This document shows, piece by piece, positions 1 to 60,000 of a stretch of 60,000 nucleotides of DNA (position 1 is its first letter; each line of letters opens with the position of its first letter). The translations under genes were made by a program, and so were the position numbers. The notes under the pieces are model-generated. The model worked only from the letters and a program-made list of their open reading frames with translations. It was not told the DNA's origin and ran no database searches. The DNA is from Callorhinchus milii (Eukaryota): assembly GCF_018977255.1 (NCBI RefSeq), contig NW_024704742.1, positions 106,580,001 to 106,640,000 of the forward strand. The letters are read 5' to 3'.

Positions 1-312
1 AAAGTCCTGATGCGGGGCTTGAATCCATAACCTTCTGGCTCAGAGGCAAGAGTCCTACCAATTCAGTCATGCTGACACATCCTATAAAAGTGCCTGGATA
101 ACTGCATGTAGGGGCAGACACAGGATTTTTGAAGTACCTTTGAAAATATATATATTTTGAAGATGGGAGGGGTGGTGGGCTAAAGCAGAATAGGAACGGG
201 ACTAAATGGAGGGGGAATTCAGGTTAAGTCAGATTGGGAACCAGTAGGAATTGGGATATTTTTAATATGCCTTTAATTATTTGTGGAGGCAGTTAGCATA
301 TTGTTGAGAAGT

Positions 313-665
313 TAATAAGTAATAATAATGATCCTTGCATTTGATATAGTGCTTTTCACGTCTTCGAGACGTCTCAAAGTGCTTCACAAAATATACTGTA
401 AAGTGAATTGACTGTATCTTTTGTCGGTGAAACGTGCCAGCTAATTGCGCACAGCAGTGTCCCACAAACAGTCGTGAATTGAGTGAACACATTTTTTTAA
501 GGGATTATTGCCCCCGGAAAAGCAATCTGCAGTCAACTAACAACCAGGTTCCTCCTTACTGCTAGGTAAACAGAGTAGGAAGCGTGCTTAACATTTCGAC
601 CTGCCGGAAAATCATACCCAGGTCCTCTCGCTTGCGAGGCGAGCGCTCTAACCACTAAGCTACAG
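313..665 (-). mobile_element. tRNA-derived SINE with L2-type tail
   Basis: tRNA-like head, gtgaaaagcactatatcaaatgcaagg tail and (ATT)n end. Confidence 0.85.
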
Positions 666-1368
666 TACTTTGCTTTGCAATAAATGCTGATACTGTATAA
701 ATTATTTCTGTAAATTTTTATATTTTTATTTCCAGGAACACAGTAGATGGTTTGAATAATAAATGAATTATAAGAATAAACAACAACACATTACATTTAT
801 ACAGCACTCATTGTCAATTTTAGAGCCATATTTAAAAATAAAAATAGATAGAGGCACTGTTTTTCAACCATGTCACTGAAGCATTTATAATATTAGCAAC
901 CACGCAGCTTTACCATTGTATTTTCAAGCTTGGACCGTGCTATCCAATTGGACATTAGCTTGACAACTAAATAGGCTGACTATCAATAATGCCTTGGATT
1001 ACTGTGGATCTGAAGGATTTCGCTTGATGTGTCTCTTCAGTCACTTCAGCCACATAAAGGACTCCACTTTCCTCCACCAGGGAAGTTTTTTTTTTAAAAA
1101 TCTGCTTTGACATTGAAATAGTGAAACTTTGGTCACAAGTCTGATACTCAGACTACTGAGTTATCCAATGTTTTCAGCGTAGCCATTAGTGAACTAGTGC
1201 TATAACTATTGTAGAATGCAGTATCAAAATTGAACTGTTTATGCTTTTTAAAAGAAAAAAAATTCCATCATGTTGATATTTGTCGATCGTTGTCAACAAC
1301 CCACAGTAGTTGTGTTGAATGAATTTTAATGGCTGTATTTATTTGTTGGTAGTTTGAAAAAAATAAAG

Positions 1369-1574
1369 ATGGCAGAGGCTGAAAACAACCCGATGAAGGG
1401 AATGATTTCCCTGTTTCACGAGATTGCAGCCAAAGGAGATGTAGCAAAGCTATCTGCGATGATGAATCATTCTGAGTCTCTCATAGATGAGATTGGCGAG
1501 AAAGGCTGGAGTGCCCTGATGTACGCTTGCAGGAATGGACATTTTGAAGTGGTCCAGTTACTTCTTGAAAAAGG
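1369..1574 (+). CDS. NUDT12: NUDT12 coding exon 1 (ankyrin-repeat region)
   Basis: ATG at 1369 after acceptor AG at 1351-52; AAKGD...GWSALMYACRNGHFEVVQLLLEKG ankyrin repeats; donor GG|GTAAAG, phase 2. Confidence 0.95.
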
Positions 1575-2472
1575 GTAAAGAGGATATCTTTTCTGAACAG
1601 TTTTCATAATCACACAGAATCATTGCCAAGAGAGATTTAAGTGGTACACTGTAGCTGGGATTATAGCTTCCCATATGTGATCAGGCTTTTGTGTTATTTG
1701 GGAAATTGCTTTCATCATTTCGTAATTGAAGTCAGAAAAGCATAAACAGATTCTCTTGTAATAGCACATCTTGAGTTTCTGTTCTCACCTACAAATCCCT
1801 TCACCTCCTGGCATCTCTCCGATCTCCTCCTACCCGATCCTCTGTGCTCCCCCTCCACTCTTCTACCCCTCCAATTCACCTTATTTTATCCTCCCCCCGC
1901 ACGATCTTCCCTGCTTGGTGTCACTATCAAGCATTCAGAGACAGTATACTACATGAAGGGAGCTATATAAATGCAAGTTGGTGGTGGTGGTGCAATATTA
2001 CTTTGGGGAACCAGGTTTTACCGTTAGCATTTCATAGTGTGTGCATTACATAGTAACAACAGTTTCAGCTATTAACCAATGCAAGAATTATTATTATAAC
2101 AACTGAATGTCTTTGTTACAGTGAGATAGTGAACAGTGAGCTCCATACAGTATTCCAGATGTGCCCTCACCAAAGCCAAACACAATTTTAAAATAAATTT
2201 TCCACTGTCACATCAATCCTTGTCATACATCTCAAAAATATTTACATTTTCTACTATGTGGGTACAATGTACCAATGGTTTTAATGGCCCCAGTCTACGA
2301 AAACATTTACATTCAGCCACTATACTTTCTTCTGCCAAACCTTTACGCAATCCACTGCTTTAAACTGCATCTGTCATCTCTCTGCCTACACACTCATCCT
2401 CACCAGACATTTCTGAATTTGTACGCATTGATTCTCATTGTTGCCATTTGGTAATAATTTAAGCCGTCATTC

Positions 2473-2677
2473 CAGTCGCGACTCGTCAGATGAGGCAAGT
2501 GAGGCCTCCCTAGAATTCCCAGGCCTCTCAGCGGGAGCAAGGCCAGGAGGCAAAATGCCAAGACATTGTGTGTGCGCATATTACGATTACCTTGGTAACA
2601 AAATAGCTTGGTCAGGCAAACTCAGATTGCCTAAGGAAGTGTGCCTCACCTGTCAAAAAGCTCACCAGCCGCCACTA
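2473..2677. mobile_element. putative hAT-like MITE
   Basis: Imperfect inverted ends cagtcgcgactcgtcag...gtgaggc and gcctcac...ctcaccagccgccacta; 8-bp flanks cgtcattc and cattactt differ only by transitions. Confidence 0.45.
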
Positions 2678-4765
2678 CATTACTTTGACAGTGTTCCAGT
2701 CTCCAATAATAGTGGTTCCATACTTTAGTTTTACCATTCCAATATTTATAATATTTATAAATAATAGTGGTTTCAGTATTGACTCCCGTGTACATCACTA
2801 ACAACTGACTCTCTGTCAAATACCTCTCCACTCACCATTATCCCATTGTAATGCTATTATACCTAACTTGACATGAAGTTCAATTGGTGCTCTGCTGCTT
2901 TTGCAGTACACAAAACCACACCATTGTCCTGTGGCAGCAATTGATTTAATATGTCCACACATGTTTCCAAAGGAGAGTTTGCTTTTGTTAATAACTCTAC
3001 AACAATTAATAATAATAATTTAAAACTGGCTCATGTCAGCATTTTTATTGCACAGATACATCAGTTCTATTGCACACTAACATGTATGGAATTTATAGCC
3101 ATACTTAGGAGCATTGCATGGGCTGCATCAGTGTCCCAGAATCATGAGAGGTGCATTATGGAGGGAGTTGCACATGGTTTCTTATTTAGTCGGTGATTCA
3201 ACCTATATCTGTTATACCAGAGCAGTGCAGTGTTACAGTGAAGAGCTGCTGAATGGGTAATTGAAATCTGTTTCACTTAGTGCTGAAATAATGGCCTTTT
3301 TACATTGCATTTTATGGCCTGACATATTTGAATATGAATAAGGGGATTTGACATTGCATTTTCTTATCTTAATTTTAATGCAGTCTTGTTATATGCATTT
3401 TATCAGAACTTATTTGAGTCCTCATTATGTTTTCCAGTGCAGTGTCATTTTTCAATAGGAGTGAAATAAATTCTCATCCTGTCACTACTGGCTCCTCTGC
3501 TCTCCAAGGCATATGACTATATGAAATTTATGCATTCAGTAATGTGTTGTAAAGTAGAAATACCTTTTAAAAAATGCTCTATTTTGATTCAATTTATTCT
3601 CAGGCAAAATGTGCAAAATGTGGGTCTGATGGTAAAAATTCAATTATATATAGGTACTTTTCTTGACTTTTGATGGTTTGCTCAGGTGTCTTCAATGTTC
3701 ATTTGAGGGACACAAAACAAATCGACATCCCACCTCACACGATTACCTATTACAAAGTGACTCTCAGGGACTGGAGAGAGAATCATGCAGTATGAAAGGG
3801 CACCAATGTGAAAGGGCGTCAGTGTGAAAAGGCAGTAGTGTGGAAAGTCACATTTATTAATGTGATCAAAAACTTGCAGCAATGTTTTTTATTTAAGGTT
3901 CTGATTTTGTCATATTACCGAACTTCCAATCCAGTGTTTGTATAATCTTTCTGAGTCTTTTGTTCTCCAGAAAATAGTTTTTGAAAAAGTTACAAACTCT
4001 TGTGATTCAGAAGAGACGTATGATTAAAAGGTTCCACCTACTTTCTCAGGCTGCCAGCAAGCTATCCACCCTCAATACCGACCTACCATACGACAGCAAC
4101 TTGTTGCTTACAATGTAATTTATTAAAAGATCTTTGGTCAAGTATGTACTGCACAGAAGACAACCCAAGGTGAAACTGTTTAGTCTTTAGCTTTCTCATT
4201 GAAATGTTTAGACTTTGGTTTGGAGTCAATAATGATAATAATAATAATAATCCTTGCATTTGGTAGAGTTCCTTATCACATCATCGAGACGTCTCAAAGA
4301 GCTTCACGGGATATACTTGTAACCATTTTGTTGCTACGACCGAGCCTGGGTGACACATAATTGGAGCGACCATGTGTATTTGTAGTTGAATATTCCACCC
4401 TTCGGATGAGATGTTAAACCAAGATCCCATCTGCCTGTTCAGGTGAACGTTGAAGATCCTCGTGCACAAATCGAAAAGAGAAGGGGATCTCTCCCATTGT
4501 CCCAGCCAATAAATTCCCCAAATAAAATTGATCACTCACTCCATTGGGACATTGCTGTGTGCAACTAACTGGCTACTGTGTTTGCCTACAAAATACACAG
4601 TCAATCCACTTGACAGTATATCCTGTGAAGCTCTCTGAGACGTCTCGACAAGGCGATAAGTCGTTATATTAAATGCAAGGATTATTATTATTCATGGTTT
4701 CAACAGCTTAGAGTTTGAGTCCTGTCGAAACACCATTTGTGCTCTTAATTCTTGTCTTTTTCTAG

Positions 4766-5328
4766 CTGTGACAGCTCAATTTCAAATAATTCAGGTCAAA
4801 CTGCACTGGACATTGCCAAATTCTGGGGACACAACCACATCGTCGATTTGTTGTTGAATGCTTCAGGTGGTCCGGAAGAGTTTCACAATTTCTTCAACAG
4901 AACCTTCCTGAACCGGTTGAGTGAGAAGAGAACCGATTCAGAATGGTTAAAGGCCAAGGAGACTCATTCAGCCACAGTTTACATTCTGTTTTCCAACTTA
5001 AACCCTCTGGTTACTTCAAGCCAGCTTGGGGAATCCACAAAGAGAGGCATTTGCCTCTGCAGAGTGCGACATGAAGAGGTGGAGAAATTCTTGGTCAAAA
5101 TGGAAGCTACTCCGATTTTTCTTGGAACTGAGCTGCAGACGAGCAACATTAAGTCTTGTACAAAATCTGTGTCAGACAGTAATATGGAAATCGATGACGG
5201 ACTCGTTGCTTGGTTTGCAATCAACGTGGATAATGCTGTTGCAGAACACTTTCATAGCAAACACCCAGACTGTTTTTTTCTCCAGCCTCTCATGCCACGT
5301 CTGTTGGAGCTAAACACAGAGGAAGCTG
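4766..5328 (+). CDS. NUDT12: NUDT12 coding exon 2
   Basis: tttttctag|C acceptor; CDSSISNNSGQTALDIAKFWG...FLNRLSEKRTDSEWL...LVAWFAIN...EEA; G|GTGAGT donor; phases join 2 to 1. Confidence 0.95.
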
Positions 5329-5527
5329 GTGAGTACAAGACCAGTTGGACACTGCACTGCAGGCCTGGGCCTAACTAGCAATGTGAGCAAGGTTAATCGC
5401 AGAAAGAATTAAACAAGAGGTTAGAAAAAAAATCTTTCCACAGAATGTGGAATTCTCTACCACAAATCGTTGTTCAAGCAGAGCGAATTGATTATTTTAA
5501 ACAGGAGTTAGAAACAAAGGGGATATT

Positions 5528-5941
5528 ACACAGAGGATACAGTTCAAGATCCTGGTCCTCACTTTCAAAGCCCTCCACAGTCTTGCTCCTCCCTACCTCT
5601 CCGACCTCCTAGCCCCTACCACCCTGTTCGCTCCCTCCGCCTCATCGGGCTCCGGCCTGCTTTACCTCCCCCGCCTTGCTCGCCCCACTATTGGCGGGCG
5701 GGCCTTCTGCCACTCTGCACCCACCCTCTGGAACTCCATCCCGCAGTCCCTCCATCTCGCCCCCTCCCTCGCCACCTTCAAGACCCACCTCAAGTCCCTC
5801 CTCTTCGACTGTGCTTTCAATCTCCCTGCTTTCACCCCACCACCCCAACCCTCAGCTCAGGTCCGTAACTCTGTCCAGCATCTTGGGACGTCCTCCCGGC
5901 ATGAAAGGCGCTATACAAATGTAATTTTGTTGTGGTTGTTA
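5528..5941 (+). mobile_element. L2 LINE 3' fragment, second subfamily
   Basis: QRIQFKILVLTFKALH...; 3' UTR ctcagctcaggtccgtaactctg; ttgttg tail. Confidence 0.85.
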
Positions 5942-7542
5942 TTCCTAGTCACATATGCATCCAGCTTTTTTTTAGTATGTTATAGTGCTGTGTGCAGATT
6001 GCTGCATTCAAAATGCACAGTCACTACACTTTACAGTAAAATCATGTTTCAGATGCACTTGGAGATTTGCTCTCGAAGTGAAAGGGGCGGGTTCAAATGC
6101 AAGCATTATTTATTATAATCTTTTGACCTATCATAATTGTATTTATTATTATAATAAAAAATAATAATTCCTGCATTTGATATAGCGCCTTAACATATCA
6201 TTGAGATGTCTCAAAGCGTTTCAAAGATATACTGTTAAATGGATTGATTTGTGTACTTTTGGAGTGAAACACAGCAGCCAATTTGCACACAGCAATGTCC
6301 CACAAACAATCTTGGAGTGAATGATCAATTTTATTTGGGGGGATTGTTGGGCAGGACATTGGGAGAAACTTGTCTTTTCAAATAGTGCCATAAGAACAAC
6401 AAATTACATTTGTACAGCCTTTCACGTCATGAGGATGTCCATAGGTGCTGGGCAGTCAGGAATCCACACCTGAGCTGGTGGTTGGGATCAGGAGGGTTGG
6501 AGGGCAGGTGGGGGGAAAGTAGGATGTGTGACTGAAGGCACATTGTATAGAATCGTAGAAATTTACAGCATAGAAACAGTCCATTCGACCCTTTGAATCT
6601 GTACCACAATTCGCCCACAAATATACGATCAATTCACTTTACAGCCTATTCTGTGAAGCGCTTTGAGACTTGAGAAGACGTGAAAAGCGCTATATCAATT
6701 GCAAGGATTATAATATATTACCAATTCTCAGAGCAGATTGTTCATTCAATCCCGCTGCCTTATTTCCACACCACATATCTGCAGAACTATTCCACATATT
6801 CATAGCTATTGTGGAAGGAATTCTTTTTTTTCATGACTTTTTATTCATGACTTAATAATAATGGCCACTTCATGCCCTTTGTTTCTGTGCTCTGAGCCCA
6901 AATGAAATATTCTGCTTGGGTCTACTTTATCCATTTCTCTCCAGGATTTTAAAACTCTGTATCGTGTTTCTTTTCAGCTATTTTTTTGAAAGTCATTGCA
7001 GTTCCACCTCTTCCATTTGTTACCATCTTTGAAGAGCAGAAAAATATAGTTTTAGAAAGAGTGAGGGTAAAATATTCATAAGCTCGGACCTTCATGGAAA
7101 CATTTGACATTTATAGGTTGAAAATGAACAGTATCAGAGATTTTATGTGTCACCAATCCAATACTTCGTATAAATTATGCCCTTGTAAATTATCTTCAAT
7201 CGCATAGATTTGGAGTGCCCTGTTTTAATGGTCAACTTAGTCCTGTCCAATTTGTGATTCATCGCAGTCATTATACTAATATGCTCTGCAGTCTTTATCA
7301 TTGTTTGCTATGACCAGCTTCTTGCAGTTAAATGCATTTTAAAATCTGTAGCAGTGTTTGAACATCCTTCGGTAGAGCACAGGCATGGCTATGGTCTACA
7401 CTAACCTGAGGTCCTCTCGACATGAAAGGCGCTTTACAAATGTAATTTGTTGTTGTTTAAGCATAGCACACCCAGGTTCCTACACTGGATTAGCTGGCCT
7501 CCTGCACTAAAGATGAATCTTGGGTCATTAGGTAACTACTTA

Positions 7543-7850
7543 CGGAGTCCTGTAGCTGAGTGGTTAGAGCACCCACTTTGCAAGCGAGAGACCTGAGTTC
7601 AATTCCAGGCAGGGCGAAACCTTGGGCAAGTTTCCTTACTCCACACGCCTAATAATAATGCCTCCAAAACAAAAAACAATAATAAATTGGTCATTTTCAA
7701 TCTACGACTGTTTGTGGGACATTGCTGTACGCAATTGGCTGCCGCGTTCGCCCACAAATATACAGTCAATTCACTTTACAATGTGTTCTGTGAAGCGCTT
7801 TGGAATGTCCTCCCGACGTGAAAAGCGCTATATCAAATGCAAGGATTATT
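7543..7850 (+). mobile_element. tRNA-derived SINE, full length
   Basis: A-box gtagctgagtggttag, B-box gagttcaattcc; highly similar copies at 9586 and 17691. Confidence 0.9.
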
Positions 7851-8510
7851 TATATAGTCTAGGCTGACACTCCAATAGTGTGCTGGGGAAACCCTGTACT
7901 ATTATTGGTTGTTAAAATGACGCCCTGTCTACCTGCGCAGGTGGACATTAAACATCCCAGGGCACTTTTGAAAAGAGAAGGGTGTTTGTCCCAGTGAAGC
8001 CAATGCTGTCCTCAATTTGGCTGCCACGTTCGCCTACAAAAAAATACACAGTTACCGGACTTTACAGAAAACCCTGTAAAGCTTTTTGAGTCATCATTAA
8101 AGGGACGATATCAAATGCCAGGATTAGTGTCCTTTTGTTATAATTCAATAGAGTGCCTTTAACAGCAAGAATGTCTCAAAAGTGCTTCACAAAGTTTCTG
8201 TAAAGTGTAGTGCCTGTACATTTGTAAACAAACGCGACAGTTAATTTGTACGCTGCAATGTTATCCATGAAGGGAATTATCATTTTTCTGGATGACTTTT
8301 TCTATTGAAGGACCCGGAAGAAATTCCCTTATCTTCTCAAATACGGGGCCTATATTAACTCTATTTCTGTAGCATTTGGGAAATTCACTCTAAACCTTGA
8401 AGTCTTTTTTCTGTGCTTCTTAAAAGAACCTACATAAAACAGGCTTCAAAATTGAGACTGTTTTTAACATTTTGTCAAATTCTGAATGCTTTGAAATCTT
8501 ATATAATTAG

Positions 8511-8786
<276 letters not shown>

Positions 8787-9585
8787 TAACACAAAGTACA
8801 TACTGCATATAGTAACAAAGTGAATAATCTTGCCTTGGTACTAATATGTCTACCATTTAATTGTGTGTTTTAATGAAACACTAACTTGTCATTTTCAGAG
8901 AAGAGTGGGATATGATATTGCCTAACTGGCGTGCTACCATGGATCCATGACTTGTCGGCTTATTTCTCCCTCTTCCACTGAATTTCGGTCATCCAGCTCC
9001 TGAGAGAGATCCTTAACACACTGAAAATAGAGCAATTTATGCAACAAAAGTATTGGTGCACTATGTGTCTTGTGCACTCAGTCACCTCCACTCCATTCTC
9101 AGCTGGTACTGACTCAGTTCTGACCTTGCTCCAATCCCCAGCCACACTTTGATCGCTAATTTTGTGAAGATCGTCTTTTTAGAAAAAATATGAACACTAA
9201 AAGGGCTCTTTTACCAGAGGATTTCGCTTATTGGCGTACAGTGCAAAGAAAAGGAAGGCTCCTTTCACAAGAACAGTACTGTTACATTCTAGCACTTCAT
9301 CTCAGTCTCCACCTTCAACATCTGAATTGGCTTTGTGTTGCACAATGAGCTCAATGAATGTTTGCAGCTTTCTTTTCAAAGCTAGAATAACCAAAGAGAG
9401 AGAAAAACCTTAGCCTCAGTAATAGCAAGAACCATCTCCTTCTGCTTCAGATATGCAGAAGAACTGGCGATAAATTTAAATGTGCAGCAATCTGGTCCTG
9501 CACAAACAAATTTACTGTGAAAGTGTTCCAGAATAGTAATTTATAATAATAATAAACCTTGCATTTTTTATAGCGCCTTGTGGAG

Positions 9586-9885
9586 GGAGTCCTGTAGCTC
9601 AGTGTTTAGAGCACCTGAGTTCAATTCCAGGCAGGGCAAAACCTTGGGCAAGTTTCCTTACACCACACACCTAATAATAATCCCTCCAAAACCAAAAACA
9701 ATAAGAAATTGGTCATTTTCAATCTACAACTGGTTGTGGGACATTGCTGTGCGCAATTGGCTGCCGCGTTCGCCTACATATATACAGTCAATTCACTTTA
9801 CAGCGTGTTCTGTGAAGCGCTTTGGGACGTCTTCCCGACGTGAAAAGCGCTATATCAAATGCAAGGATTATTATTACTATTATTA
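9586..9885 (+). mobile_element. tRNA-derived SINE
   Basis: Same family as 7543 with a short deletion in the head; (ATT)n tail. Confidence 0.9.
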
Positions 9886-10354
9886 TCACATCTTTGAGAT
9901 GTCTCCAAGCTCTTCACAGAATATACTGTAAAGTGAATTGACTGTATATTTTGTGGGCAAAACATCCTACAAGATGCACAATCTGAATTTAGAAGTCTTC
10001 GAATTCACTTACAGTATCGCCACAGTTGGGAACGTGCCTTTGGGTAGTTAAAGGCATGAATAAGCTATTGGAAGACCATAGTCCATTGCTTTCTATTTCC
10101 GTTTGTTATGTGCCATAACACCTGTAGAGGGACCATGTGTATAAAATTGGACCATCCCAAGGCTGTCTTCCTACTCTCTCTGGTCACATTTTTTATATTG
10201 TTAGACAAAAGGCAGATTAGGTACTCATAAACTGTTGAACATTATGTTTGATGTATTAATCTGGATTTATAAATTAACAACAGCCATCACCTACCAGTAT
10301 TTATCAATGTTAACCAATGAATGGACTTAATAACATTGTAAAAGGGGACTTTAA

Positions 10355-10486
<132 letters not shown>

Positions 10487-10954
10487 TAGTTTAGTCATGG
10501 TTTGAGAGAAATCAATATTATTATTTTAGGATGACTTTATGAAAGCAATATGGGATAATAAACCTGTGAAAAATGATACTATTGACTTTTTGGTCTGGTC
10601 TGGTACATTGATGCAGTTCTACTGTATTGGGACTGGACCTTTCAGAACCACTCAGATCTAGGCTAATCAGATCAAGTACAATTCAGTTATATAGCCAATA
10701 TGTGTTGTAATTTTTTTAAATTGGAAATTGCCTTAATTCTGAGTTTTTTTTAATATGGCCTTTTATATTTGTGAATGATACTCTCATGGAAACTCAACAC
10801 ATATGCTCTAATTCTATCACTGATCTCCAAATCTCTATTAAAATACAAGTAGGCTTAATATTAAAGTCTCCACACAACACATTTCTAATCACATTATTCA
10901 GGCTGGTTGGTGCAGAGGGACACAGATTGGTAAATGTTAAATTTATTAAACTAA

Positions 10955-11413
<459 letters not shown>

Positions 11414-12488
11414 TAATCTCTAAGGAAGAGAAATACTCACAAGTCAAGCTGCCATGGCCAATTGTGGAAATATTTGCCAATTGTGGAAAAATTGTAGGGA
11501 AATTTGACAAATTTTGCAGAAAATTGCCGAGGTGGGGGATGTAAGTTGGTGCTATTGAGAGGTATATTTTACTGCCAACCTACATTTTTTGAAATGGGTT
11601 TGACTTGGGTTTTGTGAATGCTACAGCGAGTTCAGTTTACACGTATGACATATAACTCTCAATTTGAACATAGAAAAGTTGAGTGGGTGTTTATTTTTAT
11701 CTGCATCCTAATGTTTTTCCAGATTCAATACGTTGTGTCAAATGAGTTGTGCATTTTATATTTTAGAACAACAACAGCAACATGTATTTATGTACCGGGG
11801 GAGTGGGACTGATTGGGGAACTCTTCCAAAGAGCCCGCACAGATACGATGGGCCGAATGGCCTCCTTCTGTGCTGTAACATTCTATGATTGATTCTTTCA
11901 CGTAGGATACCATCTCGGAACACTTACCAATACTGGGTTTGGACCTCGAGTAGGGCAGAAGGGAGAACGGGAAGTATGAATCTAACTTGGTAAATTGGAA
12001 CCACAACAGAACCCCAATAACATTGCAGCCTTCAGTAGAACTCCGTTATAACACCAGGGTTGGGATGCATATAATCAATCACATAACCAATTGCATCACT
12101 ACGCTTGTATGCAGAAAACTTCAGGGATGTCAAGTCACCATCAATGTCACAAGTGACATCATGAGCCAGAAATCAGTCAACTTTAGTGAGCAGGAAGCCA
12201 GACACATGTCCACATGGACACCCATCTTGTAAGCAAAGCTGGGTGAAGGGTGCTATATAAATGCAAGTTGTTGTTGTCGTAACAGCGGTTTTATGACAAG
12301 CTTCTACAATAGCTCTTAATTGTTTTCAGAGATATTAGAAATAGAATTGAATTTGTGACAACTGGAATATTCCATCTCTATGTTTGTTTTGCTATTTTGA
12401 AAATATCAATGCTAAATATTTTAATGAATATTTTCCATAAAACCTTTAATCACTTCAGTGATAAACAAATGATTTTTTTTTATCACAG

Positions 12489-12596
12489 GTCACTGCTGTC
12501 CTCAATAAGCAAGATTATTCGTTCCTTCTGCCTCCCAGTCAAGCGATTTCACACCAGCTGATAAAACACTGGGTTAGAAGAAATGCAAATCTCTGA
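12489..12596 (+). CDS. NUDT12: NUDT12 last coding exon
   Basis: VTAVLNKQDYSFLLPPSQAISHQLIKHWVRRNANL*; TGA 12594-96; six exons total 1359 nt = 452 aa plus stop. Confidence 0.95.
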   Translation, partial: VTAVLNKQDYSFLLPPSQAISHQLIKHWVRRNANL

Positions 12597-12789
12597 AATT
12601 CCATCTGTGATGATTGTCATATTCCTGATGAACAACTGAATCCAAGTCACAACTGCTGATCCCACCACAAAATTCCCACCAAAAAAGATTAGCCAGTACT
12701 TCCAGAATGAAACCTACCTTTAACAGTACACTGACTGGCTTAAAAGACAGATCTGATTTACTTAATTTGCCTGTCATGTTAATAATGTT

Positions 12790-12795
12790 AATAAA
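12790..12795 (+). terminator. candidate NUDT12 polyadenylation signal (alternative at 13496-13501)
   Basis: AATAAA about 195 nt after the stop codon. Confidence 0.4.
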
Positions 12796-14219
12796 TACTG
12801 ATAGTTTTAGAGTGCACCTTAATTTTAAAATACTGTCTATATGGAAAAACCTTTTAATGTTCAATTAAATTAATTGGGATGTTGATAATAAGAATCCTTG
12901 CATTTGTTAATAATAATAATAATAATAAGAAGAAGAAGAATTCTTGCAATCCATAGCGCCTTATCACGTCTTCGAGACGTCTCAAAGCACTTCACAGAAT
13001 ATACTGTTAAGTGAATTGACTGTGTATTTTGTGGGTGAAAATGATACAGGAGTACTGTTGTTTCAACTGAATTGTGACAAATTGATGTATAAGTTTCTGT
13101 TGTGAAGGTGGTTTATTGAAGGTGCTTTCCTCAAGTATTGCGCCGTTTAGGTGTTTAACTTTGATGCTCTGTTTCTGGAGGTGTTTGCCAGCGGTTCTGT
13201 TGCAGCTCTTTTCCGGTTTGCTATTTTCAATTTGTTGCAAATACCAGGCTGTAACAAAGTGGCTTAAATCTGTTTTGACCTCCTCCAACAACTATCACAA
13301 GGGGTTAGGTTGGAGAACAATGAGGAAGCATCGGAGAGTTTAAATTCAACACTGCAAAGATGTGCTCCTTATACCAAACTCACTCGGTGTATTGAAAATC
13401 TTGTATCCTTTATGGGGAATGTAGCAATCTTGTTACAAGTCCTTTGAAAATATCAGCTGTGAAAAAGTAATCTCATCACATCACAAGTCAAATGCAATAA
13501 AATAGAAATCATTTTGGGATTTTAACAGAAATGATTTGATTAAAAAGCATTCTTTTCAGGGAACGTGTTGTCGTTATGTACTCTGTATATTGCACTCTAT
13601 TATAGTACTGAAAATATATGATTCTTCCTTGGATCAGTAACTCATTGTTAATAGGCCGTAAGTTTAATAAAACTATAAAATATGTATTGAGTTGAAAAGT
13701 TTTCAAACTTCCTTCAGTTGACATAAGCTGCACATGCAAACCTTTTTTTATCCAGCTTCAGCAGTATCAATTGAATTGATGTCTGATTAAAATGTTCTTT
13801 GGATTATTGTCTATTCGCTCAGCGTACTTTAGGTCCCCTGAACTTCCCAGAGTCTCTCCACTTTCCCCCCCTAATTACAAAATGCTCCTTTTGCCCGCAC
13901 CTTTCGGTCATTTTCCCTCCCTTCCCCAACTCCCGCATTCAGCTCACGTTCCCAGTCAGCTTGGTGAAGTGCTTTGTAAGGCGTTATATAAATGTGAATT
14001 GTTATTTGTTATTTTCTCTCCCCAGTGTTGAGAAGATGAGAGTTTGTTATTTTCTTTTGGTTAGGTGGGTATCTGACACAAATGGAAACCTAACACCATG
14101 CTTTAAGGGTATCCAAACAATGGAGAATTCTGCAAATTCATGCCACCTCAGCATGGAAATTTCCCTGTGTCTGGAATGGAGTGTGCACTGTCTCCCCACA
14201 GAAATTCACTCTACTTTCA

Positions 14220-14450
14220 AACAGCGAGTTTGGATCTGGAATGCATTGCCTGAAAGGGCGGTTGGTGGAAGACGATTTGATAACAACTTTCAAGAGAAAA
14301 GAATATAGTTATTTGGGGTGGATAAATTTGCAGGGCTACGGGGAGAGAGCGGGTGAGTAGGATTCATTTGGACACCTTTCAAAGAGCCGGCATGGACACG
14401 ATGGGCTGAATAGCCTCCTTCTGTGCTGTATGATTCTACGATACTATGAA
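14220..14450 (+). mobile_element. CR1 3' end
   Basis: QRVWIWNALPERAV plus gatgggctgaatagcctccttctgtgctgtatgattcta tail. Confidence 0.75.
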
Positions 14451-15088
14451 TTTTGTATTGTATACTTAGCTAATTCTGGAAGGTATTAGGTGAAGGTTGG
14501 AAAGAGCCAAGGCTTGGAGGGAACAGAGAGTGCGTTGTGGTACTTCTGTAAATTAAACCAAGCAAAAACTTGGAAAACAACTTACAGAAAACTAGGCTTC
14601 AAAATTAAGACTAAGAAATTTGCCAAATTCTGTAAGTTTTGAAATGGAAAGAAAATAGAGACCCAAGTGGAAGTTCTACTCCAATGTCATAAAATGTAAG
14701 GTTGTGCAGATTTGTTTGAAAAATTCTTAAATTCTGAAAGTCTTGGTTTGGAAGATATTTCTCTGCAGATCTTAAAACAATTCATGTTACTTTCCTCATT
14801 GGCTCCGCCACTGTCCGTAAAGTTGCACCCGGAGCAGTTCTATACTGCCCAATGAAACATTTCAAAAATGAATGAGTTTATCCTATTCCTCCTGTTGAAG
14901 ATGCAATGCAATTTACATTTATGCAATAATGATAATAATCCTTACATTTGATATAGCGCTTTTCACGTCTCCTAGATGTCTTAAAGCGCTTCACAGAATA
15001 TGCTGTAAAGTGAATTGACTGTCTATTTGTGGATGAAATGTGGCAGCCAATTGCGCACAGCAGTGTCCCACAAACAGTCGTGGATTGA

Positions 15089-16133
15089 ATCATAGAATCA
15101 GAGAATTGTACAGCACAAAAAGAGGCTATTCGGCCCATCGAGTTTGTGCCGGCTCTTTGAAAAGAGCAATGCAATGTCAATCCCACTCCCCAGCCCTTTT
15201 CCCCCATAACCCTGCAAACCCGTCCTCTTCAAATACCCATCCACCGCGTTTTTAAAAGTTGTTATCAAATCGGCCTCGACCACCCTTTCAGGCAATGCAT
15301 TCCAGATTCAAACAACTCGCTGTGTCAAAAAATTTCTTCTCACCTCCCCTCTGCTTCTTTTAGAGACTATTTCAAATCTGTGAACTTGAGTCACCGACAC
15401 ACCCACCAGTGGAAATAGTTTTTCCCTTTCCAACCTATCAAATCCCCTCATGATTTTGAAGACCTCTACTAGGTCTCCTCGTAACCTTCTCTGCCCCAAT
15501 GAGAATAATCCCAGCCTCTCTAGCCCTTCCTCATAATCAAGGTCCCTCATTCCTGGTACCATTCTTGTAAATCTCTGCACCCTTTCCAATGCCTTAACAT
15601 CCTTCCTATAGTGTGGTTCCCAGAACTGGGCGCAGTATTCTAACTGAGGCCTAACCAGTGTTTTATATAGGTTAATCATAACCTCCTGACTCTTGTACTC
15701 TATGCCCCTATTTATAAAGCCAAAATATCCTGTATGCCCTTTTTACAGCTTTAATTACCTGTCTTGCCAATTTCAAAGATTCATTTACCTGCACCCCCAG
15801 ATCTCTCTGTTCTTTTAACCCCCTTAAGATTGTATTACCAGCCTGTATTGCCTCCCCTCATTCTTTCTACCAAAATGCATTACCTCGTATTTCTCCACAT
15901 TGAAACTCATCTGCCATGTATCTGCCCATTTTACCATTCTGTCTATGTCTTCCTGCAGTTGGCTCCTATCCTTCTCACTGTTTACCACCCTACCTAACTT
16001 TGTGTCGGACGCAAACTTGGAAATGGTACTTGGTATACCCAAGTCCAGATCATTTATGTATATTAAGAAGAGTAGTGGTCCTAATACCGATCCCTGGGGG
16101 ACACCACTGTACACTTGCCTCCAGTCAGAAAAG
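15089..16133 (-). mobile_element. CR1 LINE 3' fragment
   Basis: SGVPQGSVLGPLLFLIYINDLD, YKTLVRPQLEYCAQFW, RLRGDLVEVFK; ATTCTATG-like tail. Confidence 0.93.
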
Positions 16134-17507
16134 AAGTGACCAATTTTATTATTGTTTTTTTTCTTGAGGGATTATTATCAGGCATAGTGTCTTTCATGTT
16201 GGGAGGACATCTCAAAGTGGATAAACATGCATTAAATTAGAGTTTGTCCAACTTTACCACCTTTAGAAGATGTGAAAAGTGCTATATCAAAAGCAAAGAT
16301 TATTATTATAGCAACGGTGGGATGAGGTTTTAAAATGAGAAAAGAAAATGAAGTTTTTAGTGAACTTTATTTATACCCTATAGAATTTCAAATGAGTTAT
16401 AAACACTGGAAAATTGACACATTTGAAACATCTTAAACATGTAACAGTTAAAACAGTGGAAATTAATGGCTCATTTATGTTATGGATCTAGGAGTGCACT
16501 AAGAAATAAAACCGATACAAGAAGAGTCCTACAGCATCGAGCCGTAGAATAAACAAGTGTTGTATTGAATGACCAAAGGAATGGAGAAAAGCATCCATAC
16601 TTCCTCAGTGCCACAACAGTATAATACTTCCAAACTCTACAATGAACTGGATATATATATATATATATAGTTTCAAAATAATAAACTAGGTCAGGCTCCC
16701 TGTCGCACTTGATGAAACTAATAAAAGTGGAATGCCTCACGTCTCTTGAAATACTTTTTCACTCAACATGAAGATCCAAAGGCATAAGGCATGCCTTTAA
16801 AGTCAAGCCACTTAAACATGCTACCATTTTTATTAAAGTAACACGTATATACACAATGTGGAACCTTTTAAAAAAAAGCTTGCTTGCTTCATAACAAGGT
16901 CACAAAGGAATAATCCACAAAGCATACAGCAACATTCTCTCACAGTAAAAGTGTCACTGCCTGCAAATATTTCCACTCACTAGAATAAGGCTTGCGGTTA
17001 AATTTGTAACATTTCATAATGCAGTCAATAAAATTATCACATCATGAACGGCTAGAAATTTTACCCTCTCCATTTCCCAGAGAATCAATCATCAGTAAGA
17101 CAAGGAGATGAAGCTCCTTTTCAAGTGGAGAATGTAACATTTTTCTTTGTTTCTGGAATTCTATTTTTAGAAATAGAAATTTTCTATTTTTATGAATAGA
17201 AATTATAAGCAGACTGGAAGCAGTATCTGAAAATTAATTTTGTTCATAACCTGGTGCAGAATCATTTGACTTAAAAAGTGCCTTTTCTCCTGTACAAGGT
17301 ACTGGTAGAGTGAGAAAAGAAGTCAATTGAATAGCTTTAAAATTTGTGTGTTCAAGGAAAATTCAAAAGACCAGTGGACAATGACATCCCATCACTTTCA
17401 TTTGACCCAGAATCCAGCAGTAGTCGATGATATGTGAAGCCTCTATTCCAGCAATTGTGGTTTATATATACTTCAATAATCAATCCAATTGACTGACTTG
17501 GCCGGTC

Positions 17508-17532
17508 TCAATAGACTGTCATCGTAAAAAAA
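17508..17532 (-). CDS. CIB1-like terminal coding exon
   Basis: Strong acceptor cttttattcctttacag| gives SFFTMTVY*, fitting the CIB C-terminal pattern (SSFKIVL, STFHIRI); AATAAA on - at 16829-34 and 16366-71. Confidence 0.8.
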
Positions 17533-17690
17533 CTGTAAAGGAATAAAAGAGGTATTATTCAGAATAGTTTTTTTGTGAAACATTTGAATAATTTTGCATA
17601 GTATCAGCACATCATTAAAAAACGCTTATGGTATAAATACCGATGGGTTTTTTGCTCGATTTTATCATCATATTATGATTGTTCTACTAC

Positions 17691-18016
17691 AATAATAATA
17701 ATAATAATAATAATCCTTGCATTTGATATAGCGCTTTTCACGTCGGAAGGACGTCCCAAAGCGCTTCACAGAACACACTGTAAAGTGAATTGACTGTATA
17801 TTTGTGGGCGAACGCGGCAGCCAATTGCGCACAGCAATGTCCCACAAACAGTCGCAGATTGAAAATGCCAATTTTATTATTGTTTTTGGTTTTGGAGGGA
17901 TTATTATTAGGCGTGTGGAGTAAGGAAACTTGCCCAAGGTTTCGCCCTGCCTGGAATTGAACTCAGGTCTCTCGCTTGCAAAGCGAGTGCTCTAACCACT
18001 GAGCTACAGGACTCCA
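17691..18016 (-). mobile_element. tRNA-derived SINE, full length, CpG-intact
   Basis: Reverse complement of the 7543 family with long (ATT)n tail. Confidence 0.92.
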
Positions 18017-18543
18017 CGATACTGCTGTGAGTGATTTTGTATTCTATATTTTATAAATAATGTACCTTTGCCATGGATTAATTGTAGTTAATTGTAATTG
18101 TAGTCTGTACCTTTACATGTAAATATGGTCACAAAATCACAAGAGAGGTATGAGTAAATGATGCTCTTCAGCCCAGGAGATCTCAAGATACTTGCATGAT
18201 GTCCTGTTTGCCAACCCAAAGGGAGTAGGTTGTCTCACTGTTCAGAGCAGAAGCGCTTTGGGACATCTTCCTAATGTGAAAGGCGCTATAGTAATTACAA
18301 GGATTATTATTATTATCAAGGATGGTGGATGTTCGTCTTGGTCGGATACACTGTGCTTGGACCTCACATGAGGCAATCTTACTGACAAATGAGAGGCCAC
18401 CAGAATCTGCAGGTAATTTTTAAGGAGTGATTGTTGATGGAGCTATTTTCTCCTCCCTACACACTGACAAGTAAAACTGCAAAATACAATGCATTCACAT
18501 CTACTTCACATCTGACGGAAATGCAGCCTACATTTAGTTCATA

Positions 18544-18645
18544 CAGTAAAGACCACAATTAGTCATTTAGTAAAACCCTCAGTTATTCAAACAGTAAGTA
18601 TTACAATCATTTAAATAGTAAAGACCACAGTTAATCCATAAAGTA
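18544..18645. repeat. 24-bp minisatellite, continuing at 20146-20183
   Basis: Units cagtaaagaccacaattagtcatt, tagtaaaaccctcagttattcaaa, cagtaagtattacaatcatttaaa, tagtaaagaccacagttaatccat. Confidence 0.7.
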
Positions 18646-20148
18646 CAACAACAACAACAACATTACATTTTATAGCGCCTTTCACGTCGGGAGGACATCC
18701 CAAGGTGCTAGACAGTGTACAGCATTTCAGACCCAAGCTGGGGTCAAGGGGGAAAAAGGAAGGGAGGGGAAGGGGGTTGACCAATGGCATGGTCGAAGAG
18801 AAGGGTTTAAAAGTGGGACTTGAAGGAGGCTAAGGAGGGGACGAGGCAGAGTGACTGGGGGATGGAATTTCAGAGGTTGGGGTCAGAGTGGCTGAAGGCT
18901 CTCCCGCCAATGGTGGTGCGGGTGGGTCGGGGGACGTGGAGCAGGCCGGTGCCGGCTGAGCAGAGAGAGCAGACGGGTTGGTAGGGGTTTAGGAGGTCAC
19001 AGAAATAGGGTGGGGCGAGGCCAAGGAGAGCTTTGTATGTGAGGACCAGGATTTTGAACTGGATCCTCTGAAGGATAGGGAGCCAGTGGAGTCGGGCGAG
19101 AGTGGGGGAGATGGGATCACGGAGTTTGGTGTGGGAGAGGACACGAGCTGCAGAGGTCTGAATTATCTGCAGCCTGTGGAGGGAGGAGTTGGGAAGGTTG
19201 ACAAGCAGGGCATTTGCATAGTCGCGCCTGGAGGTGATGAAGGCATGAACAAGAGTTTCAGCGGCCTGAGGGGTGAGGTAGTGGCACAGTCGGGCAATGT
19301 TACAGAGGTGAGGGAAGGCAGAGCGGGTCATGCCTTGGATGTGGGGAAGAAAAGACAGTTGAGGGTCGAACAAGACACCAAGGTTCCTGACTGGCTGGTG
19401 AGTTGAAGTGTGCAACCATGGAGGTTGATGCTGCCAGAGCCTGAGGTGCTGAGGGGCTGGCGGGAGCCAATCAGGAGGGCCTCAGTCTTGTTCATATTCA
19501 ACTGTAGGAAGTTTGCCCTCATCCAGGACTTGATGTCCGGCAGGCAGACTGTCAGGACAGTAGTGGTCCTGGAGTTGAGGGTGGAGGCAGAAAGATGGAG
19601 TTGGATGTCATCCACATACATGTGAAAGTTGACCCCATGTTTGCGGATGATGTCACCAAGGGGGAGCATGTAGATATTAAAGAGGAGAGGGCCAAGAACT
19701 GGGGGACGCCAGACTTGACAGTGCGGGGACTGGAGGAGAAACTGTTAGAGGCAACACAGTGGAGATGGTGAGAGAGATAGGAATCGAACCAGGCAAGGGC
19801 AGGTCCGTGAAGATTAAGTAAGGAGGAGAGGTGGTGTATGAGGATGGAGTGGTCGACAGTGTCAAAGGTGGCAGAGAGGCCAAGGAGGACAAGGAGGCAG
19901 AGAGAGCCCTGATCGTCCTCCTGACGTGAAAGGCGCTTTATAAATGGAATCTTGTTGTTGTTGTTGTTGTTGTTCAGAATGTCATTAGTGATTTTGTCCT
20001 ATGAGCTGTTTCTGTTCTGTGGGCAGCGCGGAAGTCAGATTGGAGGAGTTCAAAAAGGGAATGGCGAGTAGAGAAAGGAGCGGAGCTGGGAAGTGACGAC
20101 TCGTCCCAGGACCTTGGAGAGGAATGGGAGGTTAGAGATGGGGCGGTA
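18646..20148 (-). mobile_element. L2 LINE, degenerate RT-to-3' fragment
   Basis: YRPISNLPFLSKVL, GDIIRKHGVNFHMYVDDIQL, VRNLGVLFD, LHWLPILQRIQFKIL; (TTG)n tail. Confidence 0.93.
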
Positions 20149-23100
20149 AAGACCAACACAGTAAAGACCACAGTTATTTCATATAGTTTTATGTCTTTTC
20201 ACTTTGCACTGGGGCGCAAATGCAGACTTCTGACTGCCAGTTTGGGGTATCCATGTCTCCAATCCTTCACAATCTGTTGCAACCACATTACTTGACTGAT
20301 GAGATCTCAGCTGTAGCACAGCTATAAAGCATGAAGGAGGGAACCAAAGGTTGAGAACAATTAAAAGAGGTTAATTAGGTAGGCTGGTCCCAAGATTCAC
20401 TGGCATTCGCCAGTCACAATCTCTACGGTTAAACCTGGATGTGTCAGCAGCTGCTGTAAATATGTATATCAAGCAAAAGTATGAACTATATTTCTTTGCA
20501 AATGCTTTTTACTTATAAAAAATATGTGTACGTAAATAAACTCAAAGTTAAAAGGGTTAAATTCATTATACCTTCATATAATTCTCATATAATAGTTTGG
20601 GACATGACATGTGCATATGTCTACCAGGATGGTGGAGGGCAAACTGGTTGGACCTTGGTCTTTTTTTTGCATGGAAATTCTTATGGTTCTTATGTTCTGA
20701 AATCCAAATTTTCTGGTCCCACTCTTTCTTTAGCTCCATTTTTCTAAAGCTTTACGTGCAATTTTCTTCCCTTCCTTGGCTAAAGATCTTTAAGGAAAAA
20801 CGTAGCTGTTGTCTCAAGAGATGTAAAACAATTGGGTGGTGGCAATGCTTCAATGGGTCCTATGAGAAGAGATTACAAATGGTCCCTGCAAAGTTGCCTG
20901 GATTGTTTACTCTGCAGCCCACCTCTTTCATTCATCTGCCTTTGTTACCCTCTTGACTGTATGTTCATAATATGATTCAATGATACCAAATTGTCCAAAA
21001 TACAACAGGAAGCATGTGAGAGTTAATTTTCTGCTGAGAAAGCATAATACAGAATAGAGTTGGTGTCTCTGCTTACCCCAAGTATTTCCTACTGGGAAGT
21101 AAAATACATTTATTCAAATATTTTAACTCATTGCCAAGGGAATTCAAGTGTAAAACACCTGAAATGATTCCTGCCAGCAGTGATTATGAGCTTTGACTTC
21201 AAATATGCTTTGGGCCAGATAGTTTACATTTCAATAAAATGGCTGTAGCTTCAGCAAAACACAAAGTTGCTGCACTGAGCCACTTTTAAATGCTTGGAGG
21301 GGCACTCAATGGCTTTAATGGTGCTTTCAGAAAAAATGTTTCTGATCAATATTCTCCCCTTCCTTTCCTCCCCAAGGTATTCGATCTATTCCTTTTCATG
21401 TGGTATGGTTCCCCAGGTATCAGGACCTCCTTCAAGTGGTCATTATTCACTGAGTGAGTTATTCAACCTCATTGGATGCTCCATCCAAAGCTAACTGATC
21501 TCCAATGGGGAAGGAATTCCATCCTGGAGTCCCTTGAACTCTCTCACTTCCACCCCTATTTCAAGGCACGTTTGAACATATTTAACCACCCTTTTGGTCA
21601 TCATTTCCCTCCCAACCCCCTCAACCCCCATCCACAGCTCAGGTGCTCATCCAGCAATTTGTTAAGCACTTTATGGTGTCTTCCTGATGTGAAAGCTGCT
21701 ATATAAATTTAAATTGTATTGAATGATTGAAGCTATGAGTTCCAGTTTGTGTAGCTCATGTATTCGTTGGATAAACACACCAGGCCATTTGGAGACAAAA
21801 CATTGCTTTATAATTTGTTATATATTATATTGGAGCAGGTGAAGATTATATTTTCCTTAGCCCTACTTCACATGAAAGAGTCACTGGCATGATAAGCAGA
21901 GAGCAGGGATGCCAGGAACTAATTGGGCAGTAATCTTACCGCCCACACAAACGTCAGCCCTCGTAGAATGTCACAGATCTGAATTATCTGCTTCTGTGAA
22001 GTCTAGCCATAAATTTTTATTTGCACAAAGCCATCTGTTGAATCGTTGACTATTACGGGTGATATTATGAGTTCAATTATAAGTGGTTTTGACAATCTGG
22101 CAGTGTAGTCATGACCCACGACATCCAACCATATCCTTGTCCAGCTGCCAAAGAAAGATTGGTATTCATCAAAAGGGACAGACATAGAAGACAGGTGCTG
22201 AGATCCAGACATTAATGACTTGACAAGCAGCCCTATTGCCAGTTCATGCTCCTGCAAACCTGTTATGTTAGTACAGAATTGGCAAGGATAGGAATTAACG
22301 ACCACACTATTCTGCACACTTCTCTGTTATCACATTCCAGCTATTGTATACCATCACAACGTTTATAATAGGAAGCCTTTCCTGTGACAGATATGTAAGG
22401 TAAGTGCATAGCTCCAGCAGGTTGAACCCGATATTTTTGATGGAACATGATGTTTGATGAAATTCAGTTCCCCAGAATAGCCTGCTTTGAAATCATTTCC
22501 CTTGCGCCCAAGTTGCTCATCCACAAAAGCGGCTGGAGCTATAATAAAGTAATAATAGTCATTGCATTTGATATAGTGCCTTTCAGGTCAGGAGGATGTT
22601 GCAAAGTGCTTAACAGGATATATTGCAAAGTGGAGTGACTGTGTGTTTTGTGGGTGAAAGCTGCAGTCAATTGGTGCACAACAATGTTTGTCTGACAGCC
22701 ATGGAATGAATGATCAATTTTTTTATTTGGAGGATTGTTAGCCAGGACACAAGAAGAAACTCCCTTCAAATAGTGCCATAGCATCTTTAGGGTCCACCTA
22801 AACAGGCAGACAGGGCTACGGTTTAACCCATAAATGTGCATCACAAACATTTTCTGGGTCTTTTTATAATAATGCTGATTTCTTTTATAAAATATTTCCT
22901 CAGTTTTTTTTAGTGATATCTTGACCATCAGTCTTCCAGGTTAACTGGTCATTCATAGCATGACTGTTTGCGGTACCTTATTGTGTGCAAATGGAGTTTT
23001 ACTGCCTACAAGTACACAGTGACTGTACTTGACAGCAATTCCATGAAACTCTTTGGGAAGTTTCTCCATTAGAAACCAAATGTAAGTTTTTTTTTAATGT

Positions 23101-24693
23101 TTGTGTTTCAAAGCACATAAAACACAATTGGCCTGTCATTTTATCAATCAAGTTATTGTATAATTGCCTATTCATGGATAGAATAAAATTTTTTGTAATC
23201 ATGTAGTCTTTCAAAGTTTTTGTCTCTCTTTGTTATTCATTAGTGAAGCAAGGCGACACTAGTACAATGACTGAAATAACACTCATGTGTCGGTGTCCTC
23301 TAGAAATATAAAATTCACAGCATGATGCTGCATTGTTGCCTTGGCCACGGTTTCTTTCCGCTTCCAATTCTCTGCACTCCTATTTTGAAAGCACTGACTC
23401 GGTCACTCCCCAGCATATCTCTATATATGAGCCTGGATCGTGTCTTGGCATGTTATTTGACTGGAAGGCATCACAGCTGAGCTCAATTTTATCCTCACAT
23501 CTGTGTTCTCTCCATTAGGAGTCACTGAAGCAGGAACTCTGGCTGTTTTTTCCTCCCTGGCCCATTCAGCCAACGGCAATCATAATGCCTCCTATTGCCT
23601 TCCTAGCTGCAATCAATTAACTGTACTAGAAATTGAACCTGAGACCTTCATAGGAACAATATTCTGGTGAACAAATGGGACTGGAGTAAAAGAGTCTGGA
23701 AGGGGGCTAATGCATTTTTAGTTTTGTCAAAATATTAATGTCACTATATTCTTCTTCTGCCTCTTAGTCTCTCAGAGGTTCTCAGAAACTGTAACTAGAG
23801 CATAACAAACATAACAAGATGATACTTGTTGCCTAACAATGTCTGGTGTCTAATAACGTTGATTTCAACCAGAAATAGCACAGTAAGGGTGCCAGAGAGA
23901 GGAGCTTCCAGAGAACGACCATCCAGAAGGAGCCTAATTTGCAGCCATGTAGCTCAGCTAGTCCTGGTTCAGGGCATTGAAAGATGGGACAGCACATGGT
24001 GGAGCACAGAGCAGAAGTGAAAAGGAGGAAGCCAGGAAGTGTCGCTGCAGTGTTTCTCACAGCTAGACACCTTGAAAGTTTCTCAAGGACCAGTGGCAAA
24101 GCAGTAACTTATTGTTTTTTCCTCCCCAAATTATGCCACCAATCTTATTTTGTGTTTGCTAAGTAGTCCTTGGAATTTCTAGTCCTTTATGATCCAGAAT
24201 CCCTGACTGTCCATGGCCTTGGACGTCTTTTTAATGTGAAAAGAGCTTTACAAATGTAATGTGTTGTTGTTGTCTGTTTCACTCCTTCATCATTGAAGCC
24301 ATCAGGAGTGGTGACTACAGCTTTGTTTATGGCTCTTTACAAGCATAAGCTTTTAGCACTGAAATCAACAGTGAATATTTCTGAGAGAGTAGTAAATCCA
24401 CAAACAGTTTTCTGTGTCAATTGCATATCCAATACTTTTACTGTCAAAAAATGTTTCTCTCTAGCACACAGGCATAAGATGATGAAAGTATTATTTCACT
24501 GGAATGTGGTTCTTGAAATAAAAAACATCATACTTCACTTCTGCTAAGTATATTTCAAATACATGTCTCTTGTACTGTATTATGAAGATAACAAAGTAAA
24601 CACACATGCATTAAATGAGAGAACTATTCAATTATTCATAAAATTAAAAATAATTTCTTCATAAAATCTTATAATCTTAAAATCTCATAATAC

Positions 24694-24782
24694 CTTGGAA
24701 AGTCAGGCATTTTTGATACAATATGATGGAATTCTCCAAGGTTTATATGTCCATCACCATCCATATCGGTTTCTTCAATGAT
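24694..24782 (-). CDS. CIB1-like coding exon 6 (EF-hand 4)
   Basis: ccttttcag|IIEETDMDGDGHINLGEFHHIVSKMPDFP+ag|gtatt; canonical EF loop; 89 nt. Confidence 0.95.
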
Positions 24783-25286
24783 CTGAAAAGGTAGAGAATC
24801 TATGAATGCAAGTATCATTTGTATTACATACAGATACATTTGGTTTATTTACTGAAAACAATTGCTGTCTCAGTCTTCATACTAATTTGTTTGTTAGAAT
24901 TCAAACTCTGCACCAGTGTACCAGCTTTGAAATTAAGGCTCTCTTCTGTTGCAAATTACAGCTGCTGGCATGTAAATTTTCTGTAATTCCCAGAAGGATT
25001 TAGTTCAAATAAGTGGGAATGCAAGCTGATGCGAGCTGAATTTGCCCCAGCCATGAAACAGAGATAGATGAGGCTTTATCACTTCAAAATAACCTAAAAT
25101 GCAAATTAAATTCAAGTGCGCATTAAAAAGCAATAGCACAAATTGGGTGGCTATTCCCTGGAGGTCTCTCTCTGGTCTTGTGCTCACTATTACTGTATTG
25201 CTGAAACACATAGGCTTGTAAGTGTTAGCTTTTACATCTCAAACAAAAAAAATCAAATCAGCACAAATGTAATCCAAAAAACAAAC

Positions 25287-25405
25287 CATATCTATAATCA
25301 TGGTCATTTCCAAGTCAGTAAGAATGTTGTGAACATCATTTCCAGTCATGCAGGTTATGGATTTGACCACGTCCTGACGATCTAAAACGCCATTGCCATT
25401 AAAAT
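25287..25405 (-). CDS. CIB1-like coding exon 5 (EF-hand 3)
   Basis: DFNGNGVLDRQD EF loop then VVKSITCMTGNDVHNILTDLEMTMIIDM; 119 nt, phase 1 to 0. Confidence 0.93.
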
Positions 25406-27139
25406 CTGTTCAAGATAGAAGGAAAAATCCTTAATGTACTCCTATGCTTTTAATTAAATGACTGTTTCCTACCACTTAAAATATGCAAATTCTTACGGAT
25501 TCAAGCAAGTTCTTGAAAGCTTGCAAAGTGCTTTCAAAACTATTTTGGATACTTTCTCATATGGATTACTGAAAATAACCCATTATTACAACTCATCACC
25601 CTCAGACATTCAGTGAGATTTTGTAATATGACACTAATTTTTATTAAAGTATTGATCCAATAAAACCTTTGTTTTGGAGTATTCACGGGAAGATAAATTG
25701 TGCAAATTTTGTGTTTTCCTACAAAAAAGTACAGTAAATTCACTTTACAGTATATTCTGTGGTGCTTTGAGATGTCGCGAAGATGTGAAAAGGTGCTATA
25801 TTAAATTCAAGGATTATTATTATTATATTTAAAAAAAACTTTTTAAACAAAAAATCAAGCTCAGACAGGCCATCAGACTTCACAGATGGAGTTACTTTTT
25901 TCATTATATTTCCAAAACTAGGGAACAGAAGGATGGCTTTCCTCTGTGGCCACAGGATTCAGCATCACCCACATTGATCAGCACTTTCAATGAGCAGTGG
26001 GAAGAACGGGCAGTCAAGGCTGGGTGGAGATACAAGAGATTTCTGTATCTAGTTCCTGAAACACTACAAAACATGCGGAAACGTTGTGTTTAAAATTGAA
26101 AAGCACAAATGCGATCACTACTGTTGTGAAATATTCACATGTCCCCTTTGCCTGATGCTATTCAATACAAATTTACATTTATATAGCGCCTTTCAGGTCA
26201 GGAGGATGTCCCAAGGCGCTTAAAAATCCTGGCTTCGCACCCGAGCTGAGAATGGAAGCTGAGGGCGGGGGGGGAGAAAAAAGATGACCAAAAGCACAGT
26301 CAAAAAAGTAGACCTTGAGATGGACCTTAAGATATGAATTCTGTCATGAATTCCTGATATAACTAGGACTAATATCATTTATTAAACTTTCATAAGAGTG
26401 GACATAATGCACATAGTGAGCAGGATGGAATCTGCCCCCAATAATTGCATCACTGATGTTTTTCATTTCATTATTAAATGGTTTAGCAGTAAGCATCCAC
26501 CACTGTGCTAAATCCATTTGAGAACATGTAAAAATTGAGTCAATTCCATCAAAATGAGCTTTAATGCAATTTTTTTTCTGGCTGTTCACTGTGAAAATGT
26601 CCAATACACAGAAAATAGGCTAATGTGTTGCTCATAAGCTATTATGTCAATCAAGTCTAGGGAATATTTTTCATATTAGATTTCCACCCATAAGAAACTT
26701 TGTTCAGCTGCTCCCTTGATACTCAAATGCAGAGACTGGAGAATGGTGTCCAATGATGGATGCAGGCTGAATTGTGTCAGAGTTGTGTAGGAAGTCAATT
26801 GAGGGAACAAATGGAAAAGAAGAAAATGTTATACACTGGTGAGGAAATTTCCAGTAAAAATAAAATACTTCAGGTTGAAAAATGCAACCAAGGATGTCCT
26901 GATTATTGCTGTGATAATTATCACATCAACTGAATAATATGTATATATTATAATCCTTGCATTTGATACAGCACTTTTCACGACTTCTAGACGTCACAAA
27001 GCGCTTCACAGTATATAATTTAAAGTTAATTTACTGAAACGCAACAATTGAAGTGGATTGAAGTTAACAATTTATTATTGTTTTTATTCTGGATGGAATA
27101 TTATCAGAATTATGTGAAAGTACCGGTTAATATCAACAT

Positions 27140-27505
27140 CAGTCTTGAGAGAAAATGAATTAGAGGGGACCGCATAGAAATGTACAGCATTTTAAATGAG
27201 ATTGAAATAATAAACCCAGACCAATACTTTAGGATGCAACAAGATAGCCCAACCAGAGGACATAGGTTTAAAGTTATAAAAGGCAATTTCAGGACAGATA
27301 CCAGGAAGTTTTACTTTATGCAGAGGATAATCAACGACTGGAACACATTTGCCAGGAAAGATGGTAAAGTTCAGGACGTTAGACTCATTTAAAAAGCTTG
27401 AGATACAATGATGGGAATGACGGTAGGGTGGATGTTCTGGAGGAATGAGATCGGATGGGCTGAAGGGCCTTCTTCATCCAGCCCATTCTTGTGATCTTGT
27501 GATCT
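27140..27505 (+). mobile_element. CR1 3' fragment
   Basis: TRGHRFKVIKGNFRTDTRKFYFMQRIINDWN and CR1-like 3' UTR. Confidence 0.8.
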
Positions 27506-27584
27506 TATAAACTGTAGGTAGGGGTGAAAGCACAGTGGTTGGACTGGAGCTAGCCAGAAGATTTCAGCCTTCACATTGTTGTTA

Positions 27585-27920
27585 ATGATAATAATCCTTG
27601 CATTTGATATAGCGCCTTATCACATCTTCAAGATATCTCAAAGCACTTCACAGAACTGTAAGATGTAGTGTCTGTATATTTTGTGGGTGAAACGCTGCAA
27701 CCAATTGTGCACAGCAGGGTCCCACAAACAGTCGTGAATTAAGTGACCAAATTTGTTCTTTAAAAAGTAAAGCAACCTGCCAATCGACTAATAACAGGGT
27801 TCCTACTTACTGCAAGGAAACAGATACGAGTGGAGTAAGGAAACTAGCCCCACCCAGGAATCGAACCCAGGTCTCTCACTTGCGAGCCACGTGCTCTAAC
27901 CACTGAGCTACAGGACTCCA
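27585..27920 (-). mobile_element. tRNA-derived SINE, variant with CORE-like segment
   Basis: Same head and tail; central segment shared with the 313 and 55110 copies. Confidence 0.85.
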
Positions 27921-29954
27921 TAACAGTTACTTGTTGCCAACCTGTGGTGCTTGAGTGTCACCCCACAGATTAAAATCAAACTAAGAAGGCAGCAGTGATG
28001 GCTGCTGGAATCTTTGTGCCGGCTTCTTGCCTGACTATTGTCCTGAAGTCAGGGGGAGCTTTTCATCAACTGGTTTGACCGCAATTTTAGTCAATATGAC
28101 AATCATCACCACACAGTGCGTTTCTCACCCCGATGCTACAATGACAAAGTGGTATCACGTGGAAGTGTTAATTGATTTTCCCAGATATAGAAATGTACAA
28201 AAATTCAGTGGGGTTTCCAGATACAAGTATGATAAATGATACACTTCATCACCAGCAGTTTGGCTTGATAACTAGCTCCTCATCAGCCTGCCGACCACCA
28301 TATTCAATATTCACTCTATAAATTTCCACATTTAAAGAGTAAATCTATCACCGCGCTTTACCAGTTCACATTGTTTAATATAGTTTGTAATAAAGCAAGT
28401 GCCTTTGCAACAGTGCTGAATACTTTTGACTGGCTTCATCACTTCTGAATTGTTTCCCTCACTTGTTCGAATAAAACCTATTACACAAGCTGCCATGCGG
28501 TATTGTTTATCTTTATTTGACTGCTGCTCTCATCCAAATAGCTTTTGAAAGTAATTCATGAGATACGATGAGCCAAATAGCCTTCTTCTGTAAGTTTCTA
28601 CAAACAGATTCTATATCTTATATATGTGTCAACAGTTAGCAGCACAAAGGAGAGTTGCTATTTGTTTGTTGTTCTTGTGCTGTTATTAAGCACCCTGACT
28701 GAGCATTTCATGTAGTTCTTGAGAAATAGAAGGATCGCACTGTTGGAGAGAAGCTATTACAAACTGCATCCGATAACAATCCCAAGCACTTTGTGACCTG
28801 TTGTCAAACTAATATTGATGTTGCATTTCCAGCATTTCTCTAGCAAATGCAGTCAACTACAAAGACATTATCCCCTACTATTTGTTTACCTTTACCTTAT
28901 AAATACATGAGGGAGAAGGGAAAAGAGGAATATGGCATTGGGTCTGGGAAGGGAGATTAGGACAAGCAAGACTCATGTGGAATATAAACACCAGCAGACT
29001 AGTTGGTCAAAAATAATTGTTTACCTCTGTAGTCAAATTGAACAGGATATAAATGATATCTAAATTATATCCTTTAATAATTCATAGGCTATGGTATACC
29101 TTCCTGCATTATTGTTACAATTTGAAAAGCTTTCAGAAACTTTTCTAACATGAAGACATGCACAGAATTCATATAAACGCACTAGGTCTCTTATGAACTA
29201 TGGATAATATAGTCTTTTCAAGTGGAGCATCTTACAACTGGATTTAACAACACAGAATCTATTAATTATCACATTGTTACATTCTGCAGCTATGCCCCAG
29301 TATCTATTCAAAAACACAAACATATTTGTGTAAAATACACAGGCCAACTAAGCCAAAGAGACTTTCTTAACAGATGCAATTAAATAATGTCAAAATAGAA
29401 ACAGAATGAACACAAAGACAATTACAATGAATTAGCAGATTTTAAAAAGCTGAGAATGATCCTTACATAAACATTCATAAAGCGTGATGAAGAATAAAGC
29501 TTTGGAGGAACTAAACAGTCTGATCTCACAGTGAATTCTATTCAATGTATTCGCCCACAAAATATACAGTCAATTCATTTTACAGTATATTCTGTGACGT
29601 GTTTGAGACTTCTCGAAAACATGATAAAGCACTCTATCAAATGCAAGGATATTATTATTATTACATCCATGGACCTACCATTTCGGGAGCAACTAACCTC
29701 TCAAACATAACTTGACAGTCAACGGCAGGAAGAATTCTGTTTTTCTATATTCTAAATGTCTCTCTTTAATCTCAGGACACTGCATCTTGTTTATCAACTG
29801 AGCACCTCATTCAGGAATATTATAACAATATATTAAATGTGAGATCCAACGCACCATTTAATTGGGTTTAAACCCTACCTTTGAAGATGAAACGTACATC
29901 CTAATTTTGCAAAGAAACATAAGTTGACTATTCAGTCCATTGACCTGGTCTGCT

Positions 29955-30394
29955 ATCCATCACACAGAGGATACACCTTAAGATTCTGGTCCTCACCTTC
30001 AAAGCTCTCCATTGTCTTGCTCCCCTCTACCTCTCCGACCTCCTAACCCCCTACCACTCTGTTTGCTCCCTCTGCTCAGTGGGCTCCGGCCTGCTTCACG
30101 TCCCCCGCCTTGCTCGCCCCACTATCGGCGGGCGGGCCTTCCACCACTCTGCCGCCACCCTCTGGAACTCCATCCTGCAGTCCCTTCGTCTCACTCCCTC
30201 CATCGCCACCTTCAAGACCCACCTCAAGACCCTCCTCTTTGACCGTGCTTCCGATTTCCCTGCTTCCCCTCTTGCCCTCTACCCTCCCCCATCCCGACCC
30301 TCAGCTCAGGTCCGTAACTCTGCCTGTCCAGTGCCTTGGGACGTCCTCCCAATGTGAAAGGCGCTACACAAATGTAATTTTGTTGTCGTTGTTG
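29955..30394 (+). mobile_element. L2 LINE 3' fragment, second subfamily
   Basis: GLLHVPRLARPTIGGRAFHHSAATLWNSI...FKTHLKTLLF; same 3' UTR as the 5528 copy. Confidence 0.87.
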
Positions 30395-30479
30395 CTAGTG
30401 TATTGGATCATGGCTGATTGTATTTATTCCTATTTCTCTACCTTTTCTTCATATACTTTAATATCCTTACTTCCCAAGT

Positions 30480-31377
30480 ATACTAATTTGCACAAAGCAA
30501 ATCAACAGGATAGGTTACAGGAGGACTTGAACATTCTTGGGAATTGGGCAGATCGATGGCAGATGAAATTCGATGTAGAGAAATGCAAAGTGCTTCACAT
30601 TGGGACAAATAATACAGGAAGGGACTGTTATTTAAATGGTAAGAAAATAATCTGTACGTAAAATGAAAAGGACCCAGGGATCCTGATTGACAATAAATTG
30701 AAGTTAGCGCAACAGTGCTTGGTAGCAGTGAGTAAGGCAACCCAGACACTGGATTGTGTTAAAGGAGCAATATTGAGCCAAATTAGTGGGGTAATCCTGC
30801 TACTTTATAAATCACTATGCGACCGCACATGGAATACTGTGTGCAGTTCTGGTCACTGCAATATAAAAAGGAAAAAGGATACAGATGAGGGCAATCAAAA
30901 TGATTGAGGGGATGGAGGGACAATTCTACGAAGAGTGATTAGATAAACTGGGCATATTCACGCTGGAGTAGAGAAGTTTGAAGGGCGATATGATTATGGT
31001 CTTTAAGATTCTGAAGGGAATAGATAATTTAGACCATGATAAATGTTTTATCTTCTAGTGAACAGTAGAACCAGAGGACACAGCCTGCAATCGAAGGGGG
31101 ATAAATTCAGAACAAATCTGCGGAAACACTACTTGAGTGAGCGAGCAGTAAACTTATGGAAAAGGCTCCCGAGGGAGACAGCAGAAGCAGAAAATGTTGT
31201 TTGTTTCAAGAACAAATTAGATATATTTCTAATCTAATCTAGAAAATAAATATCTCAGGATACCATATATAGTTTGCGACACAAAATGGCAAGGGACTGC
31301 CAGATTGGTGGAAAGTGAGCTAGATGGACCTTGGTCTTCTTTCGCCTAGCAAATTCTTATGTTCTTATGTTCTTATC
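30480..31377 (+). mobile_element. CR1 LINE 3' fragment
   Basis: LQEDLNILGNWADRWQMKFDVEKCKVLH, RTRGHSL; (TTCTTATG)n tail. Confidence 0.9.
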
Positions 31378-32118
31378 TATCCAGCCCACAGTAATTGTGG
31401 TGGTCCTGGAGAGGATAATCTCACTATAAAGCATTCGAATCGATTCTGTGGTCCTCTGAGATCACTGCATTCCAAATTGCACAACCCTATGTAAGGTCAA
31501 TATTTTCTGATTTCAATTCTACCCATCGTATAAGACTCACATCATGCTTTAGATCCCTCTACTAGAGTTAAGCGCTGCCTCGTATTTAACTTGTCTATTC
31601 TGCTCATTGTTTTAAACACTTCTATTATATCAGCCCTTGTCCTCTTCAGTTTTCAAGAATATAACCTTAGGTTTGCCAACATTTCATCACAGCTGATCCC
31701 CTTCATTCCAGATATTAATCTGATAAAGCATTGCTTGACAATCTCCAAGTCTGGAATATCCCTAGTATCTCAATTGCTCAAGATTGAGAAACATTGAGAT
31801 TGCTTATCAGGAGACTCCAGACTTACCAGCAACATAAACTCGAGTTTTTGATTAACCCTTTATGCTCACAGATACGTCAGGTTTGTGACAACTGTACTAG
31901 GATTGAAACTAAGTCATCTGGCTATTAACCGCAGGTTATCTTCCTCCATATATTCCACAGGAAAATAATTCTGCATGTAAATATGGTTGCAAAACAGGAA
32001 ACGTTACTTTAACTTTTTATATTAATGTTACTCCTAAAGATATTTTACATTTCACTATCTTTGCTATCCATATAGTTTTGTTTATGATAGAAGTAGATAG
32101 TATAAGATTCACTCTTAC

Positions 32119-32272
32119 CCATGATTTTGAATGCATAATCAGCTTTCACACTTACTGGAGCAGATTTACTAAAAGCAGAAAATATATCAAGGAAGTCTTC
32201 AAAGGAAATGCTGCCGTTCTTTGTTTTGGATGTAGAGAATATCTTACAGATCCTTTCCTTAAATGGATTTGC
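32119..32272 (-). CDS. CIB1-like coding exon 4
   Basis: ANPFKERICKIFSTSKTKNGSISFEDFLDIFSAFSKSAPVSVKADYAFKIM+g|gtaaga; close to CIB1 ANPFKERICRVFSTS...SFEDFLD. Confidence 0.95.
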
Positions 32273-33379
32273 CTGAAATTAAGAATATTTTCTAGCTGTG
32301 AAAATATTGCAACATATCTCAGAAATGCAAGAATCGAGGGCTTGTTATAAATCATACAAACAACTTGCATTTAGATACCCAGTGTAGCGTCTCAAAGTGC
32401 TCATAATCCATATCAATGTATCATGTTAAACCAATGTCCCATTTGCCTGTTCAGGTGGATGTTAAAGTTCCCAATACAGTATTCGAGAAGTGAAGGAAGT
32501 TTCTTCCAGTGTCCTGGTATACCATATCCCCCAAATAAAATTGGTTATTCACTTCATGGCTGTTTGTGGGACATTGCTGTGTGCAAAATTGGCTACTACG
32601 TTCGCCTACGAATCCACAGCCATTCCACTTTCCAGTGAAGCCCTTTGAGATGTCCTCCTAATATGAAAGTCACTATACCACATGTAAGTAAGGATTACTA
32701 TTATCAAAACATAATGACACCTCTGGAATAGACTGAAATGTTGCAATACCCATGGCTACCACTAAAGGGACAGCTCACAGTGTGGCAAACGTTATTTTAC
32801 AGTCTACTGTATAGACTGATTAAATTTAAATAGTTGAGACCTTGAAGGTTTTGACACCACTGGGTACATGTGTATTACTGCCTTCATGGTTTGAGTCTAA
32901 TCCTCCAAATCCTCTTGTAACTACTCATTCAGTTCGTATTGCTTCTGCTTAATAACAACTATAAAACTCAGCAGTGCCTGAAAATCCTGAGATATGTGTC
33001 TCTTTCTTTAATCCAGAACTGCCTGTACCACCCACGACTCAGATATCAGTAAAACTGGAGAACAGCAATTATCTAACAGTGCACTGTGCAATGTAGAAAG
33101 CAGATTAAATGTTTTAAAACCGACCATTTGTAAACAGAGTTGCATAGCCTTGTGCCCATTCACCTCATTTATAATATATAGAAAATGTGTAGCATTGTTT
33201 TTTGTTTGCACCAGCAATGTCCTGCAATCAGATATAAAATGATTGATCATGTCGAGTTTGAGCCTTCTGATCCAAAGATGTGAGTGCTACCAACCACACC
33301 AAAATAACACTAATGTCAGCTATACCAATCTTTCCTTTGTATAGACTCAGTTCTGGGCAGGGGCAAAGCAACCAGGCAC

Positions 33380-33815
33380 TGTAGAATCATTGAATAATAG
33401 AAATGTAAAGCACCAAAGGAGGCTATTCAGCTCATTGGGTCCGCATGAGCTCCCAGAACAAGGTTTTCATTCAATCCAACTGCCTGCCCTATCTCCATAC
33501 CCCTTCAACCCTCGAACTTTCATTTATGGGTCTACTTCCCTCTTGAATCTCCTGATTTACCCTGCCTTCATACTTTACTTGACAGAAGATTCCACATCCC
33601 AACACTCCCTGTGTGAAGAAAAGATCTCCTTTTCACTTTTTTGTGACTATATTATAACTATATCCCCTAGTCACTGCCTCTGCTACCAATGGAAATAGCT
33701 TCTCCCTATTTACCCTGTCAAAACCCCTATAATTATGTACACCTCTATCAGGTCCCCTCTTAACTTTCTCTCCTCCTATGAAAATAAACAGAACTTCTTC
33801 AATCTCTCCTCATAA
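33380..33815 (-). mobile_element. degenerate CR1 3' fragment
   Basis: Similar to the CR1 copy at 15089-15520. Confidence 0.7.
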
Positions 33816-35484
33816 CTATAACAACAACAACAAGATTCCATTTATAAAGCGCCTTTCACGTCAGGAGGATGTCCCAAGGCGCTGCACAGTTGGGTCAGGA
33901 CCCGAGCAGGGGAAATGGTCAGGGGGAGGGAAGGGGGGGAGCGAGGAGGGGGGAAATGGTCAGGGTGAGGGGAGGGAAGGGAGGGAGCGAGGAGGGGGAA
34001 GAGAGTCGAGAGGGGAGCTGAAGGCTCGGTCAAAGAGAACGGTTTTGAGACCGGCCTTGAAGGAGGAGTAAACTATAGTTACCATCCTTGGTATCATTCT
34101 TGAAACCCATCTGTCAGCACCTGGGGACGTTCTCCTGACGTGTTAGGCAATGTTAAGCAGCCATAAAACAATAAAACAATTGTTCAACTTTATTGGGGAG
34201 ATTGATGGCCAGGGCACCAAGAGAAACTCCTTTTTGAGTAGTGCCATGGGATCTTAAAATGTATACCGGAACAGGCAGATGGGACCCTGGTTAAACATCT
34301 CATCCAACGGACAGCACCTCCAACAATCCAACAGCCGCCCAGCACTGCATTGGAGTGTCAGCCTAGACAATGTGAGTTAGAGTCCCAACTTGGGACTTAC
34401 CTCTGACTTAGAAGCAAGAGTGCTACTCACTGTGTCAGGCTGACACCTATATGTGATCAGCTGAAATGGCACTTGTAACACCATCTATTATTAATTACAA
34501 TAATAAAGTTGTTCCATTTTTGTAAGTTCCTCTTTCCATGCCGCACACTATTTCATAGCCAGGAAATGGGTAGATTCCCATTAACGTGACTATTGATCAG
34601 GTTATTAGGAGGAATTAATTAGTAGCCTCAATTTTATTTTTTCTCTCTGCCTCCCTTAAACTGCATTGAAAACACAAATGTCATAGTTAGGTCACTAGTT
34701 AAAAGGCATCACTTTTTCATTACCTCCCCTGGTAGTGGAGACAAATTCACACTCCTGTGGAAATTCAGCTACAAATCTGAGTCCTCCCACTCTGCGGCTT
34801 AGCTCCATTGTGTTGTGCCTCTGTTCCATTTTAATTTGTATTACCATATTTTTCAGCAGCGTCAACAACAATGTTTATTGTTTTCAGCAGATAATTTCTG
34901 TATCAGAAGCTAGAATTTGCAGTCATTGCTATCTTCTACCAAACCAACATCCAACAAAGACTATATTGATCAAGTTTGCATTCTGAAACAAGCAAAGAGT
35001 TAATGTTCTGATGTGATAAGATTCAGAGAGGTCGAACGTTTTTTTCTCATTCCAAATTGTAGATTCTAATGAACAGCTTACAACGTCATTGTACAATGTA
35101 ATAGGGCTGCAAAGGGCAATTTCAGGAAGTATTTCTTTACCTAGAGCAGTGCCAGGCAAACTACAGCCCACTGGGCCATCAAGAAGCGGACCCCCAAACA
35201 TTCACAATAATCTAGGTAAATCCTTGTTCAATCTTTGGTGTGTTTCAGTTTTTTTTGGATTTAATTTTTTTTCATTTATGGCCACACTGACCTAGGGGGT
35301 AATTAATAATGGAACAAGTTGCCAGGAAAGGTGGTTGAGGGCAGGACACTGCACTCATTTAAAAAAAAGCTAGATGTTGGGAGAAGAAGACAGGGTAGAT
35401 AGGCTATTCTGGAAAGGCTGAGATCAAATGGGCCAAAGGAACTTCTTCATTCAATCCTCTCATGATCTTCAAGGCACCTCAAAG

Positions 35485-36095
35485 CAACAACAACAACAAG
35501 ATTACATTTGTATAGCGCCTTTCACGTCAGGAGGACGTCCCAAGGTGCTGGACAGTGGACAGCATTTCAGACCCAAGCTGGGGTCAGGGGGGGAGAAAGG
35601 AGGGGAGGGGAAGGGGAGTGGCTGATGGCATGGTCGAACAGGAGAGTCTTGAGGCGGGACTTGAAGGAGGCTAAGGAGAGGGTGAGGTGGAGTGACTGGG
35701 GGATGGAATTCCAGAGGTTGGGGGCAGAGTGGCTGAAGGCTCTCCCGCCAATGGTGGGGCGGGTGGGACGTGGGACATGGAGCAGGCCGGAGCTGGCTGA
35801 GCGGAGGGTTGGTAGGGGATTAGGAGGTCGCAGAGGTAGGGTGGGGCGAGGCCATGGAGGGCTTTGTATGTGAGGAGCAGGATCTTGAACTGGATCCTCT
35901 GAAGGATAGGGAGCCAATGGAGTCGGGTGAGAGTGGGGGAGATGGGGTCACGGAGTTTGGTGCGGGAGAGGACACGAGCTGCAGAATTCTGGATTATCTG
36001 CAGTCTGTGGAGGGAGGAGTTGGGAAGGCCAACAAGCAGGGCATTTGCATAATTGATCCTGGAAGTGATGAAGGCATGAACAAGAATTTCAGCTG
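35485..36095 (-). mobile_element. L2 LINE 3' fragment, same subfamily as 18646-20148
   Basis: LVHAFITSRINYANALL...LHWLPILQRIQFKIL; shared 3' UTR accccagcttgggtctgaaatgctg. Confidence 0.92.
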
Positions 36096-36289
36096 TCTGA
36101 AAAACACACCTTTTTGACAGTGTTTTCATTCATCTTTCCCATCCCCACTTTCCTCAGCTCCCCCATCCAGCTCAGTCAAGCTCTTTGAAGCATCCTCCCG
36201 CTGTGAAAGGTGCTATGTAAATGTAAATTATATTGTGATGTCATTCCATACAGGTATAAACCTATAAAAGAAAGCCACTTCTCTCAGCT

Positions 36290-36715
36290 TATAATAATAA
36301 TCCTTGCATTTGATATAGTGCCTTATCACATAATTGAGACGCCTCAAAACACTTAACAGGATATGCTGTAATTTGACTGGGTGAAACGCGACAGCCATTT
36401 GTGCACAGCAATGTCCCACAGACAGCCACGGAGTGAGTGATCAATTTTATTTGGGGGATTGTTGGCCAGGATACCAGGAGAAATTTACTTCTCTTTTTGA
36501 ATAGTGCCATAGATTTTTAACGTCCACCAGAACAGACAGATGGGACTTTGGTTGAATGTTTCATTTGAAGGATGGCTCCTCTAATAATGAAACATACCCC
36601 CAACACTGTATTGGAGTGTCAGCTTCAACTATGTGATTCCAAGTCCCGATGTGGGGCTTGAACCCACAACCTTCTGACTGAGAGGTGAGAGTGCTACCAC
36701 TGAGCCAGGTTGACA
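36290..36715 (-). mobile_element. Deu-domain-type SINE, near full length
   Basis: tRNA head, gctgacactccaatacag...ggtggacgttaaaaatctatggcactattc central domain, common tail; related copies at about 1-80, 4390-4692, 22550-22830, 32420-32700, 34170-34446, 53905-54160. Confidence 0.8.
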
Positions 36716-37613
36716 TGCAATCTACCCAATAACTTGTTAACTTTGAAAGTACTCTCCCTAGTTCTTTACATTGCTTCAAACTGAAAAAATATTATTAATT
36801 TCCACCTTATTATCTACTTGCTGCACTGTGTTAAAAAAAACGTTAATTGTGTCTTCTCTCACTTGTCATTTTTCTATAGAGAGAATGGCATTAGATCCTT
36901 GACCGACATTTTTCCTGATGTAGGAATGTAAATCCACATCAGTATTGACAATATCTGAGTGAAACTGAGGTTGTTAGTTGAATTATATGTAGCTTAGTGT
37001 AGTGGATTCTCAATTACAAAGAAAATGAGTTAAGACAATCAGCCTCATTTAGCACACTCAGGAAACAGTCGTCAACTGAGAGAGAAGAATGGGATAGATT
37101 GACTCACCCAATCTCAAAATCATTATCCCATGGATTGAATCTCCCCAGATACTTGTAGATAATATTAACATCCACCACACATAATTAGAAATTCCATTTT
37201 TCATCCCTTGTCCAAGTGAAACTTGAATTGGATACTCTCAAAGTTTTCATAGCAATTCCATGGATGATAATGTATGGTGGATGTTGATATGTGTGCTTTT
37301 AGACCCTGTCTAATTGTCCGGGTAGATGTTAAAGATCCAATGGCAAAACACAAAAAGAGAAGGAAGCTTTGCCTGATGTTCTGGCCAACAATCCACCAGA
37401 TAAAAGCTACTGTGTTCGCCTACAAAATACAGTCACTATATTTTACAGTAAATCCCGTGAAGCACTTTTTAGACATCCTTCCAATGTGAAAGGAGCTATG
37501 TCAAATGCAAGGGTTATTATTTTCAGCACTGAATTAGTTAATTGAAAAGTCAAGAGATTGAATATATACTTGAAACATGCAGAAAAGTTTTAATGCGATC
37601 ATTTGCTTCTTAC

Positions 37614-37719
37614 CTTTAACTCACTGATTTGAATCATTTGTTCCATGGGAGCTCGCACATTACTTCGAGTGAAATTTTCAACGTTTTCTGGAACCAGTTC
37701 TTGAAATCTTTTACATGCT
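37614..37719 (-). CDS. CIB1-like coding exon 3
   Basis: cctttag|a ACKRFQELVPENVENFTRSNVRAPMEQMIQISELK|gtaaga; phase 2 to 0. Confidence 0.92.
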
Positions 37720-38051
37720 CTAAAGGATTAAATATTAACAAGGAAAATAACCATCTTTCTGCTACAGTCCTAAACCTTTAAATATTCAAAGTGTTACAAA
37801 TGTTTTTCCTCTTCATCCAGAAGCCATGGTTTGCTGTGAAATTGCAATGAGAATGGAGTATGAAGGTTCCAAAATCCATAATGTAGTGCACCACACCCAG
37901 GATAAAATAATAGGAGTGAAAAGCTAGATAAATCAAAAAGTAATTAAACAATAATAATAATCCTTGTATTTGATGCCAAGACTGTAGGCTGTATTGTGTT
38001 GTGAAACTGGCTAAGCTTTCAGTTATCTTAGCATATCTGTTATACTGTATA

Positions 38052-40175
38052 CGTTACAGTAAAATTGTGACACCAGGGATTTCATGAAATCCCTGAAATT
38101 ATTTTAACCAGATAGACAAATCTCCAGGACCTGATGGATTCCACTCCAGGGTATCAAAAGAAGTAAGGGAGGAAATTGCAGATGCTTAGTCATAATTTTC
38201 CAAAGATCTCTATATTCGACAATTCTGCCCTTGGGTTGGAAAATTGCAAATGTCACTCCATTATTTAAGAATGGAGGAAGAGAGTTAACCAGGTCAGTTG
38301 TGGGGAAGTTACTGGAATCTCTCATCAAGGACAGAGTGATTGAGTACATGGACAATCAAATCAATGTAAATCAAACAGAGTCAGCGTGGATTTGCGAAGG
38401 ATAGATCATGTCTGATGAATCCAATTTAATTTTTTAAGTGGATGAGCCCGGATATGGATATCGTCTACTTGGACTTTCAGAAGGCATTTGATAAGGTTCC
38501 GCACAAGAGGTTATTAGCAAAAATAAAAGCGCATGGAATTGGAGGTAATCCTGCAACATGGCTTGGTAATTGGTTGGGAGGCAGGAAACAGAGAGTAGGG
38601 ATGAAAGGAACATTCTCTGATTGGCGGGATGTGATAAGTGGTGTTCACCAAGGGGCTGTACTGGGGCCTCAGCCGTTCACCATATTTATAAATGACTTGG
38701 ATGAAGGAATAGAGTTTTATATCAAAATTTGCAATTACGCAAAGTTAGGAGGCACAGTAAATTGTGTAGACAGGAGCACAAAATTACAAAAGGACTTAGA
38801 TAGATTAAAAGTGAGTGAGTGGCAAAACTGTGGCAGATGGAATTCAATGTGGGGAAGTGTGAGGTCATCCACTATGGTTCCAAAAATAGCAAAGCAGAAT
38901 ATTTTCCAAATGGTGAGAAACTAATAATTGTGGAAGAGCATAGGGATTTAAGTGTCCACTAAAAACAAGCTCACAGGTACAAAAGGTTATGAAAAAGGCA
39001 AATGAGATGTTGGCCTTTATTTCAAGAGGGATGGAATAAAAAGGAGAGGAAATGATGCTTTCAACTGTATAGAGCCTTGGACAAACCATATCTGGAGTAC
39101 TGTGTTCAGTTTTGGGGACAGGACCTCAGGAAGGATATATTGGCTCTGGAGGGGGTGCAGCGCAGATTCACCAGAATGATAGCAGGCCTTAAAGGGTTAA
39201 ATCATGAGTACTGGTTGCATAAACTTGTTCTCTATTCCCTTGAGTTTAGAAGGTTGGGGGGTGATCTGATTGAGGTTTTTAAAATAATTAAGGGATTTGA
39301 TAGGGTGGAAGCAGAGAAACTTTTTCCTCTGGTGAGGGAATCCAGAACAAAGGGACATAGACTTAAAATTAGAGCTAAGCCGTTTAGGAGTAAAATCAGG
39401 AGGCAGTTTTTCACCCAAAGAGTACTGGAAATCTGAAACTCTCCCCCAAAAGGCTGTGGATGCTGGATCCATTCACATTTTTAAGACTGAGGTGGATAGA
39501 TATTTTTTAGGTCAGGGTATCAAGGGATACAGGGCAATAGCAGGTAATTGCAATTGAGGTATAGATCAGCCATGATTTTATAGAATGGTGGAACAGGTTT
39601 GAGGGGCTAAATGGTCTACTCTTGTTTCTATGTTTCTATACTGATAGCCTTGCCTTGACACTTGTTAACATTATTAACAAATAAATAGCACATTATGAAA
39701 CTTCATTTTTTATTCACCATAAACTTCAAATGACATTTCATTCACTGATGAGTCCAATGTTCATTTGAGCGAGACTTCCATGACACCAGGAATTACATTT
39801 TTAGCTTTGCTTTGAATCATTTACACGGTTGGTCTGACATTTTTTTCTGACCGCAGTTAAACTTTGTAAAGCCTTGTCCACCACAAACAGACAGCGTTGT
39901 AGAGTGACAGTGACTTCTCCTAGTTGACGCAGGTCAAATTGGTTCCTGGAATGGTGACACCTCTGGATGCTGGCCTTCCCTGCTATCTTGTACTGGTCAG
40001 TGTCTAAATCTCTCTTAATGATAACACCAAAGCTGTTCCTGGGATCCCCTCTACTGCTGGGATCACGTTTTCACTTAATCCCTGACTCTTAGTTTCAGTG
40101 ATTTCATGGTTTCACAATTTTCTTACAATTTTAAGGATTTTGTGAAATCACTGGTTTCACAACTTTACTGTAACA
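38052..40175 (-). mobile_element. Ginger2/TDD-type DNA transposon deletion derivative, interrupted by a CR1
   Basis: 49-bp TIRs (38052-38100 and 40127-40175, 41/49 identical) with (T/C)GTTACAG...TAACA ends; TATA on both flanks; frameshifted RGDPRN.FGVI...SRNQFDL...GGQGFTK...KCQTNR...CNSWCH on - at about 39765-40060. Confidence 0.8.
38104..39640 (+). mobile_element. CR1 LINE, degenerate RT-to-3' fragment
   Basis: DIVYLDFQKAFDKVPH, SGVHQGAVLGP, PYLEYCVQFW, RLGGDLIEVFK; TTTCTATG-type tail. Confidence 0.92.
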
Positions 40176-43100
40176 TATATACTATGAAACTCTTATCAGT
40201 TATTTTTATAAAAGACTCGGGCATGGGCCACCACCAGGAACAGTTCTTTATTCAAATATTTCTTTTTCTTTCCTGTCTCTGCTTTCCACTTAAGTGTTTC
40301 TGTACTTTGTCAGGCTATTAATCTTGAACTTGCCACCAGGAAGGAGAGGGTGAGCAGAAGTTAAGCACTTCTCTACATAGAAGAACAAAAATCAATCAAA
40401 GTCACCCTGAGGTATTTCTACATGCTTCCTGACACCCAAATGCACTGGAAAACCCTGAAATCAGGTTAGTTCCCACCCTCTAGGCCAGGAATTATTCAGG
40501 GAGACCTACAATGGGAAGAAAGTAAGACAATTTCCAAACTCATATAAGAATAAGTTAACTACAAAGAGTACAATATCATTATATAACAGACGTGCTGAGG
40601 TGACTGAAGGCTGAGCCAGTATCACAACTGTCATAGGTATTGTGGGGTTGAAATTCTGGTAGCCAAACAGTACTTGAATAAAAGGGTCTGGATGGTGGTC
40701 CCATATATATTTCTCAGTCTCAGTCTGTAGCAAAGTGAAAATCAGATGGCAGGATCATAGAAAATCATAAGGCATTTTCAAGATGAGGCTGTAATCCTAG
40801 ATTAACCAGGTAGTGAGATAATAATTGTTGCTTGGACATGTCCACCCTACATAAACCATAAATTGACAGAAAATGAACCACAAACGTATCAGTCCAAGTT
40901 GTTGGAGCTGTGAGCTGAGCTCCACCAACATCATTGATGTTTAGTACATAATTTTGATCCCTAAAAGAGTAAACTTTTTAGGTTGGAGGCGTAGGACGAG
41001 TGGAGCTCGAGTTAGTGCAGAGATGTATTTTAGGACACTCACTGCAGGAATAGAGCACGTGATCTAGGAAATGTCACATTGATACAACAACAACAAAAAT
41101 TACATTTGTATAGCACCTTTCAAGTCGGGAGGACATCCTGAGGCCCTGGTATTAGGAAATAGGAACATGCAAAAAGACCGTGAGAATCCTGCTCAGTCTG
41201 ATTTTCAAATAACATCTCTTCCTATCTCACATAATCCTCAAACTCCTTCACCAATTTACAATTACTGCCATAGCACTGCTAGAGAGCTGTGTGGTATTTG
41301 GCTAGACCAAAGAGGGTAGCATGCTAACTGTTTTTACTGAGCAAAGCAAGCAAAGCAAATGAACCATTGCACATGGTGCCAGTCAAGCATATGGAAAGGG
41401 TATTATAATAATACTAATTAATCCTTGCATATGATATAGTACATTATCACATTGTCATGAAGTCTCAAAACACTTCATAGGATATACTGTAAAGTAGTGT
41501 GACTGTGTAGGTACAAAAACCTTGAGTGTTTCAACTAGAGTGGCGTTGGATAAAAAGGGATCTATTAGTGGCCTTCAAAATACCGAAATGTTTTAACAGG
41601 ATAGTGAAGGAACAGGTATTATAGAATTTGCAACACAGAAGGAGGCCATTCAGCAGCCTATTTAATGCTACTTCCCTGCCCTTTGCCCATATCCATAATG
41701 CTACTATTTGTAGGAGGCTGATATTTTGTTCACCAGGTTCATCAAGCCATTTCTGAATAGTCTTATTAACTGTCCCAGTTACACTGATCTGATGATTACA
41801 GGAACTATGTTTGTTCTATACTGCCACATACATCCTCATTCCAAGTTTTATTATTAATTGGACATTGATAATTTTTGTAGTACTTTTCTGGCCTAAATGG
41901 GTGCAAAGTGTGCCTACAAAAACAATCACTGAAGCATCACCTTGTTAAACATTGCTATAGATCAAAACCAATGACAGTAAATACTTGTAGAGGGCTTTGA
42001 GTCATTTTAATGTGACAAGACTCTATAAAAATGCAAGTTCCTTCTTCCTTTATGGCAGAAGATCGATACTGGAGGAAAGTGAGGCTTAAAAGTGAAACTG
42101 TGATTGAGGTGTTATTGTATCCTCAAGGAGATTCAACATCATGACCACTCCTTTGGCAGTGAGCGTTAGATCACTAGGAACATCCAGGCATTGGTTCTCT
42201 GTATATTAGGGAAACACCAAAACACTGTATTCTGCCCCATGATTTGTTTTATGTATTCTAAGCAAAATACCCAGTTTAATATTTGGAATTGCAATTATTT
42301 AGGCATTGGTATATAACAGCAAATATTTGTGAACTCAATATAAATAAGTGGTGCATTGCCTGGACTGAACTTTTGATGATAGAATTCATAAACTGTTCAT
42401 GCATAGTCACCAGATGGAGGCAGTGGCCTAATTTTACAGTTTAATTAGTGTGTAGTGTATAGAGAATATTCTGCGTCATTGGTGGCTTACACCTTAGTGT
42501 AATCCTATCAGATCATTGGCCTGTGGAAATTGGAGATGGCAGATATGCACCAACCCTCAAACATTCATTATTTCTGTGCTGTTGTTATTCCAGACCTGTC
42601 ATTTGCAAAATCGAATGATATACTTTCTATCAAAGCTGTCATCCTGAAGAGTTCAGCTGGATCTGAGACCAGAAAGTACTTTGTTCATAAACACAGAAAT
42701 CTTTCCAAGTCTATACATCATGTCTAACATTATCCACCTTGGGGAGAGGGAAGGTGTTAAACCTTGTGGGGATGAACTCTATCCAAGGAGACATTTCAGG
42801 TGAAGCCAGGCAGGTCTGCAATAATCATTGCTGATGGTTGTCTAGTCTGTCTGACCGATTCATTAATAAGGCTTGGCGATGCAGGCATGCAATGGAGCCT
42901 AAACTCTAACAGTTGGGACTGTTCTAGCTAGATATATACCCTGAAATGTACCAGTGCTTCCAACTGATAAACTATACAGTTTCAAGGCCCATTTCAAGAG
43001 CTTCCTCCTTGATTGTGCTTTTGGTCATTTTCTCAAGCCCACCCTCCTTGCTCTCCACCCGTCTTGAATCTAAGCAATGTTTTGAAGGAGTATAAAATGT

Positions 43101-44351
43101 TATCTTATTTACGTCTTAGATGGAATATTACTACTGGATGGAAGGATGATACAACTGACATGCATCGAATGAAGGTAAGAGATGAACTTCATCCTCAATC
43201 ACTATTTGCAAGCATCACCACAGTTAAACCCCTACCCCCACACCCCCATTCACACCTTACTGTCTCCGAGTCTGTCAGCAAACACAAATCAAGAATCAAT
43301 GAACAGTAACTTATTATTCCTTCATGAATAGATAATAATAATAATAATCCTTGCATTTGGTAAAGCACCATTCACGGCTTCTCAAAGTGTTTCACAGAAT
43401 ATACTGTAAAGTGAATTTATTGTGTATTTTGTGGGCGAAACATGGCAGCCAATTGCTCACAGCAGTGTCCCACAAACAGCCGTGGACAATAAATGCAACT
43501 GTGGATACCTATCCATTGCATTGTTTGTTAAATGTGCACAATAAAGCAAAATATCCTTTCTCTTTGAAAAGTTTAAATTAAACATCACTCAATGGCTAAC
43601 AACAGAATTCCATAACAGATCACAATTATATAAAAAGGCACAATCAAAATCCCTGTGATTGACTTTTGAGAATGCATTGTTTTTCACATCTTCAATTTTT
43701 TTTCTTTTAAGGTGTCAAACATTAACTGTATGCACAAAATATTTCTCTCTCACTGTTCATCATAGCCATCAAAACTCCTTTAATGAAACCCAAACTGTTT
43801 TAATAGTCTGGCAACTCCAGTGTTTACATTTTCCATACCACATGCATGCATTTAGTTTTGGCATATACAGCATTTTTTCATTTGTGGTCAGCATTTTCTT
43901 AATGCACAATTTTCAAATATTGCTCAGGTTTACAAAATTAATAACACGCAATAAAGCTGTGTTGTGTAGGTTCCATCCATTGTAGAGGCATTGCAAATAG
44001 GAACGTTTGTTTTTATTGATGTCGCAGAAGGTGTACTTCCCAAAGTCTCATAATGCAAGTTCCAAACAACTCCTAGATGGAGCTGAAACTCATGGTTGCA
44101 TAAGGTGACATGCAGTGACCAATAAATCACTAATCGGTCTATTAGTTTCTAACACTGAGAGATTATTGGAAATTGAGTTCAGCCCAGGATGATTTCATTA
44201 CTTTGGTTCACTAAATAATAACATCAGTCATGGATTATTCATGCAGGGTGTCAGAATTCTTTATTTTGGGGAAAGCAATAAACAGCTGGACTGGATACCA
44301 GGAAGAAGAGGCCAGACACTGGCCTTACAAATCTACAAACACTTTGAAAAC

Positions 44352-45077
44352 CCAGGTTACGACTCCCTCATTTGGCACCATGTAGTGCCAAAATCTTATC
44401 ATTAAACTTCAATATCTTCACACTCGCATTCACTCAAATCTAACTATCTATGGGAAGATCTTGACAAACCGTTTTTGGTGTTTACTCAATATTGACACTC
44501 AATATTATTGTTTTTATGTATCTAAATGTTCATTATTTAAATTTGTAAGGACTAAATTAAATTAAAAAATGTAAGTCCTTAAAATTAAAGGACATAAATT
44601 TGTAAGCAATAGCTAGATGCTGTAACGGGATGACATATAAGATTGCTTTTATGGAAGGGTGAGACAAAATAGGGCGAAGGGCTAAAAGCATAAGGTCAAA
44701 AACATAGCAGTGTCTTTACTGCAGAAATAAAAACTGTCTGACAAAATAGCATCAATCACCATGATTGGCTCCTATATACACATCTACACCAATGCATTAT
44801 ACAATAATGCTATAACATACAATCCTGTAGAATAGTTCAACAGTCAAAGTAACAAGGCATCTTGTTACTTGCTATATCAACGAGAATCTAGGTGACAGCC
44901 CGACTGTTTGCACCATGGATACAATACTGAGTGTTAATATTGAGTAGATATCCAACACTGTTTGTCAAGGATCCTCCAGCAGATAGTTCGATTTGAATGA
45001 GTGAATGCCGTGATAACATGTTTAGGTTTAATCTTACGATGTGGGCACAACATGGTGCCAAATGAGTCGTAATCTGG
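44352..45077. repeat. diverged inverted repeat, arms about 155 bp
   Basis: 44352-44506 aligns to the reverse complement of 44923-45077 (ttacgactc..catttggcaccatgt.gtgcc; aactatct; cttgacaaac; tactcaatatt.acactca). Confidence 0.85.
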
Positions 45078-46049
45078 ATTTGTAAAGGATTTATAAATAT
45101 TGAATACGGCTGTAATCAGATGTATATCATGTGCCTGGAAGAAAATTGTGTTGAAGCAGAATTCCCACAGGTTGGTGTGACGTACATCTGGCAGGATAGT
45201 TACCAACACTTTGCAAATTCAAGTTGAGACTCTTGTGTTTTGAACTCTATTGCCAAAGCAGACTATTTTTAGGACTTAATGACAGCTTCATGCCACATAA
45301 CTAGTGTGACCTTGTTCATTGTCAAACAGAAGAGTCATTTCTGGAATTAATTCCTTATATCATTTTGACAGCAAGCAATCAAGACATAGGAATTGCTCCT
45401 TCACAATGCACTCCATAAATAAAATGAAATAGGTACTTCCCCAATCTCCTGTAACGGGCCTCCCTGATATTATTCTGTGAAATGTTTTAGCCACATGCTG
45501 CTGCTCCCCTCACATCGCCCATAATTTCCTTTTCCATTCTACTTTTGAGGTATCTACCTTTTTTTTGTTAGTTTGCCTCTATGTAATTTCTTTTTCTAAT
45601 TTCCATTTTTCACTCAGTTGATTTTTATTTAGCTATTTTTAATTCAGTTTTACAGATTTTCCAATCTGCTTCTTTACCTATTATGTGCAATATATTTACA
45701 TTCGCTTTTACTGCTCTTTTCAACTTTCCTATTTGAACATTTGGGTTTTGATATAAACCTGCTAAAGCTCATTTTCAGTATGTTTATAATGGAGGAGATA
45801 CAGAGGTAATATGTTCTATACAAAGTAAGGTTTTTCTTTAAGAACATAAACAAGATGTCTCCTATCTGTTTTTCTTATCTTTCAATAGAGACTTATTGTT
45901 TTGGAGTTCTGCTTACATTGAGCCACCAATTAATTGTTTTACATGCAAACCTTCTTCATCCTAAACACTGTGATTTCCTTGTTGGTTGCCAATAACTAGT
46001 TGCTCATCTGGGTTTGATATCTCAGGTCCTCCCCCAAGACAATTGGAGT

Positions 46050-46300
46050 TTAAATTGATAACAAGTAATGCTTACATCTTGTGGTCAAATAGATTAGCCT
46101 CAACAAGTAGAGCATGTTTCCTGAAAGCAACCCAGTTATCTACAAATTCAATCTCTTCCCATACACATTCCTTTGCTAAGCACTGTTTGGAGTTGACTAT
46201 GATGCTCCTTGTCTCCATGGTGCCAGGTAGCACTGGAGAAACCCAGATACCACTAGCTTTACACTCTGATTAAATCTGAGCTGTCTATTCACCTTATCTC
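46050..46300 (-). mobile_element. degenerate CR1/L2 ORF1 esterase remnant
   Basis: Frameshifted KLVVSG.PVLP...CLAKECVWEEIEFVDNWVAF resembles the SGNH esterase of CR1/L2-clade ORF1. Confidence 0.45.
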
Positions 46301-48426
46301 TTCTGAGCTTGTGTCTCCCTTGTTCTGTATATTGCTAACCACATTAAACATATTGTTGGCAGTTGTTTCATCGTTATCCTTCAGAATTGTGAAAAGAGAA
46401 GAGCCGGGAAGAAAACTGGAGAAGAAACACTGGCAAAAATAAAAGGGCATACATAGGTTTAATTTTTTTTATTCATTTAAAAGTGTTAAAATAGTATCTC
46501 CTGTAGAGTATTAATATCACATGAATAAAGTAACCTCTGACATTTGTATTATTAAGGTATGTTTCAGCATCATCTTGTGCGAGCTGAAATATTAAAAACA
46601 TGCCTGGCTAAGGAAGCTTGGAATTCCTGGTAATTCTAGCAGTTTAAAGGTTAATACTTGTTCATGTTTCCTTCCGTTAAAAAATAATGTCCTATAAGCA
46701 TTATCCTCCATGCACACCTCATGCTTGCTATACAAGAGAGACAGCACAAGCAAGACACATTTTTAAACAACAGTGCTTCACTCGTGCTAGCCAGGTTTGT
46801 TGATGTAGTCAATGACATTTCAGTTTGTTCTGATTCTGGAAGCAGGACAAAGGACTTCATCCAAACTACTCCTATGCAACTCAGAACCTCACTGTTGAAA
46901 CACTCCTACATCTGACATATCTTCAATCTTAAATTTAGCAACAAACGTGGACTAACTATACTATATACTATAACTATACTATTTTGTCTTAATGTTGTGA
47001 GTATAGGTCAAGGTGAGGGGTTGGGAACAGGAAGGTGTCAAAGTTGCATTATTATTGTATAAGTCAGTCTAAATACTGCTCATAGTATAATATGTGTTGG
47101 ATTCTGAGTCTATATCAGCTCCAACTGTTACACAGCACAAGACCCATTTCTTGATGGGCTCAATGGAAACGGAATAGTCAAATGAGCAGGCAATTCAGTT
47201 TCTTTGTAACCGATTTTTGTTCCAAATTTACTCCCCAGTAGCCATAAATAACTATGGTGATTCTACATATTGAGTCATGTAACCCAGCTACACATCAGCT
47301 AAATGCAGCTTGCTTGGAATAGTACATGCCAGACACCCACTACTGAGCGCAATAACAAGCTGAAAATGAACCGAAGTGTAAATTAAGCTATAAAAAGTTA
47401 TAAATAACAATTGAATGATTAAAAGCAAATCATGTATTCAAACGTTTGAATAACAATAAACTGGGAGTTTGTTGAGGTGCATGATACTATTTGATCACCT
47501 CCAACTTGCAATTGCTCTCTCCAAATGTTTATCCTCTATCTAATGTATGCAGAGGATGCTGGTCTCCTGCACTGTGCAGTGAAATAAAACTTAATATTAG
47601 AAAAATTCAGATTCAGACACTTTTCATTCAAATCATCTGATTTGATTATTGGCAAAGAGAAGGGCTGAAAACAGGGTAATACTGCCCCCATATGTTTCAA
47701 AGTGATGTGGAATAACACTGGGCAAATTGCTTGTCAATGACTAGACACACATTGAGTTTAAGTTGTCAAATTTTTGCCATCACAATTTCTCAATGCCTTC
47801 CTGCCTGGTTATGCATGCCAGGCCTGCATATTCAACCATCTATTTCATTGAACAAATCCCATGACTTGCACTATAGAGCTTTTCACATTTTGTGCTGTTT
47901 CTTTAATGGTTTGTAAAATCACACACAGCTCTTAAACAGCTTTCTGCTTTTCATATACTGCAAATCGGCTCACAGTACATGTTTTCATTCCTTCATTCAC
48001 TTTTTTGAGTACTCAAATTAAATTGAAAAACAAAAAGCAATATCACATTAGCCCTACAAGAGATACAATTGAGTTTTAGCATTGTTGAATATTTACTCAT
48101 GGTGTATCCTCCTGTAAATTGTGTGACCTTACTGTATTGTAGTCGTCTCATCGCAGTCACCTCCCACAGTCAATCCCATTTCAAAACTCATTTTAGCAGT
48201 CAGCATGTTTTTCCTTTTATTGAGATTACAGTAATTTGTTACAAAAATTATAAATGACAGAAATTGAGTACGGCTGTAATTTAATATCATCTGAATCCCA
48301 AAAGTAAATTAAATGTCTGATGACTCACTCCCAACCATCCACAATTTAAAATACTAGCATTTCAAGATTACATTCTGAAGATTCTTAGAAATTGGAACTG
48401 AATTCTTCTGAGAAAACAAAGGCAAT

Positions 48427-48933
48427 TTAGGAGAGCCTTGATGGGCGAAATCCGGAGTATGAACCCTTAGGATCAGGAAAAGCAGCTCTGATTTTCCACA
48501 CGCAGCAGCTGGGAATGATACGCTTGTTGCCAGTTCCCAAACATCCATGCTGCCACATAATGTACTGCCTGTATGCTGCATGTCTCAGCTCACTGTTGTG
48601 GCTATCATTGGAGAATGCATGCAGGCCAAATAATTCATTTCGATAATTCAACATCAGTTGCAGCACTGCTTCATTCAAGCATAGGTTGGCCATAGCAGAG
48701 CTTATACTTATGCAATGTTGCTCTGTTTTCCCGCAGCACACTTTCTCTATGTCTGTAAGCATCTCCCTACACAGGCCACACAAACACCAATCGGGGATGC
48801 TTGAGGAAGCCTCATGGACGGAACAACTTGGTGTAGCATCCTGTAGGAGGTCTATGATCAACCCAGGATTCCTCTTTACCAACCGCACAAAAATAGCTTC
48901 CAGCTTTAAACGGTCAAGTCTGGATGCCAAGTT
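48427..48933 (-). CDS. P2X7-ballast/nanor-like gene, coding exon 2 (Cys-rich Zn-coordinating domain)
   Basis: tttctttgcag|NLASR...WCLCGLCREM...VCC...HC...LRHAAYRQY...IPSCCVWKIRAAFPDPKGSYSGF, the motif order of the P2X7 C-terminal ballast; 106-nt GT-AG intron; AATAAA on - at 48216-21. Confidence 0.9.
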   Translation of the reverse strand, partial: NLASRLDRLKLEAIFVRLVKRNPGLIIDLLQDATPSCSVHEASSSIPDWCLCGLCREMLTDIEKVCCGKTEQHCISISSAMANLCLNEAVLQLMLNYRNELFGLHAFSNDSHNSELRHAAYRQYIMWQHGCLGTGNKRIIPSCCVWKIRAAFPDPKGSYSGFRPSRLS

Positions 48934-49039
48934 CTGCAAAGAAATATACAGAGTGGGTAAGAATACCAAGTATTCCTTGTTTTTCCTTTACAAAGTTTCT
49001 ATTTCACTTGCCCATCTTTTGCTATTCCTGTTCTTTTAC

Positions 49040-49264
49040 CTGGATTTCTTTCTCAATTTCCTCCTCAACCTTTTTCTGTTCTTCCTTATATTGCAGAGCT
49101 GAATTGGTGCTTGTGTTTGAATCGTCCTTATGGCATTCCTGTGTCATTTTCTTGCTGGTGGATGATATGGATCTGCGATATGGAGCACGGCATTTTGTTT
49201 TGGCTCTTGCTCGTTGTGGTCCTTTTCCTCTTCTCCCACGCACACTGGATTGGCCCCTGTTCAT
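49040..49264 (-). CDS. P2X7-ballast/nanor-like gene, coding exon 1 (basic then charged segment)
   Basis: ATG at 49264; MNRGQSSVRGRRGKGPQRARAKTK...EEIEKEIQ|GTAAAA; phase 0, 75 codons. Confidence 0.75.
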
Positions 49265-51065
49265 TATTATTATTGTTAACACTTAACAGCACATGCATTG
49301 AATTGTCTCCTTAAATGCAATATATAGTCCACAGTCGGTCCTTACTTAGCATTCCTTTACACCTTTGTGTGTGGAACTATTACACCTGTTGCTGGAAATA
49401 TATTTCTAATTGTTTTATTAGAAATATATTTTTTAAACAAATGTAATAAATAATAACCTTACATTTGGTAAAGCACCTTTCATCTCTTGAGGACGTCTCA
49501 AAGCTCTTCATAGGATGTACTGTGAAGCAGAGTGACACTGTTTTCTACACAAAACTAAGGCATGTGTTATGGCCTCTTACACCAATGCTTTATGCTTTAT
49601 ACCAAATTGTTTTTCAAATGAGTAAAAATAGATATGATAACAGATGTCAGACACAGTTTCCCTAATTTTACTGCAGGTACTCTTTAAGCTTAATGTAATA
49701 ATGTAGGTCCTTCCAAGTGTTGGAATAGTTCTCCCTCAGGTATGTTTGAGGAATCCAGCAAATATTGGATCCAACTCAACTCATAACTCTCAAACTAAAT
49801 GTGGAGTTCTGAGATATCACACTGGACTCATTCAAATAGACTCTTGAGTCTCACACTGCTCCAGATTTGTTCAATTGAGAAAACAACTGCTACTATAATT
49901 CTAATGTGATATGTGCAAGGGAAAGTTATCATATGACATAAAACTAAGTAGACTAATTTGCAGTGGAGCCCCCTTTTCCCCCATTATAACCCTGGACCTG
50001 TAGCATAATATAAAGAGTGAATAAAGAGCTGCACAATAAATCTTAGTAGCCAAAATGCTAGTCGTCGATGATGGCTATGAACAGACCACAGTACAACTAA
50101 ACCAGACATTCTTCATAAAAACAAAATAACATAACTGCACATACTGTAAATTTAAATGTTGGTTGAGAATATATTGAAGGCTACAATGCATTCTCAGGCT
50201 TAAAATATTTCTCTTATTCTCTGCATGTGTTATTGAGCAAGTGGAGATTTTAATATTTAAGAATGCATGTTTATCCCTCAGCTTGCTCAATCTTTGCTCT
50301 CAAAATTCATGACATCACCCAACCTCCTTGAATTTGAATTATCCTTGTAACACACTCCTTGATATTTTGTTATTCTCTATGTAATTATAGTAAACAAGAA
50401 ATATTCAAATATAACAGTGACTGATATCCAACTTTTAAACTATTCTCTGAACTTACACAACAATAAAAATATGTGGACAATAGGAAAATATTATACTTTA
50501 ACATGTGCATAGTTAATCTGAATGTTACATGGAGGAATAGATATATGAGGACAGTGATGTAACTCTGATGTGTTAACATGTGCTGCATTAAAGCATGTCT
50601 CAGGGATTTGAAACTTCCTTATAATGGAAACAAACTTTGTTCCTGATTAGTCTGAACCAGCAAGCCAACTTCTATGAATAAATATTGAATTAAATTTTAT
50701 AAATGATATAGCTGCTCATAAATATGAGCAAGTCTAGAGTGTTTGGAAGAGTCTTCTGACAAATCGCAGAGCGAGTTGATAAGCAAGACATTTTTTGACC
50801 TTGAAATATCAGGCCTTACACTGCAACCTACTGGAGGCTGAGTGGAAGTGCAACTGACTAGAAAATTGGATTAATTTCTTTAAACTAGTGTTGTGCAATG
50901 AAATGGACAACTCTCAGGCTGTTCACAGGCAAGAACCTGCATCCTACCAAAGCATCACTTGCATCTCTCCACTATTCCACCAGCTCCTCCATGTCCTTCC
51001 CCACTGCAATTCAGTTTTCCCCATAGTGCTTTAATATTTATAGTTAGCAATTTCAGGAAACTTAC

Positions 51066-51100
51066 CGTATAATTTCATGTTTCTTGAGAAACGTAAGTTC
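51066..51100 (-). CDS. CIB1-like coding exon 2
   Basis: tttttgcag|ELTFLKKHEII+cg|gtaagt; 35 nt, like CIB1 DLTFLTKQEIL. Confidence 0.92.
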
Positions 51101-52627
51101 CTGCAAAAACAACAGAGTAACAACGAATTAAGATTAGGATGTGCCTCAACAAATCTTTCAGTTTTTTTCAGCTGAAAGATAACAACTAATGTCTACATTT
51201 TCTAGAATTAAGATGTTGGATTTGATTTAACATTTGACCTTGGAGATAGTAAAATTCCGATCTCTGCAGTTCTAAATATCCAGGGGTCCATTCCCTAGTG
51301 GATGGCAAAACAAGTATAAAATCTGATGTTTGCCAATCAGCCTAGGCTGTTTGTTGTCAAGTCTGTGCCACATGCACCATTCATTATGGTTGGTGTCGGG
51401 TGGGAGAGATTGTGAAGTAGAAGATCCATCAGTTCAGTGTCCTGGCCTCAAACCCCCTTCCTGGCAAACTGTCAGTAATTACCCTTCTGTAATTACTTCC
51501 TGGTATGTTATCTGAAATTGTCCTTTGCAAACCTATGTCCTCTTGCTCTATTGTCCACGTGCATCCTAAAGTGTTGATCTGGGTTTACTTTTTCAATCCT
51601 ATTTCTGATTGTGTACACCTTTATAATAAGGTCTCTTCTGAGTCATCTTCTCTCAGGACTGAAGATCCCTATAATAATAACATAATAATCCTTGTGTTTG
51701 ATATAGCGCCTTATCATGCCTTCGAGACATCTCAAGGCGCTTCACAGAATATACTGTAAGGTGATTTGACTGTATATTTTGTGGATGAAAAATATTTTTA
51801 AAAATCCCTAGCTTGTTGCTTATAGCTCATTTGAGCCCAAGGCCTTAATAACTCTGTCACTGATTGAATTCAGATTTTGGTGTTGGTGCAACTGTGCAGT
51901 GCAAAGAGTTAGAGGTAACCAATGGCCCAAATACAAGGTAAATATGTTTCTGTATGGTGCCTGAAATAGAAATCATGATGAGGTGTCACAGAAGTTATAA
52001 CCTATTGGAGCCTAAAATGATGCTGTCTCTTTCACAGTAGCTGACTGTTCTAGGAGATGAGGAAAAAACTAAATAATAAATATGGTGCCAAGTTAAAGCA
52101 GCACTCAGCAAATCTGACAAGTTATAAAACCTTTATGGCACCTTAACACATCCAAATGTCTTAAAGCACTTCACAGACCATTACTACCAGGTGTAGCGAT
52201 TATTTTTGTAGGCAAATGTGGAATCCATTTGAAGCACTGCAATACCCCACAAGCAACCATGAGGTGAATCATCAAGAAATCTTGAGGACTGTTGACCAAG
52301 ACAATGGGAAAAAACTCCTTCTTGTTTTCAAACCACGTTTAGAATCAACGACTGCCCAAACAGCCAGATGGGCTGTTGGTTCAACACTTGATCCGAAAGA
52401 TAATACCTCCAATAATGCAATCCCTCAGTGGCTACTGATGGTCAGTTTTATTTAATGCTGCACATATCTTTTAAAGTTTTTACATGTTGAAATTTCATTT
52501 GGTTTTGCAAGTTATTTTGTTATTATTGAAAATGTTTATGAAAAATGTATTTATCATTGGAAACGTTTATGAGATAAGGTATTAAAGGATTCTTTTATTA
52601 CTTTTCCCATTAAAATACTGCAAATGA

Positions 52628-53010
52628 CCACAACAATTGCATTTACAGAGAATAACATCTCAGAGTGCTTTACAGTGATGGGCAATCCAGATACCGAGCA
52701 AAGGAGGGGAGCGGGGGTGCCGAAGACAGATATAAAGGAGGTGAAGTGGAGAGGTCGAGGGAGAGAATACCTGAGTTTGGGGCGTAGAGCTTTTCCATTG
52801 ATGGTGAAGTGGGTAGCATGGCGTGAGCTCAGCAAGTCCGAGTTAGCCGAGCGGAGTGGACGATTAGAGGAGATTGGAGATAGGGAGATGCTGGGAAGTG
52901 AAGGGATTTATAGGTAAGAGTATGGAGTATGAAATCGATCTGCTGAGAGACAGGGAGGTAATAGGGAATGGCAAGGACTGGGGCAGTAGACATGCAAAGC
53001 CTGGTGAAGG
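52628..53010 (-). mobile_element. old L2 3' fragment
   Basis: Degenerate FTINGKAL and LPVSQQIDF remnants plus L2-type tail. Confidence 0.6.
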
Positions 53011-53351
53011 AACTCATGGTTCTTTTATTACTTTTGGTATTTTATCATTAAAATATTGATAAAAAAACAGCCACAACAGGAACAACAATTGCATTTACAC
53101 GGGGCCTTTCACATAGAATAACATCTCAGAGTGCTTTACAGTGGTGGTCCGGATACTGAACAGGGGAGAAGGGGGGAAGTGAACATAGGCGTGGTGGAAG
53201 AGAGCCCATCATTCCCATAATGTTTGGTTTCTGCATCACAAAAATACTTAACAGTGCCGGAGCTGGGTATTGGGAATGGGAGTAATATTGAGGGATTTGG
53301 GGGGGAAGAACTGAACAGAGAAGAATTAAATTGTTCCACGTGTAATGTTAC

Positions 53352-53483
53352 CTGGTATTCCTGGAGCTGAAGTTGAGACAATCGGTCACTTGTATTGTGC
53401 CATAGAGATGAGAGACTGCCCAAGCTCCAGGATCCTGGTTTGAGGATTTTGAAGAACCTTGCTTTGATTCCTTCCTGCACCAT
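53352..53483 (-). CDS. CIB1-like gene, coding exon 1 (start uncertain)
   Basis: Ends NTSDRLSQLQLQEYQ|GTAACA, matching CIB1 exon 1 (SRLSKELLAEYQ); in-frame ATG at 53483, out-of-frame ATG at 53403. Confidence 0.75.
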
Positions 53484-53731
53484 CTTTCTAGGCTGAGCTA
53501 TCTGTCAAAACCATAGACAAATAAACCCTGAGAGCAGCAGGAGGTACGTTTATCTACGACACGGCAGTGGTGAACACCACTACTCCACGACTGGAGATAG
53601 CTCTCCGTGGTGAACAGCTGAAACAGCAGTAGCGATGGCTGAGACGAGAAAACTATCTTCTGGAATGTGGATTTTAATTTAAAGAGTTTTTGTTTAAAAC
53701 TTCTGTTGCTAAGTTGCGGTTGAGTGCTCTT

Positions 53732-53747
53732 GTGACGTCACTTCCTG
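53732..53747. promoter_or_regulatory. CRE palindrome overlapping an ETS-like core, candidate CIB1-like promoter
   Basis: GTGACGTCAC plus ACTTCCTG about 250 bp upstream of exon 1, beside a locally CpG-richer stretch (53545-53650). Confidence 0.45.
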
Positions 53748-55109
53748 CTATCCAAGGAAGCCTTTCAGGTTGTTCTTTGTGATGGGAAAACGTTCAATAC
53801 TTTACCCGGCCTCTGTGAAGGAGGCAAAGGATTTGATGAAAACTGCTTCACTCAGAGGAGGAATTAGGGCTTTCACCCAAGTGCTCGGGTTCTGTCCTAA
53901 TGCTAAGATATTAAACCGAGGCGCCTTTTGCCTGTCAGTTGGATGTTAAAGATCTCATGGCACTATTCAAAAATAAGGGCGTTTCTCCTGATGTCCAGGT
54001 CAACAATCCCCAATATAAAATTGGTCACTCACTCCATGGCTGTTTGTGGGACATTGCTGTGTGCAAAATTGTTGTCACATTTGCCTACAAATACACAGTC
54101 ACTACATCTTACTTATCTTATCCTGTGAAGCGCTTTGGGATGTCCTCCTGACATGAAAGGATTTGGTATAGCACCTTTCTCATTATATTTCTGATTATTA
54201 TTATTTATTATTATCTCAGTAGGAAAGCAGTAAATGACCCTTGAGTCACTAGACTTCAGGAAAACAAATCAGTGTGGGGTTTTTTTGTTACCTGGGTGCC
54301 TGACACATGAAAACCTCTTACCATGTTTAAGAGTATCCAAGCTAAACTGAGAATTTCACCTATATACACCTATTGCACATTGAAATTTCACTGACTGGGA
54401 TGAAATGCACAATCACCCTGGAGGGACTCACCCTCTTACCTAATTCCAGAGAGTATTAGGCACAAGTTGGCAAGAGTCAAGGCTTGAGGCCTTCAGAGAG
54501 TGCATCAGTGTATTGCTGGAGTTAAACCAGAAAACTGCATAACCTACAGTTTGGAAGCACTGTCTGGGAAGCTTCCACTTCTTGTTTAGAGGTTTGGCTT
54601 GCGGGGTTAATACGAGCCGAGTGGGAAGATTCCCTTCCCCCGATACCTCCCCCCACCCCCAAACCTGCTGATGAGCCAAGTTGGCTGGTCTGTCATCAGC
54701 AGTGCCCTGGAGTACCGCGGACCTGCCGGCTAAGGAAATGAACTACAGAGACCCCATAGAGGATTGGCTCCTGTTCCTCATTATTTGTGTATTTCGATGT
54801 TAAGTAAGGAACAGGTCAACCTCAGCAATGAAGCTCTCCCACTGTTTCCCATGGTCACCTTGCCAACCAACACTGCCTAGGCTCACACATATTAAAGTAT
54901 GGAAACTTGAGTGAGTACTGCAGAGTTGCCATTGGTGCAAATGATCCCACAACATAACTGAGCATCTTCAGGAAAGATAATTAAAAGGATAAAAGAATAC
55001 TTTTAAAAAAAACGTTTCTTTCATGTTAGAGAAAACTTCCTTGTACATTATTACATTTACTACATAATTACATCATTAATATTATGAAAATCTTACATTA
55101 TAGTTATGT

Positions 55110-55447
55110 AGGCCTGTAGTGTAGTGTTTAGAGCACTTACCTTGCAAATGAGAGTACCTGGGTTTGATTCCCAGGTGGGGCAAAACTTCAGGCAAGTTTC
55201 CTTATTCCACACGCCTCTGTTTACCTAGCAATAAGTAGGAACCTGATAGTTAGTTGATTGGCAGATCACTTTCTGGGGATAAATAATCCCTTACAACTGT
55301 TTGTGGGACACTGCTGTGCGTAATTGGCTGTCACGTTTCGCCCACAAAATATACATTCCATTCACTTTACAGTATATTCTGTGAAGCGCTTTGAGATGTC
55401 TCAACAACATGAAAAGGCACTAAATCAAATGAAAGGATTATTATTAT
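55110..55447 (+). mobile_element. tRNA-derived SINE, variant with CORE-like segment
   Basis: Head, then ggcaagtttccttattccacacgcctctgtttacctagcaataagtagg, then common tail. Confidence 0.85.
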
Positions 55448-58400
55448 GACAATCGCAAAGAGCTTTGGCCAAAGACCTCCTTTGAAAGCTTCTGTTAAAA
55501 TCTGAGTGTAATACGTTCAGACACTGACCTTTCCTGGCCCTTACTCTGGCCCAAGGGGTATATTTCATGTGAAACTTTGATCTTGTTTCAAAAGAAACTC
55601 ACTCAAGAATAATGTTTTTTTCCAAAATGTTTCGAAAACATTTGGATGAAAGTAGAATAGTCAGATGCATCACCAATATAACTTGCTCCATTTGCTATAT
55701 TTCTAGTGTAGCTCTTAAAGAAGTCCTTAAAGAACAAAGTATCCTAGTTCCAGGGTGAAACACAGGTAGAGCACTCATAGTTTTATGGGATTAGGCCTGA
55801 TAATCAGCTTCACGGAATTAGAGGCAAAAATAGTAACAGTAAGTGGAGCAAGCAAAGGGACAAACAAAAATGCACTGATAGTGCTCCTGTTCATAGAACC
55901 TAGCCTCTCTAAATAATAGGCTGTGTTTCCTTTAAGGCATTTGCTTTTGGAATTAAATGGAGTGAAACAAGGAAAGGACAACTTCTGAACTATCCCTGGT
56001 TCCAAATTTGCAAGGATCTTCCTGGCTGTGATGTGTAGGTGGACTACAGACATTAAAGTTGCTGTGTTCAGAAACAGTCTGTGGTACATCAAGGTAAGAC
56101 TTGTCACAAGTTCCACAGTATTATATTGGACAAGATATTACTGTTTACAGGAATGTTTTGAGAAATGTAAATGATGTGATATAATGGGGTAATAAAAATG
56201 TGCCATATGATATAATAATTATCATCAGTGAAATTATCACATCATATTTTGCATTTATCATTTCCAAAATGCTTTACTTTCCAGACAATTTTTTTGGTGC
56301 AAGGTTAGAAACCTTTTTATTTAACAACAATAATAATAATAAATTGGTCACTCAATCCACGACTGTTTGTGGGACACTGCTGTGTATAATTGGCTGCTGC
56401 GTTTACCACAAATATATACAGTCAATTCACTTTACAATTGTTCTGTGAAGCACTTTGAGAAGTCTCAAGTACGAGATAAGGCACTATATCAAGTACCAGG
56501 ATTATTATTATTTCTACAGTTTACTTTTTCTCTCTTCTCCACGAGCCCCAAAACAGCTCTTTCGAGAAAGTGGGAGGGGTTGACCGGGGCTCAGTCCATT
56601 TGCAAAGAGAGCTCAAAAAAAATTGCTTCAATCCGGTCATAAGGAAATGTGCCTGTGTTGTCTCATGAGTATGTGGATCATGGGAGTGGGGCTCTGATCC
56701 ACCTCTCCATGGATTTAACCTGTTGCAGCAACTCACTGCACAGAGAGACCTCTGAATGAAGGTCATTTATTAAAAATGCCAAAATTCATCAGAGACGTTT
56801 TGAGAATCTCCTCTCAGTGATGATCCTTTAGAGCAAACTTTAAATATTTAGTACGTGTCGTGTAATTTTATTTTGGTTTCTAAAATGCTTTAGATTAGAA
56901 GCTAGTATATAACAATTTGTTGTTAATCCTATTAAACTCAGACCTGGGTATGATTTTAAAGGTATACATTACAGTACATTGTAGGTCTGAGCCTGCAGCT
57001 TGCCATTATGTGAGTTTATTGTGCTGGTAAGCAAAGCCTGGCAGCTTTGTTCAGTTGGCTGGATTAGCACTAGCACCTCTGGGTCAGAAGGTTCAAGCCC
57101 CGTGTTATGACTTGGAACTCACAGTCTAGGCTGAAATAATAATTCTAATATTTGCCATAGCACCTTTCGTGTGGTGGGAGGGCTCTCAAAGAGCTTCCTA
57201 CATATACTGTAAAGTGTGTTGTCTGTGTATTTTGCAGGCAAATACAGCAGCCAATTTGCACACATGAGCCCCTCATTCACAATGACGTTTGAGGGATTGT
57301 TGATCAGGACACTGGGAGATACTTCTTTTCCTTTTAATGTCTACCTAAACAGGGAGACTGCACCTTGGCACCTCCAATAATGAAACAAACTCACAGCACG
57401 GTATTGGAATGTCATCCTAGTCTATAGGAGTTCCTAGTCCTGACCTAGGAAAGCTGAGCCAGTTCAGCCTCCCCAAGTAACCCCGGCTGAAGTCAGTAAA
57501 CTCAGTATGGACTCGGATGCAAACTAACAAGATCATCCATCAGATTCTCAGGCTGCAATTTTCAAAATAAAATTGAATTGAAGCATTTTACACAATTTGG
57601 CACTATCATACATTTTAAGAGAAAATGGTCCTACAGGGTTAAACAAGGTGTAATTTGGGGCCCTGAGTGAGGAATCCATCTGGTAACCTGAAAGTCACAT
57701 TGCCCTGACCTGTGGGAACTCCGCTCCGAAAATAGATCACATGAGAGCGAAGTTCCTTTGAGGTCTTGTCAATAATCACGACAGATAGAACCTCAAATGT
57801 AACAAAGATTTGGAAACGTTGATCATTTTTTATTTGTAGTGTGCGGCCATTGAATCTAGATCAAAAATATATGTTAAGAATTGATAGTATATACCGTAGG
57901 AATTGATATCACTGAATCAAACTCTTATTGATGTCTATTTAGTCTTTCAGGTTTTGAACGTTAAGATATTTGGGAAGCCATTGACATATTAGGAAGTTAT
58001 TACCTGCACTGAAGATGACCCGGAAAAGGAGGAGAAATAGTAAAAAAAAGAAATATCCCTGTAACAGAGAGGGTAAGTTTACTGAGTGCTGCACTTACAG
58101 ATCTGAGCTCATTCATTAGCTGAAAATACTATTAATGATATTGAAATAAGGTGATAAGTTTAACCTTTAATGTGTCAATTATAACGTTGTTAATGAATGT
58201 GGTTAGTTCAAAGCTGAGGACTGGATGTGTGTATGACACTCCCCCTTTACCCCATCCCCTCCCACCAACTCTATTCCAATAGTTGGGCCCAAACCTCATC
58301 CAGGCCTCCTTTGGAATCCCCAGTTTGCAGAATACTAAGACAACCTGATAAGGCAACTACTAACCCGATACCCCAAATTTCTCCTAGTCTTAGTCTGCTA

Positions 58401-60000
58401 AAATTTAAGATTACACAGAGTTGGAATTTGAAAGACAAAATGGTTCACTGCAATTTTTCAAAGTGTTCTTAAATTTGAAGCCAAAGTGGTCTCACAGGCT
58501 AAGACCAGGTGGAATTTCAGGCCTCTAGAAGGGAAACAGTGTGCTTAGCTTACTTGCTGTTGAGGGTTTACTACTTTTCATCAAGCTCGTATAAGCATTA
58601 CCTCTAATCTTCACTTCGCTTCAGATTGAACAAGCCTTGAGGTCGATTTAGTACATGGAATCAATGTATGTTGAATGTGTTTTTTTCAAAGCCTCTTTAA
58701 ATAATTGATCAAACTGAGCATCGAGGGCAGCAGAGCACTGAATGTACGTGTGTCAAGAAACTTATGCACCAAGAGTGTAAAGCCCTGGTTACTGAGAGGG
58801 TCTGACTCTACATTCATGCATCTGACACTAACTACATTAATCAGACCATTTTTACATAATCTTCTTCATCCTACTCTGTGCCAACTGTGCCAGAATCTGA
58901 TTAGCCTGAGGTTATAACTATAAGCCAAGAGCTAAGAATAATGTGGCTCAGGGGGTGACAAAGTGCTCACAGTTTTCATCCTCACTGTCCAAATATGGAG
59001 ATTTTAAAATGAGAATAAGAATGATAAAGCAAATATATTCGTCAAACAATGGATCAGGTGCAGGAGGCAGAATGATTATGTAGCACTTTGCTTCAGCTTA
59101 GATGAAACAATAGAGTAATTCTGGGTAATAAAATTGGCCACAGGTAATAAGACTAACTCAGCAACTGAACTTGATGGTCCAGTTACTGTGATAACCCAGA
59201 CAATGTGATGGTCGAGACACCATGATGACCCAGTCACTGTTTTTAACTCAACAGTTGAGCAGTGGTTCCTACATATTGACTCACTAACTCACTTACGAGA
59301 TTGTTGCTCTGTTATACTATTCTGCCTTTACAGAGCTGTGTGACCCGAAGGCTAAGATGTGTCCTAATCATAGTAATTTGTTCCTGCATTTGTGTGGACC
59401 CCCACCATGCGACAAAGCTACTCAGAATGATTCATATCACAACACTAACAGCTTCCTGACTGAAATAACAAATTATTTTTACAGTCAAGTTGTAATAAGA
59501 AAACACAAGCATTAGACAGATACAACAGGGCACACCTTTAATACAACTGAACAACAATAAAATGTCTTTGTTGGTTAAATCACTCTTGTATTTGAATGCT
59601 TCTTTCTTCAAGCTCAGACCCTTAGATCCAATGATTGCTTTCTGATTCAGTGAGTTCAGCTTCATTAGTAAATTTTCCCCTTTCCCTCAGTGAGGATTTA
59701 CCGAATTAGCAATTCACAGCTGTTCACATAACAACTTTGTATGAACTTGAAAGAGGCCTTGGGTCAACCATTTACAGCTGACAGCCAATCAGTTTGATGG
59801 TCAGTGCTTAAATAATTGAAGCCTGCAATTTCTCTTGGTCTTACCCTTCAGATCATTGCCTTAAACTTTAAGATCATGTGAGAATTTTAGAAATGTCTTA
59901 AATTCAGTCCTAATTTTAAACCATATTTTCTGTTGTTCTAGTAAAGAATTTTCAAATTAAGAAGGGGTATAGGAGAAGGAATTAGGAGTATAAATATCAG

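Follow-up and report, generated by a model that had tools for sequence, protein, structure and literature searches.

The genome of Callorhinchus milii contains one intact gene for a protein with the ballast domain (ZCD) of P2X7. This gene is located in the second intron of a CIB1-like gene, in the same orientation, and its orthologues in sharks and skate encode proteins that begin with exons of the CIB1-like host. The locus probably represents an ancient domesticated ballast unit of the KolX/nanor type that provides the CIB1-like gene with an alternative 3' end. All coordinates refer to the window, i.e., the whole stretch of 60,000 nucleotides of C. milii DNA analysed here, and the features discussed are listed in Table 1.

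Table 1. Features of the ballast unit, its CIB1-like host gene and a neighbouring element in the window.
Feature	Position	Strand	Details
Host exon 1	53483-53352	minus	44 codons; phase 0; GT donor 53351
Host exon 2	51100-51066	minus	35 nt; ELTFLKKHEII + 2 nt of Arg codon; GTAAG donor
Candidate read-in acceptor	AG 49258-49257	minus	exon 1 would begin at 49256
Ballast-unit exon 1	49264-49040	minus	75 aa; ATG 49264-49262
Ballast-unit intron	49039-48934	minus	106 nt; GT 49039-49038, AG 48935-48934
Ballast-unit exon 2	48933-48427	minus	168 codons (48933-48430) + TAA 48429-48427
Polyadenylation motifs	ATTAAA from 48285, AATAAA from 48221 (span 48216-48285)	minus	motif positions alone
Reverse-transcriptase fragment	38430-38921	plus	above Pfam cut-off
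Host exon 3 (putative)	37719-37614	minus	ORF + canonical AG/GT; 3' end of host intron 2
Host exon 4	32272-32119	minus	ANPFKERIC... segment; canonical splice sites
Host exon 5	25405-25287	minus	canonical splice sites
Host exon 6	24782 to ~24694	minus	last exon; 3' limit approximate

The two exons of the ballast unit join in frame across a short GT-AG intron and give an uninterrupted ORF of 243 amino acids (junction ...EKEIQ/NLASR...). The coordinates and the frame hold as given in a preliminary description of this DNA, and the AATAAA motif that it had placed downstream is present. The product of exon 1 is a basic linker rich in arginine, lysine and glycine, followed by the start of a helical segment. 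Exon 2 harbours the P2RX7_C (ZCD, or ballast) domain in its residues 28-163. Judging from the positions of the two poly(A) signals, a transcript of the unit would be terminated within host intron 2.

Exon 2 matched the Pfam profile P2RX7_C (PF20478) over profile positions 60-192 of 192 with a score of 131.5 bits (cut-off, 23.5) and an E value of 4.5e-38. The cysteine cluster and the RHxAY and YSGF motifs, by which a ballast domain had originally been recognized, are therefore real and far beyond chance. The rat, human and mouse P2X7 chains matched exon 2 at E values of 8e-23 to 9e-24, the best value being that of rat P2X7 residues 470-592. The equivalents of all Zn-cluster cysteines of the rat protein (C479, C482, C498, C499, C506, C572, and C573), as well as of C477, are kept in exon 2; those of E496, R546, H547, Y550, and R578 are also present. 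Among the five GDP contacts listed for the rat receptor (R546, H547, R574, R578, and K583; PMC7016195), three (R546, H547, and R578) are retained; V takes the place of R574 and D that of K583. The same pattern of the GDP site is described for fish P2X7 and nanor-like proteins in the text of Rump et al. (2020; PMC7016195). In an alignment of 22 relatives, the columns of the Zn-coordinating cysteines are either invariant or show 90% conservation or more, and those of R546, H547, Y550, and R578 likewise vary little or not at all.

Structure comparison agrees with this assignment. An AlphaFold2 model of exon 2, built from the 22-sequence alignment, reached a pLDDT of 80.1 and a pTM of 0.68. In a Foldseek search of this model against the PDB, the best 14 matches were all P2X7 (probability 1.00; about 2.8-3.0 A over ~129 columns where the alignment was tight), and no match below an E value of about 1 was found beyond P2X7. 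The model shows a protein of predicted ballast fold, presumably soluble, with a complete set of Zn-coordinating cysteines and a partial guanine-nucleotide site. The ballast of P2X7, when isolated, is described as soluble and trimeric and as binding both GDP and Ca2+-calmodulin (PMC9574498). By analogy, the chondrichthyan protein would be expected to form a soluble oligomer with bound Zn and GDP/GTP. Its basic linker, a feature common to many stand-alone relatives, may direct the protein to nucleic acid or to the nucleus; the nuclear localisation proposed earlier was derived from this N-terminus and keeps the same conditional standing. We know of no established function of the ballast domain, even in P2X7.

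A word-indexed protein search retrieved 20 proteins. The best of these, P0003, is a UniRef entry of C. milii of 184 aa, annotated as 'P2X purinoreceptor 7 intracellular domain-containing protein', and the segments that it shares with the window are all identical. P0003 begins at an internal Met and follows an alternative in-frame intron (GT 49069/AG 48904), which drops 20 conserved residues. All elasmobranch models retain these residues; the junction 49040/48933 is therefore the conserved one. The junction peptide (...EIQ/TLASQL...) is kept in five of five NCBI elasmobranch models. Conserved orthologues, 72-74% identical to exon 2, were identified in the bamboo shark Chiloscyllium plagiosum, the catsharks Scyliorhinus canicula and S. 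torazame, and the skate Leucoraja erinacea (isoforms X1 and X2).

The gene itself is not novel. Apart from the UniRef entry, the ZCD/nanor-like sequences of Rump et al. (2020; PMC7016195) include an Ensembl gene of the elephant shark and an EST of the little skate. Since the ballast gene has already been catalogued, the value added here lies in its nesting and fusion rather than in its existence; what is new is the presence of CIB1-like host exons at the start of elasmobranch ballast proteins. A literature search, which did not extend to the figure supplements of Rump et al. (2020), revealed no publication that connects the ballast gene with CIB1 or reports the fusion, and the terms CIB1, Callorhinchus and ENSCMIG are absent from four supplementary texts of that study.

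The PDB entry that host exon 4 matched best was CIB1 (residues 57-111, with an E value of 4.3e-15); CALM-1, CIB2, CIB3, and calcineurin B ranked below it. Host exons 5 and 6 bear two EF-hand loops, and the last exon aligns end to end with the C-terminus of CIB1 (residues 144-181), with an E value of 4.5e-8 among many generic EF-hand matches. Host exon 3 alone and host exon 5 alone gave no matches in the PDB. The former we take to be a host exon from its splice phase, which is that of the read-in acceptor of the ballast unit, and from its presumed resemblance to CIB1. The host is thus a CIB1-like gene that is apparently intact, as far as can be judged from its exons and splice sites. The ballast unit sits on the same strand between the flanking host exons 2 and 3 (51066 and 37719), i.e., in intron 2, where it had been placed before.

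The elasmobranch ballast proteins are longer at the N-terminus than the 243-aa ORF, and tblastn mapped their extra residues to host exons 1 and 2 of the window. In the catshark and skate proteins, residues 1 to 43 or 44 align with host exon 1 (E 8e-6 to 3e-5) at 51-52% identity, and 22-23 of the 44 residues of this exon are identical. The peptide of host exon 2, whose motif occurs once in the window, is identical to that of elasmobranchs in 10 of 11 residues. Six of the eight retrieved chondrichthyan proteins (P0004, P0005, P0032, P0029, P0030, and P0006) contain this peptide, and four of the six also contain host exon 1. The two proteins without the exon-2 peptide are P0003 and P0031, the latter of which begins inside the ballast intron; all elasmobranch proteins that reach ballast exon 1 (six of six) start with host exon 2 or with host exons 1 and 2. 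Among the 209 proteins fetched, the exon-2 motif was present in six, all of them elasmobranch orthologues.

Five of the six fused proteins are NCBI XP_ entries named 'uncharacterized protein LOC...'. The skate protein P0006 (286 aa) is encoded whole on a contig of 1,108 nt, as compared to the four exons spread over ~5 kb in the window, and this contig must therefore represent spliced RNA. The elasmobranch sequences possess no Met at the position of ATG 49264 of the window; in these fishes, the linker can therefore be translated only via the host leader.

In C. milii, the corresponding join is feasible. The donor at 51065 (phase 2) and the candidate read-in acceptor would give an open frame of 296 aa (...KHEII-R-GQSSVRG...). 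Features of an alternative 3' module present in the window comprise the common strand, a phase-compatible donor, an open acceptor, and the AATAAA motif at 48221. The acceptor is weak, with pyrimidines at 9 of the 25 upstream positions vs. 17 of 25 at the acceptor of host exon 2. An open frame resulted from 7 of 11 in-frame AGs tested, so that an in-frame AG alone is not significant. Moreover, ATG 49264, which elasmobranchs do not have, lies 8 nt upstream of the acceptor. For these three reasons, the join in the window is one of compatibility and not proof.

Searches for longer products gave the following results. No C. milii protein of more than 294 aa was found, longer fused forms of the ballast exon being absent among 6 matches from 621 candidates. 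Host exon 1, used as a query for longer proteins, yielded three candidates, none of them significant, and the catshark leader (residues 1-57) had no usable match in the protein atlas. P0003, the sole catalogued C. milii protein, is devoid of a host leader.

The six fused elasmobranch proteins, together with an out-of-frame ATG at 49298 that precedes ATG 49264, make it somewhat doubtful that the gene of C. milii is truly stand-alone, i.e., transcribed from its own promoter and translated from ATG 49264 into a nanor-like protein of 243 aa. This is a serious alternative nevertheless. ATG 49264 opens the whole frame, a TATATA motif is located ~60 nt upstream of it, and the basic N-terminus is complete without a leader, as it is in the relatives from shad, crinoid, scallop, and oyster; the weak acceptor and the lack of host exons in P0003 fit this reading as well. 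The stand-alone character assigned to the gene in the preliminary description is called into question by the host exon 2 carried by six of the eight chondrichthyan proteins. Fusion appears to be the conserved chondrichthyan mode and, we infer, the more likely one in C. milii. The 243-aa and the fused 296-aa products may also coexist in this species.

The mechanism that we favour for the fused locus can be outlined as follows. The unit, in which a basic linker and a helical segment precede the Zn2-Cys/guanine-nucleotide-binding ballast domain, would have resided in intron 2 of the CIB1-like gene, on the same strand, since before the split of chimaeras and elasmobranchs. The host would supply the promoter and the start codon, and the choice of the terminal exon would determine the product made from this CIB1-like promoter. 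After host exon 2, splicing to exon 3 would lead to a CIB1-like calcium sensor. Splicing into ballast exon 1, followed by polyadenylation at ~48.2 kb, would lead to a CIB1-type leader of 56 residues joined to the ballast unit, 296 aa in total in C. milii. Such an arrangement would mean that a host gene captured a ballast exon a second time and independently, in a jawed-vertebrate lineage without P2X7.

Conservation of the protein differs among its parts. Relative to the four elasmobranch orthologues, 94-99 of 126 residues are identical in the ZCD (75-79%), 25-28 of 42 in the preceding helix, and 17-25 of 72 in the basic linker. An exhaustive HMMER search returned 1859 family representatives at E <= 1e-3, among which the chondrichthyan cluster is set apart: the skate representative scored 269 bits, whereas no representative outside the cluster exceeded 151 bits or 50% identity. 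The closest non-chondrichthyan relatives are 'P2X7-like' proteins of shad, starfish, scallop, oysters, and amphioxus, several of which are multi-copy.

A quick maximum-likelihood tree was calculated for 56 of 58 rows, two being left out for covering fewer than 100 query residues. The four chondrichthyan rows form one clade (SH-aLRT 100), with the chimaera as sister to the elasmobranchs. Their end branches are 0.07-0.18 long, compared with a median of 0.59. The teleost P2X7 ballasts group in a clade of their own at another place in the tree, whose deep forks are unresolved. The identity of the C. milii domain to teleost P2X7 ballasts is 34-40%, and ~140 family representatives are closer to the ballast gene than teleost P2X7 is. 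The tree reveals no special link between the chondrichthyan ballast gene and the ballast of P2X7, and the particular relevance to the origin of P2X7 suggested in the preliminary description is not supported.

Chimaeras and elasmobranchs diverged ~400 My ago. Vertical inheritance since that split, combined with an intact reading frame, implies that the ballast gene is under purifying selection, as judged from sequence comparison. Four sequencing runs from one study displayed an even depth of ~8-12x through introns and collinear contigs, and thus represent genomic DNA. No CDS variant is listed among these four DNA samples; with 23 variant places per 16.8 kb, ~1 would be expected, and this indication is weak. 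It is very unlikely that the ORF is an unexpressed or decaying one, namely a conserved-looking pseudogene kept open by slow evolution of chimaeras. The 243-codon frame is intact, its splice sites are canonical, every Zn-coordinating cysteine is kept, and the end branch is short. In favour of such a pseudogene, no NCBI-sourced C. milii model was among the retrieved proteins.

The ballast gene is single copy. The six-frame protein search of the assembly (991.5 Mb) gave two matches from three candidates, of which one was the gene itself and the other a decayed relic on a different contig, C4 (34% identity, four stops, E 1.2e-4). A search with the Pfam profile gave one match from eight scored candidates, again the gene itself, and no second intact ballast exon was detected in the assembly. 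The DNA search with positions 47800-49900 listed 42 matches (40 of 1440 candidates scored). One of them was the query locus, and the remaining 41 all fell within 49426-49567, where a short interspersed repeat precedes the CDS; among the matches listed, the ballast CDS is unique at the DNA level.

Exons of P2X channels (PF00864) were confined to two other contigs, C8 (two loci) and C10, with 11 matches from 21 candidates. None was found among the 95 ORFs around the ballast gene, in agreement with the earlier impression that no channel exons are nearby. The relic on C4 was considered as a lost ballast exon of P2X7 and rejected, because no P2X exons were found on its contig. A typical P2X7 is stated not to have been found in chondrichthyans in the text of Rump et al. 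(2020; PMC7016195). The presence of one copy in the assembly agrees with that statement.

The survey for traces of a transposon likewise agreed with what had been noticed at first sight, i.e., the lack of a transposase and of matching terminal inverted repeats (TIRs). No transposase domain was found in the 95 ORFs of at least 55 aa between 37 and 56 kb, a result obtained with Pfam, which may hold no Kolobok-specific model. The Pfam cut-offs were passed solely by the ballast ORF and the reverse-transcriptase fragment; two other hits remained below the cut-off. No credible TIRs were detected: the inverted repeats around the gene, from a total of 29 pairs in 10 kb, are 14-24 nt long with 75-93% identity, and those bracketing the gene are at chance level. 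In combination, the results on copy number, TIRs, transposase, and orthologues exclude the scenario of many TIR-flanked copies. It is therefore highly improbable that the gene is an ordinary KolX passenger carried by a Kolobok DNA transposon, or a relic of recent origin, without host function: there is one intact copy in 0.99 Gb, and its orthologues in chimaera, sharks, and skate follow the species tree. In favour of a passenger are the ballast fold shown for KolX in Kol0 Kolobok elements (Kojima and Bao, 2022; PMC9587614) and the multi-copy invertebrate proteins among the closest relatives outside chondrichthyans.

The domestication of the ballast gene, offered as a possibility in the preliminary description, is well supported. 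The locus is clearly a domesticated ballast gene (single copy, vertically inherited, and constrained) in a lineage without P2X7. We further propose, tentatively and with somewhat less than even confidence, that the only ballast gene of chondrichthyans was captured as an alternative 3' module of the CIB1-like gene, and that the fusion of the CIB leader with the ballast has been maintained since before the split of chimaeras and elasmobranchs.

Three known systems can be compared with this gene. The first of these is formed by nanor-like proteins. These proteins and the 243-aa model both consist of a basic N-terminus and a Zn-coordinating ballast domain alone, with no channel. They also share the same set of cysteines, the equivalents of R546, H547, and R578 being kept and those of R574 and K583 lost; the grouping follows that of Rump et al. 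(2020; PMC7016195). The protein starts with MNRGQ or MVQEG and has no N-terminus of the myristoylation type. The genomic context is different: nanor genes are described as lacking conserved synteny (PMC7016195), whereas the chondrichthyan gene is located in the intron of a CIB1-like gene. Unlike nanor-like proteins, the elasmobranch products bear leader exons of the host.

The second system is KolX. KolX, as described, shares the ballast fold and the conserved cysteines. The chondrichthyan unit, with an Arg/Gly/Lys-rich N-terminus, a helix, and the ZCD, resembles the stand-alone relatives (shad, crinoid, scallop, and oyster) over their full length. Stand-alone proteins of this kind were interpreted as KolX of Kol0 Kolobok elements, and nanor as a domesticated KolX, in the text of Kojima and Bao (2022; PMC9587614). 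In the debate on the origin of the ballast, Rump et al. (2020; PMC7016195) regard it as an ancient module of metazoans, and Kojima and Bao (2022; PMC9587614) trace it to KolX of Kolobok. An origin of the chondrichthyan unit from a transposon is plausible. In contrast to KolX, however, the chondrichthyan gene is single copy, has no TIRs, and has been inherited vertically through the whole history of Chondrichthyes; since it is single copy and without TIRs, it is not an active KolX.

The third system is P2X7 itself. The ballast of P2X7 (PDB 6u9v and others) and the chondrichthyan domain have the same predicted fold and Zn-coordinating cysteines, and three of the five GDP contacts are common to both. 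The chondrichthyan gene has neither the P2X channel nor the C-cys anchor and, lacking a channel, is not a P2X7 receptor. It would be the second case of ballast capture found in nature, and its soluble product would lend itself to tests of Zn and GDP binding. If the proposed fusion is correct, the locus may couple an EF-hand sensor gene to a ballast domain, the P2X7 version of which is described as binding calmodulin (PMC9574498). P2X7 and the chondrichthyan fusion have in common that the ballast exon follows exons of a different gene; in the latter, as opposed to P2X7, the host is a CIB1-like EF-hand gene whose own 3' exons stay intact. If maintained as we propose, the fusion would repeat, independently, the exon capture from which P2X7 arose, in a form that is still 'two-headed' and could be studied as a living intermediate.

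Two features lie just upstream of the ballast ATG (49264): an out-of-frame ATG, with which a 60-aa ORF (49131-49310) is opened, and a TATATA motif. Both are relevant to whether a local promoter could yield efficient translation from 49264. The CRE-like palindrome TGACGTCA may be part of the promoter of the CIB1-like host gene, from which the fused ballast isoform (host exons 1 and 2 spliced onto the ballast unit) would be transcribed as well.

Features at and around the ballast gene (window positions unless a contig is named)
Feature	Position	Strand	Evidence or setting
CRE-like palindrome	53733-53740		~250 bp upstream of host ATG 53483
Very high-copy repeat	~51586-52146		summed contig depth ~5e4
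Short interspersed repeat, about 100-140 bp	49426-49567		165-300 bp upstream of ballast ATG
TATATA	~49322-49327		upstream of ballast ATG
Out-of-frame ATG	49296-49298		upstream of ballast ATG
Alternative in-frame 166-nt intron	48904-49069	-	UniRef model P0003
Very high-copy repeat	~43171-43731		summed contig depth ~2e5
Very high-copy repeat	~40927-41487		summed contig depth ~1e4
Reverse-transcriptase fragment	38430-38921	+	Pfam RVT_1, E 6e-11; host intron 2
Ballast-like relic (L002)	G000:C4:44621045-44621257		34% identity across a 72-residue match with 4 stop codons (E 1.2e-4)

Across the own genome, the short interspersed repeat has 1440 first-look candidates and at least 41 matches, those listed being 77-87% identical; among the matches listed, it is the only multi-copy portion of the ballast locus. 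Three very high-copy repeats were recognized in host introns 1 and 2 by contig depth, against a background of ~10 (four DNA runs). The reverse-transcriptase fragment is a decayed retroelement. The ballast-like relic on contig C4 is likewise decayed, and the own-genome search found no P2X exons on that contig.

The catalogued UniRef entry for Callorhinchus milii (P0003) starts at an internal Met, and its alternative intron deletes 20 residues that every elasmobranch orthologue conserves; P0003 is probably a sub-optimal gene model. The models of Leucoraja erinacea (isoform X2, P0029) and Chiloscyllium plagiosum (P0004) keep host exon 2 and replace host exon 1 by a short alternative first exon, encoding MRTIKTK... 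or a lone M, which suggests, at the level of gene models, alternative promoters upstream of exon 2.
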